From NCBI GenBank assembly GCA_036676495.1, contig JAKFCT010000001.1:13526-77525 (forward strand): a stretch of 64,000 nucleotides of DNA. The letters run 5' to 3'. Every line of letters starts with the position of its first letter. Position 1 is the stretch's first letter. Shown in pieces: positions 1 through 64,000 of this stretch. This DNA comes from Candidatus Sericytochromatia bacterium (GTDB taxonomy: Bacteria > Cyanobacteriota > Sericytochromatia > S15B-MN24 > UBA4093). The position numbers and the translations under genes were made by a program. A model generated the notes under the pieces. It was not told where the DNA came from. It worked only from the letters and a program-made list of their open reading frames with translations, and searched no databases.

Positions 1-124
1 CCGAGCCGACCAAGCCTGCGATGATCGCTCCGACCCATCCGCCCGGCAGCGTCCCGGGTGCCAGGGCGTCGCCGATGAAGCCGACGATCGCCGCCACCAA
101 GAGCATCACGAGAAACCCTAACAC
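1..124 (-). CDS. GlsB/YeaQ/YmgE-family small membrane protein, partial (C-terminus lies beyond the left edge)
   Basis: Hand-translated (too short for the ORF track). Reverse strand has GGAGGTGG-N4-GTG at 124, then VLGFLVMLLVAAIVGFIGDALAPGTLPGGWVGAIIAGLVGS..., the Gly-rich twin-helix pattern of the transglycosylase-associated/GlsB family. Confidence 0.55.
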   Translation of the reverse strand, partial: MLGFLVMLLVAAIVGFIGDALAPGTLPGGWVGAIIAGLVGS

Positions 125-248
125 GTCCCCACCTCCTTGCTGTCCCCGGTCTCTGGAGGCTCGCTCGGCTAGCGGCTCGCAGCGCCTCCCCGAATCGTCC
201 CGAACCGTAACACAAGCCCTCTGCCCCTGCAACGCTCCGCTTGAGGGC

Positions 249-1304
249 CTAGCGCCCTTGCGAAACCACCCGGGACGCGCCCTCCAAGAGGCGTTCGTAG
301 AGCGCGAGGTAGCCCGCGACCATGGCCGCCGTCCCGAAGCGCTCCTGCACCTGGCGGCGGCATGCATGGGGATCGATCCGCGGGGCGTGACGGATGCCCT
401 CGAGCAGGCCCTCGAAGTCGTCGGCAATCCACCCGCTGACTCCCGGGGCGACCACCTCGGGAACCGAGCCCCAGCGCGTCGCCACCACCGGGGTGCCGCA
501 GGCCATGGCCTCGATCATCACCAGCCCGAACGGCTCCGGCCAGGCGATCGGGAAGAGCAGGCAACGCGCTCCCGCCAGCAGTTCCCATTTCCGGAGGCCC
601 GTGACCTCTCCGACGTAGCGGATGCGCTCCCCGTCGACATGCGGGCTCACGCGCGTCCGGACGTACTCCGCGTCCACCGGGTCGACCTTGCCCGCGAGCA
701 CGAGGGGCATGTCCAGGGCTTGCGCGGCGGCGATCGCGGTATGGGTGCCCTTGGCCTCGCAGAGCCTGCCGAGGAAGAGCAGGTAGTCCTCTTTCTCGGT
801 GCGGAAAAGCGGTTGCTCGAGGTCCAGCCCGTTGTAGACCACTCCCAGGAAGTCCAGCTCGGGGCAGCGCCGGGCATGGGCCTGCGAGAGGGCCACGTAG
901 GCGTGGTCGCGATGGCGCAGGTAGAGGCTGCGGCGCTCGGGAGTGAAGTCGTTGTGGACGGTCGTCAGGACCGGCACGGGAGACGTCGGCGCCAGCATGA
1001 CCCCGAGGGCCTTGGTATGGTCGTGGATCAGGTCGAAGTCGGCGGCCTGGGAGAAGGCCCAGGAGACATGGGCCCGTTCGAAGGGCAAGCTGAGGGCGTT
1101 CGTGTCGAATCCCAAGGGGGTGAGGGCGCGGGGCAGGATCGCGCGCAGGTCGGCCCGGGACGCGGAGTCTCCCGAGGCGAAGAGGGTGACGGCATGGCCG
1201 GCCGCGACCAGCCCCTCGGCCAGCTGGTGGACGACGAGCTCGGTGCCTCCGTAGCCCTGAGGGGGCACGGGCAGGGAGACCGGGGCCAGGATCGCAATTC
1301 TCAC
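249..1304 (-). CDS. Glycosyltransferase family 4 (GT-B fold)
   Basis: 351-aa ORF. N-terminus MRIAILAPVSLPVPPQGYGGTE and C-terminal EPFGLVMIEAMACGTPVV are GT4 hallmarks. GTG start follows GGAGGAGG. Confidence 0.85.
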   Translation of the reverse strand: MRIAILAPVSLPVPPQGYGGTELVVHQLAEGLVAAGHAVTLFASGDSASRADLRAILPRALTPLGFDTNALSLPFERAHVSWAFSQAADFDLIHDHTKALGVMLAPTSPVPVLTTVHNDFTPERRSLYLRHRDHAYVALSQAHARRCPELDFLGVVYNGLDLEQPLFRTEKEDYLLFLGRLCEAKGTHTAIAAAQALDMPLVLAGKVDPVDAEYVRTRVSPHVDGERIRYVGEVTGLRKWELLAGARCLLFPIAWPEPFGLVMIEAMACGTPVVATRWGSVPEVVAPGVSGWIADDFEGLLEGIRHAPRIDPHACRRQVQERFGTAAMVAGYLALYERLLEGASRVVSQGR

Positions 1305-1542
1305 GGATGGCCTCCTCCGGGGCTGGGCCCCCTGTCCCTCCCTTTGGGTGGGGCGGGCGGACGGGTCTACCCTACGCCTCGCGTGACGAAATGTAAAGTG
1401 ACCAAAAACTCGTCACAAGCAAGAGTTGTGGCTGCTCGGGGGCTATGCTATGGTGGGTCCCGCCTTACCTTAACATTTCTTCACGCTTCATGGCGCCCCG
1501 GCAAGCAATGGCGCTTCCGGGGCCTGCGGAAGGGAGGCGGGA

Positions 1543-3120
1543 TTGAGATCAAACGCTCAGGGATGGGGTTCAGCCGATTACCGAGACGCCATCCAGGCGC
1601 TATGCCAGACGGGCTTGGGGGACGTCAACCTGATCTTGGCGTCGAACCGGGGCCCGGTCGAGTTCCGGAAGGACGCGACCGGAAGGGTCCGCAGCCAGCG
1701 GGGCCAAGGAGGGCTGGTCACGGCGCTGAGTTCGATGGTCGAGTGCCTGGACACGACCTGGGTGGCGGCTCCCTTCACCGAGACCGACGCCGCGCTGGGA
1801 TCGGCGGAACTGCCCATGGGCGATCGGCGGCTCTCGCTGGCGTTCGTGGACCTGGATCCGGAGGACTACCACCGCTACTACAACGAGGTCTCCAACTCGC
1901 TGCTGTGGTTCCTGCAGCACGGCATCACCCATGCCCCGGAGCACCCGGAGTTCGACGGGGACGCCTGGAGCGCCTGGGAGGCGTACCGGCGGGTGAACCG
2001 GCGCTTCGCCGAGGCGATCGCCAAGCAGGCCATGGCCTCCTCCAAGCGCCCGCTGGTGATGGTCCACGACTACCACCTCTACCTGGTGCCCTTGTACCTG
2101 CGCGCGCTGCTGCCGGAGGCGCTGATCCAGCACTTCACGCATATCTGCTGGCCGGGACCGGATCTCTGGTGGCAGGTGCCCACGGCCATGCGCCGGGAGA
2201 TCATGCAGAGCCTGACCTCCTGCGACGTGGTGGGCTTCCACACGCCGCGCTACGTGCGCAACTTCCTGCATACCGTCGACGCGGTGCTCGAGGTTCCGAT
2301 CGATCTGGCCGGCGGGCTGATCGAGACCGAGGAGCGGAGGGTCTGGGTGCGGGACTACCCCATCTCGATCGACCCGGACGGGATCCAGCGGCTCGCCGAG
2401 TCTCCCGCCGTCCGCGCGGTGGAGGCCGAGCTGGGCCTGGGGCAGTCGGGGATCAACCTGGTCCAGGTGGCGCGCACGGACCCCAGCAAGAACCTCCTGC
2501 GCAGCCTGAAGGCCATGGACCTCTTCCTGCAGCAGCACCCGCGCTACCGGGGCCAGATCCGGTTCTGGGGGATCCTGCCGGCCTCGCGCCAGGGCTCCGA
2601 GCATTACCGCAGCTACCTGGACCGGCTCTGGGAAAGCGTGCAGGCCGTCAACCGGCGCCATGGGCGCGCGGGCTGGGAGCCGGTGACGGTCTTTCTCGAC
2701 AACTCCTACCCGCGAGCGATCGCCGTCATGAAGCATTACGATCTCCTGCTGGTCAACTCCCTGGCCGACGGCATGAACCTGGTCGCCAAGGAAGGCCCCA
2801 TGGTCAACCAGCGCGACGGAGTCTTGCTCTTGAGCGAGACCATCGGGGCGGCCGACGAGCTGATGGACGGCGCTCTCTGCATCAACCCGTACGACCTGAC
2901 GGGCATGGCCAAGGCCTTCGAGCAAGGGCTCACCATGGCGCGCAGCGAGCGCAAGCGGAAGCTGGCCTTCCTGCGCAGCCGCATCCAGGCCAATCCGATT
3001 CATCGCTGGGTCTACGATCAGCTGCTCGACCTGGAGGGCTTGCTGCGGCCGCGCCTGCGGGTCTCGCCCTTCTATCCCGAAGTGCACCCGACGGACCCGG
3101 ACGTCATGACAAGGGGGTGA
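1543..3120 (+). CDS. GT20-family trehalose-6-phosphate-synthase-like glycosyltransferase
   Basis: 525-aa ORF. LILASNRGPVEF, GGLVTAL, MVHDYHLYLVP and LLVNSLADGMNLVAKE match OtsA/GgpS-type GT20 enzymes. TTG start lies 6 nt after GGGAGG. Acceptor specificity cannot be determined from sequence. Confidence 0.85.
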   Translation: MRSNAQGWGSADYRDAIQALCQTGLGDVNLILASNRGPVEFRKDATGRVRSQRGQGGLVTALSSMVECLDTTWVAAPFTETDAALGSAELPMGDRRLSLAFVDLDPEDYHRYYNEVSNSLLWFLQHGITHAPEHPEFDGDAWSAWEAYRRVNRRFAEAIAKQAMASSKRPLVMVHDYHLYLVPLYLRALLPEALIQHFTHICWPGPDLWWQVPTAMRREIMQSLTSCDVVGFHTPRYVRNFLHTVDAVLEVPIDLAGGLIETEERRVWVRDYPISIDPDGIQRLAESPAVRAVEAELGLGQSGINLVQVARTDPSKNLLRSLKAMDLFLQQHPRYRGQIRFWGILPASRQGSEHYRSYLDRLWESVQAVNRRHGRAGWEPVTVFLDNSYPRAIAVMKHYDLLLVNSLADGMNLVAKEGPMVNQRDGVLLLSETIGAADELMDGALCINPYDLTGMAKAFEQGLTMARSERKRKLAFLRSRIQANPIHRWVYDQLLDLEGLLRPRLRVSPFYPEVHPTDPDVMTRG

Positions 3121-3126
3121 AGACCC

Positions 3127-4017
3127 ATGGGAAAACGTGACCCCGATCGCCAAACCCTCGAGCGCCGGCTCCTCGAGCTGGGCCTCGCCGGGGAGACTCC
3201 CAACACGCCCGACGCCAACCTGAGGGCCATCCGCCAGATGCGCGACGGCAACGTCTTCTATACCTTCGGCATCGACGCCGTCCGGCGCGCGATGGCCACC
3301 GGCAAGCTGGGTGAGGAGGCGATCCTCGACCTGATGGCCCGCCACTGCGGGCAGGCCAACGGCCGGGAGTTCCTGGCCGGAAACGGCACGATCGCTCCCG
3401 ACCGGGTCGTAGAAGGGCTCGAGCGCGCCGCGGAGCGGATCCGGGACGTGATCGCCCGCCGGGGGACGGTGGCCTTCGGCACCGGGCACCCGGGCTCGCT
3501 TCTCAATGCCTACAACCGCATGGCGGATTACCTGGATCGCCGTGGCTGCCGCATCGCGCGCGTCGCCCCCGGGGCGGAGGTCGGAGTGGACTGGGTCCTG
3601 GACTTCGTGGGCCGGGTGGCGGTCACCAGCGACACCTGCGGCGTGCTGCATGGGCACTCGACCCGTCCCATGGAGCAGCTCATCGCCGGCTACGGCGCTC
3701 CCATCGACCTGGTGATCGGGGATCACGGCCACGCCGGAGCGGCCATCAACGCCGGGATCGCGACCATCGGCTTCATGGACACGAACGATCCGGCGCTGGC
3801 CATGGCCTCCCACCTGGAAATCGACAACCTGGTGGCCGTGCCGCTCTTCGACAACCGCCCCAACGCCGTTTCCGAAGCGCTCGCGGACCTCTGGATCCCG
3901 CTGATCGAGGCGGTGGGAGCGCCGGAGACGCTCCCGCGGGTGACCTTCGATCGCGCGGGGCGACTCCCTGAGGTTGCCGAAGGCGGTCGCGAACGGTATG
4001 ATGGCGGCGTTCCCTAG
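3127..4017 (+). CDS. Conserved hypothetical protein with His/Gly-rich motifs (GTGHPG, HGHSTRP, GDHGHAG)
   Basis: 296-aa ORF starting 7 nt after the GT20 stop, with GC3-rich codons. I cannot name a family with confidence. Confidence 0.65.
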   Translation: MGKRDPDRQTLERRLLELGLAGETPNTPDANLRAIRQMRDGNVFYTFGIDAVRRAMATGKLGEEAILDLMARHCGQANGREFLAGNGTIAPDRVVEGLERAAERIRDVIARRGTVAFGTGHPGSLLNAYNRMADYLDRRGCRIARVAPGAEVGVDWVLDFVGRVAVTSDTCGVLHGHSTRPMEQLIAGYGAPIDLVIGDHGHAGAAINAGIATIGFMDTNDPALAMASHLEIDNLVAVPLFDNRPNAVSEALADLWIPLIEAVGAPETLPRVTFDRAGRLPEVAEGGRERYDGGVP

Positions 4018-4102
4018 CGCCTGCGGCTGGGCGAGCACCTGCGGCTGGGAAAGGGAACGCGAAGCGGTCCAGCAGCAACGACGATCACTCCAAGGAGGCC
4101 CC

Positions 4103-4240
4103 ATGACGGCATCGACCCCCCCGAGCGATTACGAGAAGGCCCGCGACGAGGGCACGATCACCCGGACCATCTGGACGGCCACGCTGGCGGCCTGCGCCTT
4201 TGCCGCGGCCGTGGGCTACGTCTTCACCCTGGTCGATTGA
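4103..4240 (+). CDS. Small hydrophobic protein (45 aa)
   Basis: AAGGAGG lies 5 nt upstream of ATG 4103, inside ORF 3974..4240. MTASTPPSDYEKARDEGTITRTIWTATLAACAFAAAVGYVFTLVD contains one predicted TM helix. Confidence 0.5.
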   Translation: MTASTPPSDYEKARDEGTITRTIWTATLAACAFAAAVGYVFTLVD

Positions 4241-4250
4241 CCCGTTCGGA

Positions 4251-4278
4251 TTGACAACCGGGCTCAACACGCTACGAT
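4251..4278 (+). promoter_or_regulatory. Sigma-70-like promoter for tRNA-Val
   Basis: TTGACA (4251-4256), 16-nt spacer, TACGAT (4273-4278), about 9 nt before the mature tRNA 5' end. Confidence 0.55.
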
Positions 4279-4287
4279 AGAGCTCTG

Positions 4288-4360
4288 GGGCGGTTAGCTC
4301 AGCTGGTAGAGCGTCTCGTTTACACCGAGATGGTCGCGGGTTCGAGTCCCCCACCGCCCA
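4288..4360 (+). tRNA. tRNA-Val (anticodon TAC)
   Basis: Hand-folded cloverleaf. Perfect 7-bp acceptor stem GGGCGGT/ACCGCCC, D arm GCTC-AGCTGGTA-GAGC, anticodon stem TCTCG/CGAGA with loop TTTACAC, 5-nt variable loop, T loop TTCGAGT, discriminator A. One C.C mismatch in the T stem. CCA is not encoded. Confidence 0.85.
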
Positions 4361-4364
4361 CCTG

Positions 4365-4392
4365 GCCCCGCCGTTCCGGCGGGGCTTTTTTT
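4365..4392 (+). terminator. Rho-independent terminator after tRNA-Val
   Basis: GCCCCGCCG-TTC-CGGCGGGGC hairpin followed by a run of 7 T. Confidence 0.85.
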
Positions 4393-4478
4393 GGCTCCGC
4401 GCCACCCACCGAGAGACGATTGCGACCCCGGATCCCCGGAGGTAGGGTGGGGGCGTCCGGATTCACAGGGAGGGCGCC

Positions 4479-4919
4479 ATGACTCTGAAAGGCTTACTGG
4501 ATCTTCCCGACTACCATGTGGCCGAAGGCAGCATCGACGCGCGAGGCTGGGCCTTGCTCGACGCATCCGGCGAGGCCGTGGGGCGGGTCGTCGACTTCAT
4601 CGTCGACACCGAGGCGCTGGAAGCGCGTTACCTGCTGGTGGCCCTGGACGGGCTCTTCCGCGAGGTCGTCCTCTCGGTCAAGGAGGTGGACTTCGATCCG
4701 CGGAGCCGCCAGGTCCGTTGCCGGCAAGCAACCAAGCAACAGATTCAGCAGCTTCCCTACTTCGGGGGGACCTCCCTCCGGCCGGAGGACGAGGAGAAGC
4801 TCTACGCCACCTTCATCCCCCTGGCCAGCGCCGAGGAAGCGGGCCCCGAAGCCGTGCGGGGCGGCCCCGCGCGCCTCATGGTGCTGAGCATTCGGAGGCG
4901 GGAAAGCGAGGACGTATGA
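4479..4919 (+). CDS. PRC-barrel domain protein
   Basis: 146-aa ORF. DYHVAEGSIDARGWALLDASGEAVGRVVDFIVDTEALEARYLLVAL is the typical PRC-barrel core. Confidence 0.8.
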   Translation: MTLKGLLDLPDYHVAEGSIDARGWALLDASGEAVGRVVDFIVDTEALEARYLLVALDGLFREVVLSVKEVDFDPRSRQVRCRQATKQQIQQLPYFGGTSLRPEDEEKLYATFIPLASAEEAGPEAVRGGPARLMVLSIRRRESEDV

Positions 4920-5263
4920 ACGTGGTCTTCCAGCTCGATCAGCGACCGAAACTGACGGACGCGCAGCGGCTCTCCGAGGCGCTCGACCGGCAGCAGGGCG
5001 TGGTGTCGGCCCTCGTCGACCCCCAGCTCGCCAAGGTCTTCGTGACCTTCGACCCCGACATGACCGGCGACCTCACGCTCCAGCGCGTCGTCGAGGGCAT
5101 GGGCTACCGCGTGAGCAGCGAAGGCGAGCCGCTGGACTTCGATACCGAAACGTCCGGCTACCTTCATGCCATGGGGGATGAGGAGATCCAGGAGAGCCAG
5201 GCGACCGCGCTGCTGCGGGATGCGGAGTTCACCTTGCCCGACGCGGAGGGGCGCGGGATCTGA
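4916..5263 (+). CDS. Hypothetical protein with an HMA/ferredoxin-like beta-alpha-beta pattern and no CxxC
   Basis: ATG 4916 overlaps the PRC-barrel stop (ATGA). It is in frame with the last 115 aa of ORF 4391..5263: MNVVFQLDQRPKLTDAQRLSEALDRQQGVVSALVDPQLAKVFVTFDPDMTGDLTLQRVVEGMGYRV... Confidence 0.6.
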   Translation: MNVVFQLDQRPKLTDAQRLSEALDRQQGVVSALVDPQLAKVFVTFDPDMTGDLTLQRVVEGMGYRVSSEGEPLDFDTETSGYLHAMGDEEIQESQATALLRDAEFTLPDAEGRGI

Positions 5264-5877
5264 TGCGGGCCATCCTGCTCGTCGGCCTTCCGGGCTGCGG
5301 GAAGAGCACGCTGGCCGCGGAGCATCCCGACCTGACCGAGATCAACCGCGACCGGATCCGCGAGCGCCTCTTCGGCAGCCGGAGGCACCATGCCGGCGAG
5401 GGCGCGGTGAGCCGCGAGCACGGCCGGCTCATCCTCCACCATGCCGCTCGCGGCGACGACCTGCTGATCTCGGATACCCATACCCAGCGAAGAAGCCGGC
5501 GGGATCTCATCCGCCGGCTCAAGGATCTGGGCTACCAGGTGGAAGTTTGGGTCTTCGACGTGGGAGAAGAGACCTGCCAGGCCCGTAACGCCCGACGTCC
5601 GGAGCCGGTGCCGCCGGAGGTGATCTCTCGGATGAGCCGGAGGCTGCGCGGCTCCCCTCCCGGTCTCGAAGAGGGGATGGACGCGCTTCGGGTGATCCGT
5701 CAGGGGGCATGCGCCCCGCTGTTCAGTCCAGCGGAAAGCGGGCAAGCGGAGTATGAATCGCCCCTTGGGGTTTCAGCGCGGAGTGGAAGAGCACGAGTTC
5801 GGACGCCTGCCAGGCGAGAGGACGGGGAAGCTGCTCGGGGACCCGGACCGCTTCGCGGGGATCGCGCGCCAGGGTGA
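5263..5877 (+). CDS. P-loop kinase (AAA_33 / polynucleotide-kinase-like)
   Basis: Walker A motif LLVGLPGCGKSTLA at the N-terminus, and a compact kinase of about 150 aa. Start overlaps the upstream stop (TGATG). The last ~50 aa are an Arg/Pro/Gly-rich tail running antisense into thpR. Confidence 0.7.
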   Translation: MRAILLVGLPGCGKSTLAAEHPDLTEINRDRIRERLFGSRRHHAGEGAVSREHGRLILHHAARGDDLLISDTHTQRRSRRDLIRRLKDLGYQVEVWVFDVGEETCQARNARRPEPVPPEVISRMSRRLRGSPPGLEEGMDALRVIRQGACAPLFSPAESGQAEYESPLGVSARSGRARVRTPARREDGEAARGPGPLRGDRAPG

Positions 5878-6256
5878 TATGCGGCGCGTACCTCCGGACC
5901 TCCAGGGGGATGCCCAGCGCGATCACGCGGGGGCGCAGGGCGCTTTCGAGGGCGTCCAGGCGATCGCGCTGGCCCGCGAGGCCCAGCCAGAGGGTGCGCG
6001 GGTGGCGGAGATTGGGGAAAGCGCCAAGTCGGTCGAGTTGTAGGCGAAACGAACCGAAGCCGCGGCAGGCCTCCCGCAGCTCCGGCTCGAGGCGAGGCAG
6101 CAGGGCGGGATCGACCTCTCCCAGGAAGTGCAGGGTGAGGTGAAGGGTCGTCGCGGGTTGCCAGCGGCGGAACGGGAGATCGTGCAGCTCCGTCTGCAGG
6201 CGAACGACCTCGTTCTTGACGTCGGGGGGCAACTCGAACGCGGTGAAGAGCCTCAT
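5723..6256 (-). CDS. thpR: RNA 2',3'-cyclic phosphodiesterase (2H phosphoesterase, LigT/ThpR)
   Basis: 177-aa ORF with two H-x-T-x motifs (TLHLTLHFLG and APHITLAR) at the spacing typical of ThpR. Confidence 0.85.
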   Translation of the reverse strand: MRLFTAFELPPDVKNEVVRLQTELHDLPFRRWQPATTLHLTLHFLGEVDPALLPRLEPELREACRGFGSFRLQLDRLGAFPNLRHPRTLWLGLAGQRDRLDALESALRPRVIALGIPLEVRRYAPHITLARDPREAVRVPEQLPRPLAWQASELVLFHSALKPQGAIHTPLARFPLD

Positions 6257-6376
6257 GAATACCCTCCTCTCAACCAGGTGCTTCTCCGATTCCGCCGTAG
6301 CCGAAGGGGAAGCGATTCCGGATCATGGGCGCGAGACGGAACGGGTTTACGGGATCGCAAGGGGGTCGATGACGCC

Positions 6377-7381
6377 ATGACGATACGCATGGGGGGGACG
6401 GTCGAGACCGACTGGGACGTGGGACACCCGCGCTGGAGGGAGGTCCTGCGCCGGAGCGCTGGGGCGACCTTCTTCCATACCCCAGGATGGTACCAGACGC
6501 ATGCGGAGATCGGGGGCGCGGCGGTTCGCGCGTTGGGATTTCGCTGGCCGGACGGGCAAGAGGCCTTGCTGCCGCTGGCGCTGCGCTCCCGGTATCGCGG
6601 CTGGGTCACGGAGGCGCAGGCGGGGGTGGAGAATGGCTACGGCGGGCTATTGAGTCCTCAGCCGCTGCCTCCGCACCGGATCGAGGAGGCCTATGCCCAG
6701 GTGCGGGAGCGCTATCCGAATCTCAGGGTGCTGGGCAATCCACTGGGTCGGCAGAGCGTGCCGGCGCAGGGCCGGGTCCTGGAGAGCTTCACGCAGGCCG
6801 TGCCGATCCTGGAGCCGGCGGCCCAGGTGGCCCGGATGAGCGGGCTGCGGCAGCGCAATCTCCGCCGGGCGGAGAAGGCGGCTTTCTCGCTGGAGCGGAT
6901 TCATCCGGTCGTTCCCTCGGACACGCGGGACCTCTACCCCGTTTACCAGGAGCATAGCGCCCGCTGGCAGTACCGGCGCTGGGTGCGCGACGAGGCGTAC
7001 TTCCGGGCGCTGTTCCGGCACGCCGGCCATGACCTGACAATCTTCGTGGCGCGCCATGGGGGCGAGATGGCGGGTTTCATCCTCCTGGGGGGCTGGGGGG
7101 AGACGATCGTCGAGTTGCACCTGGCCACGCGGGCCGCCAAGGATCCACTGCAAGTCGGGAGCTACCTGGTAGCCAAGTCCCTCGAATGGGGCTACGAGGC
7201 CGGCTACCGGGTTTTCGACTTTCTGCCGAGTGGAACGCTCGAGGGCATCATCGCGTTCAAGGAGTCCTTCGGAGCGGAGCAGCTCCGCCAGGTCGAGGTG
7301 GTCCAGGACAGCCTCTGGAGCCGGGGGCTCTCGATCCTGCGCGGCGCCCTGTCCCGCGAGACGCTCGCCTCCAGCCACTAG
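6377..7381 (+). CDS. FemAB/CelD-like GNAT acyltransferase
   Basis: Internal ATG 6377 of ORF 6128..7381; the upstream part is antisense to thpR. ATFFHTPGWYQTH and the C-terminal LVAKSLEWGYEAGYRVFDF resemble the Acetyltransf_6/BioF2-like family. Confidence 0.7.
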   Translation: MTIRMGGTVETDWDVGHPRWREVLRRSAGATFFHTPGWYQTHAEIGGAAVRALGFRWPDGQEALLPLALRSRYRGWVTEAQAGVENGYGGLLSPQPLPPHRIEEAYAQVRERYPNLRVLGNPLGRQSVPAQGRVLESFTQAVPILEPAAQVARMSGLRQRNLRRAEKAAFSLERIHPVVPSDTRDLYPVYQEHSARWQYRRWVRDEAYFRALFRHAGHDLTIFVARHGGEMAGFILLGGWGETIVELHLATRAAKDPLQVGSYLVAKSLEWGYEAGYRVFDFLPSGTLEGIIAFKESFGAEQLRQVEVVQDSLWSRGLSILRGALSRETLASSH

Positions 7382-7511
7382 GTCACCTTCGGCGGGCCCC
7401 AGGACGGCGGGCGCGCCAAAATCCGGCCCGCAGCTTGGGGCATGCTGGCCGATGTCGCCTCTGAACTTCCCGGATAGGGTCGAAAGGGAGAAGAAGTTCA
7501 GAGGAGGCGCC

Positions 7512-8156
7512 ATGCGCATGATCGTCGCTCCCTTGCGCTCCGTCATCGGATTCAAGCGCTGTTACCTGGGCGGCTGGGAGTTGGATCCGCCTCCGGCGTT
7601 TCCAACCTTGCCCGCCGGCTGTCACATCGCCCCCTTCCGGGCCCCCGACCTGCAAGTCCTGGGACCGCGCGCGATGGATCCCGCGATGACCGAGCAGCGG
7701 CTCGCCTGCGGGGACCGGCCTTGGGGGCTCTGGCGGGACCGCGAGCTGCTCTGCTACGGCTGGAGCAGCACCCGGCCGACGAGCATCCTGACGCTGACCA
7801 CGGTGGTTCCCGGCCCGCACGAGGCTTATCTCTACGGGTTCTACACCCCACCTCCGCATCGCGGCCAGGGCTATTACCCGCTCTTGCTGCGGCAGATCGG
7901 GGCGCAATTGGCCCAGGAAGGGAGTCTTAGGGCATGGATTGCCGTCTTCGACCACAATGCCGCCTCGTGGAGGGGGGTGCTGAAGGCGGGCTTCCGCAAG
8001 ACGACGACCCAGATCTCGCTCTACGGCCGCTTGTCCTGGACGCGGGCGGAGCGCGTCGAGCCTCAGCCGAGGCTGCGTCCTCGCCTCCGCGGGCTACACC
8101 TGGGCACGCTCCCGAGGCGGGAGGGCGCTCGACCCGCCCCGGCCCGCCCGCGCTAA
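7512..8156 (+). CDS. GNAT-family N-acetyltransferase
   Basis: ATG 7512 follows GAGGAGG inside ORF 7230..8156. YLYGFYTPPPHRGQGYYPLLLRQI is a GNAT motif A-like segment. Confidence 0.6.
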   Translation: MRMIVAPLRSVIGFKRCYLGGWELDPPPAFPTLPAGCHIAPFRAPDLQVLGPRAMDPAMTEQRLACGDRPWGLWRDRELLCYGWSSTRPTSILTLTTVVPGPHEAYLYGFYTPPPHRGQGYYPLLLRQIGAQLAQEGSLRAWIAVFDHNAASWRGVLKAGFRKTTTQISLYGRLSWTRAERVEPQPRLRPRLRGLHLGTLPRREGARPAPARPR

Positions 8157-8443
8157 TCGCCGTTCTGGTAGCGCACGACGCGAAAGCCATGCTGCTCGAT
8201 GGTCTCGCAAATCTTCTTGGGCGCCACGAAATCCGGGTTGAACTTGACGGTGGCCGTGCCGCAAATGGGCTCGTCCGGGGGCTCGTCGATGGCGGGAGGA
8301 GAGGTGATCCGGGCGGCGACCACGCCGTCCACGGCCCGCAGCTCGTCGAGAAGGTTGCGGATACAGTGCTTGCACGTGAGGTCCTCGACCACCAGGGAGG
8401 TTTCCTTCAGGTGCTCGATACGATCCATCAAGCGGTCTTTCAT
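8153..8443 (-). CDS. Heavy-metal-associated (HMA) domain protein
   Basis: 96-aa ORF. LVVEDLTCKHCIRNLLDELRAVDGV has the CxxC metal-binding loop in its normal position, and an insertion precedes the last strands. Confidence 0.7.
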   Translation of the reverse strand: MKDRLMDRIEHLKETSLVVEDLTCKHCIRNLLDELRAVDGVVAARITSPPAIDEPPDEPICGTATVKFNPDFVAPKKICETIEQHGFRVVRYQNGD

Positions 8444-8579
8444 GGCGTCCTCCTTTCACCGCCACCCTACGCGGGCGCCTTCCGCTTTACAAGGCACGAT
8501 CGGGGCTCATTCCCAGCGATCGTCATCGCGGCGTTCCGGGAGGAGCGTTTCGAAGCGGGCGTCCGAATCTCCAAGCGAA

Positions 8580-8608
8580 ACGAGCTCCGGGCCAGGCCCG
8601 GAGCTCGT
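8580..8608 (-). terminator. Hairpin terminator downstream of the DUF2795 gene
   Basis: ACGAGCTCCGGGCC-A-GGCCCGGAGCTCGT palindrome. The minus-strand reading is followed by TTTCGCTT. Confidence 0.55.
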
Positions 8609-8616
8609 CGTGTCGC

Positions 8617-8964
8617 CTAGCGATTCTCGCCGGAAATCCCTTCGTCGCGGGCCTCTTCGCTCACGAAGTGGACCACCCCCGCCATGCTTTCGAACTCGTC
8701 GCGGTCCATCCGGTTGAAGATGGTCCGGAGGTTGATGGTCTTCTCCTTGGTCCAGTGGACTTCCTCGTGGCCCCGCACCTTGTCGAGAAGCGCCTGTTTG
8801 CTCGCCGGAAAATCCACGCCCTCGAGGGCCTGGGTCACGGCCGCCATGCCGTACCCTTCCCCCTTGGGCGGGCCGGGCTTCTCGTAGGGCACCTTCCACT
8901 CGCCCTCGCGCGTCCCATGCTCGCCCTTGAATTCATGTTTCGGCTCAAACTTCTTCTCCGCCAT
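8617..8964 (-). CDS. DUF2795 domain protein
   Basis: 115-aa ORF. AAVTQALEGVDFPASKQALLDKV matches the DUF2795 signature (GV-FPA-K--L). Confidence 0.75.
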   Translation of the reverse strand: MAEKKFEPKHEFKGEHGTREGEWKVPYEKPGPPKGEGYGMAAVTQALEGVDFPASKQALLDKVRGHEEVHWTKEKTINLRTIFNRMDRDEFESMAGVVHFVSEEARDEGISGENR

Positions 8965-9148
8965 CGGATCCTCCTTTCGGAAAGACGCCGAACCGCGCCC
9001 TCATTATAGAAGGCCGGATGAGGGGATCCAACACTCGGGGAGCGGATGGATTTCGCGCGGAGGGCCCGCAATTAACGCACTCTTAACGCAAACTTTGCGC
9101 CATAATGGCAGATAACTTGCTAGGTCCCACGTTGAAAGGAGAGTCCGC

Positions 9149-10339
9149 ATGCTTCGCTCGTCGCGTCTGGTCGCCGGCACCGTCATGCTGGCCGTCGCCG
9201 CCATCGTGGGATGTGGCCCCTCGCCCTTCGCCGCCCCCGTCGGCAGTCAGATCGACGGCAGCTTGAGCCTTCGCTCCACCGGCTACAAGGCCTTCTTCGG
9301 CATCCAACACACCCACGTCGCCGAGAACGGCGATGATGGCCAAGGCACCCTCGCGGAAGCCTATACCTACGCCCGCGACAAAGGCAAGCTCGACTTCCTG
9401 GGGATTTCCTCCCACTCGCACATGATCAGCGACGCCGGCTACGCCACGATGAAGCAGGCGGCCAAGGACTTCACCCAGTCGGGCAAGTTCGTGGCCTTGC
9501 TGGCCCAGGAGTGGAGCTCGATCTCGAAGGGCGGCCACATCAACATCTTCGAAGCCGACGAGCGCTGCCCGGTTCCGAACGGCGACTGGGCGACCTTCTA
9601 CACCAAGTGGCTGCCGGCCCACCCCGAGGTGGCCTGGGCCCAGTTCAACCATCCTCACCCCTCCAACCAGCTGGAGTTCGGCGGCGCGTCCTTCTCCCCC
9701 GTCGCCCCCGGCCCCGCCGCCGTCTCGGCCCTTCACAAGTTCGCGGGCATGGCCCTCCTGAACGGTCCCGGGAAGTACGAAGGCGAGGACATGAAGGGGC
9801 AACCCGACGACTGGGACCGCGGGGTCAACGGCCTCAATTACGAAGAGGAGTACAAGGAGTTCCTCAACCGCGGCTGGCGCATCGGTGCCGTGGGGGACCA
9901 GGACAACCACGTGAAGAACTGGGGGCTCGCCTCCCCGACCCGCACGGGCATCTGGGCTCCGTCGCTGACCAAGCAGAACGTGCTGGAGGCCTTCCAGGCG
10001 CGCCGGACCTACGCGACCTACGACCCGAACTTGCAGTTCTGGTTCAGCCTCGACGGCAAGCCGATGGGCTCCGAGATCCGGGCCGGCAAGGAGATCACCG
10101 TCGAGATTCAGGCGGCCGACCCGGATACGGCCTTCGAGCGCATCGAGCTCTACGGAGACACCGACGGCGTCGGCGGGCGGCCCGCCACCGTGATCAGCAA
10201 GGTCGCCGTGGGCAAGAAGGCCGCCAAGTGGACCTTCAAGATTCCCGCCCCGCAGGCGGAAGGCTATTACTTCGCCAAGCTCGTCTATGGCGATCGCACC
10301 GCCTGGGCCTGGACCAGCCCGGTCTGGGTCAGCCGTTAA
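9149..10339 (+). CDS. PHP-domain (CehA/McbA-like) metallohydrolase, lipoprotein
   Basis: 396-aa ORF. Signal peptide with lipobox AAIVGC. His clusters QHTHV, ISSHSHM and FNHPHP are typical of PHP phosphoesterases. Confidence 0.7.
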   Translation: MLRSSRLVAGTVMLAVAAIVGCGPSPFAAPVGSQIDGSLSLRSTGYKAFFGIQHTHVAENGDDGQGTLAEAYTYARDKGKLDFLGISSHSHMISDAGYATMKQAAKDFTQSGKFVALLAQEWSSISKGGHINIFEADERCPVPNGDWATFYTKWLPAHPEVAWAQFNHPHPSNQLEFGGASFSPVAPGPAAVSALHKFAGMALLNGPGKYEGEDMKGQPDDWDRGVNGLNYEEEYKEFLNRGWRIGAVGDQDNHVKNWGLASPTRTGIWAPSLTKQNVLEAFQARRTYATYDPNLQFWFSLDGKPMGSEIRAGKEITVEIQAADPDTAFERIELYGDTDGVGGRPATVISKVAVGKKAAKWTFKIPAPQAEGYYFAKLVYGDRTAWAWTSPVWVSR

Positions 10340-10361
10340 CCCGGCGACGACGCCATCGGTC

Positions 10362-10370
10362 TGGTATAAT
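10362..10370 (+). promoter_or_regulatory. Extended -10 promoter element
   Basis: TGgTATAAT, 39 nt upstream of ATG 10409. The -35 is weak. Confidence 0.4.
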
Positions 10371-10408
10371 CGGCGGGTTGCTCGTTTTCGATCACCCCCG
10401 AGGAGCCC

Positions 10409-10846
10409 ATGATGGATGCCACTCCCCCGATTCACCATGAACCGCCTCCCCGCCCGACCTTCGCCGTGGTCGCGGGGATTGGCAACTCCGACTGGGTCCA
10501 CGCCGGCCTCGACGGCAAGCTCGAGCGCTTCGGGGCCAAGCTCACCGTCGGCACCCTCGGCATGGCCCAAACCCTGAACCTCAGCGGCCGCTTCCATCCC
10601 TGGAACGACGGCGCCTTCGTCGAGGCCGGCGGATCCTGGATCCGGCTCTCCGCCCAATCCGATCGAACCCCTTCGACCTCCGACCTCCTGGCCTTCGTGG
10701 GGGTGGGCTGGCGTTTCGACGTGGGCCCATTCATGTCGATGCTCGCGATCGGCCCGAACCCCGTGGCTGCCAGCACCGGCACCCTCTTCAGCCAGACCTC
10801 GGCCTCCTTGCCCCGGGTCTCCGCTGAAGTCGGCTACACGTTCTAG
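10409..10846 (+). CDS. Hypothetical beta-rich protein ending in ...VGYTF
   Basis: 145-aa ORF with a GAGGAG RBS and strong GC3 bias. Alternating hydrophobic pattern and a C-terminal aromatic residue, but no signal peptide. Confidence 0.55.
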   Translation: MMDATPPIHHEPPPRPTFAVVAGIGNSDWVHAGLDGKLERFGAKLTVGTLGMAQTLNLSGRFHPWNDGAFVEAGGSWIRLSAQSDRTPSTSDLLAFVGVGWRFDVGPFMSMLAIGPNPVAASTGTLFSQTSASLPRVSAEVGYTF

Positions 10847-10855
10847 GAGGTTCGC

Positions 10856-11752
10856 ATGCGCCGCATCATCCTGAGTCTCGCCTTCCTCCTCTCGGGCTGC
10901 AGCACCGGGTACGTCATCAACGCCGGAGACCTTGACGACGGGAAGATCGCCAAGCAATCCGTGCTGGCCTCCGTCGACTTCGCCGGCCTCACCGCGGATC
11001 AGAAAGCCTCCGCCAAGGTCGCGGTCCTGGCGCACGGCTACTCTGCCAGCACCTACGAGATGCAGGCCCTCGAGGATCACCTGGAGAGCAAGGGCTTCCT
11101 GGTGTCGAACGTCCTGCTGGGAGGCCATGGCACCAACGTCGACGCGTTCGCCAAGACGACCTGGAAGGACTGGGGAAGTCCGCTCGTCAAGGAGTACAAG
11201 GCCCTCCACGATCAGGGGTTCCAGAACGTCTCGGTGGTCGGCGCCTCGACCGGAGGCTCGCTCTTCCTCGAGCTGCTGGCCTCCCAGCAACTGACCCCGG
11301 CCCCCAAGCGGGTGGTGCTGGTGGCGCCGCTGGTCATGTTCAAGGAGAAGGCGATCGCCTTCTCGGGACTCCTCGAATGGTTCGGCGCCAAGAGCTCTCC
11401 CAACAACCTGGGACAGAACGCGGTCGGAAACTGGTACCGAAACCGCCCCGTCTCGACCCTGAAGTCGCTGGTGGACCTGACGGAGGTGGTGAAGGGCCAG
11501 CTCCGCAGCGGCGTTACCTTGGATGCGTCCAGCAAGGCGCTCGTCATCCAGTCGGATCAGGATCCCACGGTGGATCCCGAGAGCGCGAAGCTGGTGCTCT
11601 CGGGCCTCAAGGGAAGCGCCGTGCTGCGGATGATCCACTCGACGCTGCATGTTCCCATCCGCCTGCCCCACGTCGACCGTCAATGGACGGATCAGGAAAT
11701 CGCCCAGCAGCAGGAGTTGCTCGCCGAGATCGAGCGCTTCATCTCCAACTAG
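10856..11752 (+). CDS. Alpha/beta hydrolase (esterase/lipase-like), lipoprotein
   Basis: 298-aa ORF. Lipobox LLSGCS, nucleophile elbow VVGASTGGS, and a C-terminal His region. Confidence 0.8.
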   Translation: MRRIILSLAFLLSGCSTGYVINAGDLDDGKIAKQSVLASVDFAGLTADQKASAKVAVLAHGYSASTYEMQALEDHLESKGFLVSNVLLGGHGTNVDAFAKTTWKDWGSPLVKEYKALHDQGFQNVSVVGASTGGSLFLELLASQQLTPAPKRVVLVAPLVMFKEKAIAFSGLLEWFGAKSSPNNLGQNAVGNWYRNRPVSTLKSLVDLTEVVKGQLRSGVTLDASSKALVIQSDQDPTVDPESAKLVLSGLKGSAVLRMIHSTLHVPIRLPHVDRQWTDQEIAQQQELLAEIERFISN

Positions 11753-11762
11753 AGGAGGACGG

Positions 11763-12221
11763 ATGATTCCACGCCGCATCGCACTCGCCCTCGGGACCGT
11801 CCTCGTGCTGGGGGCGGGCTTCGCCCTGGCGTACTCGTTCCCGCAGGTCTTCGCTCCCCCCGCGCCGGTCGACGCGGCCTCCCATGCCGACTACGAACCG
11901 CTCGCCCTGACCCCCCAAGAGGTCAAGGCCAAGCAGGCGAGCGGAGTGAAAGTGCTCCTCGCGGATGTCCGCGCGAAAAGCTCCTTCGAGCAAAAGCACA
12001 TCACCGGCGCGCGCTACATGCCGGCCTCCGAGAGCAGCAGCTGGGGCCCTCGCCTCGACGCCGGAGAGCTGGTGGTCTTCTACTGCAGCTGCCCGGACGA
12101 GGGTGCGAGCATCGCGACGGCGCGGGTCGCCGAGACCGAGCACGGGTTCAAGAACGTGGCCGTGCTCAAAGGCGGCTTGAAGGCCTGGGAAGCCGCCGGC
12201 TTCGCCGTCACGAAGCCCTAG
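11763..12221 (+). CDS. Rhodanese-domain sulfurtransferase with N-terminal TM/signal segment
   Basis: ATG 11763 follows GAGGAGGA inside ORF 11649..12221. The active-site loop VVFYCSCPDEGAS is present. Confidence 0.8.
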   Translation: MIPRRIALALGTVLVLGAGFALAYSFPQVFAPPAPVDAASHADYEPLALTPQEVKAKQASGVKVLLADVRAKSSFEQKHITGARYMPASESSSWGPRLDAGELVVFYCSCPDEGASIATARVAETEHGFKNVAVLKGGLKAWEAAGFAVTKP

Positions 12222-12251
12222 CCGGCGATCGCCCCGCGGCGAGAAAGTCCA

Positions 12252-12282
12252 AGCGCCCCCGCCAATGGCGGGGGCGCTTTTC
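12252..12282 (+). terminator. Rho-independent terminator
   Basis: AGCGCCCCCGCC-AAT-GGCGGGGGCGCT followed by TTTT, lying between convergent genes. Confidence 0.75.
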
Positions 12283-12294
12283 GGTACGGAGGCC

Positions 12295-13482
12295 TTACGA
12301 GGCGAGGATGTCCAGGGTGGCCTGGACCATGACCTGCACGCCGATAGGCAGGGCCTCCTCATCGATATCGAAGGCGGGGTGATGGTGGGGGTTCGTGAGG
12401 CCCTTCGCGGCGTTGGCGGATCCGACGAAGAAGTAGCAGCCGGGGACCTTCTGGAGGAAGTAGGCCATGTCCTCGCCCCCCATGGAGGCCTCGGCTTCGA
12501 CGACGTTCTCGAGTCCGACCGCCTTGGCGGCCGCATCCCGCACGAAGTCCGTGATGGTGGGATCGTTGATGGTGGCAGGGTAAACCCGATGGTACTCGAG
12601 CTGATAGTCGGCTCCCAGGGCGGTGGTGACGCCGCGAACGATTCGCTCGATCATGCCGGGGACGGCCTCCCCGATTTCCGGGTTGAACGTCCGCACGGTC
12701 CCGGTCATGGTGACCTCGTGGGCGATGATGTTGTGGCGCTCGCCGCCGTGGATGGTGCCGATGGTGACCACCGCGGACTCCAGGGGGGAGACCTGGCGGG
12801 CGACGACGTTTTGAAGGGCGGAGATCACCTGGCCAGCCACCGTGATGGCGTCCACCGAGAGATGGGGCATCGCGCCGTGGCCGCCGCGCCCCCGCAGGGT
12901 CAGGGTGAACTCGTCGGTGTTGGCCATGACGGGGCCGGATCGCACGCCGACCTGCCCGACCTCGAGCAGGTTCCAGACATGCAGGCCCAAGGCGGCGTCG
13001 ACCTTGGGGTTGAGGAGCACTCCCTCCTCGATCATCGGCAGCGCGCCGCCGGGGCCTTCCTCTGCCGGCTGGAAGACCAGTTTCACGACGCCGTCGAACT
13101 CCGCGCGGCGGGAGTGAAGGACCCGGGCCGTCGCCAGGAGCATGGCGGCATGGGCGTCATGGCCGCATGCGTGCATCTTGCCGTCATGGCGGGAGCGGTA
13201 GGGGACGTCGTTGAGTTCGGTCACCGGCAAGGCGTCGATATCGGCGCGCAAGAGCACGGTCTTACCGGGAAGCCGCCCACGGATGAGGGCCACGACGCCC
13301 GTCTTGGCGACGCCGGTTTGGATCTCGTCGATGCCGACCGCCCGGAGGGCCTCGACGATGCGACTGGCCGTCCGCTGCTCCTCGAAGCCGAGCTCGGGAA
13401 ACATGTGAAAGTCGCGACGTTCCTGGCTCATCTGGCCAGCGAGCGCCTTGACGTCATGGTCGAAAGCAAGAGCCATCCGCAT
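12295..13482 (-). CDS. M20-family amidohydrolase (N-acyl-L-amino acid amidohydrolase-like)
   Basis: Start is the internal ATG at 13482 after AAGGAGA. MHACGHDAH and FQPAEEG motifs are present. The 43-codon upstream extension in the track was rejected. Confidence 0.85.
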   Translation of the reverse strand: MRMALAFDHDVKALAGQMSQERRDFHMFPELGFEEQRTASRIVEALRAVGIDEIQTGVAKTGVVALIRGRLPGKTVLLRADIDALPVTELNDVPYRSRHDGKMHACGHDAHAAMLLATARVLHSRRAEFDGVVKLVFQPAEEGPGGALPMIEEGVLLNPKVDAALGLHVWNLLEVGQVGVRSGPVMANTDEFTLTLRGRGGHGAMPHLSVDAITVAGQVISALQNVVARQVSPLESAVVTIGTIHGGERHNIIAHEVTMTGTVRTFNPEIGEAVPGMIERIVRGVTTALGADYQLEYHRVYPATINDPTITDFVRDAAAKAVGLENVVEAEASMGGEDMAYFLQKVPGCYFFVGSANAAKGLTNPHHHPAFDIDEEALPIGVQVMVQATLDILAS

Positions 13483-13576
13483 CTCCTTTTCGAAGGGGGG
13501 GACAATCCAGTTTACCATTCGTCCTGTTTCCAGGCAGCCTTGCAGCCGCACGCGCGGCAGGAACTGCGAGATTCGC

Positions 13577-13605
13577 TTGAATGGGCGGGGGGGTTGGCGT
13601 AGAAT
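13577..13605 (+). promoter_or_regulatory. Sigma-70-like promoter for the ferredoxin gene
   Basis: TTGAAT, 17-nt spacer, TAGAAT, 58 nt upstream of ATG 13664. Confidence 0.55.
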
Positions 13606-13663
13606 TCTCATGTTCCCCCCTGTGGGAACCCAGCAATCAATTCAGCAAGGGGTTCGATTCACC

Positions 13664-13900
13664 ATGGCCGACAAATCATCAGCATTTCCCGATAACGTTC
13701 CCGGCAAGTACTACGTCGACGACACCTGCATCGTCTGCGGCGCCTGCGAAGCGGCCGCTCCCGATAACTTCAAGCTCTCCGACGACGGCAGCCACGACGT
13801 CGTTTACCAGCAGCCCCAGAACGAGGCCGAAGAAGAAGCCTGCCGCGAGGCCATGGAAGGCTGTCCGGTCGGCGCCATCGGCGACGACGGCGACGCGTAG
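13664..13900 (+). CDS. Ferredoxin (single 4Fe-4S cluster type)
   Basis: 78 aa from the internal ATG of ORF 13448..13900. YYVDDTCIVCGACEAAAP ... EGCPVGAI gives the CxxCxxC...CP cluster ligands. Confidence 0.8.
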   Translation: MADKSSAFPDNVPGKYYVDDTCIVCGACEAAAPDNFKLSDDGSHDVVYQQPQNEAEEEACREAMEGCPVGAIGDDGDA

Positions 13901-13945
13901 CGCGACGTTCCTTTCCCATCCAGCCGGGACGGCCGTCCCAGCGAC

Positions 13946-13968
13946 ACGCGGGGGCGATGCCCCCGCGT
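13946..13968. terminator. Hairpin between convergent genes
   Basis: ACGCGGGGGC-GAT-GCCCCCGCGT. There is no clear U tract on either strand. Confidence 0.4.
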
Positions 13969-13970
13969 TC

Positions 13971-14282
13971 TCACTCCGTGGAGTAAACCAGCTTCCCCAG
14001 GTCCCCGATCGACAGGCCGAACTTGCGGGCCGCCAGTTCCTTGGCCTCCCGCTGACTGAGCTCGAGCTGATCCGAGATGAACAAGAAGGGCCTGCGCATC
14101 AAGGGGTCGCCCTCCTCGCAGACGCAGGCCTCCAGGATGCGCCGGTTCGCCTCCGTGAAATGACCCGAGTTGCGGAAGAGGTCGCCGGTGAGCACGTTGA
14201 GGTAGTAGCCCTTGCGATCCCGGATCTCGGGGAAACTCAGGAAGTCCCCCTCCCCCACCATCTTGACGTTCAAGCGTGCCAT
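13971..14282 (-). CDS. Hypothetical protein (103 aa)
   Basis: Internal ATG 14282 follows AGGAGG. Sequence begins MARLNVKMVGEGDFLSFPEIRDRKGYYLNVLTGDLF... No family recognised. Confidence 0.55.
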   Translation of the reverse strand: MARLNVKMVGEGDFLSFPEIRDRKGYYLNVLTGDLFRNSGHFTEANRRILEACVCEEGDPLMRRPFLFISDQLELSQREAKELAARKFGLSIGDLGKLVYSTE

Positions 14283-14378
14283 AGGCCCCTCCTGTCTCCC
14301 ATTCCCTCGATGATAGGCGATGCGGCTTCCCCTACCAACAGACGAGGCATGGTCTCCGTGGCGGCCCGCGGAGAGGCT

Positions 14379-14387
14379 TGGTAGAAT
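14379..14387 (+). promoter_or_regulatory. Extended -10 promoter element
   Basis: TGgTAGAAT, 40 nt upstream of ATG 14427. Confidence 0.4.
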
Positions 14388-14426
14388 GGCGGGCACGCTC
14401 CCCCCCGTTACCGCAAAGGAGGCCGC

Positions 14427-15161
14427 ATGACCCGCGACGGCATGGCGCAATTGACCTGGCTCGGTCACTCCGCCTTCAAGTTAACGACCCCCACCGGGAA
14501 AACCCTGCTCATCGACCCGTGGGTCATGGGCAACCCGGCATGCCCCGAGCCCCTCAAAACGGTGGACGCTCTCGACGCGATGCTCATCACGCACGGCCAC
14601 TTCGACCATATCGGAGACGCCGTGGATCTGGGCAAGCGAACGGGCTGCGCCACAGTCGCCATCTTCGAGACGGCGCACTGGCTGGAAAAGAAGGGCCTCA
14701 CCGAGACCCGCGGCATGAACAAGGGCGGCACCCAGGAGGTGGCCGACGTCAAAGTCACCATGGTCTCGGCCGACCATTCCTGCGGCATCCTGGACGGAGA
14801 CCAGATCGTCTACGGCGGCGAGGCCGCGGGCTACGTCATCGAGCTTCCCGACGGCTTCACGATCTACCATGCCGGCGATACCAACGTTTTCGGAGACATG
14901 GCCCTGATTGGCGAGCTCTACCGCCCGGACGTCGCGCTCATTCCCATCGGGGGCCACTTCACGATGGGTCCCCGGGAAGCCGCCAAGGCCATCGAGCTGC
15001 TGGGAGTCAAGCAGGTCATCCCCATGCATCACGGCACCTTCCCGGCCCTCCGGGGAACCCCGAAAGCCCTGGCGGAGCTGACGCGCGAGCGCGGAGTGGC
15101 GGTCCATGGCCTCATGCCGGGCGAAACGTTCGTCGCCTCCCGCGCCAAAGCCACGCGCTAG
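14427..15161 (+). CDS. UPF0173-family metal-dependent hydrolase (metallo-beta-lactamase fold)
   Basis: 244-aa ORF. LTWLGHSAFKL, ITHGHFDHIGD and HAGDT motifs are present. AAGGAGG RBS. Confidence 0.85.
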   Translation: MTRDGMAQLTWLGHSAFKLTTPTGKTLLIDPWVMGNPACPEPLKTVDALDAMLITHGHFDHIGDAVDLGKRTGCATVAIFETAHWLEKKGLTETRGMNKGGTQEVADVKVTMVSADHSCGILDGDQIVYGGEAAGYVIELPDGFTIYHAGDTNVFGDMALIGELYRPDVALIPIGGHFTMGPREAAKAIELLGVKQVIPMHHGTFPALRGTPKALAELTRERGVAVHGLMPGETFVASRAKATR

Positions 15162-15246
15162 GCGAGCCTACCGCCTTGCGGTAAGATCGGCTCAAGGACA
15201 CGACGCGGCCCCGAGGTTCTCCTCGGGGCCCTTTAAGGGAGGCTCC

Positions 15247-15609
15247 ATGACCGTCACCGTGTACACCAAGAAGGGATGCAGCACGTGCACCCAGGCCCGG
15301 CGCTGGCTCCAGCAGAAGGGCGTCTCCTTCACCGAGCGGGAACTCTTCGAAGCCCCCCTCAGCGCCGATGAGATCCAGGCCATGCTAGGCGAACGTCCCG
15401 CGTCGGAGTTGCTGTCGACCAAAAGCCCCCGCTTCAAGGCGTTGGGCTTGGCAGGAAAAGCCCTGACGGACGCGGAGCGCATCCAGTGGATGGCGCAAGA
15501 GCTTTACTTGATTCGACGCCCCACGTTTCGGGTCGGCACGGATCTCATCATCGGGCTGGACAAAACGCGGCTGGAGGCCGCGATCCCATCCCCCCGGACC
15601 CCGCGCTGA
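15247..15609 (+). CDS. ArsC/Spx-family protein (YffB-like)
   Basis: ATG 15247 follows AAGGGAGG. MTVTVYTKKGCSTCTQARRWLQQKGVSF is the family N-terminus. Confidence 0.8.
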   Translation: MTVTVYTKKGCSTCTQARRWLQQKGVSFTERELFEAPLSADEIQAMLGERPASELLSTKSPRFKALGLAGKALTDAERIQWMAQELYLIRRPTFRVGTDLIIGLDKTRLEAAIPSPRTPR

Positions 15610-15613
15610 CGGC

Positions 15614-15647
15614 GTTGCGACCGGCAGTCTTCGCTGCCGGTCGCAAC
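15614..15647 (+). terminator. 14-bp perfect hairpin after the ArsC-family gene
   Basis: GTTGCGACCGGCAG-TCTTCG-CTGCCGGTCGCAAC. No U tract follows. Confidence 0.5.
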
Positions 15648-15873
15648 CGTCGCGGGGGCTCCCCCGCCGACCCCGCTCAAAGGCGCCAAGGAAGCGGATT
15701 CTGCCGCGGCTTTGGCGCCTTTGCACATGGGCAAACTAACCAAGTTTTCTCCCGAATTAGACTGAATACCGATCGAACGGCAGCAGGTTAAATTGAGAAC
15801 ACCAACCAAGCTAGGGGTTGGTCCAGCACCGCCGCATCGCTCTAGTACAGCTGTAGAAGAGAAGGAGAAAGCT

Positions 15874-16626
15874 ATGTCCCGCATCTCGTTCCTCGTCGCC
15901 GCCATCGCCGGAACCCTCGCCATCCAAGCCTGCGCCGTCCAGTCTCCCAGCGCCTCCAGCAGCAATCTCAGCTTGCCCGGCATCGAGCCGGTGGCCGCTT
16001 CGGCCACCCAGACGGGCACCGACGTCACGGTCAGCCTCGCGGGCACCAGTTACGCCACGCAGTACGTCAGCGGTGACATCGAGGAGATCCTGATCGGCCT
16101 CTATGACACGAACCCCGGCAACCCGGTCAACCCCGACTCGGCCGCCAACTTCGCCTTCTCGATCGGGGGTTGGCTCAAGACGGACAACGCCGCCGCCCAT
16201 CGGTTCACCGGCGTGGAGTACCCCGTGCCGTACTTCGATGACGTCCGCTACCTCTGTGGCCAAGACATCGACGATCCGACTTACCAGCTCCAGAACGGCC
16301 GCTACATGATCCGGCGCTTGACCAAGGCGGGTGGAGGCTTCACGTCGCCCACCGTCCACCAGGCCGTGACCTTCTACAACATTCCCGACGGCAACTACAA
16401 GGTCTTCGCGGTCGCTGCCAAGAGCGGCGTCCTGATCGGCCGCGACGTCAAGCCTCTCGACTTCGACGCCTCGGATCGCGTGTTCTATTCCGGCAACTCG
16501 GGCCGCAGCTACGTCCGCACCAACCTCGTGCCCGTGCTCAACCTCGTGCTCGATCCCAATCCGGATGTCGAATCGCACGTCGGCATCGAGGACGATGGCG
16601 CGAAGCCCAACTTCGGCAATCCTTAG
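15874..16626 (+). CDS. Hypothetical lipoprotein
   Basis: ATG 15874 follows GAAGGAGA inside ORF 15793..16626. Signal peptide MSRISFLVAAIAGTLAIQAC. Confidence 0.65.
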   Translation: MSRISFLVAAIAGTLAIQACAVQSPSASSSNLSLPGIEPVAASATQTGTDVTVSLAGTSYATQYVSGDIEEILIGLYDTNPGNPVNPDSAANFAFSIGGWLKTDNAAAHRFTGVEYPVPYFDDVRYLCGQDIDDPTYQLQNGRYMIRRLTKAGGGFTSPTVHQAVTFYNIPDGNYKVFAVAAKSGVLIGRDVKPLDFDASDRVFYSGNSGRSYVRTNLVPVLNLVLDPNPDVESHVGIEDDGAKPNFGNP

Positions 16627-16673
16627 TCGGCACTCCCCTGACGCCCCAAGCGGGCCAGAAGCGAAACGCCCAC

Positions 16674-16706
16674 TTCCCCCCGTTCCCGGCATGGGAACGG
16701 GGGGAA
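16674..16706. terminator. Bidirectional hairpin terminator
   Basis: TTCCCCCCGTTCCC-GGCAT-GGGAACGGGGGGAA, between convergent genes. Confidence 0.65.
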
Positions 16707-16747
16707 ACCGTATGACTGGGGCGGTGCGTCGGAGCGCGCGATTTTTA

Positions 16748-17275
16748 CTAGCGGGTGATCTCGACCTGCAAGGCGTCGTTGACGCGGTTGAAGTAGTTGA
16801 ACAAGCCGATGACGGAGACCAACTCCACGATCTCGGAGTCGGTGAAATGGGAGGCGAGCTCGGCCCAAAGCGTGTCGTCGACCCGCTTCGCGTCCCGCGT
16901 CATCTGCTCGGCCAAGGCGAGCGCGGCCTTTTCGGCCGGGGTGAATGCGCCCGAAGCCTCCCAGGCCTCCAGCTCGGCGATGGTCTCATCGGTGGCGCCC
17001 AGCTGCTTCAGCAAGGCCGTATGGGAGGCCAGGCAGTAGGCACAGGCGTTGACCTGGCTGACCCGGACGGTGAGCATCTCCTTGAGCCGGACAGGAACCG
17101 TCCCGGAGGTGAAGACCGCGCGCATGTGAGCGGCGGCCGTGGTCATGATCGCAGGCACCATGGCCAGCGTGCGAAACATGTTGGGGACGTTGCCGCGCTG
17201 TGCCTGGAAGGCATCGAAGACGGCCCGGGAGTCGGGATCGACTTCCGCGACCTCGAGGGGGCGAATACGGGGCAT
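16748..17275 (-). CDS. Carboxymuconolactone decarboxylase / AhpD-like peroxidase-related protein
   Basis: 175-aa ORF with the NACAYCLASH (CxxC-x-x-H) motif. Confidence 0.85.
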   Translation of the reverse strand: MPRIRPLEVAEVDPDSRAVFDAFQAQRGNVPNMFRTLAMVPAIMTTAAAHMRAVFTSGTVPVRLKEMLTVRVSQVNACAYCLASHTALLKQLGATDETIAELEAWEASGAFTPAEKAALALAEQMTRDAKRVDDTLWAELASHFTDSEIVELVSVIGLFNYFNRVNDALQVEITR

Positions 17276-17285
17276 GGGGGCTCCT

Positions 17286-18218
17286 TTACTTGAGGGGGAT
17301 TCCGGCGGCCTGCGCCGCGTTCTTCAGTTGTTCCAACCCGTCGGCGGGCCGCAGGATCGTGATCGCTTCCGCGGTCTTGCGCGGATCGATGCCGCCGTAG
17401 ACGATGCCCTCGATCAGCTTGCTGGACTCCTTGGGGCCGATGTTCTCCTTGACGATCCGGTTGACCGTGAGGTGAGGAAGATCGAAGTAGGTGACGCGCG
17501 ACTCCTTGAACGCCTCGCGAGCATTCAGGCGCTTGGCGAAGAAGTTGTGGTTGCCGTCCGAGAAGAGGACCCGGCCCGCCAGTTCGGCCTCCTTGTACTG
17601 GACCGTGAGGTTTCCGTACTTGGCGATGTCCTGGGCGTACTTCTTGTTGCCGCCCACCGTGACATAGAGCGGATTGTGCTCGCGTAGTCCCAGGCGGATA
17701 TCCGCCAGGTTGCGGCCCGCGACGTAGGAGACGCCCTTGCTGTCGATCTGGGTTTTCAAGGGCAGATCGTAGAGCGAGCGAATCTTCCCTTCGTTGAGCG
17801 CGTTGCTGAAGGAGAGGTTGGTGTAATTGGCCGCGATGACCTGCTGCTTCTTGAAATGCGTGATGAGGGCGTCGTACTTCGCCTCGGCCTTGACGCGACT
17901 GCCGAATTTCTCGGTAAGGATGCCGAGGGTCTCTTCCTTGTAGCGCGCGGCGTTGGCCTTGCTCTGCTTCCAGGCGGCGGCGACCTCGGGGTGGAGCTCG
18001 ATGCGCGTGGCCTTCACGGGGCGGAACTCGGTCTTGACGAGCTTGAGCTTCTTGCCTTCGATGAGCTGGCGGGCAGACTCGGAGACGAAGAGGGAGTCCT
18101 TGGCGACCTTGCCCGCGATTTCGCGCGTTGCCGTCTTGGCCGCATCGTCGCTCACCGAGCTGAACGACTGGCGCATCCAGGTCCGAAGGCCTTCCATCCC
18201 CTGACGCACGACGCTCAT
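17286..18218 (-). CDS. Hypothetical Lys-rich protein (310 aa), no recognisable family
   Basis: ATG 18218 lies 6 nt after AGGAGG; the track's TTG start at 18233 is less likely. Stop is 10 nt before the AhpD-like start. Composition is visibly more A/T- and Lys-rich than neighbouring genes. Confidence 0.65.
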   Translation of the reverse strand: MSVVRQGMEGLRTWMRQSFSSVSDDAAKTATREIAGKVAKDSLFVSESARQLIEGKKLKLVKTEFRPVKATRIELHPEVAAAWKQSKANAARYKEETLGILTEKFGSRVKAEAKYDALITHFKKQQVIAANYTNLSFSNALNEGKIRSLYDLPLKTQIDSKGVSYVAGRNLADIRLGLREHNPLYVTVGGNKKYAQDIAKYGNLTVQYKEAELAGRVLFSDGNHNFFAKRLNAREAFKESRVTYFDLPHLTVNRIVKENIGPKESSKLIEGIVYGGIDPRKTAEAITILRPADGLEQLKNAAQAAGIPLK

Positions 18219-18489
18219 CGTCACCTCCTGCAAACAGCTTCTTAACGATCTCTGTACCTATCGACCGAGGAGGGGAGAACTTTCTTGTCGACGCTCTAAG
18301 AATGCTTTAAGGCTCCGAGCCGAAGGACGGACAGTGAGCGACGGAGCGGGTTGACCCTGGAACGAAACCCGATCAATAGCTTAAAGATGCGCTAAGTAGT
18401 TTTCTCTGTTATCCTCTACACAGGCAACGGCGCCATCCTCCGGTGGGACTCAGAGGGCTCGAGAGGTTCAGGACCTCCGGGCTTGCGCT

Positions 18490-18519
18490 TTGCCGAACTT
18501 CATCAAAGCGTGTTACGAT
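18490..18519 (+). promoter_or_regulatory. Candidate promoter for the 2-oxoacid dehydrogenase operon
   Basis: TTGCCG, 18-nt spacer, TACGAT (the same -10 hexamer as the tRNA promoter), about 78 nt upstream of ATG 18597. Confidence 0.35.
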
Positions 18520-18596
18520 CCACCGGCAGGCTGGTATCGTCGCAAGGTACGTAAAACGGGGCCTTCAGGCCTCATGTCGTCAAAGGAGCTTTCCCC

Positions 18597-19616
18597 ATGG
18601 TGGATAAGCAGACCGCCCTGGATTGGTACCGCCAGATGGTGCTGATCCGGCGCTTCGAGGAGAAGTGCGCCGAGGGATACGCCTACGCGAAGATTGGCGG
18701 CTTCCTTCACCTCTACATCGGTCAGGAAGCCGTCGCGGTGGGTGCGATCAACGCGCTCAACGACGATGATGACATCGTCACCCACTACCGCGATCACGGG
18801 CATGCGATCGCCCGGGGCCTCGACAGCAACGGCCTGATGGCCGAGCTTTACGGCAAGGAAACCGGATGCAGCAAGGGCCGCGGCGGCTCGATGCACCTCG
18901 CCGATGCCTCCAAGCACATGTGGGGAGGCTACGCCCTGGTTGGCGCCCACCTGCCCCTGGCCGTGGGCATGGCCATGCGGCACCAGTACACCGGTAGCAA
19001 GCAGGTCGCCATCGCCTTCTTCGGCGACGGCAGCACCAACAACGGTGGCTTCCACGAGTCGCTCAACATGGCGGCCGTCTACAAGCTCCCCGTGATCTTC
19101 ATGATCGAGAACAACCTCTACTCGATGGGCGTGGCCATCCACCGCGACTCGGCAATCGAGGATCTCCACAAGCGCTCCGTCGCTTACGGCATCCACGGCG
19201 AGGCCGTCGACGGCATGGATCCCCTGGCGATGTACGAGGCCACCCAGCGGGCGGCCGAGCGCTGCCGCAACGGCGAAGGCCCGGTGCTGCTGGAGGCCAA
19301 GACCTACCGCTTCCGCGGGCACTCCATGGCCGACCCCGAGTACTACCGCAACAAGGAAGAAGTCGAGTTCTGGCGCCAGCGCGACCCGATCGCCAACTGG
19401 AAGAAGAAGCTTCTCGACGACGGCATCGCCACCGAGGACGAGCTCAAGGCCCTCGACGAGTCCGTGGAGCGGGAAATGGACGAGGCGGTGCGCTTCGCGG
19501 ACGAGAGCCCCGATCCGGCGCTGTCCACGCTCTGCGATTACCTGTACGCGACCCCCGTGGAGAACGGCGACCTCTGCCGTCAACAGCAGGCTGACAAGCC
19601 TGACTACGCCCAATAG
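18597..19616 (+). CDS. pdhA: Pyruvate (2-oxoacid) dehydrogenase E1 alpha subunit
   Basis: 339-aa ORF. IRRFEEKCAEGYAYAKIGGFLHLYIGQEA and the TPP-binding GDGSTNNG motif are present. Confidence 0.9.
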   Translation: MVDKQTALDWYRQMVLIRRFEEKCAEGYAYAKIGGFLHLYIGQEAVAVGAINALNDDDDIVTHYRDHGHAIARGLDSNGLMAELYGKETGCSKGRGGSMHLADASKHMWGGYALVGAHLPLAVGMAMRHQYTGSKQVAIAFFGDGSTNNGGFHESLNMAAVYKLPVIFMIENNLYSMGVAIHRDSAIEDLHKRSVAYGIHGEAVDGMDPLAMYEATQRAAERCRNGEGPVLLEAKTYRFRGHSMADPEYYRNKEEVEFWRQRDPIANWKKKLLDDGIATEDELKALDESVEREMDEAVRFADESPDPALSTLCDYLYATPVENGDLCRQQQADKPDYAQ

Positions 19617-19628
19617 GAGAGCCTCGCC

Positions 19629-20600
19629 ATGCCCGTCATTACTTACCGTGAAGCCCTGCGCCAGGCCCTGCGCGAGGAAATGCTCCGCGACGACTCCGTC
19701 TTCATCCTGGGCGAGGACATCGCCTACTACGGCGGATCTTACGGCGTGACCAAGGGATTCGTCGAAGAGTTCGGCGAGAAGCGGATCAAGGACACCCCGA
19801 TCTCGGAGACCGCGATCATCGGTGCCGCCACCGGCGCCGCCATGACCGGCCTGCGCCCGATCGCCGAGATCATGAGCTTCAACTTCATCCTCCAGGCGAT
19901 GGATCAGATCGTCAACCACTCGGCGAAGATCCACTACATGTTCGGCGGCCAGATGCAGGTGCCCATGGTCATCCGCACCCCGGCCGGCTGGAGCCAGCTG
20001 TCTGCGACCCACTCCCAGACGCTCGAGCCCCTGTTCGCCTACATCCCCGGCCTCAAGGTCGTCATGCCCAGCACCCCCTATGATGCGAAGGGCCTCCTGA
20101 AGGCCGCCATCCGGGACAACGACCCGGTGCTCTTCATCGAGCACGCGCTGATCTACGCCACCAAGGGCGAGGTCCCCGAAGAGGAGTACGTCATTCCCAT
20201 CGGCAAGTCGGTCGTGCGCCGGCCCGGCAAGGACGTCACCATCGTCTCCTTCTCGCGCATGGCGCTGGAATCGGTGGCGGCGGCCGAGGAGCTGGCCAAA
20301 GAAGGCATCGACTGCGAGATCATCGACCTTCGCTCCCTGCGTCCGCTGGACATGGGTCCGGTGCTCGAGTCGCTGAAGAAGACCAACCGGGTGGTCGTGG
20401 CCGAAGAGGGCTGGAAGTCCCACGGCATCGGCGCCGAGGTCTCCGCGCGCATCATGGAAGAGGGCTTCGACTTCCTCGACGCTCCGGTCAAGCGCGTGGC
20501 GGGCATCGAGATTCCCGATCCCTACAACAAGCACCTCGAGTACCAGGCTTTCCCCCACAAGGCGGACGTCATCAAGGCCGTGCGGGAAGTTCTCAAGTAG
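19629..20600 (+). CDS. pdhB: Pyruvate (2-oxoacid) dehydrogenase E1 beta subunit
   Basis: 323-aa ORF. ITYREALRQALREEM, IKDTPISE and the transketolase-like C-terminal domain are present. Confidence 0.9.
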   Translation: MPVITYREALRQALREEMLRDDSVFILGEDIAYYGGSYGVTKGFVEEFGEKRIKDTPISETAIIGAATGAAMTGLRPIAEIMSFNFILQAMDQIVNHSAKIHYMFGGQMQVPMVIRTPAGWSQLSATHSQTLEPLFAYIPGLKVVMPSTPYDAKGLLKAAIRDNDPVLFIEHALIYATKGEVPEEEYVIPIGKSVVRRPGKDVTIVSFSRMALESVAAAEELAKEGIDCEIIDLRSLRPLDMGPVLESLKKTNRVVVAEEGWKSHGIGAEVSARIMEEGFDFLDAPVKRVAGIEIPDPYNKHLEYQAFPHKADVIKAVREVLK

Positions 20601-20626
20601 CCCAAGTCAACATAAAGAGGTAAATC

Positions 20627-21964
20627 ATGGCCACGAACGTGCTCATGCCCAAGATGGGCTACGACATGACCGAGGGGAAGATTCTCCGCTGGCTCAAGCA
20701 GGAAGGCGATGCCGTCAACAAGGGCGAGCCGATCGCCGAAATCCAGACCGACAAGGTGAACATCGAAATCGAAGCGTTCGCCGGGGGCGTGCTCGCCAAG
20801 ATCCTTCACGGGGCTGACGAGGACGTGGCGGTCGGCGAGGTCATCGGCATCATCGCCGCGCCGGGCGAGAAGGTGGAAGCTCCCAGCAAGGCCCCCAGCG
20901 CGGGGCAGGCGCTCGCCAACAACGGCTCGGGCCTCGACATGGCCCAGTCCGGCGAAGGCGGCGAGGCCGTCGGCCTTGGAGTCGGCGCCGGAACGGGCGC
21001 CAAGGCCAACGCGACCGTCGCCCCCTCGGCGGCGATCGAAGAGCCCAGCCGGGTCAAGCAGGCCAACGCCGACGCCCAGCGGGCAGCCGAGGGAGCTCAT
21101 GCTCCGGCTCGCCGCGAGGGCGAGCGCGTGAAGGCTTCGCCCCTGGCCAAGAAGATGGCCGCCGCTCAGGGCGTCGAACTGGCAGAAGTGCCGGGGACGG
21201 GCCCTGGAGGCCGGATCGTCAAGCGGGACGTCGAGGGCTACAAGCCGGTCCAGAAGCCCGCGGCGTTCGTGCCCCAGGCCGCGGTCACCGAGGTGCCCCT
21301 CACCCGGATGCGTCAGGCGATCGCCCGCAGGCTCTCCGAGAGCAAGCAGACCGCCCCGCACTTCTACGTCACCAAGGCCATCGACATGACGGAGGCCGTC
21401 GCCTTCCGCGCCCAGGTCAACCAGACCTTGACCGGCGCCCAGAAGGTCTCCTTCAACGACATGGTCATCAAGGCCGTCGCCAAGGCCCTCAAGGCGTTCC
21501 CCAACGTCAACGCCTCCTGGGCCGAGGACCGGATCGTCCAGCATGAGGTCATCAACGTCGGCATGGCCGTCGCGCTGCCCGAAGGCCTGGTCGTTCCCGT
21601 CATCACCGATGCCTACGGCAAGACCCTGTCGCAGATCGCCGAGTCCGCCAAGGACCTGGCGGCTCGCGCCAAGGAGAACCGCCTGCGTCCCGACGAGTTC
21701 TCGGGCGGCACCTGCACCATCAGCAACCTCGGCATGTTCGACGTCGAGTCCTTCACCGCCATCATCAACCCGCCGGAGTCGGCGATCCTGGCGGTCGGCT
21801 CCATCGTCAAGGAGCCCGTGGTCATCAACGACGAAGTGGTCGTGCGCTCGATGATGCGCATCACCATCTCCAGCGATCACCGGGTGATCGACGGGGCGCT
21901 CGCGGCTCAGTTCCTCGGTGAGGTCAAGCGCCTCCTCGAGACTCCGCTGCTCTTGGTGGTGTAG
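20627..21964 (+). CDS. pdhC: Dihydrolipoamide acyltransferase E2
   Basis: 445-aa ORF. Lipoyl domain with EIQTDKVNIEIEA, an Ala/Gly linker, an E3-binding segment (SPLAKKMA) and the catalytic DHRVIDGA motif. Confidence 0.9.
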   Translation: MATNVLMPKMGYDMTEGKILRWLKQEGDAVNKGEPIAEIQTDKVNIEIEAFAGGVLAKILHGADEDVAVGEVIGIIAAPGEKVEAPSKAPSAGQALANNGSGLDMAQSGEGGEAVGLGVGAGTGAKANATVAPSAAIEEPSRVKQANADAQRAAEGAHAPARREGERVKASPLAKKMAAAQGVELAEVPGTGPGGRIVKRDVEGYKPVQKPAAFVPQAAVTEVPLTRMRQAIARRLSESKQTAPHFYVTKAIDMTEAVAFRAQVNQTLTGAQKVSFNDMVIKAVAKALKAFPNVNASWAEDRIVQHEVINVGMAVALPEGLVVPVITDAYGKTLSQIAESAKDLAARAKENRLRPDEFSGGTCTISNLGMFDVESFTAIINPPESAILAVGSIVKEPVVINDEVVVRSMMRITISSDHRVIDGALAAQFLGEVKRLLETPLLLVV

Positions 21965-21966
21965 TC

Positions 21967-23364
21967 ATGAGCCAGTACGACGTCGTCGTGATCGGCGCGG
22001 GCCCCGGCGGATACGTTTCCGCCATCCGCGCCGCCCAGCTGGGTCTCAAGACCGCGGTGATCGAGGACTCCAAGATCGCCGGCCTCGGAGGCGTCTGCAA
22101 CCAGTGGGGTTGCATTCCCTCCAAGGCGGTCCTCAAGAACGCCACCGTCCTCCACACCATCAAGCACGCCGAGGCCTTCGGGATCACGGTGGAGGGCGTG
22201 AAGGCGGATTACTCCAAGGCCATCGATCGCTCCAAGAAGATCGTCGACACCCAGGCCAAGGGCGTCGGCTTCCTCTTCCGCAAGAACAAGATCGACCTAA
22301 TCGAGGAGCGCGGCCGCCTTGCCGGCAAGGGCAAGATCAAGCTCGAGCCCTCCGGCAAGGAGATCACGGCCAAGCACATCATCCTGGCGACCGGTTCGCG
22401 CCCGCGGGTCTTCTTCGACATGAAGCCCGACGGCAAGGTGGTCTTCACCGCCAAGGAGTTCCTGTCGATGCGGGACGTCCCCTCCAGCATGATCGTGCTG
22501 GGGGCCGGCGCCATCGGCATGGAGTTCGCCTACGTGCTCCAGAACTACGGCTGTCAGGTCACCATCCTCGAGATGGCCGATCGCCTGCTGCCCAAGGAAG
22601 ACCCCGAGATCTCGCAGGAGATTGAAAAGGCCTTCAAGAAGCTGGGCGTGAAGTTCCACACCAAGTGCAAGGTCGACAAGGTCGAGCAGAAGGCCGACGG
22701 CGTCACGGTGCATGTCACCGCGGCCGACGGTTCGAAGCAGACGTTCGAGGCCCCCCGCTTGCTCTCGGCCACGGGCATCATCCCCAACTCCCAGAACCTC
22801 GGTCTCGAGGAAACGGGGGTCAAGACGAATGCCCAGGGCTTCGTCGAGGTCGACGCGTCGATGCGGACCAACGTCGCGGGCGTCTACGCCATCGGCGATC
22901 TCACGGGCAAGTATCCGCTCGCCCATGTCGCGTCCGCGCAGGGCATCGTCTGCGTCGAGAAGATTGCGGGCCACCACCCGCAGCCGCTCGACTACAACAA
23001 GATGCCTTCGGCGACCTACTGCGAGCCGCAGGTGGCCTCGATCGGCCTCACCGAGCCCGACGCCAAGGCCAAGGGATATGACGTGAAGGTCGGCAAGTTC
23101 CCCTTCCGTCCCAACGGCAAGGCGCAGGGAATCGGGGAGATCGACGGTTTCATCAAGTTCGTGGTCGACGCCAAGTACGGCGAGATCCTGGGCATCCATA
23201 TGGTGGGGCCCGAGGTCACGGAGATCCTGGGCGAAGCGAGCCTCGCGATGAACCTCGAGGCCACGGCCGAAGAGGTGGATATCACGGTGCACGCGCACCC
23301 GACCCTCTCCGAGGTGTTCAAGGAGGCGGCCTTGGCCGCCGTCGGTCAACCGATCCACATGTAG
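21967..23364 (+). CDS. lpdA: Dihydrolipoyl dehydrogenase E3
   Basis: 465-aa ORF. FAD motif VVVIGAGPGGY, redox disulfide GGVCNQWGCIPSK, and C-terminal HAHPTLSE. Confidence 0.9.
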   Translation: MSQYDVVVIGAGPGGYVSAIRAAQLGLKTAVIEDSKIAGLGGVCNQWGCIPSKAVLKNATVLHTIKHAEAFGITVEGVKADYSKAIDRSKKIVDTQAKGVGFLFRKNKIDLIEERGRLAGKGKIKLEPSGKEITAKHIILATGSRPRVFFDMKPDGKVVFTAKEFLSMRDVPSSMIVLGAGAIGMEFAYVLQNYGCQVTILEMADRLLPKEDPEISQEIEKAFKKLGVKFHTKCKVDKVEQKADGVTVHVTAADGSKQTFEAPRLLSATGIIPNSQNLGLEETGVKTNAQGFVEVDASMRTNVAGVYAIGDLTGKYPLAHVASAQGIVCVEKIAGHHPQPLDYNKMPSATYCEPQVASIGLTEPDAKAKGYDVKVGKFPFRPNGKAQGIGEIDGFIKFVVDAKYGEILGIHMVGPEVTEILGEASLAMNLEATAEEVDITVHAHPTLSEVFKEAALAAVGQPIHM

Positions 23365-23498
23365 CCCTCAGGAGCTGCCGGGAGGCGGCCTTGGCCGCCG
23401 TCGGTCAACCGATCCACATGTAGCCCTCAGAAGCTACCGGGAGGCAGCGCTAGCTGCCGTCGGTCAACCGATCCCCATGTAGCCGCGGCTCACCGGAG
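23322..23498 (+). repeat. 59-bp tandem repeat, 3 copies; copy 1 is the 3' end of lpdA including its stop
   Basis: Units start at 23322, 23381 and 23440. Copies 1 and 2 are near-identical (GGAGGCGGCCTTGGCCGCCGTCGGTCAACCGATCCACATGTAGCCCTCAG...). Copy 3 is diverged but keeps GTCGGTCAACCGATCC-CATGTAGCC. Confidence 0.9.
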
Positions 23499-23509
23499 CG
23501 CGATTCCGC

Positions 23510-23542
23510 GAGAAGGTCCCCCCGTTTCGGGGGGACCTTCTC
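23510..23542. terminator. Bidirectional hairpin terminator
   Basis: GAGAAGGTCCCCCC-GTTTC-GGGGGGACCTTCTC perfect 14-bp stem between lpdA and the convergent gene. Confidence 0.75.
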
Positions 23543-23995
23543 TCAGCTCCAGGGCAACTGCGCGGGCTGTGATTCACCTGGCGTCGATTGGCGACGCTCC
23601 CGCTGCTCTCTCAGCAGCGCCAGTTCGGTCTCGATGGCGTCGAGCCTCGCCGCGAACTCGTCCTGCCGGCGGTTCGCCCGCACGGCCAGGATGGTCGAGA
23701 CCGTCGTCAGCCCGACCACCACTGCGGCGGGAATCACCGGAATGGCCGGAAAGAAGGGAATCACCGATTCGAGCTTCCGGCTCTTCTTCCATTCCCGGCT
23801 CGCGGTTTTCCGCAAGGGCTTGGCGGTATGCCGGGCCTCACGAACGCCGCGCGACCAGCTCGTACGCAGCCAGTGCTGCGCCCGATCCATGCCCCGGGTA
23901 ATCAGCTGGTCTCCGACCATGGAGACCAGCAACGCAGGAACGGCGGTAGTCAAACGATCCGTCGGGCTGCGCCGACGGTTCAAGATCGTGGCCAT
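23543..23995 (-). CDS. Hypothetical membrane protein
   Basis: 150-aa ORF with an AAGGAGG RBS. One TM segment (IPFFPAIPVIPAAVVVGLTTVSTILAV) followed by a coiled-coil-like tail. Confidence 0.6.
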   Translation of the reverse strand: MATILNRRRSPTDRLTTAVPALLVSMVGDQLITRGMDRAQHWLRTSWSRGVREARHTAKPLRKTASREWKKSRKLESVIPFFPAIPVIPAAVVVGLTTVSTILAVRANRRQDEFAARLDAIETELALLREQRERRQSTPGESQPAQLPWS

Positions 23996-24008
23996 CGGCC
24001 ACCTCCTT

Positions 24009-24539
24009 TCAGCGGCGGATCAGGGTCTGAACCAGACGGAGGGTGCGGCTGGCCAGATCTCCGAGCGAATGCGACACGCCCTCAGCGGTTTCCTCGATGC
24101 GCTCCCGGGCCTCTCCGACGATGCTCTCCTCCGACTCCGATTCCTGGGCCTTCGCTTGGGGCTGCGCTTGTCCGCGCTCTTTCAGCTCCGCGGCATGCGT
24201 GGGAAGCCGACGCTCTTGCCGGGGCTCGGTGGGGAAACCCGAATCCAGCCAGGCGTTCCAGCCGCCTTGGAGCGCTTCGGCGCAATAGCCCGCCGCCTGA
24301 AGGGCGTCCGCGACCTTGAGGGTGGCATCATCCTGTTCCTGGTTGCCGTAGACCACGATCTCGACGTCATGCCCCAGGTTGAAGAGATGCGGGTTGATGT
24401 CGCGGGCATCGAGGTGAATGGCCCCGGGAATCATGCGATCGCTGTCGCAGAACCCTCCTCGCACGTCGATGAGCAGTAACGCCTGTCCCGCGTCCATCTT
24501 GCGCTTCAGGTCCCTGACCGAGAGGCGGTGCGTGATCAT
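24009..24539 (-). CDS. Rhodanese-homology domain protein lacking the catalytic Cys, with an acidic C-terminal extension
   Basis: ATG 24539 follows AAGGAGG. LLIDVRG...IPGAIHL...IVVYGNQEQDD shows Gly at the position where active rhodaneses have Cys. Confidence 0.7.
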   Translation of the reverse strand: MITHRLSVRDLKRKMDAGQALLLIDVRGGFCDSDRMIPGAIHLDARDINPHLFNLGHDVEIVVYGNQEQDDATLKVADALQAAGYCAEALQGGWNAWLDSGFPTEPRQERRLPTHAAELKERGQAQPQAKAQESESEESIVGEARERIEETAEGVSHSLGDLASRTLRLVQTLIRR

Positions 24540-24636
24540 CCAACACCTCCTTAGAGCCGTAAAAGTCACTCGAACGGCATGGCCCGAGCGCTCTGCGGTT
24601 CATCCTAGCCCAAGTCCGGCACGGATTCGAGCGTCG

Positions 24637-24689
24637 AGGAGGGGTTTATTGGCGCCGCTCGTTCGTTGCGATGGCAATAAACCCCTCCT
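24637..24689. promoter_or_regulatory. 15-bp perfect inverted repeat overlapping a core promoter (operator candidate)
   Basis: AGGAGGGGTTTATTG (24637-24651) and CAATAAACCCCTCCT (24675-24689) are separated by 23 nt. Confidence 0.35.
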
Positions 24690-24694
24690 ATGAT
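24666..24694 (+). promoter_or_regulatory. Sigma-70-like promoter for the SDR/NDUFA9-like gene
   Basis: TTGCGA, 17-nt spacer, TATGAT, 25 nt upstream of ATG 24719. Confidence 0.5.
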
Positions 24695-24718
24695 GGGGCG
24701 GAGTAGAAAGGAGCGCCC

Positions 24719-25630
24719 ATGCAGACGCTCGTGATCGGATCCGCCGGTTTCATCGGCAAGAGCCTGGTCCAGCGGCTCTCGGAAAACGGAATCCCGACGC
24801 GCTGGATGGTCGCTTCCCGGGCCAAGGTCCCGGACCTTCCCGGCGTGGAGGTCGTCGAGGGGGATCTCTACCAGGCCCGGGATCTGGCCCGCGCCATGCG
24901 GGGGGTGACCCACGTGGTCCCGCTGGTCAGCATTCTGCGCGAGCGCCCCGGCCAGGACTTCACGCGCGTGCACGTCGAGAGCACCCGCCGGATCGTCGAC
25001 GAGGCCCGGCGCCACGCCATCTCGAAGATCGTCCTGACCAGCGCCCTCGGGGCGAGCCTTCGGGCGCGCAGCCGCTACTTGAGCAGCAAGGGCGAGGCGG
25101 AACAGCTCGTGAAGGCTTCGGGATTGCCCTACGTGATCCTGCGACCGGCCGTGATCTTCGGGCGGGGCGACGAGTTCACGCGCATGCTCACGGATCTGAT
25201 CCTCTCGACCCCGGTGACCCCGGTGGTCGGGGCCGGCCGCAACCTCTACCAGCCCCTCTATGTCGAGGACTTCACCGAAAGCCTCTATCAAGCCGTCGTC
25301 CGGGACGACGTGGTCAACGACATGATCTGCCTGGCGGGCAGCGATCGCCTCTCGTTCGACGACATGCTCAGGGCCTTGACCCAGGCGCTGGGGACCGATC
25401 GGTTCATTCTTCATTTTCCCGCGCAGGCCGTCGAGTGGCTGCTGCCTTGGGTCTCGCGCGCCATCCCCGATCTTCCCGTCACCCCGGATCAGCTCTTCCT
25501 GCTCACGCACGACCAGACCTGCGACACCACCGAGATGCGGCGCCGCTTCGGCGTCGCGCCCCGGGGCTTTCGCGAGCTGATCGGCAGCTTGATCCGCCCC
25601 CTGCGCGAACCCAGCCTGCCGCGCCGCTGA
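24719..25630 (+). CDS. NAD(P)-binding SDR, complex I NDUFA9-like / epimerase family
   Basis: 303-aa ORF. N-terminal VIGSAGFIGKSLV Rossmann motif and the RPAVIFGRGDEF segment. Confidence 0.8.
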   Translation: MQTLVIGSAGFIGKSLVQRLSENGIPTRWMVASRAKVPDLPGVEVVEGDLYQARDLARAMRGVTHVVPLVSILRERPGQDFTRVHVESTRRIVDEARRHAISKIVLTSALGASLRARSRYLSSKGEAEQLVKASGLPYVILRPAVIFGRGDEFTRMLTDLILSTPVTPVVGAGRNLYQPLYVEDFTESLYQAVVRDDVVNDMICLAGSDRLSFDDMLRALTQALGTDRFILHFPAQAVEWLLPWVSRAIPDLPVTPDQLFLLTHDQTCDTTEMRRRFGVAPRGFRELIGSLIRPLREPSLPRR

Positions 25631-25697
25631 GGGACGCTTGGCGGCGCCCCTCCCGCGCTTCCGCAACCCCCTTGCGAGAATGATTCTCAAAATAGGG

Positions 25698-25703
25698 TAG
25701 AAT
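25698..25703 (+). promoter_or_regulatory. -10-like hexamer TAGAAT upstream of the micro-ORFs and glcDEF
   Basis: GGGTAGAATGGGG lies 30 nt upstream of ATG 25733. The palindrome GAGAAT-G-ATTCTC lies at 25676-25688. The -35 is unclear. Confidence 0.35.
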
Positions 25704-25732
25704 GGGGCTGGATGCGAAAAGGAGGAACGGAC

Positions 25733-25831
25733 ATGACCATCTGCACCCGTTGCCGCCAGGCGATTCTGGCGACGCAGAAATCCACGAAGGGAATCGAGGG
25801 GAACGCGCACCTCGGCTGTCTCCGCAAGTAA
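25733..25831 (+). CDS. Micro-ORF, 32-aa zinc-knuckle-like peptide (CxxC...HxxC)
   Basis: Absent from the ORF track (under 60 aa). AAAGGAGGAACGGAC precedes the ATG. Sequence MTICTRCRQAILATQKSTKGIEGNAHLGCLRK, with GC3-rich codons. Confidence 0.4.
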   Translation: MTICTRCRQAILATQKSTKGIEGNAHLGCLRK

Positions 25832-25960
25832 ATGGATCAGCTGCTCACCGTCCTCATCGGGCTCACCTACGTCATCGGCCCCCTTTCCTTCGCGGCCATG
25901 GTCGTCGTCGGATGGCGCCTGGTCCAGGATTACCAGAAGAACCGGCGTGAACGCCCCTAG
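25832..25960 (+). CDS. Micro-ORF, 42-aa single-TM peptide
   Basis: ATG immediately follows the TAA of the previous micro-ORF. Sequence MDQLLTVLIGLTYVIGPLSFAAMVVVGWRLVQDYQKNRRERP. It overlaps the glcD GTG start by 14 nt, which suggests translational coupling. Confidence 0.4.
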   Translation: MDQLLTVLIGLTYVIGPLSFAAMVVVGWRLVQDYQKNRRERP

Positions 25961-27377
25961 CCTACTCGACGACCTCCGCGACCTCCTCGGCGCCGACGGC
26001 GTCCTCTCCAAGCCGCACGAGCGGCTGGTCTACGACACGGATGCCTTCACCATCGCCCGGGGACGCCCGGACGTCGTGGTCCTTCCTCGGACCCCCGACG
26101 AGGTCGCCGCCGTCGTCCGTCTCGCCAGCAAATACGACCTCCCCCTCATCCCGCGCGGCGCGGGCACCGGCCTCTCGGGCGGCTGTATGGCTCCCCAGGG
26201 CGGCATCATGATTGCCCTCACCCGCATGACGCGCATCCTCGCCCTCGATCCCCTCAACCGCTCCGCCCTGGTCGAAGCCGGCGTCGTCAACCTCACGCTC
26301 AGTCAAGCCGCCAGCCCCCACGCGCTTCACTTCGCCCCCGACCCCTCCAGCCAATCCGCCTGCACCCTCGGAGGCAACGTCGCCGAGAACGCCGGAGGCC
26401 CCCATACCCTCAAGTATGGCGTCACCACCAACCATGTGCTCGGTCTCGAGGTCGTCACCCCCGACGGAGACCTCGTCTGGCTGGGCGGCCCCGCGGAAGA
26501 CGCCCCCGGCTACGACCTCCTGGGCCTCTTCGTCGGCTCGGAGGGCACGCTGGGCATCGTGACCCGCATGCTCCTGCGGCTCACCCCCAACCCTCCCGCG
26601 GTCCGGACCATGCTCGCGGCGTTCGCGACCGTCGAGGACGCCTCCAACGCCGTCTCGAGCTTGATCGCCTCGGGCATCATCCCCGCCGCGCTCGAGATGA
26701 TGGACCAGACCATCGTCGAGGCCGTCGAGGCCGCCTTCGCCTTCGGCTTTCCCCAGGACGCGGGAGCCGTGCTCATCCTCGAGCTCGACGGGCTGGAAGC
26801 CGGCCTCGATACCCAGGCCCAGCGGGCGATCGCCCTCTGCCGCGACGCCGGAGCCCGCGATGTCCGCATCGCCCAGGACGCCGCCGAGCGCGAGCGGCTC
26901 TGGCTCGCCCGCAAGAAAGCCATCGGCGCCGTCGGCCGCCTCGCCCCCTCCAAGGTCACCCAGGACGGCGTGATTCCCCGCACCCAGCTTCCCCGCGTCC
27001 TCTCAAGGATCTCCGAGATCGGCGCGCGCCACGGCCTGCGCATCGCCAACGTCTTCCACGCGGGCGACGGCAACCTCCACCCCGTCGTCCTCTTCGACGA
27101 GCGAGATCCCGAGCAAGTCCAGCGCGTGCTGAAGGCCGGAGGCGAGATCCTCGACGTCTGTCTGGAAGCCGGAGGCTCGCTGAGCGGGGAACATGGCATC
27201 GGCATCGAGAAGCTCGATCACATGGCCCGGATGTTCGCCCCCGAGGACCTCGCGGCCATGCGCCGCGTCCGGGACGCCCTCGACCCCCGGCAGCGGATGA
27301 ACCCCGGCAAGCTCGTCCCGACGCCGGGGGCCTGCTCCGAAAGCCCGCGCCTGGGAGTGCTGGGAGGATCACAGTGA
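25947..27377 (+). CDS. glcD: Glycolate oxidase subunit GlcD (FAD-linked oxidase)
   Basis: 476-aa ORF. FAD-binding PCMH domain (LPLIPRGAGTGLSGG) and C-terminal GEHGIG motif. Confidence 0.85.
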   Translation: MNAPSLLDDLRDLLGADGVLSKPHERLVYDTDAFTIARGRPDVVVLPRTPDEVAAVVRLASKYDLPLIPRGAGTGLSGGCMAPQGGIMIALTRMTRILALDPLNRSALVEAGVVNLTLSQAASPHALHFAPDPSSQSACTLGGNVAENAGGPHTLKYGVTTNHVLGLEVVTPDGDLVWLGGPAEDAPGYDLLGLFVGSEGTLGIVTRMLLRLTPNPPAVRTMLAAFATVEDASNAVSSLIASGIIPAALEMMDQTIVEAVEAAFAFGFPQDAGAVLILELDGLEAGLDTQAQRAIALCRDAGARDVRIAQDAAERERLWLARKKAIGAVGRLAPSKVTQDGVIPRTQLPRVLSRISEIGARHGLRIANVFHAGDGNLHPVVLFDERDPEQVQRVLKAGGEILDVCLEAGGSLSGEHGIGIEKLDHMARMFAPEDLAAMRRVRDALDPRQRMNPGKLVPTPGACSESPRLGVLGGSQ

Positions 27378-28564
27378 CGCGCCCCACCCTATCGAACGGG
27401 ATTCCCCAGGCTCACGTCCTCCCCGAAACCCCCGCCGAGCTCGCCGAAGCGCTCCATGCCGCGGAAAAGGCCGGCGAGAGGCTGATCGTGGCGGGTAAGG
27501 GCCTGCGCCTGGATCAGGGCAACCCGGTCGTGGCCGACCGCATGGTGCTGACCACCCGGCTCGACCGGCTCATCGACTATCAGCCCGACGACATGACCAT
27601 CACCGTCGAGGCCGGCATGACGCTGGCCCAGCTTCAGAGCATCCTGGAAGCGCATGGCCAGAGGCTTGCGCTCGACCCCGCCCATGCCGATCGCACGACC
27701 ATCGGGGGTCTGGTGGCCGCCAACCCGGATGGGCCTTGGCGGGCGGCCTTTGGCACCGTTCGCGACCAGCTCTTGGGCATGACCGTGGCCACCGCGGACG
27801 GGACGCTCTTCAAATCGGGGAGCCGCGTGGTCAAGAGCGTCGCGGGCTACGACCTGCCCAAGCTGTTCACGGGCTCCTACGGCACCCTCGGGGCGATCGC
27901 CCAGGTGTCGTTGCGGGTTCGACCGTTGCCGACGGCGACCGGGGGCGTGCTAGCGCGTTTCGAGGACGTCGCCTCCCTGGAATCCGCGTGGCAGGGGCTG
28001 CGCCAGGCTCCCCTGGAGCCCTGTTTCTTCGAGGTCGGGGCGGATGCCCGCGGGGCCTTTCTCGCGATGGGCTTCGAGGGGGAGCCCGAGGCAGTGAGTT
28101 GGCAGCAAGCGGCCTTCGAGCGGATCGTGCATGCTCCCTGCGAGCGTTCCGACGACTCCCTACGGCACGAGCTCGCCGCGCGCGCGCATGCCGAGCATGC
28201 GCCGCTGCTGGTCAAGGTGGGCCTGCCGCCTGCCGAGGCGATGGGCTTCCTTTGCGACGCCCTCGGGGGCGTGGGGCGAGGCGGCAGCTGGAGCGGACAT
28301 GCGGCCAACGGCATCCTTTACGGCAGTTTCCCGGCTGCCGAGGGCTGGGAAATCCCCGGGGGGCGCGCCATGATTGCCACCTTGAGGGATCTGGCCGCCG
28401 AGCGAAAAGGGTACCTGGTCGTCCTCCGCGCTCCGGACGCCTGGAAGGAAGGTTGGGATGTCTGGGGACCGACGCGGTCGGACTTCCCCTTGATGAAAGC
28501 CTTGAAGCGGGCCTTCGATCCGCAGGGCACCCTCTCGCCAGGCCGCTTCGTCGGAGGGCTCTAG
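27374..28564 (+). CDS. glcE: Glycolate oxidase FAD-binding subunit GlcE
   Basis: 396-aa ORF overlapping the glcD stop by 4 nt. VKSVAGYDLPKLFTGSYGTLG motif. Confidence 0.8.
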   Translation: MTRPTLSNGIPQAHVLPETPAELAEALHAAEKAGERLIVAGKGLRLDQGNPVVADRMVLTTRLDRLIDYQPDDMTITVEAGMTLAQLQSILEAHGQRLALDPAHADRTTIGGLVAANPDGPWRAAFGTVRDQLLGMTVATADGTLFKSGSRVVKSVAGYDLPKLFTGSYGTLGAIAQVSLRVRPLPTATGGVLARFEDVASLESAWQGLRQAPLEPCFFEVGADARGAFLAMGFEGEPEAVSWQQAAFERIVHAPCERSDDSLRHELAARAHAEHAPLLVKVGLPPAEAMGFLCDALGGVGRGGSWSGHAANGILYGSFPAAEGWEIPGGRAMIATLRDLAAERKGYLVVLRAPDAWKEGWDVWGPTRSDFPLMKALKRAFDPQGTLSPGRFVGGL

Positions 28565-28565
28565 C

Positions 28566-29834
28566 ATGATCGACACCCGCGACTGCATCCATTGCGGGCT
28601 CTGCCTCCCGGCATGCCCCACGTACGCCCTGACCGGCTCGGAGGTGGACTCCCCTCGCGGCCGGATCTACCTGATGCGCCACCTGCTCGAAGAGGGGCTT
28701 TCCTCGGAGCCCGACGCTTCACGGGCCGAGCTTTCGGCTCCCCTCGATCGCTGCCTGGGTTGCCGGGCATGCGAAACCGCCTGTCCGTCGGCTGTTCCCT
28801 ATGGGCGCCTGCTCGAGCATGTCCGCTCCGAGGTGCTCCCGCCTCAGGGGAAGCGGGGCTGGAAGGCGCTGCTGGATCATGTGCTGACCCATCCCCGCCG
28901 CCTCCAGGTCGCCACGGCTCCATTGCGGCTGATGCGCCGGGTGGCGCCGGGTCTCGAGCGCGCCTTGCCCGCCGGTCTGCGGCGCCTCGCCGAGCTCACG
29001 CCGGACGCTCCGGCCCTTCCTCCGCTTCCCGAGAGGATTCCAGCCCAGGGGACGCGCAAGGGGGCGATCGCGTTATTGACCGGCTGCGCGATGGAGGCCC
29101 TCTACGGCGAGGTGAACCGCGCCACGGTGCGGGTGCTTACGCGCTCGGGTTACGACGTCCTGGTGCCGCGCTCCCAGGGCTGCTGCGGAGCGCTGCATGC
29201 CCATGACGGGGATGCGGCGCATGCGCGCGCCTTGATGCTGCGAAACGTCGCGGCCTTCCCGGTGGACGAGGTCCTGGCGATCGCCGTCACCTCCGCCGGC
29301 TGCGGGGCCGCCATGAAGGACTACCCGCATCTCTTGCCCTCCGAGCACCCGGACCATGCCCGGGTTGCGGCCTTCTCCGCCAAGGTGAAGGACGTCTCGG
29401 AGGTGCTCGCCATGATCGAGCTGCCGCCCATGACCCATGCGCTCTCCGGCAAGGCCACGTACCACGATGCCTGCCACCTGGCGCATGGCCAGAAGGTTCG
29501 CCGCGAGCCCCGCGACGTCTTGAAACAGGTGCCGGGACTCGACTGGGTCGACCTTCGCCAATCGGACTGGTGCTGCGGCGGCGCCGGCTCTTACGCGCTC
29601 TTGCAGCCCGACATGTCGAAGGCGCTGCTGGAGCGGAAGCTCGAGGCGATCGCCGAGACGGAGGCGCGCATCATCGTGACGGGCAACCCCTCTTGCCTGA
29701 TGCAGATCGGCTCGGGGCTCGCGAGGTTGCCCGGATCCCCCGAACTGCTTCACACCGTCCAGGTCATCGACCGCGCCCTCAACGGCGATCCGCAAAGCGG
29801 CGCACCGCAAAGCAGCAAACCGCGTGGCGACTAA
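28566..29834 (+). CDS. glcF: Glycolate oxidase iron-sulfur subunit GlcF
   Basis: 422-aa ORF. CIHCGLCLPACPTY and CLGCRACETACPS ferredoxin motifs plus two CCG domains (GCCGA, WCCGGAG). Confidence 0.85.
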   Translation: MIDTRDCIHCGLCLPACPTYALTGSEVDSPRGRIYLMRHLLEEGLSSEPDASRAELSAPLDRCLGCRACETACPSAVPYGRLLEHVRSEVLPPQGKRGWKALLDHVLTHPRRLQVATAPLRLMRRVAPGLERALPAGLRRLAELTPDAPALPPLPERIPAQGTRKGAIALLTGCAMEALYGEVNRATVRVLTRSGYDVLVPRSQGCCGALHAHDGDAAHARALMLRNVAAFPVDEVLAIAVTSAGCGAAMKDYPHLLPSEHPDHARVAAFSAKVKDVSEVLAMIELPPMTHALSGKATYHDACHLAHGQKVRREPRDVLKQVPGLDWVDLRQSDWCCGGAGSYALLQPDMSKALLERKLEAIAETEARIIVTGNPSCLMQIGSGLARLPGSPELLHTVQVIDRALNGDPQSGAPQSSKPRGD

Positions 29835-29969
29835 CCGCCACGCGGCGTCCCCACCGCCCGGCGGGTAAAGGGATGTAAGCTTCGGTTAAGCTTCCTGGAA
29901 AAACGCAAGGCGGGACGCGAAGACTCCGATACCGTTAATGGGTCGTTAATTGGAGTCCAGGAGGTCCCG

Positions 29970-30761
29970 ATGGCCATCTCGAACGCAACTTATGCCTCGG
30001 CCGGCCAGGTGCAGCGCCTCCGCTCCAACCGCCCGCTCGACACGGTCTCTCGGGCGATGGGCATCCACGTCCCCACGAGCCTTTCGCCCGCGAAGCTGGC
30101 GAAGGACGTCAAGACCGACGTGGTCGCCTCGATTCCTTTCGACGCCCTCTTCACCAGCCAGGAATACCGCCGTGGCGAGCTCACGGCGAAGGAGTACGTG
30201 GCCAAGACCCTCAGCACCTCGGTCAGCTCGGTCGCCTGGACCGTCGGCGGCGCGATGATGGGTGCGCTCTTGGCACCGGCCGGACTTCCCGCCCTCATGG
30301 TCGGCATCGCCGGGTTCGCCACCGGGCTGGTCGCCACCACGATCTGGGATAGGACGGTCGGCAAGCAAGTCACCGAAGCCATTGAGACGGTCATTCCGGA
30401 AGCTCTGGCCGAGCCGGTGGCCGAGGTCTTCACCAAGGCGATCGCCAACCCCCTTTACGACGCCGTCTGGAAGCCGCTCACCGAAGTCGTGACCCCCGCC
30501 TTCCGCTGGGCCATGCAGAACAAGGTCACGGCAGGAGCCGCTTTGGGCGGTCTGGCACTGCTCTTCCCCAATGCCGCCAAGGCGATCGCCCCCGAGGTCC
30601 TGACGATGGCCGGCGGCATGGCGGCGGGAATCGCGTTCACCGGCAAGGTGATCGACCCCATCCTGCCTCCCGTCGAGGAGCAGGCCGAAGCGCCCGCGAA
30701 GGCCGCCAAGGCCAGCGGCGCCGGCCAGGCCGCAGGCATCCACTTCGCCCGCATCCGCTAA
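29970..30761 (+). CDS. Hypothetical membrane protein with Gly/Ala-rich hydrophobic segments
   Basis: 263-aa ORF with a CAGGAGG RBS. Hydrophobic segments AWTVGGAMMGALLAPAGLPALMVGIAGFATGLVATTIW and AGAALGGLALLF. No family recognised. Confidence 0.6.
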   Translation: MAISNATYASAGQVQRLRSNRPLDTVSRAMGIHVPTSLSPAKLAKDVKTDVVASIPFDALFTSQEYRRGELTAKEYVAKTLSTSVSSVAWTVGGAMMGALLAPAGLPALMVGIAGFATGLVATTIWDRTVGKQVTEAIETVIPEALAEPVAEVFTKAIANPLYDAVWKPLTEVVTPAFRWAMQNKVTAGAALGGLALLFPNAAKAIAPEVLTMAGGMAAGIAFTGKVIDPILPPVEEQAEAPAKAAKASGAGQAAGIHFARIR

Positions 30762-30818
30762 GTATTAAGCAAGGGCATTCCCGGATGCCGAAGCGCGATG
30801 CTTCTCCCCGGGTTTGAA

Positions 30819-31346
30819 TCAGCTACGCTGCCGGTTCGCGTAGGGCAAGACCACCGACGACACCCAGTCCAAGACATCCTGACCAATCTCGGCCGGAGCA
30901 TCCGTCGGGGCCGCGTTGATGCGCAACAGCGGCAAGCCGGCATCCGCGATGGCGGCGCCCTTGAGGTCGGTATTTTCCTTGTCGAGGTAGTCCGTGGGCC
31001 GATCCCCTTCGATGAGGAGCAGGGCCATCGGGACCAGGAAGTCCTGGTCAACGATGACGAAATCGGCCTGCGAGCGGCTCAGGCGGTGCCAACCGGTGGG
31101 GGTAAGGCGGCCGCGCTCGAAGACGTCGGCGAGCCGCATCTTGGGGAAGATCAAGAGGCCCTGTGCGGCCAGAGGTCCGCGGAGGAGCTGGAAGAGCGCA
31201 AAGGGCAGGGGCTCGAGGAACTCGGCCTTGACTTGAAGTTGCGGGTCGAGGTCCGTGACGAAGCCCGCTTCGGGATCCCGGGTCACCAGGAAGCCGAGCA
31301 GCAGGGCCCCCAAGAGGACGATTCCCGCGACGATCCACATCACCAT
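30819..31346 (-). CDS. DUF2726 (restriction-endonuclease-like fold) domain protein with N-terminal TM helix
   Basis: 175-aa ORF. KMRLADVF...SRSQADFVIVDQDFLVPMALLLIEGD...AGLPLLRI follows the DUF2726 pattern. No obvious SD. Confidence 0.65.
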   Translation of the reverse strand: MVMWIVAGIVLLGALLLGFLVTRDPEAGFVTDLDPQLQVKAEFLEPLPFALFQLLRGPLAAQGLLIFPKMRLADVFERGRLTPTGWHRLSRSQADFVIVDQDFLVPMALLLIEGDRPTDYLDKENTDLKGAAIADAGLPLLRINAAPTDAPAEIGQDVLDWVSSVVLPYANRQRS

Positions 31347-31517
31347 TGAGCTAACGTCGTTTCTACAGGACAGCGAGAGTGAACTTTCACCCTAATATGG
31401 TCGGTTTCACGGCTATCTCTCGCTGCCTTTCGAAACAGCCGCGGGCGCTAGGGGACAGTATAGCGCGAGCAGCCGATCCCCGACAGGGCCTGCCGGGGAT
31501 CTCGGCTCATGACGCGC

Positions 31518-32924
31518 TTACTCCAGGGCGCGGATGAAGTCGATCAGGGAGTCGAAGCGGTCGGGCGGGATATTGGGATAGGGCGGCATCGCCACGCCGG
31601 GTTTGATGGCCTGAGGGTTGCGGATCCAGCGCCTCAAGTAGTCCTCGTCCCTTCGGGCGGAGATGCCTGCGAGGTCCGGGCCGAGCTGGCCGCCGGCTCC
31701 CTTGATGGCATGGCAGCTGACGCAGCCTTGTTCCTGGTAGACCGTCCAGCCTGCCTGCTGGGACGGGGTCAGGTTCTCGTAGCCCTTCGGCACGGAGGTC
31801 ATGGCTGTCGGATCCAGGCCTGCCGTGTTGGGTGCATTGGCGCCCTGCACGTTCAGCCAGACGAGGATGGCGAGGAAGACGGTGGCCGGGATGACCGTGT
31901 AGGGGCGGGACAAGGGATGGCGCCGGGGGTTGTGATCGACGAAGGGTAGGATCAACAGCAAGACCCCGATGAGCAGCGGAATGCCTACCACCCCGACAAG
32001 TTCCCAGCTCCCCGGAAAGTACCAGAGGGCCTGGAAGAGCCAGAAGAAGTACCATTCGGGCCGCGGCACGAAGCCGGTGCTGACCGGATCCGCCGGGTCC
32101 CCGAGCTTGGCCGGAAAGAGGATGGCCATCACGACCAGCACGACCACCACGACCAGGCTGACGATGGCATCCTCCATGACGTTATGGTAGAAGGGCTGGC
32201 CCTTCTTCTTGAGGTCCTCGTAGTACTCGAGGTAGGCGCGCTGGGGATCGGGCGCCGTCGCATAGGGCTCCTCGCGGCCGGGCGGGTTGGAGATCCCTTG
32301 CCGGACCACCAGGGCGATGTGAAACGCGATCAACGCGAAGGTCGCCAGCGGCAGCAAGATCACGTGAAACGCGTACCAGCGCGTCAGCGTGTACGATCCG
32401 ACGTCGCGCCCGCCCAGGATCAGCTCGCGGACCTGCTCGCCGATGACCGGCACGACCGCCGACATCTGGCCGAAGAGGACGGTGGTCCAGTAGGCGGTTT
32501 GATCCCAGGGCAGGAGGTAGCCCGTGAAGGCGAACGCCAGGACCAAGAGCAAGAGGAAGGCGCCGGAAAGCCACGTGAGCTCCCGGGGGAACTTGTAGGC
32601 CCCCCAGTAGAAGGTCCGTAGCATGTGCAGCACGACCAGGATCACCATGGCAGAGGCGGCCCAGTGGTGGAGGTTGCGCACGAAGCCGCCGAGGAAGACC
32701 TGGTTCTGGATGTAGGCGACGGACTCGTAGGCCACCTGGGGCGAGGGCTGGTAGTAGATCATCAGCAGCATGCCGGTGACGACCATGAGGATGAAGGTCA
32801 CGGTCGTGGCGCTGCCGAGCGTGTAGGCCCAGTTCACGCCGGGCGGGATGTGCCGGTCGAGGAAGTTATGCGCCATCGTCCGGATGTTGGCCCGGGAGTC
32901 GAGCCAATCGATCAGGTTGCGCAT
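31518..32924 (-). CDS. Cytochrome b (b6 plus subunit IV) fused to a C-terminal monoheme cytochrome c
   Basis: 468-aa ORF. Cytochrome b His ligands, the PEWYF motif, and a C-terminal CVSCH heme c site. Confidence 0.85.
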   Translation of the reverse strand: MRNLIDWLDSRANIRTMAHNFLDRHIPPGVNWAYTLGSATTVTFILMVVTGMLLMIYYQPSPQVAYESVAYIQNQVFLGGFVRNLHHWAASAMVILVVLHMLRTFYWGAYKFPRELTWLSGAFLLLLVLAFAFTGYLLPWDQTAYWTTVLFGQMSAVVPVIGEQVRELILGGRDVGSYTLTRWYAFHVILLPLATFALIAFHIALVVRQGISNPPGREEPYATAPDPQRAYLEYYEDLKKKGQPFYHNVMEDAIVSLVVVVVLVVMAILFPAKLGDPADPVSTGFVPRPEWYFFWLFQALWYFPGSWELVGVVGIPLLIGVLLLILPFVDHNPRRHPLSRPYTVIPATVFLAILVWLNVQGANAPNTAGLDPTAMTSVPKGYENLTPSQQAGWTVYQEQGCVSCHAIKGAGGQLGPDLAGISARRDEDYLRRWIRNPQAIKPGVAMPPYPNIPPDRFDSLIDFIRALE

Positions 32925-32926
32925 GG

Positions 32927-33466
32927 CTAGGCCCCCCGGCCTTGCGCGTCATCTTCCCGATGGCTGGTCGGGCCTTTCCCGGGAGCATGGCCGCCCGGTG
33001 ACTGGCCGATGTAAAGCGTGCCGTTCTCGATCCGCACGGCGTACGTATCGAGACCATGCGGGGGAGGCCCCCCGACCACCGTGCCCTCCTTGGTGAAGGC
33101 GCCGCCATGGCATGGGCAGAGAAAGAGCTCCGCATTGGCGTTCCAGTCGTAGGGGCAGGCCAGGTGGGTGCAGTTCGAATCGTAGACGGAGAATCGGCCG
33201 TCTCCCCAGTTCACGACCCAGGCGCCCTGGCGATAGGGAGGCTCTCCACGGACCGGAATCTCGAAGCCCTCCAGGGTCGGCTTCCCCACCGGGTAGCGAC
33301 TCACCGGGCCCAGCGCGATCCACGGCGGGGTCTGGGGACGCCGGATGAGCGGGGAAAAGAGATACCCGATGATCGGAAGGCCCAGCAGCATGGCGATGAA
33401 GGCACCGATCGCCCCGATGATCCGGTAGATGAAGCTGCGGCGCGAAACAGCGTCCGAATTCGCCAC
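32927..33466 (-). CDS. Rieske [2Fe-2S] subunit of the menaquinol/quinol-cytochrome c reductase
   Basis: 179-aa ORF. Tat-like SRRSFIYR signal, with CTHLACP and CPCHGG cluster motifs. GTG start follows AAGGGAG. Confidence 0.85.
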   Translation of the reverse strand: MANSDAVSRRSFIYRIIGAIGAFIAMLLGLPIIGYLFSPLIRRPQTPPWIALGPVSRYPVGKPTLEGFEIPVRGEPPYRQGAWVVNWGDGRFSVYDSNCTHLACPYDWNANAELFLCPCHGGAFTKEGTVVGGPPPHGLDTYAVRIENGTLYIGQSPGGHAPGKGPTSHREDDAQGRGA

Positions 33467-33565
33467 GACGACGCTCCCTTCTGCATGCCGAACACGGCAC
33501 GACCCTAGCGCCTTTCGGGACGAGAGCCTAGTGGGTCGCCACGGGAGAATTCGTCAGAATGGACC

Positions 33566-33593
33566 GCTAGTAGGTCACGCGCTAGCAGGTCAC
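33566..33593. repeat. 15-nt-period tandem duplication spanning the stop codon of the SDR gene
   Basis: GCTAGTAGGTCAC (33566-33578) and GCTAGCAGGTCAC (33581-33593). The second copy contains the real stop (CTA at 33582-33584). Confidence 0.7.
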
Positions 33594-34331
33594 CCGCCCG
33601 CCGTCGACCAAGAGCGTCTGCCCGGTCACGTAGGAGGCCTGCTCGGACGCCAGGAAGAGCACCGCCGCGGCGATGTCCGCGTCCGTCCCGAAGCGGCCCA
33701 TGGGAGTGCCTTCCTCGACCGCCTGCCGCTGCTCGGGACTCAAGCCCGCCTGAATCCGGGTCTCGACGTAGCCCGGCGCCACCCCCACTGCGCGCACCTG
33801 CGGAGCCAGCTCCTTGGCGAGACTCTTGGTCAACGCGATCACGCCCGCCTTGGCCGCCGCGTAATGCATCGACGAGGCGGCCCCTTCCACCCCGCGCATG
33901 GACGCGATGTTGACGATCACCCCGCTCCCGCGCGCGACCATGCCCTGGGCTGCCGCCTGCGCGCAGAGGAACGTTCCCTTCAGGTTCACGTCCACCACGT
34001 CGTCCCACATCTCCTCGGTGATGGCGAAGAGTCCGCCACGCCGCACGACCCCGGCATTGTTGACCAGGATGTCGAGCGGCCCCAGCTCCGCTTCGACCCG
34101 CTCGACCATGGCCCGGACCTCGGCCGGCCGCGCGACATCGGCCCGGACGGCGAGCGCGCGCGCCCCCCTCTCCCGGATCGACGCGACGACCGCGTCGGCT
34201 GCCGCCTCGTCATGGGCATAGTTGACGGCCACATGGGCCCCCTCGTTTCCGAAGGCCTGGGCGATTCCCCGGCCGATGCCATGGCTCGCGCCCGTCACCA
34301 AGACGACCTTGCCCTTGTAACCCAGGTCCAT
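33582..34331 (-). CDS. SDR-family oxidoreductase (3-oxoacyl-ACP reductase FabG-like)
   Basis: Internal ATG 34331. VVLVTGASHGIGRGIA, NNAG and the catalytic YAAAKAG motif are present. Confidence 0.85.
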   Translation of the reverse strand: MDLGYKGKVVLVTGASHGIGRGIAQAFGNEGAHVAVNYAHDEAAADAVVASIRERGARALAVRADVARPAEVRAMVERVEAELGPLDILVNNAGVVRRGGLFAITEEMWDDVVDVNLKGTFLCAQAAAQGMVARGSGVIVNIASMRGVEGAASSMHYAAAKAGVIALTKSLAKELAPQVRAVGVAPGYVETRIQAGLSPEQRQAVEEGTPMGRFGTDADIAAAVLFLASEQASYVTGQTLLVDGGRVTC

Positions 34332-34418
34332 GCTCCGTCCTTTCCACGTTTCAGCGTCGACTCCCCCCATGTTACCTCAGGGCAGGCTGGTCGGTAGCGC
34401 GCTCAGCGAAAGGCAAGG

Positions 34419-34462
34419 AGCGGTGACGCCCCCCTCGAGTCAAGAGGAGGGGCATCACCGCT
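34419..34462 (-). terminator. Imperfect long hairpin downstream of the S8 peptidase gene
   Basis: AGCGGTGACGCCCCCCTC ... GAGGAGGGGCATCACCGCT. The minus-strand reading is followed by a T-containing tract. Confidence 0.45.
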
Positions 34463-34504
34463 CGTGATCCTGCTGCGACGCTCCGCGTCGAGAAGGAAGG
34501 AGGC

Positions 34505-35620
34505 CTAGAGGCCGAAGATCGCCTCGAAGGGATCGACCGCTCCGTGGCCGTAGGTGTCGTCCCGACCGCGATCGCCCAGGTCATCGGCGGTCTTGTAGAG
34601 GCGCTCGCGGATCTGGGCGGGCGTCCAGTCGGGATTCTTGGCGACCAGCAGCGCGGCGACGCCGGCGACGTAGGGAGCCGCCATCGAGGTGCCGGTGTAG
34701 TTGGCGAAGGAATCGTCGGGAACCGAGGAGCGAATCGCGGTTCCGGGAGCCGAGAGGTCGACGGCGGGGCCGCGGCTGGAGCTGGGATGGGTCTTGAGCG
34801 GGCGGGAATGGTCGTCCAGGTTGGCCACGGAGATGACGTTCGGCGAGTTGCCGGGGTAGCCGACGGTATCGGCCTTGTCCGTGCCGTTGTTGCCCGCGGC
34901 CACCACCACGACGACCCCCTTGGACTCGGCGTAGCGAATGGCTTCCTCGACCTGCTTGACCTTGCGGCCGTGAACGAACTTCATCAGCCAGCCGTCCATC
35001 TGGATCCCGAGGCTGATGTTGATGACCTTGGCGCCATGGTCGGCCGCGTAGCGGATGCCGTCGGCGAGCTGCGGCATGAACTTGGTGTTGGAGGTGGAGA
35101 GGTTGGGAATCTTGATCGGCAGAATCGACGCGCCCTGGGCCACCCCTTCGAGCCCCTCGGAGGGGAAGGACCCGGCGATGATGCCGGCGACATGGGTGCC
35201 GTGCCCCATGGTGTCCTCGACGTCCCGGCCCTTGGTCTCGACGTTGTAGCCGGGAAGCAAGCGGCCCTTGAGGGCGGGGTGATCGGTGTCGACCCCCGAG
35301 TCGATGACCGCGACCACCACCTGGCCCTGCGGGATCTCGCCGAAGCCGTCGTCGGTGAAGAGCACGGAGGCCTCCGCGCCGTCAAGGGAGAGGCGATCGC
35401 CCCGGCTCACGCTGGCGTCGGCGCCAAGACGGGCGACGCGGCTCTCGGTGCGGGCCGCGCCGCTCAAGAGCAGCACGTCCTGGCCCTGGCGGGCGATCAC
35501 GCTGGGAAGGCCGTCCTTGGCCGCTTCGGCCTGCAGCAGAGCCCGATTGGCCGCCGTGTCGCGAAGACGCTTGGCCGTGGCGAGGGTCTGGAGCTGGGAC
35601 GAGCGGGTCTGAACAGCCAT
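34505..35620 (-). CDS. S8-family (subtilisin-like) serine peptidase
   Basis: Catalytic triad motifs VAVIDSGVDTDHPAL, HGTHVAG and GTSMAAPYVAG. Start taken at M7 (35620) after GGAGGCAGA. No N-terminal signal peptide is seen. Confidence 0.85.
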   Translation of the reverse strand: MAVQTRSSQLQTLATAKRLRDTAANRALLQAEAAKDGLPSVIARQGQDVLLLSGAARTESRVARLGADASVSRGDRLSLDGAEASVLFTDDGFGEIPQGQVVVAVIDSGVDTDHPALKGRLLPGYNVETKGRDVEDTMGHGTHVAGIIAGSFPSEGLEGVAQGASILPIKIPNLSTSNTKFMPQLADGIRYAADHGAKVINISLGIQMDGWLMKFVHGRKVKQVEEAIRYAESKGVVVVVAAGNNGTDKADTVGYPGNSPNVISVANLDDHSRPLKTHPSSSRGPAVDLSAPGTAIRSSVPDDSFANYTGTSMAAPYVAGVAALLVAKNPDWTPAQIRERLYKTADDLGDRGRDDTYGHGAVDPFEAIFGL

Positions 35621-35765
35621 TCTGCCTCCTGGATGCATCGGGGAACATGACCGACGAGGGGTGCTGCTTAACGTTATCGCCCCTTTGATTTAAATCTTTC
35701 TTAGAATTTTCTTAATACCCGGGCGAATTCGCCTCCCATGCGCCTCCCGGTGGTAGGATCAGGGC

Positions 35766-36887
35766 ATGACGACGGCAACAGGCTTGTGGAACCGCTTATT
35801 CGAGACGGCGCAGGAGCTGGGCTTCGGCGCCATGGGGGCAGTCGCGGCCCATCCGGACCCGAAAAGGCCCGTCCTCGAGCGCTGGCTGGACCAGGGCATG
35901 CACGGAGACATGGCCTGGATGGCCAAGGATCCCGCCCGACGCACGGACCCGCGCATGGTCCTGCCCGAGGCCCGCACCGTCCTCGCGCTCTACCACTCCT
36001 ATCATCCGGGCCTGCTGGAGGCCCCGCCGCAGGACAGCCCGCGCGGCCGGATCGCCCGCTACGCGCTGGGGGACGACTATCACGACCTCCTGGTCAGCAA
36101 GCTCCGCGTCCTCTCCCAGGAGCTGGAAGACCCCACGGCCCGCGTCTACACCGATACGGGCCCCTTCCTCGAGCGCTCCGTGGCGAGCCGCGCCCAGCTG
36201 GGCTGGACCGGGAAGTCGGGCCTGCTGATTCACCCCAAGCTCGGGACGTACGGCTTCCTGGCCGAGATCGTCACGGCCCAGGACCTGCCGGTGGCGGAAA
36301 CGCCGCATCCGGATCGCTGCGGCACCTGCACGCGTTGCCTGGACGTCTGCCCCACCGGAGCCCTGGTGGCCCCCGGGATCGTCGACTCCCGCCGCTGCAT
36401 CTCCTACCTGACCATCGAGCACCGGGGCCCCATCCCCCACGAGCTGAGGCCCCTCATGGGAGACTGGGTCTACGGCTGCGACCTCTGCCAGGAAGTCTGC
36501 CCCTGGAACCGCAAGGCTCCCGTCGCGACCGAGCCCGCCTTCCAGCCCAAGCCAGACCGGGTCTTCCCCCGGCTCGTCGACCTCCTGCTGATGACCCAGG
36601 AGCAATTCTCCCAAACCTTCAAGGGATCGGCCATCAAGCGGACCAAACGCCGCGGCCTCGCCCGCAACGCCGCCATCGCGCTGGGCAACGCCAAAGACCC
36701 CGCCACGGTCCCCGCGTTGAAGCAGGCCTTAGAAAGCGATCCCGAGCCCCTCGTCCGGGGGGCCGTGGCCTGGGCGCTCGGCCAGATCGGGACGGGCGAG
36801 GCCAGGGGAGCCTTGGAAGCCGCCAGGGACCGTGAAAGCGACCCGGAGGTGAGCGAGGAGATCCAGCGGGCGCTCGCGGGGGAGTGA
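35766..36887 (+). CDS. queG: tRNA epoxyqueuosine(34) reductase
   Basis: 373-aa ORF. CGTCTRCLDVCPTGA, CISYLTIEH and CDLCQEVCPWN motifs plus C-terminal HEAT-like repeats. Confidence 0.85.
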   Translation: MTTATGLWNRLFETAQELGFGAMGAVAAHPDPKRPVLERWLDQGMHGDMAWMAKDPARRTDPRMVLPEARTVLALYHSYHPGLLEAPPQDSPRGRIARYALGDDYHDLLVSKLRVLSQELEDPTARVYTDTGPFLERSVASRAQLGWTGKSGLLIHPKLGTYGFLAEIVTAQDLPVAETPHPDRCGTCTRCLDVCPTGALVAPGIVDSRRCISYLTIEHRGPIPHELRPLMGDWVYGCDLCQEVCPWNRKAPVATEPAFQPKPDRVFPRLVDLLLMTQEQFSQTFKGSAIKRTKRRGLARNAAIALGNAKDPATVPALKQALESDPEPLVRGAVAWALGQIGTGEARGALEAARDRESDPEVSEEIQRALAGE

Positions 36888-36951
36888 GCGTTTACCTCTG
36901 CTTGCTCCGGGTATGATCCGAGCGGCCCCCCGTTTCGCGTGAGGAACCCGC

Positions 36952-37980
36952 GTGACCGCCACCGCTCCTACCGTTCATGATGCCTCGAGTGCCCTGGCCC
37001 TGCTCAGGAGGCTCGCCTCCGAGGCCGCCCGCGAGAGTCTGCCTCAGGATCGGACGAAAAAGCTGCTGGAACAAGCCGCTAGACTGGTGGGTTCGACCCG
37101 CGGGGCGCTCATGATCGGCAACACCCTGGATCAGACGGCGGTCTTCGGCTCGGAAGGCCCCCTGGATCTGCCACGGGACTTGCTGGCGGAAGCCATGCTG
37201 GAGCGCCGTCCCGCGTCCCGCCGCCTGGAGTCAGGGTGCTGGGGCCTGGCCTTGCCGCTTCAAGTTGGCCCCGATCCGATCGCCCAGCTCTACCTCGAAG
37301 CCCCCGAGCCGCCCACTGAGTTGGCCCAAGAATTGCTTGAGACCTATACGCCGTTCGTGGCGCAGCTTTTATACGAAGTCAACGCCCGAAAGGTGTTGAA
37401 GCGGACGCGTGAGGCCTTCGAAGAAAAGCTGGACATGGCGCTGGGGCTTTACGATCTCTACCATGCGGCCGTGGGCGAGGCGATGACCGATCGCCTGACG
37501 GGGGTGGGGTCGCGCGCGTACTTCGACCAGCGGCTCTCCGAGCAGCTCGATCATGCGCGCCGGTACCGGCACCCGTTGACGCTGGTGATGATGGACGTGG
37601 ATCACTTCAAGGCCATCAACGACCACTACGGCCATCCGGCCGGAGATCAGGTGCTCGCGGGCGTCGGCGCCCTCTTGCGGGGGAGCGTGAGGCTGTCGGA
37701 CGTGGCGGCCCGTTACGGCGGCGAGGAGTTCGCGCTGATCCTGCCCTTCACCGACACGGAGGGCGCGTGGATCCTGGCCGATCGCTTGCGGCAAGCGTTG
37801 CAGGAATGGACGCTGATCCTGAGCGAGGGGCTCGTCCAGGTGACGGCCAGTTTCGGCCTGGCCGAGCTGAAGGAGGACATGGACGTCGCGGCGCTCGTCG
37901 CAGCGGCCGATCGGGCGCTGTATCGCGCCAAGCATGGTGGCCGGAACCAGGTTCAGGCGGCCGAGAGGATCGAAGGATGA
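36952..37980 (+). CDS. GAF-domain diguanylate cyclase (GGDEF)
   Basis: 342-aa ORF with a GTG start. The C-terminal domain has RYGGEEF and an I-site-like region. Confidence 0.85.
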   Translation: MTATAPTVHDASSALALLRRLASEAARESLPQDRTKKLLEQAARLVGSTRGALMIGNTLDQTAVFGSEGPLDLPRDLLAEAMLERRPASRRLESGCWGLALPLQVGPDPIAQLYLEAPEPPTELAQELLETYTPFVAQLLYEVNARKVLKRTREAFEEKLDMALGLYDLYHAAVGEAMTDRLTGVGSRAYFDQRLSEQLDHARRYRHPLTLVMMDVDHFKAINDHYGHPAGDQVLAGVGALLRGSVRLSDVAARYGGEEFALILPFTDTEGAWILADRLRQALQEWTLILSEGLVQVTASFGLAELKEDMDVAALVAAADRALYRAKHGGRNQVQAAERIEG

Positions 37981-38342
37981 GGGTAGACCTGTTTTCCGGG
38001 CGTGACGAGCGCGTGACCTTCTCCCAGGGTCCGGACGGCTTGATCGTAGCCATGCGGGGAAAGGCCGACCTGGAGGTCATGGCGCGGGCGCTGGAGTCGC
38101 TGCACCAGGAGGCGCTCGCGCGCCGGCATCCGGGAGTCACCCTGGACCTGAGCCAGCTGGAGCCCTTGGAGCCGGCGGCGGTGAAGACCTTGATCAAGTG
38201 GGCCATGCGCCAGGCGGAGCTGGATGAAGCCGAGCGCTACGGGATCGTCTTGAGGTACTCGGAGAGCGTGTCCTGGCAGAAGGTGAGCCTCGCAGCGGTC
38301 GCTCACCTTTGCCCGTACGTCAGGCTCGGGCCTATCGCGTGA
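37977..38342 (+). CDS. Hypothetical protein, STAS/anti-sigma-antagonist-like by pattern
   Basis: ATG 37977 overlaps the GGDEF stop (ATGA) and lies inside ORF 37767..38342. GVTLDLSQLEPLEPAAVKTLIKW resembles a STAS core. Assignment is weak. Confidence 0.5.
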   Translation: MRVDLFSGRDERVTFSQGPDGLIVAMRGKADLEVMARALESLHQEALARRHPGVTLDLSQLEPLEPAAVKTLIKWAMRQAELDEAERYGIVLRYSESVSWQKVSLAAVAHLCPYVRLGPIA

Positions 38343-39225
38343 GGGACGCGGCGGAGATCACGTCCACGTCGGTCGGAATCACCGGGGGAATGGTCTCGCC
38401 GTCGAGGGCCTTGACCAGCGTCTGAACCCCGAGTTTCCCCATTTGTTCGGGCTTCTGGGCGATCACCGCCTGGACCGTCCCGTTGCGGACCAGTTTCAAC
38501 ATGGCAGGGGTCGCATCGAAGGCCACCACGGCGACCTTGCGGCCGCTGCGCCGGATGACGTCTCCGACGGCGGGACCCGCGATGGCGTTGTCGGTGAAGA
38601 AGGCGCTGAGATCGGGATGCGCGTCCAAGGTCTCGCGCGCGATGCGCCGCGCGTTGTCGCGGCTCCCCATATCCGCTTGATCGCTCAAGAGGCGAATCCG
38701 GGTGCCCAGCATGGCGCGTCGGAAGCCTTCGACGCGCTGCCGGAGATTTTGGGCCGTGGGCACGCCGGTCACGATGGCGACTTTGCCTTTGGAGGTGAGG
38801 CCGAGCATGGCCTCACCGGCCTTTCGACCCGCCAGGAGGTTATCGGTGCCGATATAGGCGAGCCGATCCTTGTCGACGGTATCGGTATCGAAGGTGACGA
38901 CCTTGATGCCCGCGCGGACCGCCTTGCGGACGACCGGTCCCAGGGCCTTTGAGTCGACGGGAGCAATGGCGATGCCGTCGACTCCCTGCGCGATGAGTTG
39001 CTCGACGTGGCGAATCTGCGTGGCCGTATCGGTTTCGCGCTCCGGGGCCTTCAAAAGGAGGCGCACGTGCTGCCGCTTGGCCTCACGCTTGGCGGATCGG
39101 GTCACGGATCCCCAGTACTCTCCTTGAAGGCTCTTGCAGACCAGGCCCAAGCGGTACGTCTTGGCCTCCGCAGGCGCAGCGGTCGCCATGCACAGGGCCA
39201 GGATCAAGAAAAAGCGTCGCATCAT
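38332..39225 (-). CDS. Periplasmic sugar-binding protein (RbsB/Peripla_BP_4-like), orphan
   Basis: 297-aa ORF with a signal peptide. YRLGLVCKSLQGEYW ... DGIAIAPVD ... VVTFDTD. No permease or ATPase gene is adjacent. Confidence 0.8.
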   Translation of the reverse strand: MMRRFFLILALCMATAAPAEAKTYRLGLVCKSLQGEYWGSVTRSAKREAKRQHVRLLLKAPERETDTATQIRHVEQLIAQGVDGIAIAPVDSKALGPVVRKAVRAGIKVVTFDTDTVDKDRLAYIGTDNLLAGRKAGEAMLGLTSKGKVAIVTGVPTAQNLRQRVEGFRRAMLGTRIRLLSDQADMGSRDNARRIARETLDAHPDLSAFFTDNAIAGPAVGDVIRRSGRKVAVVAFDATPAMLKLVRNGTVQAVIAQKPEQMGKLGVQTLVKALDGETIPPVIPTDVDVISAASLTR

Positions 39226-39414
39226 GGGGCCATCCTGTCCGGGATCGTGAACGCGTGACGTGATGGCACCAGTCTAGCATAAGCAGGCGCTCGTCTGGCA
39301 TTCATGCGGGCGGAGGCTTTCTTTAAACCTCCGTGAAAGGTTGATTGAATCGGGCAAGTTTGCATGGGGACGGCGTATAATTTTCGAAGCAAGTTTCCGA
39401 AAGGAGGCCTCCGC

Positions 39415-40029
39415 ATGCTCGACTCGATAGGCAAGCTCGCGTCCCGCGCCCTCACGGCCCCCTTCCGGGCGACGCCGCCGGTCGCCGAGTCCCCCGCCGC
39501 GCCGCCCTCCCCAGGCAAGCCGTCTGCTGCCGCGGATCGGGCCATCGGCCTCGCGGGACGCGAGCAGATCGCGGCGTTCGCCCAGCCGCTCACTCCGCTC
39601 GAGGAGTTTCGCGAGCAGGCGCAGGCCATGATGGCCGGGATGGACGTCCTCACTCGGGTCGAGGCCGAGCGGATGCTGGCGGCGTTGACGCGCGACCTCA
39701 ATCCCGGCGAGTCGCTGGGCGAGTTCCGCGCCCAGCTCAAGACGATGTTCAACAAGTTCAAGCAGTTCGTGGACGGCAAGCAGGACGAGCAGCGCCACGT
39801 CAGGGCCGAGGCCGACGCGCAGTGGCTGCTGTTCTACCAGTCTCTCGAGCGCTACCTCTTGCAGCTCGCGACGCTCGCGAAGGTGGAAGCCGACGTGCTG
39901 GACCGCCGCCAGAAGGAGTCGAAGAGCGAGGCCGTGTATAGCGAGCGCCTGCTGGTCGCCGCCGCGGCGACCCAGGCTCCGGAGCAGCGGGTCACGTTGT
40001 TGAGCGCGCAGCTGAGCCGGAAGTCTTAA
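39415..40029 (+). CDS. Hypothetical helical protein
   Basis: ATG 39415 follows GAAAGGAGG inside ORF 39364..40029. A TATAAT hexamer lies at 39376-39381. No family recognised. Confidence 0.55.
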   Translation: MLDSIGKLASRALTAPFRATPPVAESPAAPPSPGKPSAAADRAIGLAGREQIAAFAQPLTPLEEFREQAQAMMAGMDVLTRVEAERMLAALTRDLNPGESLGEFRAQLKTMFNKFKQFVDGKQDEQRHVRAEADAQWLLFYQSLERYLLQLATLAKVEADVLDRRQKESKSEAVYSERLLVAAAATQAPEQRVTLLSAQLSRKS

Positions 40030-40050
40030 GCCGGGGGGCTCGCGGCCAAA

Positions 40051-40082
40051 GGCTCGCATGCCGTCGATGAGGCATGCGAGCC
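40051..40082 (+). terminator. 12-bp hairpin after the hypothetical gene
   Basis: GGCTCGCATGCC-GTCGATGA-GGCATGCGAGCC. No U tract follows. Confidence 0.45.
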
Positions 40083-40168
40083 AGGCCGCTTAGCGGGCCT
40101 CCGGCCCTTGTCTTCCCGGCGGCTCCCTCCTAAGATCGCGAGCGTACGGTTGAGCAAGGGAGATCGCC

Positions 40169-41818
40169 TTGGGCTTCCCATTCGGCCTTCCACCGATCAC
40201 GCGCTATCGGCAGATTTTTTCCGTCATGGCGCGCTATGGCTTCGCGGATCTGGCCGAGGAGCTGGGCTACGAGGGCCTGATTCCTCGCACGTGGCGCCGC
40301 CCGCGCCCGGAGGCGGATCCCGACGAAACGCGCGCGCTCAACCTTCGCCTGGCCCTTCAGGAGCTGGGGCCCACCTACATCAAGCTGGGGCAGGTGCTCT
40401 CCACCCGCCCCGATCTCCTCCCGGCCCCCTACATCCGCGAACTGGAAAACCTTCAGGACCGCATCCCCCCCTTTCCGGGCGAGATCGCCAAGGCCCTGAT
40501 CGAAGCCGAGCTGGGAGCTCCCATCAGCGAGCTCTTCATGGTCTTCTACGACACGCCGCTCGCTTCGGCCTCCCTCTCCCAGGCCCATGAAGCCATCCTT
40601 CCCGACGGCACCCAGGTGATCGTCAAGGTCCAGCGGCCGGAGGCCGCCGATCGGGTGAAACGGGACATCCCCGCGCTGCGCAGCCTCGCGAAGCTCTTCG
40701 AGTCCCGCACCGAATGGGGGAAGCTCTACGACCTGACCGGAGTGGTCAACGAGCTCGAGCGCAACCTCCTCATGGAGCTGAACTTCCTGCGCGAGCGCTT
40801 CAACCTCGAGACCCTGGCCGAAAACCTCGCGCCCTTTCCGCGGATCAAAGTTCCCAAGGTCTATCCCGGCTACTCCAGCCCGCGGGTGCTGGTCATGGAG
40901 CGCGTCTTCGGCAAGAAGCCCAATGGCGGCAGGCGGGAACCGGAGCTCGCCATCGAGTTCCTGCGCGCGTTCCTCAAGCAGTTCGCCGAAGACGGCTTCT
41001 TCCATGCCGATCCCCACCCGGGAAACGTCCTGCTGACCGAGGACGGCGACCTCTACCTGATCGACCTGGGCATGGTGGGCTACCTGGACTCCCGGACGCG
41101 CCGCGGAGTGACCAAGTTCCTGCTGGCCATGATGGGGCATCGCGGCGACACCGCGGCCGAGGTGCTGGTCGAGCTGGGGGATCCCTTGCGGGACTTCCAG
41201 ATGAACGTCTACCGGCTGGAAATCGGGCGGTTGGTCTCGCGGTTCCACAACACCCCGCTCTCCGAGCTGAACGTCGGCGAGGTCATGACCGAGGCGGTCC
41301 GGATCGGCTCTCAGAGCCGGCTGCGATTCCAGTCCCAGCTCTTGCTGCTGGTGAAGGCCTTGACCCAGATCGACGGCATCGCCCGCGCGCTGGATCCGGA
41401 GGCGGATCTGCTCGACATCCTCCAGCCCTACTTGCCATCGGTGGTGGCCGATCAGGTCGGGGAGCTGACCAGCCCCATGAACCTCCTGCACACCGGCATC
41501 GAAGCCACCGAAGTCGCCCTCGACCTGCCGCGCAAGATGAGCATCCTGCTGGACAAGATCAACGCCGACAACCGGATCCGCATCCAGTTCGAGCATGTCG
41601 CGCTGGCGGAGGCCTTCGAGCCCTTCGGCAAGTGGATCAACCGGATCGTGCTGGGGATCGTCTTCGCGGCCCTGGCGATCGCCTCGGCCATGATCATCTC
41701 CACCGGGGCAGGCCCCCAGTGGTTCGGTCACCCGGCGCTGGGGGTGCTGGGCTTTTTCTTGTCGATGCTGCTCGGCATCTACCTGGTCGTGACGATCCTC
41801 CGCACCCGCCTGCTCTGA
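40169..41818 (+). CDS. ABC1/UbiB-family atypical kinase
   Basis: 549-aa ORF with a TTG start after GGGAGA. YIKLGQVLSTRPDLLP, ASLSQAH and HADPHPGN motifs, plus C-terminal TM helices. Confidence 0.85.
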   Translation: MGFPFGLPPITRYRQIFSVMARYGFADLAEELGYEGLIPRTWRRPRPEADPDETRALNLRLALQELGPTYIKLGQVLSTRPDLLPAPYIRELENLQDRIPPFPGEIAKALIEAELGAPISELFMVFYDTPLASASLSQAHEAILPDGTQVIVKVQRPEAADRVKRDIPALRSLAKLFESRTEWGKLYDLTGVVNELERNLLMELNFLRERFNLETLAENLAPFPRIKVPKVYPGYSSPRVLVMERVFGKKPNGGRREPELAIEFLRAFLKQFAEDGFFHADPHPGNVLLTEDGDLYLIDLGMVGYLDSRTRRGVTKFLLAMMGHRGDTAAEVLVELGDPLRDFQMNVYRLEIGRLVSRFHNTPLSELNVGEVMTEAVRIGSQSRLRFQSQLLLLVKALTQIDGIARALDPEADLLDILQPYLPSVVADQVGELTSPMNLLHTGIEATEVALDLPRKMSILLDKINADNRIRIQFEHVALAEAFEPFGKWINRIVLGIVFAALAIASAMIISTGAGPQWFGHPALGVLGFFLSMLLGIYLVVTILRTRLL

Positions 41819-41939
41819 GGCGGAGCGTCACTCCCGCAAGGACGATGGGGGATCCCGGCAAGACGACCCTTGACCAAGCGCCCGGAACGCGCGTAAACTT
41901 TCTTAACACTCCTGACATGGAGGGGAGAGGGGATGCGTC

Positions 41940-42569
41940 ATGAACCTGGAAATCGGCGCGGAGGTGCTGGGCCCTGACGGGAAACTCGGGACGCTGACTC
42001 AGATCGTGATCGAGCCGCTGGGAGAGCGGGTCACCCATGTGATCGTGGAGCGGGGCGGGCTTCACCCCTGGGAGAAGGTGGTCCCCACCGACACCCTCAC
42101 GCACACGGAAAACGCGCGGGTCTGGACGACGCTCAGCCTCAGCGAGATGGAAGCCCTTCCCGATTTCCTCTCGCTCAGCCACTCGGAGACGGCGCCGGCG
42201 ATGCCCACGGAGGTTCCGCTGGCGGACTTGCAGCCGGTCGGCCTCCTCTGGCCGTCCAACGTGCTCGGCTGGTACTTGCCCTCTCATCAGAGCCGCACCC
42301 CGGCTCCTCCCCAGGCCAACCTGCCTCCCGGCTCGCACGGCCTCAAATCCGGCACCGAGGTGCATTGCCGGGACGGGATGGTGGGGCACCTCGACGAGGT
42401 CGTCTACGACCAAGCGTCGGGCCGTGCCACGGGGATGATCATCCGGAAGGGCTTCTTCTTCGCGCGGGAGCTGGAGGCCCCCATCGACTGGGTGGAGGCC
42501 ATCAACGACACGATCCGGTTGCGGGTCAGCTGCGACGAGGTCCCGCCGCGGCGCCGGCGGCGTCGCTAG
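41940..42569 (+). CDS. Tandem PRC-barrel domain protein
   Basis: 209-aa ORF with two PRC-like cores (GAEVLGPDGKLGTLTQIVIEP and GTEVHCRDGMVGHLDEVVYD). Confidence 0.75.
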   Translation: MNLEIGAEVLGPDGKLGTLTQIVIEPLGERVTHVIVERGGLHPWEKVVPTDTLTHTENARVWTTLSLSEMEALPDFLSLSHSETAPAMPTEVPLADLQPVGLLWPSNVLGWYLPSHQSRTPAPPQANLPPGSHGLKSGTEVHCRDGMVGHLDEVVYDQASGRATGMIIRKGFFFARELEAPIDWVEAINDTIRLRVSCDEVPPRRRRRR

Positions 42570-42570
42570 C

Positions 42571-43596
42571 TTACTCGTTCGCCCAGAGGGTGGCGGTGTC
42601 CAGGCCGATCGCCCCGATCCGGACGAGGTTGGCCGGATTGAAACGGTCCCCGGGAGCCTTCGCGATCCGATCGCGCTCGGGCAGGGTGTCGTCAGGCGTG
42701 TGCAGGTACTTGCTGAAAACCGGCTCCGCGTAGTAGCAGATGGCCCGCACTCCGGCCTTGCGGAACGCCGCGTGATCGCTGGATGCTCCCGGGGGCAGGG
42801 CCTCGTGGGCATGGCCGCGCTCCCCATGAGGCACCTTGAATTCGCCGTAAAGCGGCTGCATGCCGCGGCGGCGGGCGATCGCCTCGATCGGATCCACCGA
42901 CTTCGCCCCGGTCCGGATCCAGTCCGTCCCCAGCGTATCCGTCTGACCCACCGCGATGCAGTCCAGGTTGACCATGCCCGCGATCTGCTTCAGGGCGATG
43001 GGCTGAGCGCCCGACGCGGTCGGCACAACCGGGTTACGGGTGTAATAGGTGGACCCGATCAGGCCCAGTTCCTCCCCCGAGAAGGCCATGAACATCACGC
43101 TGGACTTGGGCCCCTTGCCCGCCTTGGCGCGCTCGGCCATGACCCGGGCGATCTCCAGCACCGCCGCGGTGCCTCCGGCATTGTCATTGGCCCCAAAGTA
43201 AATCGTGTTGCCGCGTTTGCCCAGGTGATCCTTGTGGGCGCCGACGACGACGAAGCGATCGGGGCGCTCCGAGCCCTTCAAGACGGCGATGACGTTGTAG
43301 GCCGTCCCGCTGAAGCGGCGATCGGTGAAGGGCTGGAGGGTGACTTCGAGGCCCAGCTTGCGGAACTGCTCGACCAGGTAGGTGTCAGCGAGGGCGTCTC
43401 CCTCGGACGCGGTCATGCGGCCGGCCAGGGCGGGCTCGGTGAGGTAGGCGACGTGCGCGACCGCGCGGGCGGCATCGAGGGGGTTGCTCTCGGACGATGC
43501 CGACAGCGGAGAGCCCACCTGGTGCTGAAGGGACGGAGACGGTCCCCCACAGGCGGCTAGCAGAACGATCACGCCAAGGCTTGCAAGCTTTCTCAT
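42571..43596 (-). CDS. M28-family aminopeptidase, lipoprotein
   Basis: 341-aa ORF. Lipobox LLAACG, with GAHKDHLG, GANDNAGGTAAVLE and FSGEELGLIGS metal-ligand motifs. Confidence 0.85.
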   Translation of the reverse strand: MRKLASLGVIVLLAACGGPSPSLQHQVGSPLSASSESNPLDAARAVAHVAYLTEPALAGRMTASEGDALADTYLVEQFRKLGLEVTLQPFTDRRFSGTAYNVIAVLKGSERPDRFVVVGAHKDHLGKRGNTIYFGANDNAGGTAAVLEIARVMAERAKAGKGPKSSVMFMAFSGEELGLIGSTYYTRNPVVPTASGAQPIALKQIAGMVNLDCIAVGQTDTLGTDWIRTGAKSVDPIEAIARRRGMQPLYGEFKVPHGERGHAHEALPPGASSDHAAFRKAGVRAICYYAEPVFSKYLHTPDDTLPERDRIAKAPGDRFNPANLVRIGAIGLDTATLWANE

Positions 43597-43651
43597 CCGA
43601 CCCTCCCTCGTTTCCGTGTCAGGAAAAGCATAAGGGATAATCGAATTTTAA

Positions 43652-45079
43652 TCAATCCTTTACCAAGCCACCGGTCGCCTCCCCGAATTCAGGGGCGAGG
43701 GACGGCGAGGACGCAGCAGATAAGGGCGAGGGTTGACCAGAGAAGGGCGAGGGTTGACCGGAGAAGAGCGACGAGAGGCGGAAGTCCACGAACTGCTGGG
43801 GGTCGTCGACCTGTTCGCGTCCCATGGAGACCCAGAGGCGATCGCCCTGGAGCTGGGAGACCATGGCCGTGACGGACGTGAGACGCCCCCAGTCTCCCAA
43901 TACCACGGGGCCCAGGGCCATGCGGACCGGGACGGAGCGCGAGATCGACTGGGCCGTGGGGCCGCGCGTCCCGGAAACCGGATCGATGAGGTCCGCGAGC
44001 ACGGCCTTCGCGCGTTCGGGATCGAGCTGGCCGTACTGGGCGGCCAGAAGCTTTCCGAAGCGCTCGTCCCGTGCGCCCGGCTTCGCCTGCGAGAGGCCTT
44101 GGGCTTTGAAGGTCCCCATGCTCTGGGCGAGATCCGCGAGCGAACCGCCCGAGCCATAGGATCTCGCGGCGACCTGGCCGCCGGAGGCCTCGACGTAGCG
44201 GGCGCCTTCGCCTTGGGCCAGGGTCGCGACGAAGGCCTGGCTGGTCGCGCCGGCGGCACGGCGCAGCTCGGCCTCGGCGGCATCCGGGCCTTCGGCGTTC
44301 ATCACGCGCAGCGTGAGCCAGCGCGGGGGCAGGCCCGCCGTCTTCGAAGCACCTGCCACCGGGTCGATGGCGGCGAAGAGGCCGTTCTCGCTCCATGCGG
44401 CCTCGGCGGCCAAAGAGCCGACCCGGGTCAAGGCGACCCAAGCGGGGCCCGATTCCGGGTGATGCACCCAGAGCATGGTGAAGCGCTGGCGCGTCCCGAA
44501 GGTGAGATCATCCGAGATGCGGCCGAGGAGGGGCCTTCCGTCGAGGCTGGCCTTCCCGCGGGCGATGAAGCCGCCGCCGCCCGGCAGCAGGGCGGGCAGG
44601 TTCTTGGAGAGCGCGGCGTAAGGGGGATCGGTGGAAAGCAGCAGGATATCCGCCATGGCGAGCCCGGAGCCCGTGGCGAGGCCTCTCAGGAAGTCCCGCT
44701 CGTCCTGGGTGAGGTGCCGATCCTGCTGGCGCGCGTAGAAGCGGTGGACGAAGCCCGGCGTCAGGACGAAGGCCGGAAAGGCGCGTCGCTCATGGTAATC
44801 GCGGACCTGATCGCGGATGCGCTCGCGCATGAGGGTGCCCTGCTGCATCCCGGCCTGGAAAAGCGTTCCACGGGTCTCCATGATCAGGACTCCCCGGTCC
44901 CGGATGACCCGCCCCTGGGTATCGACGCTCTTGGCGATGACCTGGCGCTCGGGCATCGCGGGGCCATTGGGGACGTTGGGAATGGCCTCTCCACAAGCGA
45001 CCAGGAGAGACGCCCCCAGCAAAAGGGCAGGAAGAGCGAACTTGGGACGGACGATCTGGGGCAACGGTCTATGCTCCAC
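43652..45079 (-). CDS. Peptidase C45 / acyl-CoA:6-APA acyltransferase-like lipoprotein; nucleophile Cys not evident
   Basis: 475-aa ORF. Lipobox LLVACG. GTLFQAGMQQGTLMRERIRDQV and FLRGLATGSGLAMADILLLS resemble C45 N-terminal motifs. The C-terminal tail SGQPSPF/SGQPSPL comes from a 21-nt duplication. Confidence 0.5.
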   Translation of the reverse strand: MEHRPLPQIVRPKFALPALLLGASLLVACGEAIPNVPNGPAMPERQVIAKSVDTQGRVIRDRGVLIMETRGTLFQAGMQQGTLMRERIRDQVRDYHERRAFPAFVLTPGFVHRFYARQQDRHLTQDERDFLRGLATGSGLAMADILLLSTDPPYAALSKNLPALLPGGGGFIARGKASLDGRPLLGRISDDLTFGTRQRFTMLWVHHPESGPAWVALTRVGSLAAEAAWSENGLFAAIDPVAGASKTAGLPPRWLTLRVMNAEGPDAAEAELRRAAGATSQAFVATLAQGEGARYVEASGGQVAARSYGSGGSLADLAQSMGTFKAQGLSQAKPGARDERFGKLLAAQYGQLDPERAKAVLADLIDPVSGTRGPTAQSISRSVPVRMALGPVVLGDWGRLTSVTAMVSQLQGDRLWVSMGREQVDDPQQFVDFRLSSLFSGQPSPFSGQPSPLSAASSPSLAPEFGEATGGLVKD

Positions 45080-45208
45080 GGAGGCGGCTTCCCGTCGGGG
45101 GCCTCCGGCTTGGGACGCTCGGAAGCACCCGAACGGCGGTTACCCGCTGATCATACACGATCGCGCCGCCTTCCCGCAGCCCCCGGAAGCAGTCCGTCAC
45201 TCGGCGGG

Positions 45209-47044
45209 CTAAGGGTTATCCACCACGGTGGCCTCGGCGAGCCGCTCCATGCGGGTGGTCTTCACGGTCTCCGCTCCGTAGCGCCCGAGGTAGAGGTGGA
45301 TATTCTCCCGGTTCCTCAGGTACATCCAGAGCCCGTATTCGTAGGCCTCGAGGCATTGCCGCGTGCATCGCTTCAAGGCGTCCCTGAGCTCGTTCTCGTC
45401 CATGCCGCTGATCGCCTTGTAGGTGAGCGTGGTCGAGAGCTCCTCGACGTCCTCGATCACCTCGAGGATGCCGTGCTTCTCGGCCTCATGGTAGAGCGGG
45501 CTCTGCTTGTTCAGCGAGAATACCGAGCGCCCGTAGGCATGAATGATATCCGTGTTCTGACAGATCGAGTCGATGGTCATCTGGGCCTCGTCCCGGGTTT
45601 CGGTCGGATACCCGAAGAAGAGGTAGTTGAAGTTGAAGATGCCCGCGTCGGAGGAGGCCCTCAGGATGTCGAAGCGCTGCTGGTAGCCGACTCCCTTGTT
45701 GATGAGCTCGAGGATCCGGGGGGATCCGGTCTCGTAGCCCCAGAGGACCATCCGGAGGCCCGCCGCGTAGAGCAGTTCGAAGAGGTCGGGTGTGAAGGCC
45801 TTCTCGATGCGCCCGTTGCAGAACCAGGTGATGTCGAGTTCCTCGTCGATGAACCGCTGGGCCAGCTTGCGCATGTAGGCGGGGCGCATCGACTCGTCGA
45901 TGAACTGGAAGTTCCGGATGCCGTAGCGGTCCTTCAGGTAGCGGATCTCCGCAACCAGCCGGTCGAGGCTCTTGACGTCGTTCTCGACCCCGTAGAAGGA
46001 GTCGCAGAAGGTGCACTGCCCCCAGTAACAGCCCTTGCTGGCTCGGATCGTGAGGATCAGCTCGGGAGAGAGGTACTTGTCGAGTGGGAAGCCCTCGAGG
46101 TCCTGGAAGCCGATCACGTCCATCGCGAGGGGCTTGCGGGCAGAAGTCATCCGCACGGCGTCGCCGTCCAGGTAAAGCAGACTGGGGACGTGCTCGAGGC
46201 TCTCGCCGCGTTCGAGGGCTTGCACCAGGGAAAGCAGTTGATCCTCTCCTTCACCGAAGCAGAGGCTGTGCGCGAAGGCCTTGAAGAACTCGGGACGCTG
46301 GGAGAGGGCCTCGGTGACGCGCGTGAAGAAGTTGCCGCCGATGCCGATATGCATGCCCGCGGGGGCCGCCTGGCGCAGCATGTAGGCGAGCGTCAGGCCC
46401 GGCACCACCTGGGAGAAGCAGTTGATGGAGATGCCCACGTAATCCGCATCCGAGGCCAGCAGTTCCGGCAGGACCTCCTCGTAGTACGGGATGAACATGT
46501 TGCTCTTGCGGTCCTGGGCCTGAGCGATGAGGCTATTGGTGTTCATCATGAGGCCCGGCTGCTCGAAGTAGTTGAAGCTGAGCTGCGAGGGGAAGTAAGG
46601 AGTCGAGGCCGCCTTGAGGGCCAGGTCGATGACGTGGAGGGCCTCCAGCAGCATGTCCGGGTTGTAGAAGCGCCGCGGGTCCTTGAGGGTCTCCTTGGCG
46701 TCCATGATCAGGTGGGGCAGGTGATCGAGCATTTCCCCGTGCTCGTCCACGAAGCGGCGGATCGCCCGGAGCCGGACCCGGTCGAGCTGGGCGTCGAGCG
46801 AATTCGGTTCGAGCATGAGCTTGAAGCTGCTCTGCGGGCCCAGGTACTCGAGGTCGAGGTGCAGGCGGTCCCGGACGCGCTGGAGGTGCTGCGGGCTCAG
46901 CACATGATCGTAGTACTCGATGTTGAGGTCACGGACGTCGACCTCGACGCCGTGGTGGCGGAGGTGACCCGCCAGCGCCCGCAGCGCGAAGTGGGGGTGC
47001 TGCGGGCTCCACTGGGGGGGAAAGATCAGGAGCGCCTTCGCCAT
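45209..47044 (-). CDS. B12-binding-domain radical SAM protein (class B-like)
   Basis: 611-aa ORF. N-terminal KALLIFPPQW...GVEVDVRDLN Rossmann-like start and cluster motif GCYWGQCTFCD (C339, C344, C347). Start overlaps the upstream stop (TGATG) and follows GGAGAGG. Confidence 0.85.
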   Translation of the reverse strand: MAKALLIFPPQWSPQHPHFALRALAGHLRHHGVEVDVRDLNIEYYDHVLSPQHLQRVRDRLHLDLEYLGPQSSFKLMLEPNSLDAQLDRVRLRAIRRFVDEHGEMLDHLPHLIMDAKETLKDPRRFYNPDMLLEALHVIDLALKAASTPYFPSQLSFNYFEQPGLMMNTNSLIAQAQDRKSNMFIPYYEEVLPELLASDADYVGISINCFSQVVPGLTLAYMLRQAAPAGMHIGIGGNFFTRVTEALSQRPEFFKAFAHSLCFGEGEDQLLSLVQALERGESLEHVPSLLYLDGDAVRMTSARKPLAMDVIGFQDLEGFPLDKYLSPELILTIRASKGCYWGQCTFCDSFYGVENDVKSLDRLVAEIRYLKDRYGIRNFQFIDESMRPAYMRKLAQRFIDEELDITWFCNGRIEKAFTPDLFELLYAAGLRMVLWGYETGSPRILELINKGVGYQQRFDILRASSDAGIFNFNYLFFGYPTETRDEAQMTIDSICQNTDIIHAYGRSVFSLNKQSPLYHEAEKHGILEVIEDVEELSTTLTYKAISGMDENELRDALKRCTRQCLEAYEYGLWMYLRNRENIHLYLGRYGAETVKTTRMERLAEATVVDNP

Positions 47045-47322
47045 CAGGCCTCTCCCAGGATGGCCTTGGCGGCCCGCGTGAACTCATGCAGCTCTTTGAT
47101 CAGGGGCAGCATGACCTGCATGCGGTTGTGCTCGATCTCGGCGATCGCCTCGTCGTGCCGTTGCTTCTTGGCAGCGATGTCCTCGCTGCGTCCGGTCATC
47201 TTGAGCTCGAGGAGCATCTCCTTGAGGGCGCGCTCGCGTGTGATGAGCTGGTCGAGTCGCTGGACGCGCTCCACGACCTCGGCCTTGCTGAGTAACGGGG
47301 CAGCGTGATGTTGCATGGCCAT
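47044..47322 (-). CDS. Hypothetical 92-aa charged helical protein
   Basis: Begins 6 nt after the upstream stop and ends overlapping the radical SAM start. Contains no Cys and has a coiled-coil-like heptad pattern. The start may be the second ATG (47316). Confidence 0.6.
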   Translation of the reverse strand: MAMQHHAAPLLSKAEVVERVQRLDQLITRERALKEMLLELKMTGRSEDIAAKKQRHDEAIAEIEHNRMQVMLPLIKELHEFTRAAKAILGEA

Positions 47323-47328
47323 CCTCGG

Positions 47329-48363
47329 CTAGACGGTGGGAGTCTTGGTGGACGGGGTCGACGCGCTTCCGGAGGCCGGAGTGGTGGGAGTGCTGGCCGC
47401 CGGGGCATCTCCGGTGGGCGCCGTGCCGGGAGTCGAGCCTTGTCCCGAGGGGGGCCCCGCGGTCACCGTCCGTGCCGCGGCCGCTTCGATCCCGCGTGAC
47501 GCCTCGATGTCGGCCTTACGGCGCTGCTCCATCTTCTCGACGGTATCGAGCGCGTCCTTGGCCACCTGGGCGGCCAGTGCCAGACCGTCGTTTCGATTTC
47601 CCCCGCCCTGGATGCTGGCCGGATCGATGCCCAGGTCCGTGAGCGCCTGCTCGAAGCCCATGTCATGCGTGGTGAGCATGCCGTCGCCGTTGGAGTCCAT
47701 GGCGATGACGTTCCCGGTCTCCCGGTTGACGACGGCCAGCATGCCCCCTTCGCGCTTGACCTCGGCGTCGATCCCGTACTCTTCCTTGAGGATCTTGGCC
47801 AGCTCCTCGAATCCCACCATGCCTTCCTTTTGCTTGAGCACGGAATAGACCGCGATCAGCTCGTCCTCGGTCATGGTGAGGGTCTTGCTGGCCGGAGCCC
47901 CCATGCCGCTGCCGCCGACGGAGACGCTGGCCATCCGGATCGGGGGAGGGGCGGCTTCCATGGCGGGCGCGCTAGGAGGCGGCTCGATCGAGGCCGGCAC
48001 CGGCGGAGGGGAGGCGAGCGTGATCTCCTCTCCCGGAGGCGAGGAGGGGATCTCGATCTCGGTCTGCGGGGTCAGGACCGTCTCGGCCCACTGGGCCGTA
48101 TTCTCGGTGGCCTGCGGGGGAAGCTCGAGATCGGTCTTGGGGGTCCAGACGAGTTCCGCCCACTGCGAGGTGGTGCCATTCAAGCCGAGTTCCGAGGTGG
48201 TACCAGCAGCGCCGAGTGCGACCGCGTCTCCGCCGGGAGCGGCGGTCGATTGCACGGATCCGGGCTCGACTGGCCCCGCCGGCGCTTCCGGCGCGGGGCC
48301 GGCAGCGCCCGGAGTGACCAGGGGGCGTGGGTTCAACGGGTTGTTCGAAAGCGGGCTCGTCAT
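47329..48363 (-). CDS. Hypothetical Pro-rich protein with a duplicated Trp motif and one EF-hand loop
   Basis: 344-aa ORF with an AAGGAGG RBS. Repeats QWAELVWTPKTDLELP / QWAETVLTPQTEIEIP. EF-hand loop DSNGDGMLTTHD (47662-47697). Thr/Pro/Ser-rich tail. Confidence 0.65.
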   Translation of the reverse strand: MTSPLSNNPLNPRPLVTPGAAGPAPEAPAGPVEPGSVQSTAAPGGDAVALGAAGTTSELGLNGTTSQWAELVWTPKTDLELPPQATENTAQWAETVLTPQTEIEIPSSPPGEEITLASPPPVPASIEPPPSAPAMEAAPPPIRMASVSVGGSGMGAPASKTLTMTEDELIAVYSVLKQKEGMVGFEELAKILKEEYGIDAEVKREGGMLAVVNRETGNVIAMDSNGDGMLTTHDMGFEQALTDLGIDPASIQGGGNRNDGLALAAQVAKDALDTVEKMEQRRKADIEASRGIEAAAARTVTAGPPSGQGSTPGTAPTGDAPAASTPTTPASGSASTPSTKTPTV

Positions 48364-48400
48364 CGTTGCCTCCTTGATTGGGGGAGCGGCATGGCCTCCG

Positions 48401-49210
48401 CTAGAACCGGAGATCCTTGATCAGGCGGTTCTCTCGGTCGAACCAGCGCTCGCGCGTCACGTTGCCGATCGCGTCATGGTCGAATTCCTTGCGGAGGCTC
48501 ACCTTGCCGGCCTCGTTTAGCGCTTCGATCTTGGTGACGCGGTCCTTGGGGCCGTAGGTGTAGGAGTAGCCCCCGCGCGGAGTTCCGTCCGGCGAGTGCC
48601 AGCGACGCGATAGGACGTTGCCCTTGGCGTCATGCCGGTAGGTGTGAAAGCCTTCAAGCTGGTTTCGCGGCCCGTAGAGGTGCTGGCTCACCACCTCGCC
48701 GCGATCGTCGTAAGCGTAGGCGAAGCGCCGGATCATGCGGTGCTGCTCGTCGTACCAGGTTTCGTCCGCGACCTGGGCACGGTAGTTGTAATCCGACTTG
48801 ATGGTGTAGAAGAGGGAGCCGTCCTGGCGATACTCCGCGCGCCATGCCATCAAGCCTGTCCACTCGTCGAAGACGTAGCGGTGGTAGTTGTCGAAGCGGC
48901 CGTAGCGATCGACCCAGATGGAATCGACGAGCCCTTCTCCCTCGTAGCGGTAGTAGCGCTTGCTGGGCTTCGAGAACTCCCGGGTGTGCTTCTCGAAGTA
49001 GATCACCCGGCCCTCGGGATCATAGTGAAACGCCTGGTGATCCGTGGGCACCTGGCCGGCAGGGAATTCACCGTAGCCGATCACGCGACCGAACTCATCA
49101 ATCCGGCCAATCGTGAAGTACCGGACGGAGACGATGCGCGCCCGGATCTCGGCATCGAGATCCGCGAGGCTCGGCAGCCGAACCGCCCTGTCCTGGATAG
49201 CTCCCCCCAT
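48401..49210 (-). CDS. YD/RHS-repeat-like protein (269 aa), no signal peptide
   Basis: ATG 49210 follows AAGGAGG. Repeated Y-x-Y-D-x-x-G-like units: FHYDPEGRVIY, YAYDDRGEVV, YRHDAKGNVL, YTYGPKDRV, FDHDAIGNV. Confidence 0.65.
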   Translation of the reverse strand: MGGAIQDRAVRLPSLADLDAEIRARIVSVRYFTIGRIDEFGRVIGYGEFPAGQVPTDHQAFHYDPEGRVIYFEKHTREFSKPSKRYYRYEGEGLVDSIWVDRYGRFDNYHRYVFDEWTGLMAWRAEYRQDGSLFYTIKSDYNYRAQVADETWYDEQHRMIRRFAYAYDDRGEVVSQHLYGPRNQLEGFHTYRHDAKGNVLSRRWHSPDGTPRGGYSYTYGPKDRVTKIEALNEAGKVSLRKEFDHDAIGNVTRERWFDRENRLIKDLRF

Positions 49211-49664
49211 GTGCCCTCCTTCGACTGACCACCAAACCCGTGACCTTCGCACGATCACGCGATCTACCGAGGTCTTACCCGCACTCCGGCGGGGTGCTAC
49301 TAAGTAGTTTGCACGGATTTACATCACATCCATGCCGCCTCCCCGTCGAGCTTCTTCCCGTCTCCTTGCTGGACTGACGCGGCCGGAGGGGCCTCAGTCG
49401 CGCCCTATTCCGCGCGAACTCCCCCCATGCAACCGAGGGCGCCGAAGAAATCCCGCAGGCAGAGGGTATAGTAGACGTGGCGCTCGATCGGTTTCGATCG
49501 CGCATGCGTTTTGCAGATTTAACAGAATCCAAAAATAGGTTTGACACTTCGATAAGCAACTGAAAGCCAAAATCGAACGATATGTCCTTCAGCGAGATGC
49601 AAGCTCACTCAAGGGCTTACGAAAGGTACTAGCGGCTCACGGGCCGGAAGAAAGGGGACCTCAG

Positions 49665-50822
49665 ATGGTTCACACGGTAGATGGCGGGGGATCCGTTCGG
49701 CGGAACTTCCATCCCGCGGATTTGAACAAAGATGGCAAGGTGACCCGTTCCGAGGCCCAGCAGTACGTCGATAAGAAAGTTCCCGCTGCCAAGCCCGAGG
49801 GAGAGTTCAAGACGCCCGTTGCCAAGCCCAAGGGAGAGTACAAGACCCCCGTTGCCGACCCCAAGGGAGAGTTCAAGACGCCCGTCGCGAAACCCAAGGA
49901 GGACGTCAACGCCACCCGCTACCCGACGGTGGGCGAGCACATCGAGAATACGCTGACCGAGGCCAAGAACGAGTTCTTCGAGAGCGCCAAGATCGCCGGC
50001 GTCATGGCGATTCCCGGCGTCAACGTCGCCGCTGGCGTGGTCTATGCCCGCCACATGAGCGAAGCCCGCAAGGAGATCGCCCAGCTGCCCATGGATCCCG
50101 AGGGCAAGTGGAAGGACAAGGCGCGCGACATCATCAGCCGGCACCACGAGGCGGCGGAGGATGAGATCATCGCCCTGCCCGGCAAGGTGGTCGATGGGGC
50201 GGTGGATGCCGTGGACAAGGTCGTCGACGGGGCGGTGGACACCGCCGAGGCCGTCTGGGGCGGCGTCACCGACGCGGCCGAGGCCGCCTGGGACTTCGCC
50301 AAGACCGAAGTCCCCCGCGCCGCCAAGGAACTCGGCCGGGACGCCGCGGTGCTCGCCATCATGGCCAACCCGCTGGGCGCCGTCCCGAGCGGCGTGATCA
50401 TCAGCAACCACATGGCCCAGGCCAACAAGCGCATCATGGACCTGCCCATGGATCCCGAAGGCAAGTGGAAGAGCGAAGCCCGCGCGATCGTCCGCGAGGA
50501 GATGGCCGAGGCCAAGCAAGAGATTCTCGACCTGCCCGGCAAGGCCTGGCAAGGCGTCAAGGACGTTTCGAACTCCATCTACACCGGAGCGCGGAACGCC
50601 GTGGTCGCCACCGGCGAGGCCATCGTCGATGCCGGTGAAGCCGTCGTCGATGGCGTCGTGATGGCCGGAGAGGCCATCGTCGATGCCGGAGAAACGGTCG
50701 TCAAGACCGTGGACAAGGCCATCGATCAGACCGTCGCCGAGATCACCGAGAACTTCGAAAAGGCCCGCAAGGGCTTGGGCGGCGCTTTCGAGCGCTTCGG
50801 CCGCTGGATCGCCGGCAACTAG
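49665..50822 (+). CDS. Hypothetical repeat protein with an N-terminal EF-hand loop
   Basis: 385-aa ORF. EF-hand loop DLNKDGKVTRSE (49719-49754), three 11-aa KP-GE-KTPVA repeats, and a large internal duplication (...LPMDPEGKWK...LPGK twice). Confidence 0.65.
   Translation: MVHTVDGGGSVRRNFHPADLNKDGKVTRSEAQQYVDKKVPAAKPEGEFKTPVAKPKGEYKTPVADPKGEFKTPVAKPKEDVNATRYPTVGEHIENTLTEAKNEFFESAKIAGVMAIPGVNVAAGVVYARHMSEARKEIAQLPMDPEGKWKDKARDIISRHHEAAEDEIIALPGKVVDGAVDAVDKVVDGAVDTAEAVWGGVTDAAEAAWDFAKTEVPRAAKELGRDAAVLAIMANPLGAVPSGVIISNHMAQANKRIMDLPMDPEGKWKSEARAIVREEMAEAKQEILDLPGKAWQGVKDVSNSIYTGARNAVVATGEAIVDAGEAVVDGVVMAGEAIVDAGETVVKTVDKAIDQTVAEITENFEKARKGLGGAFERFGRWIAGN
49791..49889 (+). repeat. 33-nt tandem repeat x3 inside the CDS
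   Basis: AAGCCCGAGGGAGAGTTCAAGACGCCCGTTGCC and two near-copies, encoding KPEGEFKTPVA / KPKGEYKTPVA / DPKGEFKTPVA. Confidence 0.85.
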
Positions 50823-50837
50823 CCCTCTAGCCAATGC

Positions 50838-50869
50838 GAGGGGCCCGGGTCGAACGACCCGGGCCCCTC
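50838..50869. terminator. Bidirectional hairpin terminator
   Basis: GAGGGGCCCGGGTCG-AA-CGACCCGGGCCCCTC, a 15-bp palindrome between convergent genes. Confidence 0.6.
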
Positions 50870-50893
50870 TCGCTTGATCAACCGCTGCGGGCG

Positions 50894-52204
50894 CTAGACC
50901 GCGGCAGCCTGGCGCTTCGCCATCAGGCGCTCGATCTCGTCGATTGCCTTCGGCACCTCATGGGTGAGCACCTCGTGGCCCGCCGCCGTGACCAGGACGT
51001 CGTCCTCGACGCGGATGCCGATGCCCCAGTACTTCGGGTCGACGCCTTCCGAGCCCTCGGCGATGTAGAGGCCGGGCTCCACCGTCAGCACCATGCCGGG
51101 CTCCAGCGCGCGCCACTCGCCGTCGATCTTGTAGCGGCCCACGTCGTGAACGTCGAGGCCGATCCAGTGGCTGGTCTTGTGCATGTAGAAGCGGCGGTAG
51201 TCGCCATTTTCGATCAGCGCGTCGACCTCGCCTTGCAGGATGCCGAGACGAACGAGCCCTTCGGTCAGGACCCGGACGGCCGTGTCGTGAACGCCCTGGT
51301 ACGAGCGTCCCGGCTGGACCTGGGCGATCGCCTCCAGCTCCGCCTGCAGCACGATCTCGTAGATCTCCCGCTGAGCCGGGCTGAAGCGCCCGTTCACGGG
51401 GAACGTGCGGGTGATGTCCGAGGCGTAGAACTCGTACTCCGCTCCCGCGTCAATCAGGACCAGGTCCCCGTCCTTCATCTCGGCGTCGTTCTCGACGTAG
51501 TGGAGGATGCAGCCGTTGTCGCCGGAGCCCACGATCGAGCCGTAGGAAGGGCCCATGGCGCCGCGCTTGCGGAAGATGTACTCGATCTCGGCCTGAAGCT
51601 CGAACTCGCGCATGCCGGGATGGGCCGTCTGCATGGCCCGGGTATGGGCCTCCGCCGCGATGGACGCGGCCTTGCGCATCCGCTCGATCTCCTCGGGGCC
51701 CTTGTGCAGGCGGGCCTCATGCAGGTACTCGCTGGGATCGATCAGGGTGGTGGGAGCCGTGACGCCCTGGCGGGCCTTGGCGCGCACCTTCCCGAGCCAG
51801 CCCATCACCCGGGCGTCGAACTCGGAGTCCTTGCCCAGGCGGACGTAGAGGCTCTCTTGATTCTCGAGGTAGAGCGGAAGGATCTGGTCGATCTCGGAGA
51901 TCGGATAGGCGGCGTCCGCGCCGAAGTCGCGGACCGCGCCCTCGGTGCCGGCTCGGCGGCCGTCCCAGGTCTCGCGCTCCGGGTCCCGGGGCCTCACGAA
52001 GAGGATGACCTGATGCTCGGGGTGGTTGGGGACGAGCAAGAGCACGGCTTCGGGCTCCTTGAAGCCGGTCAGGTAGAAGAAATCGGAGTCCTGGCGGTAC
52101 TCGAAGTCGAGATCGGCGGTCCGGTTTCGGATGGGTGCGGACGGAATGATGGCCACGGCGGAGCCGATGGCCTGCATGAACTTCTCGCGGCGAGCTTGGA
52201 ACAC
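50894..52204 (-). CDS. pepP: Xaa-Pro aminopeptidase (M24B)
   Basis: GTG 52204 lies 6 nt after AAGGAGG. N-terminal creatinase-like domain and C-terminal HKTSHWIGLDVHD and VEPGLY motifs. The 76-codon upstream extension in the track was rejected. Confidence 0.85.
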   Translation of the reverse strand: MFQARREKFMQAIGSAVAIIPSAPIRNRTADLDFEYRQDSDFFYLTGFKEPEAVLLLVPNHPEHQVILFVRPRDPERETWDGRRAGTEGAVRDFGADAAYPISEIDQILPLYLENQESLYVRLGKDSEFDARVMGWLGKVRAKARQGVTAPTTLIDPSEYLHEARLHKGPEEIERMRKAASIAAEAHTRAMQTAHPGMREFELQAEIEYIFRKRGAMGPSYGSIVGSGDNGCILHYVENDAEMKDGDLVLIDAGAEYEFYASDITRTFPVNGRFSPAQREIYEIVLQAELEAIAQVQPGRSYQGVHDTAVRVLTEGLVRLGILQGEVDALIENGDYRRFYMHKTSHWIGLDVHDVGRYKIDGEWRALEPGMVLTVEPGLYIAEGSEGVDPKYWGIGIRVEDDVLVTAAGHEVLTHEVPKAIDEIERLMAKRQAAAV

Positions 52205-52372
52205 GTTGCCCCTCCTTGTTAAAGATCCGGTCTCCGTTGTACCAGATCCCGGAGCGGGGCGGAAGGGGAAGCGAGATTCGAGGGGGCGATCGCCCCTTCG
52301 ACGCGTTAGGGAAGGCCTATCCAAGGGCATGAAGGGCATGCAAGTCTCTTTACCCCCACAGGCACCTGATCC

Positions 52373-52702
52373 ATGACCCAACGTTACTCCATCGTCCTGC
52401 GCGCCGTTCACGACGGGCTCGGGACGGCTCATGACCGTGAACTCGTCGTCCCCAGCGTCTTCGGCCCCGATCTCGTCGGCTCTCAGACGCTCCTGCCGGC
52501 CTTTCGGGCCCGCGTCAGCGAAGAGCCCGCCCGGACCGCCCTCGAATGGGCCAGCGACATCTGGCGCTCCGCGTGGGCGGGGGATCCCCTCGAGATGGAC
52601 CTCTCCTACGTTCAGCTGCTGGAAGAGTTCCTGCTTTCCCTCATCGACCTTCCCCCCGGCGCCGAGGTGGGCTTCAACGCCCAGCCCGTCACGGCCGGGT
52701 AA
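52373..52702 (+). CDS. Hypothetical protein (109 aa)
   Basis: GC3-rich ORF with plausible composition but no SD. No family recognised. Confidence 0.45.
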   Translation: MTQRYSIVLRAVHDGLGTAHDRELVVPSVFGPDLVGSQTLLPAFRARVSEEPARTALEWASDIWRSAWAGDPLEMDLSYVQLLEEFLLSLIDLPPGAEVGFNAQPVTAG

Positions 52703-52964
52703 TCGCCGCGGGCAACTCCTCCAAGGGGACGTCGTAGGCGATCGGTTCGTAATCCGCGTGCTGATGCCGGATGTACGGCTCTTTGGGGTAGACTGAACCG
52801 CTCACGAGCGGAGCCGGCTCCGCCGGCACGATGTCCGGCAGGTACTCGGGGTGGCTCGCCCCGTCGAAGATCACGAACCGCACCATGCCTCCCGGATCCA
52901 TCAGCTCGACCGCCACCTCGGGATGATCGCGCGTCAACCGGGAAATGCGCTCCACCTCGTTCAT
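52689..52964 (-). CDS. Hypothetical protein (91 aa)
   Basis: AAGGAGG lies 5 nt upstream of ATG 52964. No family recognised. Confidence 0.55.
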   Translation of the reverse strand: MNEVERISRLTRDHPEVAVELMDPGGMVRFVIFDGASHPEYLPDIVPAEPAPLVSGSVYPKEPYIRHQHADYEPIAYDVPLEELPAAITRP

Positions 52965-53076
52965 GACGCCCTCCTTCCTGCCGTTCCGACCGCCATGGCC
53001 GATTCTATCGACCTGCGCGCCGTCGGCAATGCCGTCTCGCTTCCCGGGGTCTCGAGAGCGTTCGAGAGGGCCTTTC

Positions 53077-53085
53077 TGATAGAAT
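53077..53085 (+). promoter_or_regulatory. Extended -10 promoter element
   Basis: TGaTAGAAT, about 130 nt upstream of ATG 53217. Confidence 0.4.
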
Positions 53086-53216
53086 GGAAGCGACCGGTTT
53101 CACGCGAGACCATCGGTTCACGCGGGTGCCGACCGCCCCGATCCCGCCACGGGGTCGCCCGGCCTCGGATCGCGCCTCGCGCCCGCAGTTATCGCATCAT
53201 CACTGAGGAGACTACG

Positions 53217-54761
53217 ATGACCTCTGGGACCCAAACCCACGACTCCCAGTCCCTGCACGCCATGCGCGAGCAGATCCGGCAGGGAGGGGCCGCCAAGTAT
53301 CATGAAAGCGCCAAGAAACAGGGCAAGCTCTTCGTCCGCGAACGGCTGAGCCTGCTTTTCGATGAAGGCTTCGAACTCGAAGACGCCATGTTCGCCAACT
53401 GCATGGCGGGTGATCTGCCTGCCGACGGCGTCTACACCGGCCTCGGCAAGATCAACGGCCGCACCGTCGCCGTGATGGCCAACGACTCCACCGTCAAGGC
53501 CGGATCGTGGGGCTCGCGAACCGTCGAGAAGATCCTGCGCATCCAGGAGACTGCCGCCAAGCTGCAAGTCCCCATGCTCTACCTCGTGGACTCGGCGGGC
53601 GCCCGAATCACCGACCAGGTCGAGATGTTCCCGGGCCGGCGCGGCGCGGGGCGCATCTTCTACAACCAGGTCAAGATGTCCGGCACCGTTCCCCAAGTAT
53701 GCCTGCTCTTCGGGCCTTCGGCCGCGGGCGGCGCCTACATTCCCGCGTTCTGCGACATCGTCGTGATGGTCGAGGGCAATGCCTCGGCCTACCTCGGCAG
53801 CCCCCGCATGGCCGAGATGGTCATCGGCGAGAAGGTCACCCTCGAAGAGATGGGCGGCGCTCGCATGCATTGCTCGACCTCGGGCGTCGGCGACGTCCTC
53901 GCCAAGACCGAAGAAGAGGCCATCGCCTTCCTCAAGAAGTACCTGGAGTTCTTCCCCCAGAACTACCTGAGCAAGGCCCCGGTGATCCCGTCCGTCGCTC
54001 CCAAGGCCGGCAAGAAGATCTCCGAGATCGTCCCCACCAACCAGAACCAGCCCTTCAACATGATCGACCTCATCGATCAAGTGATCGACGAGGGCTCCTT
54101 CGTCGAGATCAAGAAGCTCTTCGCCCAGGAGATGATCACGGGCTTCGCGCGGATCGGCGGCAGGCCGGTCGGCATTCTCGCCAACCAGCCCCGCGTCAAG
54201 GGCGGCGTGCTCTTCACCGACACAGCCGACAAGGCCACGCGCTTCATCTGGCTCTGCGACGCCTTCAACATTCCCCTGCTCTTCCTGATGGACGTGCCGG
54301 GCTTCATGATCGGCTCCAAGGTCGAGCGCGAGGGCATCATCCGCCACGGCGCCAAGATGGTCTCGGCCGTCTCGGACGCCACCGTGCCCAAGGTCTCGGT
54401 CATCGTCCGCAAGGCCTACGGCGCGGGCCTCTACGCCATGGCGGGCCCCGCCTTCGAGCCGGATGCCTGCATCGCGCTGCCCACCGCCAAGATCGCGGTC
54501 ATGGGTCCCGAAGCGGCGGTGAACGCCGTTTACGCCAACAAGATCGCCGAGCTTCCCGAGGCCGACCGGGCCGCCTTCATCGCCGAGAAGCGCGCCGAGT
54601 ACGAAGCGGACATCGACCTGTACCGCCTCGCCTCGGAGATGGTGATCGACGACGTGGTCGAGCCGGACATGCTCCGCGACGAGCTCATCAAGCGCTTCGC
54701 CGCGTACGAGAGCAAGGTCGTGCCGCCTGCTCCCAAGCGCCGTTCGGTGCTGCCGGTCTAA
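53217..54761 (+). CDS. Acyl-CoA carboxylase carboxyltransferase (beta) subunit
   Basis: Internal ATG 53217 follows GAGGAG inside ORF 52851..54761. Carboxyl-transferase motifs VMANDSTVKAGSWG, GPSAAGGAYIPA and PGFMIGSKVEREGIIRHGAK. Confidence 0.85.
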   Translation: MTSGTQTHDSQSLHAMREQIRQGGAAKYHESAKKQGKLFVRERLSLLFDEGFELEDAMFANCMAGDLPADGVYTGLGKINGRTVAVMANDSTVKAGSWGSRTVEKILRIQETAAKLQVPMLYLVDSAGARITDQVEMFPGRRGAGRIFYNQVKMSGTVPQVCLLFGPSAAGGAYIPAFCDIVVMVEGNASAYLGSPRMAEMVIGEKVTLEEMGGARMHCSTSGVGDVLAKTEEEAIAFLKKYLEFFPQNYLSKAPVIPSVAPKAGKKISEIVPTNQNQPFNMIDLIDQVIDEGSFVEIKKLFAQEMITGFARIGGRPVGILANQPRVKGGVLFTDTADKATRFIWLCDAFNIPLLFLMDVPGFMIGSKVEREGIIRHGAKMVSAVSDATVPKVSVIVRKAYGAGLYAMAGPAFEPDACIALPTAKIAVMGPEAAVNAVYANKIAELPEADRAAFIAEKRAEYEADIDLYRLASEMVIDDVVEPDMLRDELIKRFAAYESKVVPPAPKRRSVLPV

Positions 54762-54774
54762 CCCATTCGCAGTG

Positions 54775-54812
54775 AGGACGAGGGGGAGGCGATGCCTCCC
54801 CCTCGTCCTTTT
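54775..54812 (+). terminator. Rho-independent terminator
   Basis: AGGACGAGGGGGAGGC-GAT-GCCTCCCCCTCGTCCT followed by TTTT. Confidence 0.8.
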
Positions 54813-54856
54813 GCATGGCAAGCCGTCCAATCTCCCGAGGGGCCCTCACGCCGACG

Positions 54857-55198
54857 CTACGGAGCTCCGGGTCCGCCGAGTGGCGATCCCCCGGGCCCCT
54901 GAGGCGTCCCTTCACCGGGAGTCCCGTCCTCCTCGGGAGTCGGACTCAACGAGGGGCCCGGTGACGGATACGGAGTGGCCGGCGGAACACCCCCTCCCCC
55001 ACCGGGAGGGACGCTCTGAACCGCGCTCGGCTGCGGCTGAGGCTGACCGGATCCCGGCTGGCCGGATCCCGGCTGACCAGCGCCGCCGCCACCACCGGGG
55101 GATTCGCCTCCACAGCTGATGAGCCCCCCGATGAGGCCGATGGCCGCAACCCCGGCGAGGCCTCGGATACGCCGGTCCATGGACGTGCTCGATCGCAT
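54857..55198 (-). CDS. Small Gly/Pro-rich lipoprotein
   Basis: ATG 55198 follows GGAGGAGG. Signal peptide and lipobox GLISCGG, then GQPGSGQPGSGQPQPQP low-complexity sequence. Confidence 0.5.
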   Translation of the reverse strand: MRSSTSMDRRIRGLAGVAAIGLIGGLISCGGESPGGGGGAGQPGSGQPGSGQPQPQPSAVQSVPPGGGGGVPPATPYPSPGPSLSPTPEEDGTPGEGTPQGPGGSPLGGPGAP

Positions 55199-55332
55199 GA
55201 TCGCACCTCCTCCTGGGCTTCCCGCGTTCGCCATCCTAGGTCCCGGAGAACCGGGGCGCATCGACACCGTGTCCAAACCATCCAGGAAATCTCTGGAGAA
55301 TCGAACGAAGCCCCGAGGGCTCCCAAGACGAG

Positions 55333-55362
55333 GCAGGCCTCCCCCTTCCGGGGGAGGCCTGC
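55333..55362 (-). terminator. Hairpin terminator downstream of the glycoside-hydrolase-like gene
   Basis: GCAGGCCTCCCCC-TTCC-GGGGGAGGCCTGC, a 13-bp stem. Confidence 0.55.
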
Positions 55363-55375
55363 GCGGGAACTCGGC

Positions 55376-57025
55376 TTACGGGGTGATCTCGAAGATCGTG
55401 ACGGAAGCCCGGGGGAAGGTGTAGGCCTTGCTGAGGTTTGCCGAAGCGGACGAGACCGAGGTGTTGGTGTGGTCGGAAGCCCAACCGTTCGAGCCCTTGA
55501 GAACATGGGCGGTGGCGGCCTTCGGGGTGAAGCCGAGCGCGACGTTGGTCGTCACGTCGGAGTCGTTCGTGCGGTTGGTGACCATCACGTAGACCTTGCC
55601 GTCACGTCCCTTCGAGGCGGTGAAGGCGAGCTTGGGCATGTCGATGGAGTCCGAAGGCCCCTTCACGTGCACCGAGGGAATGGCCTGGCCTTCGACCTTG
55701 ACGACCGTGTCGCCCCAGGTCTTGGCGAGCAGCTTGTTGAACATGAAGATCGGAGTGACCGTGTTGGGGTCGTTGCCCACGAAGAACGAGGCATCCGCCA
55801 TGTCCTGGTGATCGATGCAGAACTGGTTGGCGATCCGGATGTCATGCTTGAAGGCCAAGGTCAGCGTATCCGCCGAGTAGAGCGCTCCGAACATGCCGCG
55901 GGCGGTCTTCACGTCGTTGTACATCTCGGTGAAGAACTCCGTGTTGGCGATGTAGACGTCCTTCTTGGCGTACTTCTCGATGGCCGGGACGATCTCGTTG
56001 GTGAGCAGGCGATCGTTCCAGGCGTTCTGCGCCATGATGGTCATCTTGTCGCCGCCCTTGTTGGCGATGGGCCAGCTGGGGTAGCCGTGGTAGATCAGGA
56101 AGTCCACGTCCTCGCCCATGGTCTGGAGGATGTTCTTCACACCCTGCCCCTTGGGCGCCCAGCCCTCTCCCATCCAGTTGGAGTTGGTCGAGGCGACGGC
56201 CCCGATCTGGATGGGGACCGGCGACGCCTTGCGCATGGCCTGGGCGAACTGCTTGGCCCGCTGGGCGTACTTGATGTCGGTCGAGGCGTACTCTTTGTGG
56301 CCGCGGACCTTGGACCAGGAGATCTCGTTGCCGATCTCGAAGAACTTGGCGTTCTGGACCGGGTAGGGGTACTTGGCCCGGTTGGCGTCGTTGGGGTTGT
56401 TGAGGTACGAGACGTAGCGCGCCGCCTCCTCGGGAGAGCCGGTGCCGAAGTTCACGACGTGAAGTTGCTCGGCGTCCAGGGTGTTGGCTTCCCTGAGGGC
56501 GTTGCGGATATCGTCGTACGGGTAGCCGCCGTTCTTGTTCCAGTGCTTCTCGAAGTGGTAGCCGGTCATGTAGTTGTAGTCGTGGCGGCCGTCGGTGGGG
56601 CCATGGCCGATCCGGTACATGTAGCGCGCCCCGCCCCAGTCCGGGCGCAGCTCCTTGAGCTTCTCCAGCTTGGCGGCGCCGTTGGGGAAGTAATCCGTGA
56701 CATGGTTGCGGTTGGTCGCGAGCACGAAGCTGCTGGCGGGGTGCATCGCCTGGTTGACGAAGACCTTGATCCCGCTGGATCCCGCGGGGAGGGAGGGAGG
56801 CAGAGCCGCCACGGGCGGCACCTGGGGAGCCGGTTGCGAGGTGCCGGGCTGGGTCCCGGGCTGGGAGCCGCCGAAACCGGGGAATTCGATGCTTCCGACG
56901 TTGCCGGGAAGCGGAATGCTGATGGGGCCCGTGCTGGGGAGGTTGGGAAGGGAGGCCTCGCCACAGCCGGCCACCATGGAAACCAACACGACGGACGAGA
57001 GGAGCGGCAGGGTCTTGCGTTGCAT
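55376..57025 (-). CDS. Clan GH-A-like glycoside hydrolase, lipoprotein
   Basis: Internal ATG 57025. Lipobox MVAGCG. FFEIGNEISW (acid/base-like) and IANTEFF (nucleophile-like) fit a (beta/alpha)8 retaining GH. The family is not assignable by eye. Confidence 0.6.
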   Translation of the reverse strand: MQRKTLPLLSSVVLVSMVAGCGEASLPNLPSTGPISIPLPGNVGSIEFPGFGGSQPGTQPGTSQPAPQVPPVAALPPSLPAGSSGIKVFVNQAMHPASSFVLATNRNHVTDYFPNGAAKLEKLKELRPDWGGARYMYRIGHGPTDGRHDYNYMTGYHFEKHWNKNGGYPYDDIRNALREANTLDAEQLHVVNFGTGSPEEAARYVSYLNNPNDANRAKYPYPVQNAKFFEIGNEISWSKVRGHKEYASTDIKYAQRAKQFAQAMRKASPVPIQIGAVASTNSNWMGEGWAPKGQGVKNILQTMGEDVDFLIYHGYPSWPIANKGGDKMTIMAQNAWNDRLLTNEIVPAIEKYAKKDVYIANTEFFTEMYNDVKTARGMFGALYSADTLTLAFKHDIRIANQFCIDHQDMADASFFVGNDPNTVTPIFMFNKLLAKTWGDTVVKVEGQAIPSVHVKGPSDSIDMPKLAFTASKGRDGKVYVMVTNRTNDSDVTTNVALGFTPKAATAHVLKGSNGWASDHTNTSVSSASANLSKAYTFPRASVTIFEITP

Positions 57026-57227
57026 GAACAGAAGGTATTCCTTTCTGAATGGGTCCCCGTGATTGAAAAGACGGGAAATGGCGGGGTTCTGGTTCAGCAG
57101 GACTTCGGTCACCCCTTGGACTTGCCGTTCAGCAACGCTTCTATACCCCGCCACGCGTAAAGTTACGTGTCGCTTACCAACTCTTAACGATTGTGAGGAG
57201 CCGATTTCCCGGGATCACGCGCCCCGC

Positions 57228-58184
57228 TCAGGGCTTTCGGAAGGCTTCCGCTTCGAGGATCCGAGCGGCGTGACGGATCTCCTGGGGCGAGGCGGTCGGG
57301 TCGAGATCGGCCGCGAGCGGTGTGGCGCCGGCGGGGTCCTCGGCGTGGTTGTACCAGCCGAACGGACCGAGGGGGGTGGCGGTCACGGGAGCGCGATCGC
57401 CCCCCAGGTAACTCTCGGTCCGGTGGAGTGCGGCTTCCACCATCGCGAGCAGCTCGCGTCCCGCCCGGAGATAGGCAGGCCCGTCCGAATCGGGGCTCTG
57501 ACGCGCGACCAGGGCCGCGACGGCGTCCCGTTGATGACGCAGGTACTGGCCCATCGCCTCCGGCGCGGAGAGGTCCACGGGCATCCCGCGCGCGATCAGG
57601 CGGTCATCGGAGGCTTGCTGCATGGGGACGTCCCAGAAGAGGGTGCTGGCCAGGGCTTGAAGGCCTTGGGTCGCGGGGCTGCCCGGAGGAAGCTCGCCGC
57701 GAGCGGCCTGATCCCCGAGCCATGCCATCATCGGGCCGTGGGTCCCCGCGCCGAAATAGGCGGCGAAAGGCGCCATGTGATCTCGGAAGCCCTCCGTCTC
57801 GGGCCGGGAAGCGAGTTGCTCCGGGCCCCCGTGCCGGGATCCCGGGGCATAGGGCCAGAAGATCGCGATGGCTTGGTCTCCGGTTTCCATGCGCACCGGC
57901 ACGCCGGGACTCGGCAGGAAACTCAGGCGCCGGGCGAGCGGATCACCCGGGGGTGGGGCCAGCGCGGCGTCCACCGCCTTGGTGGCTGCCTCCAGGCTCG
58001 GCAACGTGAGCGAGCCCGTTCGACTCGCCGCCGAGAAATGGCTCTGCGAAGGCGCCAGGGTGAGGGATTCGGGCTCTGGAGGGGGCGCAGCCGAAGGCTC
58101 CGCGCCGCCGGAAGCAGCCAGCGGGCGGAGCGGGGAAGTCCCGGGTACCGGTCTTCCGCGTTGGATAGACCAATCGTCTGCCAC
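57228..58184 (-). CDS. Hypothetical protein (318 aa)
   Basis: GTG start follows AAGGAG. Pro/Ala-rich N-terminus. No family recognised. Confidence 0.5.
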   Translation of the reverse strand: MADDWSIQRGRPVPGTSPLRPLAASGGAEPSAAPPPEPESLTLAPSQSHFSAASRTGSLTLPSLEAATKAVDAALAPPPGDPLARRLSFLPSPGVPVRMETGDQAIAIFWPYAPGSRHGGPEQLASRPETEGFRDHMAPFAAYFGAGTHGPMMAWLGDQAARGELPPGSPATQGLQALASTLFWDVPMQQASDDRLIARGMPVDLSAPEAMGQYLRHQRDAVAALVARQSPDSDGPAYLRAGRELLAMVEAALHRTESYLGGDRAPVTATPLGPFGWYNHAEDPAGATPLAADLDPTASPQEIRHAARILEAEAFRKP

Positions 58185-58334
58185 GGGAAGCTCCTTCGGA
58201 TTCGCACCGAATCCAAGGATCTTTTACCCGCGTCATCCCCGGAGAAGCCGCCAGCAACCGGAATGTAACAATAATTTCACCGAGAGATAGCCGTCCGGGT
58301 TGCGCCGGGTACAAGAAGAGGCAGGGAGGGACGC

Positions 58335-58823
58335 ATGATGTCGGAACCCAGGCCGCCGCGCGCGCAAGATCTCATCCAGAAGGGCCTTTCGCGCCTCTTC
58401 CCCGAGAAAGAGCCGGCGCCGCCCGCTTCCCCCCCCGCGGCCCGAGAGGCCGCAAAGCGTCCGGTCGCAACCCTGGCTGCCGTGGCGCAGCACCGGATCC
58501 AGTTCCTCGACAACGCCAAGCGGCCGCTTTATCAACTCCCGGCACGTGGGACCACTCCCCTGTCGCGCGACGAGGAGCAAATAGCCCTCGCGCGCTGCCT
58601 GGAGGCCCTGCACGAAGCCAAAGCCGCCGGCACCCTCCTCGGAAAACCGGCTCAAGGTGCCTATCTCGGACGGGATCCCGAGGACGTGATGGGGCAAGCG
58701 AGCGCCGAGGACGTGAAAACCTTCCTGGCGTTCGTGCTGGCGAACCCGCGCAGCTTCATGCAGCGCCCCATCCGCCTCTCCGACGCCTTTCTGGCTTGGT
58801 TGGTGGACCGCGGCGAGCCCTGA
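58335..58823 (+). CDS. Hypothetical protein (162 aa)
   Basis: ATG follows GGGAGGGA. No family recognised. Confidence 0.5.
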   Translation: MMSEPRPPRAQDLIQKGLSRLFPEKEPAPPASPPAAREAAKRPVATLAAVAQHRIQFLDNAKRPLYQLPARGTTPLSRDEEQIALARCLEALHEAKAAGTLLGKPAQGAYLGRDPEDVMGQASAEDVKTFLAFVLANPRSFMQRPIRLSDAFLAWLVDRGEP

Positions 58824-58928
58824 GGACTTCACAAGCGTCTCGCTTCCTGGTTTGATGGAGGGAGGTCCGGCGAGCGCCCGCGGCTATCTCGCTAGCGACA
58901 CCGGTTTCAGCCATTACCAGGAGGCAAG

Positions 58929-59840
58929 ATGACGTTCACCCCCTTCATCGCGGTTCACGGCGGCGTGGGAGCCCCCAGGGCCTTCTCGGACGGTTGCGAG
59001 GCGGCGACCGCTCGGGGCATGGAGCTGCTCACTGACGGACAGGACGCCCTCGCAGCGGCGATCGCCGCCGCGGAAGTCCTCGAGGACGACGGCCGCTTCA
59101 ACGCGGGCTCCGGCTCGTCCCTGCGCATCGACGGCGTCACCCTCGAAACCGACGCCGCCGTCATGGACTCCACCGGCAAGCTTGGAGCGGTGGCCGCCCT
59201 GCAGGGCTTCAAGAACCCCGTCCGGGTCGCCGAGGCCGTCACCACCACCCCGCACCTCATGCTGGTCGGCGAGGGCGCCCGCGAGTTCGCCCTGAAGCGC
59301 GGCTTCGCCCCCCATCCCGGCCCCGGCCCCCTGGCCCATGAGCGCTACGCCGAGGTCATGAAGGCCATGCGCGAGCACGACTACTCGGATATCCCCGCCT
59401 TCTGGCGCACCTACGACCTCAAGGCGGACTGGAACTTCGAGCGCCCCTACGACGACGTCTTCGCCATGTGCGATACCATCGGCGCGGTCTCCATGGACGC
59501 CCAGGGCCGCTTCGCGGCCGCCGTCTCCACCGGCGGCTCGGCCCCCATGCTCAAGGGTCGCGTCGGGGACTCGCCACTGCCCGGCTGCGGCTACTACGCC
59601 GGCCCCGAAGGCGCCGTGGTCGCCACCGGCATCGGGGAGGCCATCATCATGAAGATGCTCTCCAAGACGGTCTACGACTGGATCGCCGCCGGCGCCCACC
59701 CCCAGGAAGCCTGCGAACGGGGGATCGCGCTCTTCCCCGACGAGATCCCCGTCGGCCTGATCGCCGTCTCCCGCGAAGGCACGGGCACCCACAACAACCG
59801 CGAGATGCCGACGCACCAGCTCTCGCTCGCGGCACGGTAA
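58929..59840 (+). CDS. Isoaspartyl peptidase / L-asparaginase (Ntn hydrolase)
   Basis: 303-aa ORF. IAVHGGVGAP N-terminus and the autoprocessing/nucleophile site DTIGAVSMD. Confidence 0.85.
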   Translation: MTFTPFIAVHGGVGAPRAFSDGCEAATARGMELLTDGQDALAAAIAAAEVLEDDGRFNAGSGSSLRIDGVTLETDAAVMDSTGKLGAVAALQGFKNPVRVAEAVTTTPHLMLVGEGAREFALKRGFAPHPGPGPLAHERYAEVMKAMREHDYSDIPAFWRTYDLKADWNFERPYDDVFAMCDTIGAVSMDAQGRFAAAVSTGGSAPMLKGRVGDSPLPGCGYYAGPEGAVVATGIGEAIIMKMLSKTVYDWIAAGAHPQEACERGIALFPDEIPVGLIAVSREGTGTHNNREMPTHQLSLAAR

Positions 59841-59841
59841 C

Positions 59842-60789
59842 ATGCCCCAGTCCGAACGCCCCGTCTGGCCTCCGGTCGCCGTCGTCGGCGCCGGGGCCAT
59901 CGGGGCGTTCCTGGCTGCCCGCTTCAGCACCCTCACCGACGTCCTGGTGGTCACCCGCCCCCAGTGGGTGCAGCAGCTCAGCGAATCCGGCCTCGAGCTG
60001 AGGGGCTTCACGCCCGGCCACTTCATGCCCCGGGTGGGGACCTGGTCTCCCGACCTCGAGCTGCCTCCCTCGGGCTACGTCTTCGTGACCGTCAAGGCCT
60101 ACCACCTCAAGGAAGTCCTGACGCTCCTGAAAGCCTACCTCACCCCCGACCACCGGATCGTCCTCTGCCAAAACGGCCTGGGCATCGAAGCGCTGGCCCG
60201 CGAAGTCCTTCCCGACCACGCCCTGATCCGGGCCGCCTGCTGGCTGGGCGTGACCCGCGAAGGCCCCACCCGGGCCCGCGTCACCGGCGTCGGCCACATC
60301 GACCTCGCCGCCGCGGATCCCGCCCGCGCGGAGCTGGGGCCCCTGAAGGGCCTGATCGAAGCCGCCTCCATCCCCGCCCGTCTCGGAAGCAGCATCGCCG
60401 AGACCGAGTGGCGCAAGACCCTCTCCAACATCGGGATCAACCTGATCGGCGCCCTGATGGAGGCCCCCAACGGCGTCATCCTCGAACATGCCGAGCTCAC
60501 CAAGGTCTCGCGCATGGTCCTCGAAGAGGCTCGTCAGGTCGCCGCCGCCGAGGGAGTGACCCTCACGGAGGACGACCTCGAGGCCGTCACCTCGCTCATC
60601 GCCACCACCCGCCACAACATCAACTCCACCCTCCAGGACATCCGCCGCGGCAACCGCACCGAGGCCCGCTACCTCAACGGAGCGGTCATCCGTCTCGGAC
60701 AGGAGCATGGCATCCCCACGCCGGTCAACGAGACCATCTACCTGCTCCTGCGCGCCGCAGAGAAGATCCGCATCACCCACGGAACCTGA
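59842..60789 (+). CDS. panE: 2-dehydropantoate 2-reductase
   Basis: 315-aa ORF. VAVVGAGAIGAFLAARF Rossmann motif and STLQDIRRGNRTEARYLNG. Confidence 0.8.
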   Translation: MPQSERPVWPPVAVVGAGAIGAFLAARFSTLTDVLVVTRPQWVQQLSESGLELRGFTPGHFMPRVGTWSPDLELPPSGYVFVTVKAYHLKEVLTLLKAYLTPDHRIVLCQNGLGIEALAREVLPDHALIRAACWLGVTREGPTRARVTGVGHIDLAAADPARAELGPLKGLIEAASIPARLGSSIAETEWRKTLSNIGINLIGALMEAPNGVILEHAELTKVSRMVLEEARQVAAAEGVTLTEDDLEAVTSLIATTRHNINSTLQDIRRGNRTEARYLNGAVIRLGQEHGIPTPVNETIYLLLRAAEKIRITHGT

Positions 60790-60882
60790 TCCTCCGGCAG
60801 CCCCGACTCCCGAACGCTCGCTCCCTTCTCAGGCCAAGGCCCGCATGGTAGGGTGAAAAGGAAGCGACTGCGAGGAGGAGCC

Positions 60883-61386
60883 ATGCGGATCGGAATTCTG
60901 ACGCTCAGCGACACCCGGGCCTCGGCAAGCGACGAGAGCGGGGAGCTCGTCGCGCGGCTCCTCGCTCCCCTGGGAGCCGAGCGCGTGCGCTACGCCATCC
61001 TCGCCGACGAGGCCGACGCCATCTCCGAGACGCTGGAGCGCTGGGTCGACGAGGATGACCTCGCCCTGATCGTGACCACGGGCGGAACGGGGATCGGCCC
61101 CCGGGACGTGACCCCGGAAGCCACCCGGCGCGTGATCCGCTACGAGATCCCCGGCATGGCCGAGGGGATGCGCGCGGCGGGGATGACCAAGACCCCGCTG
61201 GCCATGCTCAGCCGCGGCCTGGTGGGCGTGCGCAGGCAAACCCTGATCGTCAACTTGCCCGGCAGCCCGAAAGGCGTGCGCGAAAGCCTCGACGCCCTCC
61301 TTCCCGTGCTGCCGCATGCCCTGGACTTGCTGCGCGGCCGAACCGGCCAGCACGAGCAGCCCCGCGATGCCGCCCGGAGAGGATGA
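60883..61386 (+). CDS. moaB: Molybdenum cofactor biosynthesis protein MoaB/MogA family
   Basis: ATG 60883 follows [27 protein letters not shown] and NLPGSPKG motifs. Confidence 0.8.
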
Positions 61387-61390
61387 GCCC

Positions 61391-61867
61391 ATGAACCCTT
61401 TGACGCATTTCGACGCCTCCGGAACCCCGCGCATGGTGGACGTCAGCGGCAAAGCCGTGACCGCCCGGGAGGCGATCGCCGCCGGTACCGTCCTCATGAG
61501 CCCCGAGACCCTGGAAACCATTCGTCAGGGCCGAAACGCCAAAGGTGACGTTCTGGCGGTGGCCCAGGTGGCCGCGATCATGGGCACCAAGAAGACCGCT
61601 GATCTCATCCCCATGTGCCATCCGCTGGGGATCGACGGCGTCGAAGTCCAGCTTGAGCTGGCCGAGGACCCGCCCCGGGTGGATATCCAGGTGACGGTCC
61701 GGGTGGAAGGGCGTACCGGGGTGGAAATGGAAGCGCTCACGGGCGTCACCGCCGCCGCGCTGACCATCTACGACATGTGCAAGGCCGCCGACCGGGGCAT
61801 GACCCTTTCGGAGATTCGGCTGCTTTCCAAGACCGGCGGCAAGAGCGGCACCTGGACGCGGGACTAG
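61391..61867 (+). CDS. moaC: Cyclic pyranopterin monophosphate synthase accessory protein MoaC
   Basis: Internal ATG 61391 of ORF 61316..61867. MVDVSGK, GDVLAVAQVAAIMGTKKTADLIPMCHP and IYDMCKA motifs. Confidence 0.9.
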   Translation: MNPLTHFDASGTPRMVDVSGKAVTAREAIAAGTVLMSPETLETIRQGRNAKGDVLAVAQVAAIMGTKKTADLIPMCHPLGIDGVEVQLELAEDPPRVDIQVTVRVEGRTGVEMEALTGVTAAALTIYDMCKAADRGMTLSEIRLLSKTGGKSGTWTRD

Positions 61868-62913
61868 TCCTGCGCTTCGAGCGGGTAGATGGCCGAGCGG
61901 GGAATCCGTAGCTCGATGCTCATGCCCGCGGCCAGCTCGCGCGGCGCTCCGTCCCTGAACGCGAGGCTCGCCTCGAGAGTTCCCGCTCCCGCCACTTCCG
62001 CCCGGACCCAGTGGCCTTGAACCGTCGGGCGAAAGTCCCGGACGATCGCCTCCACCCGGTTGTTTCCCTCGTCCTCGGGCGCGGCCCAGCAGACCCTCTC
62101 GGCGGCGATGCCCCAGGAGGCGTAGGTCGCGCCGGGCGTCACCTCGAGCTCCCAGGGGCCCCATTTCACACGATCCGCGGCGAGCTGCCGCGAGGTGAAG
62201 CGGTTGCGCAGGCCCAGCAACTCGGCCGCCCGGCTCGTACCCGGGCGCTCGAAGAGGGCGCGGGAGGCTCCCCGAGCAATCACGCGCCCCTGATCCATGA
62301 GCAATAGCGAATCGGCCACGCGGCAGGCCTCGTCGCGATCATGCGTCACCCAGAGCACCGGGATGCCCAGCTCTTGGAGCATCGGCAAGAAGAAGTCCAC
62401 GAGCCGATCGCGAAGCGGAGCGTCGAGCGCCGAGAACGGCTCGTCCATCAAGAGCAGGGACGGATCGGCCGCCAGGGCTCTCGCGAGGGCCACGCGCTGC
62501 TGCTGCCCCGCGGAGAGCTGACTAGGCATGCGCTCGGCGAGGTCCCCCAGCTCGAAGCGCATGAGCAACTCGGAAACCCGACCGGCATCCGCCCCCGCGT
62601 AAGCGACGTTGGCGCGCACGGTCATCCGAGGGAAAAGCGCAAAGTCGTTGAAGACAAGCCCCACCTTCCGGAGCTGCGGCGCGCGATGAATCCGCCCTTC
62701 CGCCTCGAACCAGGTCTCCGGGCCGAAGCGGATCAGGCCCTGATCCGGCCGTTCCAGGCCCGCCAGACAGCGCAGCAAGGTCGTCTTCCCCGACCCCGAC
62801 GGCCCCAGGAGAACCGTGCAGCCGGATTCCAGGCGAAGATCGACGTCGAGCGCAAAGCCCGCCGTGCCATCGCGAGGCCCGAGCCGCTTGCAAAACGCGG
62901 CCGTCAACGCCAT
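61864..62913 (-). CDS. modC: Molybdate ABC transporter ATP-binding protein with C-terminal TOBE/Mop domain
   Basis: Internal ATG 62913. Walker A GPSGSGKTT, signature LSAGQQQRVALARAL and Walker B LLLMDEPF. The 179-codon upstream extension in the track was rejected. Confidence 0.85.
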   Translation of the reverse strand: MALTAAFCKRLGPRDGTAGFALDVDLRLESGCTVLLGPSGSGKTTLLRCLAGLERPDQGLIRFGPETWFEAEGRIHRAPQLRKVGLVFNDFALFPRMTVRANVAYAGADAGRVSELLMRFELGDLAERMPSQLSAGQQQRVALARALAADPSLLLMDEPFSALDAPLRDRLVDFFLPMLQELGIPVLWVTHDRDEACRVADSLLLMDQGRVIARGASRALFERPGTSRAAELLGLRNRFTSRQLAADRVKWGPWELEVTPGATYASWGIAAERVCWAAPEDEGNNRVEAIVRDFRPTVQGHWVRAEVAGAGTLEASLAFRDGAPRELAAGMSIELRIPRSAIYPLEAQD

Positions 62914-63566
62914 CGGAGGCTCCGGGAGTCGAAGACGTAGAGCAAGGCGAGCACGGCGTAAGAGCAGCAAAGGAGGAGGAGCGCCAGCCTGCCGGCCTCG
63001 CCGTAGTCGAGCGCCTCGACCAGGTCGTAGATGGCGATGCTCACCGTCCGGGTCTCGCCGGGGATGCTGCCCCCGAGCATCAGGACGATGCCGAACTCCC
63101 CGAGCGTATGCGCGAAGGTGAGGATGATCGCCGCGATGAGGCCGGGCCGGCAGGTGGGAAGCAGCACCCGGAAGAACGTCGCGAGGCGCGAGGCGCCAAG
63201 CGTCCACGAGGCCTCCAGGAGGCGGGGATTGATGCCCCTGAAAGAGGCCTGCAACGGCTGCACCGCGAAAGGCAGGCTGTAGACCAAAGAGCCCATCACC
63301 AGCGCCGGGAAGCTGAACAAGAGCCGCTCCCGAAACAACCCCTCCCAAGCTCCTCCGAGCAGCGACTCCGGCCCCAGCCCTTGAAGGAGGTAGAAGCCGA
63401 GCACGGTCGGCGGCAAGACCAGGGGCAGGGCCACGATGGCCTCCACCCACGGCCGGAAGCGACCGCGCGTGAACGAGAGCCAGTAAGCCAAGGGAAGCGC
63501 CAGCGGGATCAGGAGAGCCGTAGTGACGGCCGAGAGCTTGAGGGAGAGCCAGAGCGGATCGGTCAC
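62904..63566 (-). CDS. modB: Molybdate ABC transporter permease
   Basis: 220-aa ORF with the EAA-loop region EASWTLGASRLATFFRVLLP. Confidence 0.85.
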   Translation of the reverse strand: MTDPLWLSLKLSAVTTALLIPLALPLAYWLSFTRGRFRPWVEAIVALPLVLPPTVLGFYLLQGLGPESLLGGAWEGLFRERLLFSFPALVMGSLVYSLPFAVQPLQASFRGINPRLLEASWTLGASRLATFFRVLLPTCRPGLIAAIILTFAHTLGEFGIVLMLGGSIPGETRTVSIAIYDLVEALDYGEAGRLALLLLCCSYAVLALLYVFDSRSLRWR

Positions 63567-64000
63567 CGGGGAGGCTCCATGCCGAACCGGCGCAGGATGG
63601 CCTGGCCCTCCGGGCCGGTGCAGAAATCCAGGAAGGCCTTCGCCTCGGACTTTTCCCGGGCTTGATTCAAGACCAGGGCCTCGGCGAACAACGGCGGATG
63701 CAACTTCTCCGGAACCAGCCAGAAGCGCCCCTCATCGCTGAGGCGCGGGGAACGCGCGAGGCTGAGCGGCAACAGGCCGACTTCGGCCCCTCCCGTCGAG
63801 ACGAAATGCGCGGCCTGGGAGGCATTCTCGCCGTAGACGAGCTTGGAAGTCACGGCATCACCGGCTTTGGAGGTTTCGAGCGCCGCCTGTGCGGCCTGAC
63901 CGTAAGGCGCGAGCTTCGGGTTGGCGATCGCCACCTTCCGAACCCGCGGCTCCGAGAGCACGTCGAGCCCCCGCGTCGGATCGACGGGCGATCGCCGAGG
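63563..64000 (-). CDS. modA: Molybdate-binding periplasmic protein, partial (N-terminus beyond the right edge)
   Basis: The reading frame is open to the window end. KVAIANPKLAPYGQAAQAAL and VSTGGAEVGLLPLSLA match ModA. Stop overlaps the modB start by 4 nt. Confidence 0.75.
   Translation of the reverse strand, partial: PRRSPVDPTRGLDVLSEPRVRKVAIANPKLAPYGQAAQAALETSKAGDAVTSKLVYGENASQAAHFVSTGGAEVGLLPLSLARSPRLSDEGRFWLVPEKLHPPLFAEALVLNQAREKSEAKAFLDFCTGPEGQAILRRFGMEPPR

Follow-up and report, generated by a model that had tools for sequence, protein, structure and literature searches.

A class-B-type radical SAM enzyme encoded with three unannotated partner proteins in a conserved four-gene module, probably an undescribed system for protein modification

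In the window, i.e. the whole stretch of 64,000 nucleotides analysed here, four adjacent genes encode a class-B-type radical SAM enzyme outside all characterised families, a YD-repeat protein, a 344-aa protein (p344) and a 92-aa protein (p92). Since the same three unannotated partners accompany the enzyme in genomes that carry the labels of at least six phylum-level groups, we conclude that the module is a real and undescribed enzyme system, and no description of it was found in the literature. Its role is probably the modification of a protein. Our best reading, with a probability of roughly 40%, is that the four genes form a self-contained module whose enzyme, presumably with cobalamin, would radically modify a co-encoded protein, most likely by C-methylation of p344, with p92 as a putative adaptor and the YD-repeat protein as a putative scaffold.

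Gene layout and base composition

The preliminary description of this locus reported four minus-strand genes at 45209-49210, and all four open reading frames are present. They encode the YD-repeat protein (48401-49210, 269 aa), p344 (47329-48363), the small, charged p92 (47044-47322) and the enzyme (45209-47044, 611 aa). The sequence AAGGAGG precedes the ATG at 49210 of the YD gene as well as the ATG at 48363 of the p344 gene. The junctions are also as described, with gaps of 37 nt between the YD and p344 genes and 6 nt between the p344 and p92 genes, and an overlap of the p92 stop with the enzyme start as TGATG. For the small gene the open reading frame of 92 aa exists, but in the gene calls for the identical contig translation begins from the second ATG (47316), which gives 90 aa. 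This alternative start has a GAGG 6 nt upstream and would widen the p344/p92 gap from 6 to 12 nt.

Moreover, the block had been called distinctly more A/T-rich than its flanks. Its GC content is 0.647 compared with 0.665 for the window. The standard deviation of 4-kb windows is 0.015, and 12% of them are equal to or below the four-gene block. GC3 of the four genes (0.83-0.91) is the same as in the flanking genes. Therefore, the concept of a lower-GC operon fails. The shortfall is confined to codon positions 1 and 2, i.e. to amino-acid composition. The only low-GC part is the 454-nt intergenic spacer 5' of the module (49211-49664, GC 0.568), the presumed promoter region, and low GC is expected for intergenic DNA. 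A scan of this spacer revealed no sigma-70-like site, terminator or Rfam element, cobalamin riboswitch included. In comparison with a relative whose enzyme is 89% identical, conservation was seen only around the ribosome-binding site, and the small open reading frames in the spacer begin with TTG or GTG and lack conservation.

Housekeeping genes flank the module in the window. The neighbouring C45-like and M28 genes can be regarded as lipoprotein peptidase-like, as proposed, based on family matches and on lipoboxes recognised in the translations by eye rather than by a lipoprotein predictor. The divergently encoded 385-aa neighbour had been named an EF-hand repeat protein; it does carry repeats, but only one loop of the DxNxDG type was found among them and no Pfam family was matched. 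All three genes are absent beside the module of the 89%-identical relative, which argues against their relevance as context.

The enzyme and its partners

The enzyme matched the Pfam Radical_SAM profile with 60 bits. It probably uses cobalamin; the score for the Pfam B12-binding domain (20.1 bits) is, however, below the cutoff of 32.1. In agreement with the earlier view that it falls in no characterised family, no curated NCBIfam cutoff was reached: the best profile, proteusin-type rSAM_ocin_1, gave 133 bits at a cutoff of 282, and the remaining profiles were far under theirs. The top profiles are methyltransferase families, namely rSAM_ocin_1 and PhpK for the window enzyme and additionally KedN5 for one distant paralogue, while the third-ranked match of the enzyme, ApyD, is named just RiPP biosynthesis radical SAM protein. 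The homology search yielded more than 327 homologous sequences. The AF2 model (mean pLDDT 90.7) shows the architecture of a class-B radical SAM enzyme, and its best Foldseek matches were OxsB, MgmA, TsrM, AprD4 and CysS. AprD4 is deposited as a 1,2-diol dehydratase and not as a methylase; non-methylating class-B enzymes, e.g. OxsB and BchE, exist.

The preliminary description had recognised a Rossmann-like N-terminus with a helical insertion, and the model likewise places about 110 residues (40-150; 46595-46927, minus strand) between strand 2 and strand 3. The predicted helices span residues 40-48, 51-78, 83-121, 123-126 and 129-150, flanked by strand 34-39 on one side and by short strands at 154-161, then strand 202-206, on the other. 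The reported GCYWGQCTFC motif is present as well. Its cluster-binding part C339-x4-C344-x2-C347 (CYWGQCTFC; 46004-46030, minus strand) has cysteines that are invariant in 28 homologues. The spacing is CX4CX2C and not the canonical CX3CX2C, which is also the case for OxsB, whose motif CDYSRCTFC aligns with that of the enzyme.

In the 269-aa partner, YD repeats were verified with the Pfam RHS_repeat profile (28.5 bits, cutoff 22), and its family profile retrieved the Rhs structure 7q97 (E 1.5e-4). As noted before, signal peptide and toxin tip are missing, and the core domain is likewise absent. An alignment of 7 lineages contains 40 invariant columns. Lineages in which no p344 gene lies within 8 kb have a YD protein with a disordered N-arm of its own, in which a short motif is repeated.

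No match was obtained for p344 in Pfam or NCBIfam. Comparison between lineages revealed a central domain that is conserved and, on either side of it, arms that are hypervariable and biased in composition. In the window protein Pro accounts for 21% of the N-arm, whereas the C-arm has a high content of Ala, Thr, Gly and Pro and includes the Thr/Pro/Ser tail observed earlier. The core spans residues 142-252 (47608-47940, minus strand). A complete HMMER scan of 1.84 billion representatives with this core yielded 57 matches. Of these, about 31 are proteins of 200-580 aa that contain the whole core, and tandem cores (2 or 3) occur in two proteins. The AF2 model of the core is only moderately confident (mean pLDDT 73.8; central blocks 82-91), and the core of about 100 aa had no fold match in the PDB (best E 0.16) or BFVD (best E 0.067). 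In the DxNxDG-type calcium-loop-like motif DSNGDGMLTTHD (residues 223-234; 47662-47697, minus strand), D223, G226 and D234 are invariant in the family alignment. This motif had been interpreted as a canonical EF-hand loop; the loop itself is present but the EF-hand is not, since no Pfam EF-hand was matched and AF2 predicts strand-loop and not helix-loop-helix. The duplicated Trp motif of the N-arm (48073-48168, minus strand) can be read directly from the sequence as SQWAELVW (48145-48168) and AQWAETVL (48073-48096). The 89%-identical relative has this motif only once, and a Gly-rich clade has the related aromatic motif GWG.Y.GG..G.

For p92 no reliable family was identified in Pfam, NCBIfam or PADLOC. 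DDE_Tnp_IS240 (Pfam; 17.1 bits, under the cutoff of 27) and the marginal PADLOC match PbeC (E 0.0019, 14.9 bits) were dismissed. The family profile gave nothing significant against the PDB, with helical hairpins at E 0.04. The invariant residues D57, P73 and E77 are located in the body and not in the C-terminal tail, which varies among lineages in length and composition and comprises about 10 residues in the window protein. Three representatives of the p344 family (P0132, P0137, P0175) are natural p344::p92 fusions with the p92 domain at the C-terminus.

Conservation of the module across lineages

We compared about 17 lineages with enzymes at least 42% identical, all source genomes being metagenome-assembled and their labels covering at least six phylum-level groups of bacteria. 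In all of these lineages with upstream DNA, p92 is located directly 5' of the enzyme gene with a stop/start overlap or a gap of at most 37 nt. YD homologues adjoin the enzyme in most lineages, usually directly downstream with a gap of about 10-70 nt, and are missing from L009 (a 17.5-kb contig) and from a Melainabacteria-type variant. In most lineages a p344 homologue belongs to the module or lies close to it, sometimes on the opposite strand or 5 kb off; in two (L083, L086) it is missing within 8 kb. The gene order ranges from YD-p344-p92-enzyme to p344-p92-enzyme-YD, and the flanking genes differ completely from lineage to lineage. In the reciprocal look-up all four p344-family representatives led back to the module. 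The enzyme was reached from three of them, and the contig of the fourth stops after p92. Thus, the association with the YD, EF-loop (344-aa) and 92-aa partners, whose absence from homologues the preliminary description had named among the grounds for refutation, is kept across many phyla, with permuted order and fusions. The absence of the usual companions was also corroborated: Pfam, NCBIfam and a check of small open reading frames revealed neither an RRE nor a SPASM domain, and no exporter or short precursor either. In the lineage comparison, neither an exporter nor a protease is conserved beside the module, and the module was absent from the viral contigs searched.

Proposed mechanism, alternatives and closest known systems

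In the mechanism we favour, the enzyme with its CX4CX2C [4Fe-4S] cluster, SAM and probably cobalamin would modify a co-encoded protein by radical chemistry, most likely through C-methylation at an unactivated carbon. The most likely client would be the p344-family protein with its novel alpha/beta core of about 100 aa, DxNxDG loop and hypervariable biased arms. No conserved residue stands out as the target, and either of the other partners may just as well be the substrate. p92 may be a dedicated adaptor or subunit joining client and enzyme. The YD protein may form a beta-repeat scaffold that holds a flexible arm, in an RRE-like role as in RiPP pathways. The p344::p92 fusions and the tight coupling of p92 to the enzyme make the modification of a co-encoded protein plausible.

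If p92 were the precursor of a RiPP-like pathway, with a conserved leader-like body, a variable C-terminal tail and YD and p344 as accessory proteins, it would be understandable that p92 is the only partner never absent and always directly precedes the enzyme. The variable tail and the proteusin-type RiPP C-methyltransferase family as top profile also fit, and proteusin-type precursors are long, too. However, there is no double-Gly or other cleavage motif, conserved protease, exporter or RRE, the invariant residues lie in the body of a protein whose tail in the window is so short, and the recurrent fusion of p92 behind p344 fits an adaptor domain better. We consider this explanation improbable. 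The same low probability is given to the YD protein as substrate with p344 and p92 in accessory or regulatory roles. Its conservation is about equal to that of the enzyme and its gene usually follows directly 3', but strong conservation equally fits a structural partner, some modules lack the gene, and we know of no precedent for the radical SAM modification of a YD repeat.

It is also conceivable, though unlikely, that the substrate is a small molecule, lipid or cofactor and that the partners form an unmodified structural or regulatory complex. Many class-B enzymes have small-molecule substrates, and PhpK, HpnJ, BzaD, OxsB and a ladderane-type enzyme are among the weak matches. Moreover, distant relatives (27-36% identity) have no partners, occur as tandem paralogues and in some cases adjoin a glycosyltransferase gene. 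On the other hand, no other biosynthetic gene is conserved beside the module, and small-molecule chemistry hardly accounts for three dedicated non-enzymatic partners, of which one is fused to another. YD repeats are a hallmark of Rhs toxins, but a polymorphic toxin, immunity or anti-phage defence module is very improbable: the YD protein consists of repeats only, without Rhs core, toxin tip, PAAR domain or secretion signal, and is conserved instead of polymorphic. Furthermore, PADLOC found nothing significant in six proteins scanned, PbeC being marginal for p92, and the absence of the module from viral contigs and its housekeeping flanks speak against this reading. Chance adjacency or a recently acquired lower-GC island without functional link could draw on the 1.8 points by which the block lies under the window mean; with unchanged GC3 and four families co-occurring in about 17 lineages, this explanation is refuted by the neighbourhood data.

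With regard to known systems, the YD protein shares its repeat type with Rhs/teneurin shells. It is presumably too short to close such a shell, and in contrast to these it lacks core, plug and toxin, appears cytoplasmic by sequence and is not polymorphic. The closest solved structure to the enzyme by sequence (E 3e-15) and fold (E 5e-16, TM ~0.5) is the cobalamin-dependent OxsB (PDB 5ul2-5ul4), which has the same CX4CX2C spacing; at 15-16% identity, this TM score indicates shared architecture only. OxsB acts on a nucleotide (ring contraction) and has extra domains. The best curated profile is rSAM_ocin_1 (TIGR03975), which covers the PoyB/PoyC-type C-methyltransferases of proteusin RiPPs (enzyme residues 163-528, model 93-461 of 606). 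These also have about 600 aa with a Rossmann domain and a radical SAM barrel, and both would act on gene-encoded polypeptides if our reading of the module is right. However, the score is under half of the cutoff, no NHLP/Nif11 precursor is present, the N-terminal FPPQW, the helical insertion and the C-terminal domain are peculiar to the family described here, and the partner set is entirely different.

MgmA (TIGR04014, PDB 9ccb) and Mmp10 are class-B radical SAM methylases of methyl-coenzyme M reductase and modify a full-length protein, not a short peptide. MgmA also matches by sequence and is the third-best fold match (E 1e-15), which provides a precedent for protein modification. Nevertheless, the enzyme reaches only 51 bits at a cutoff of 360, and MgmA is archaeal, about 200 residues shorter and has CX3CX2C spacing. 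To our knowledge MgmA has no dedicated partner proteins. For the clavusporin C-methyltransferase MpcB, a B12-dependent radical SAM enzyme whose C-terminal region reaches at least residue 612, activity was described only together with the co-encoded MpcC of unknown function (PMC10849626). The mpc cluster combines a DUF5825 partner, a 39-mer substrate and a conserved S9 peptidase and transporter, and all 229 identified clusters are actinobacterial (PMC10849626). The partners in our module gave no DUF5825 match at E <= 0.01, and neither a peptidase nor a transporter is conserved beside it. The need of MpcB for MpcC is nevertheless a precedent in which a non-catalytic partner, comparable to p92, is obligatory.

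Layout and conservation of the four-gene module

The four genes are located on the minus strand in the order YD-repeat protein (48401-49210, 269 aa), p344 (47329-48363, 344 aa), p92 (47044-47322, 92 aa) and radical SAM enzyme (45209-47044, 611 aa), which confirms exactly the coordinates of the preliminary description. Its reading of the translation signals was also borne out, as AAGGAGG precedes the ATG at 49210 as well as the ATG at 48363, and successive genes are 37 nt and 6 nt apart, with a TGATG overlap at the last junction. In the public record of the identical contig, p92 is called from its second ATG (47316), resulting in 90 aa, and a GAGG is found 6 nt 5' of this codon.

More than 327 homologues of the enzyme exist. 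We gathered loci from species genomes, from metagenomes and by exact look-up, and screened their ORFs for the three partners by profile search. About 17 lineages are represented by loci whose enzyme shares 42-89% identity with that of the window, and their MAG labels include Sericytochromatia, "Cyanobacteria bacterium UBA8530", Vulcanimicrobiota/Xenobiia and Chloroflexota as well as one Firmicutes, one Pseudomonadota, one Myxococcales and one rumen bacterium. Wherever upstream DNA exists in these lineages, a p92 homologue lies directly upstream of the enzyme, and the two genes are joined by a stop/start overlap or a gap of at most 37 nt. The YD protein occurs in nearly all lineages (it is absent from locus L009), usually directly downstream of the enzyme; it is encoded upstream only in the window's own clade. 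The p344 core was found in most lineages, in varying places: it may be encoded upstream, or downstream as in L009, on the opposite strand as in L085, or at a distance of 5 kb as in L084. The idea that homologues keep the YD, EF-loop (p344) and 92-aa neighbours therefore survives the comparison of about 17 lineages. The genes flanking the module differ in every lineage, and in the 89%-identical relative it lies between aldehyde dehydrogenase and FabH-like genes.

A word-indexed homologue search returned four proteins for YD and one for the p344 core. Reciprocal look-ups from p344-family representatives obtained in an index-free HMMER scan all landed in the module (4/4); three of them reach the enzyme, and the fourth contig stops just past p92. 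Moreover, three p344-family representatives, P0132 (L002:8586-9977), P0137 and P0175, carry a C-terminal p92 domain and are thus natural fusions. Fusions between the enzyme and a partner were not found among 120 enzyme homologues. The association with the partners ends at about 40-42% identity to the window enzyme. Chance adjacency of the genes is effectively excluded, and we conclude that they form a self-contained conserved module centred on an uncharacterised class-B radical SAM enzyme.

Downstream of the module in the window, two apparent lipoprotein genes follow on the minus strand (42571-45079), a C45-like gene (NCBIfam C45_proenzyme, 70.9 bits, under the cutoff of 85) and an M28 gene (114 bits), with the lipoboxes LVAC and LAAC read by eye. 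They are separated from the enzyme gene by 129 nt with no predicted terminator. A divergent 385-aa protein (49665-50822, plus strand) matches no Pfam, NCBIfam or PADLOC family and contains one DxNxDG loop (DLNKDGKVTRSE), three copies of KPxGE[FY]KTPVA and a pair of long internal repeats (…LPMDPEGKWK…). These neighbours had been put forward as context of the module. Neither the 89%-identical relative nor any other has them beside the module, which excludes the C45-like, M28 and 385-aa genes as parts of the system.

The claim that the block is lower in GC had to be given up as well: its GC content is 0.647 vs 0.665 for the window, with a standard deviation of 0.015 among 4-kb windows, 12% of which are equally low or lower. 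GC3 of the four genes (0.83-0.91) is the same as in neighbouring genes, and the deficit is confined to codon positions 1 and 2, so that amino-acid composition is its source. Low GC is found in the upstream spacer alone (454 nt, 0.568). A foreign or low-GC island is ruled out by the flank-like GC3 and by a block GC inside the spread of the window. No cobalamin riboswitch or other RNA element was found upstream of the module; the sole Rfam match in the window is a tRNA gene (4288-4360, plus strand). Elsewhere in the window, two ORFs of 592 aa (55376-57154, minus strand) and 221 aa (39364-40029, plus strand) show coding-like GC3 and belong to no Pfam family. PADLOC defence models gave no match for five of six scanned proteins, and the marginal match of p92 to PbeC (E 0.0019, 14.9 bits) is not regarded as meaningful. 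As the module is also absent from viral contigs, a toxin or defence role is effectively excluded.

The enzyme and its distant relatives

The enzyme belongs to the radical SAM superfamily (PF04055, 60 bits vs a cutoff of 29.5). Its [4Fe-4S]-ligand cysteines C339, C344 and C347 do not vary among 28 sequences and show the unusual spacing CX4CX2C, which is the same as in OxsB; MgmA has CX3CX2C. C560 and C564 are the only further nearly invariant cysteines, which gives no hint of an auxiliary cluster. The interrupted Rossmann start recognised in the preliminary description is reproduced in the AF2 model, which was built from 28 homologues (pLDDT 90.7, pTM 0.90): strands and helices of residues 3-39 and 154-299 form a Rossmann-like N-terminal domain, which is split by a helical insertion of about 110 residues (40-150) and followed by the radical SAM barrel and a C-terminal domain. 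Foldseek ranked OxsB, MgmA, TsrM, AprD4 and CysS as top matches of this model (E 1e-16 to 1e-13, TM about 0.5), and OxsB is the closest solved structure by sequence (E 3e-15). With a Rossmann-like N-terminal domain placed before the barrel, the modelled architecture is that of a class B radical SAM enzyme, and the protein would use cobalamin. The Pfam B12-binding profile stays below threshold (20.1 vs 32.1); we know of no universal sequence motif for cobalamin binding. AprD4, one of the fold matches, is deposited as a 1,2-diol dehydratase and not as a methylase.

The enzyme falls outside the characterised families, as had been supposed, since every NCBIfam profile match is below its curated cutoff. 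It reaches 133 bits on TIGR03975 rSAM_ocin_1, which comprises proteusin-type RiPP C-methyltransferases (cutoff 281.85), and 107.7 bits on PhpK (cutoff 600). Lower scores were obtained for ApyD (80 vs 750), HpnJ (67 vs 578), the ladderane-type profile (60 vs 360), MgmA (51 vs 360), BchE (47 vs 481), BzaD (35 vs 450) and HpnR (33 vs 650), and no bacteriochlorophyll or hopanoid genes are present near the module. Ten more distant relatives score 98-138 bits on rSAM_ocin_1, also below the threshold, and the whole enzyme branch is thus uncharacterised. The most likely chemistry is C-methylation, because the top-scoring profiles (rSAM_ocin_1, PhpK and, for one distant paralogue, KedN5) are methyltransferase families.

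Among relatives of 27-36% identity (L034:9908-13925; L010:6103-14398) the partners are absent. Nitrospira and Nitrospina have two tandem paralogues, and some Clostridia have four class-B radical SAM genes around a GT2 glycosyltransferase gene; of the two upstream genes, the one scanned is KedN5-like. None of these distant relatives reached a curated family cutoff. A Melainabacteria-type variant (38-43% enzyme identity) contains a different small charged ORF and a DxDxDG-loop protein that is marginally p344-like. Homology of p92 to the small helical ORF of this variant was not detectable (hhalign E 0.72), and that of p344 to its upstream protein is suggestive at most (probability 71%, E 3.6e-5 over 41 columns; HMM E 0.09). 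At two loci (L008:275-5723 and L013:8582-14089, two related Gastranaerophilales MAGs) the variant, in which the DxDxDG-loop protein accompanies a 38-39%-identical enzyme and a charged ORF of 125-127 aa, is located directly upstream of fliD (Pfam FliD_N, FliD_C). A flagellar link was judged coincidental, since fliD does not adjoin the variant in four other loci. On a low-GC metagenome contig (L092:207-4516) the gene before an enzyme of 43% identity encodes a 222-aa protein that matches the p344 core weakly (E 1.3e-5). The Melainabacteria-type small ORF (117 aa) lies further upstream on this contig and not downstream, so the position of the small partner varies in this variant.

The partner proteins

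p344 is tripartite, with a conserved core of about 100 aa, two hypervariable, compositionally biased arms and a short aromatic motif in the N-arm. The core consensus reads IEVAGTGMG..KKYKM..E.LAVYS...PE.L...LKE.YGIDAEVK..DGR.A.VN..TGNVIA.D.NGNG.L...D..F..AL...GID. In the window's clade the arms are rich in Pro, and elsewhere they are rich in Gly, Met and Ala; the aromatic motif reads SQWAELVW in the window, where it occurs twice, the Gly-rich clade has GWG.Y.GG..G, and a further arm motif in the module proteins is RFAALKKTAGIF. The core family is small, as a HMMER scan of 1.84 billion representatives yielded 57 matches, about 31 of which are true. Two proteins contain tandem cores (three in P0127, two in P0128). 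In the AF2 model the core is an alpha/beta domain (mean pLDDT 73.8, central blocks 82-91), and no similar fold was found in the PDB (best E 0.16) or the BFVD (best E 0.067). A canonical EF-hand loop had been assigned to p344, which holds in part. The 12-residue DxNxDG...D/E loop of EF-hand type is present (DSNGDGMLTTHD, residues 223-234), and D223, G226 and D234 are invariant in the family alignment. The helix-loop-helix context is lacking, as the loop comes after a beta-strand in the AF2 model and is therefore not a canonical EF-hand; Pfam gave no EF-hand match at E <= 0.01. Giant repeat proteins of up to 6193 aa (P0130, P0133, P0142, P0144, P0153, P0156 and others) each match residues ~144-186 of p344 many times. 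In P0156, the one that was read, the matched unit contains '…RTLTITDDE…', the window p344 has KTLTMTEDE, and other p344 homologues have KKYKM.E.E there; the matches to this short repeat motif of the 'TLTITDDE' type were judged a chance resemblance.

p92 has no reliable family match and no significant match in the PDB. Its profile comes closest to helical hairpins in the PDB, among them ribosomal protein L29 (E 0.04), and D57, P73 and E77 are invariant. From its sequence, p92 is predicted to be all-helical.

In the YD protein the repeats (PF05593, RHS_repeat, 28.5 bits vs a cutoff of 22) span all 269 aa, in line with the earlier reading of YD-type repeats with neither signal peptide nor toxin tip. 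The profile matches the Rhs structure 7q97 (E 1.5e-4), and 40 columns are invariant in seven lineages. Alignment and Pfam revealed no Rhs core motif, no C-terminal toxin and no N-terminal secretion or PAAR domain. In L083 and L086, where no p344 core was found within 8 kb, the YD protein has a disordered N-arm of its own, in which the motif [AS][RK]FAAL[MK]KTA.[IV]F occurs once or twice. The protein would act as a scaffold and may bind the flexible arm.

A possible protein-maturation system

We propose, with a probability of roughly one in four, that the module is a new protein-maturation system. p92 would be a small adaptor that directs the cobalamin-type radical SAM enzyme to p344, a client whose conserved domain has a fold not found among solved structures and whose arms are hypervariable and compositionally biased. 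The YD-repeat protein, cytoplasmic and miniature in size, would hold the substrate. The outcome of the modification would be a functional protein or material and not a secreted peptide. That p92 may be a stoichiometric adaptor or subunit is suggested by two features, its recurrent fusion behind p344 and its invariably tight linkage with the enzyme. Of the partners, p344 is the likeliest client, because its conserved recognition domain between hypervariable arms is reminiscent of how leader and core are combined in RiPP precursors, and because tandem cores occur. To our knowledge, a substrate-holding role has not previously been assigned to YD repeats.

Other substrates have to be weighed against p344. 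p92 may be a RiPP-like precursor. The usual RiPP companions had been noted as missing, and this was upheld: PqqD/RRE domains were not found in the partners, so the module does not qualify as a RiPP cluster with RRE, and the peptidase genes are not kept beside it. The spacers of the module hold no credible or conserved hidden short precursor ORF, and none of the partner or flanking genes belongs to an NHLP/Nif11-type precursor family. The YD protein may also be the substrate. Finally, the enzyme may act on a small molecule.

Some of the most difficult C-H functionalisations known are the work of class-B radical SAM enzymes, few of which have defined substrates. The present branch has hundreds of members, none of them characterised, and one clade with three dedicated unannotated partners; one of these contains a domain that matches no fold, and another is a YD-repeat protein unusual for being short and cytoplasmic. 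With its four conserved genes the system is compact and can be tested directly. It could bring to light a novel modification of proteins and a new way of recruiting substrates to a radical SAM enzyme, and could give function to proteins of phyla about which little is known (among them Sericytochromatia, Vulcanimicrobiota/Xenobiia and Chloroflexota).

No description of the module was found among the curated families, solved structures and published literature searched, and its set of partners is without precedent in this literature. It belongs to a known kind, class-B radical SAM chemistry, and its target is probably a gene-encoded polypeptide. Modification of a full-length protein by class-B enzymes has precedents in MgmA and Mmp10. 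An analogue of the module is MpcB/MpcC, in which the enzyme needs a co-encoded partner: the B12-radical SAM methyltransferase MpcB is inactive without MpcC (PMC10849626).
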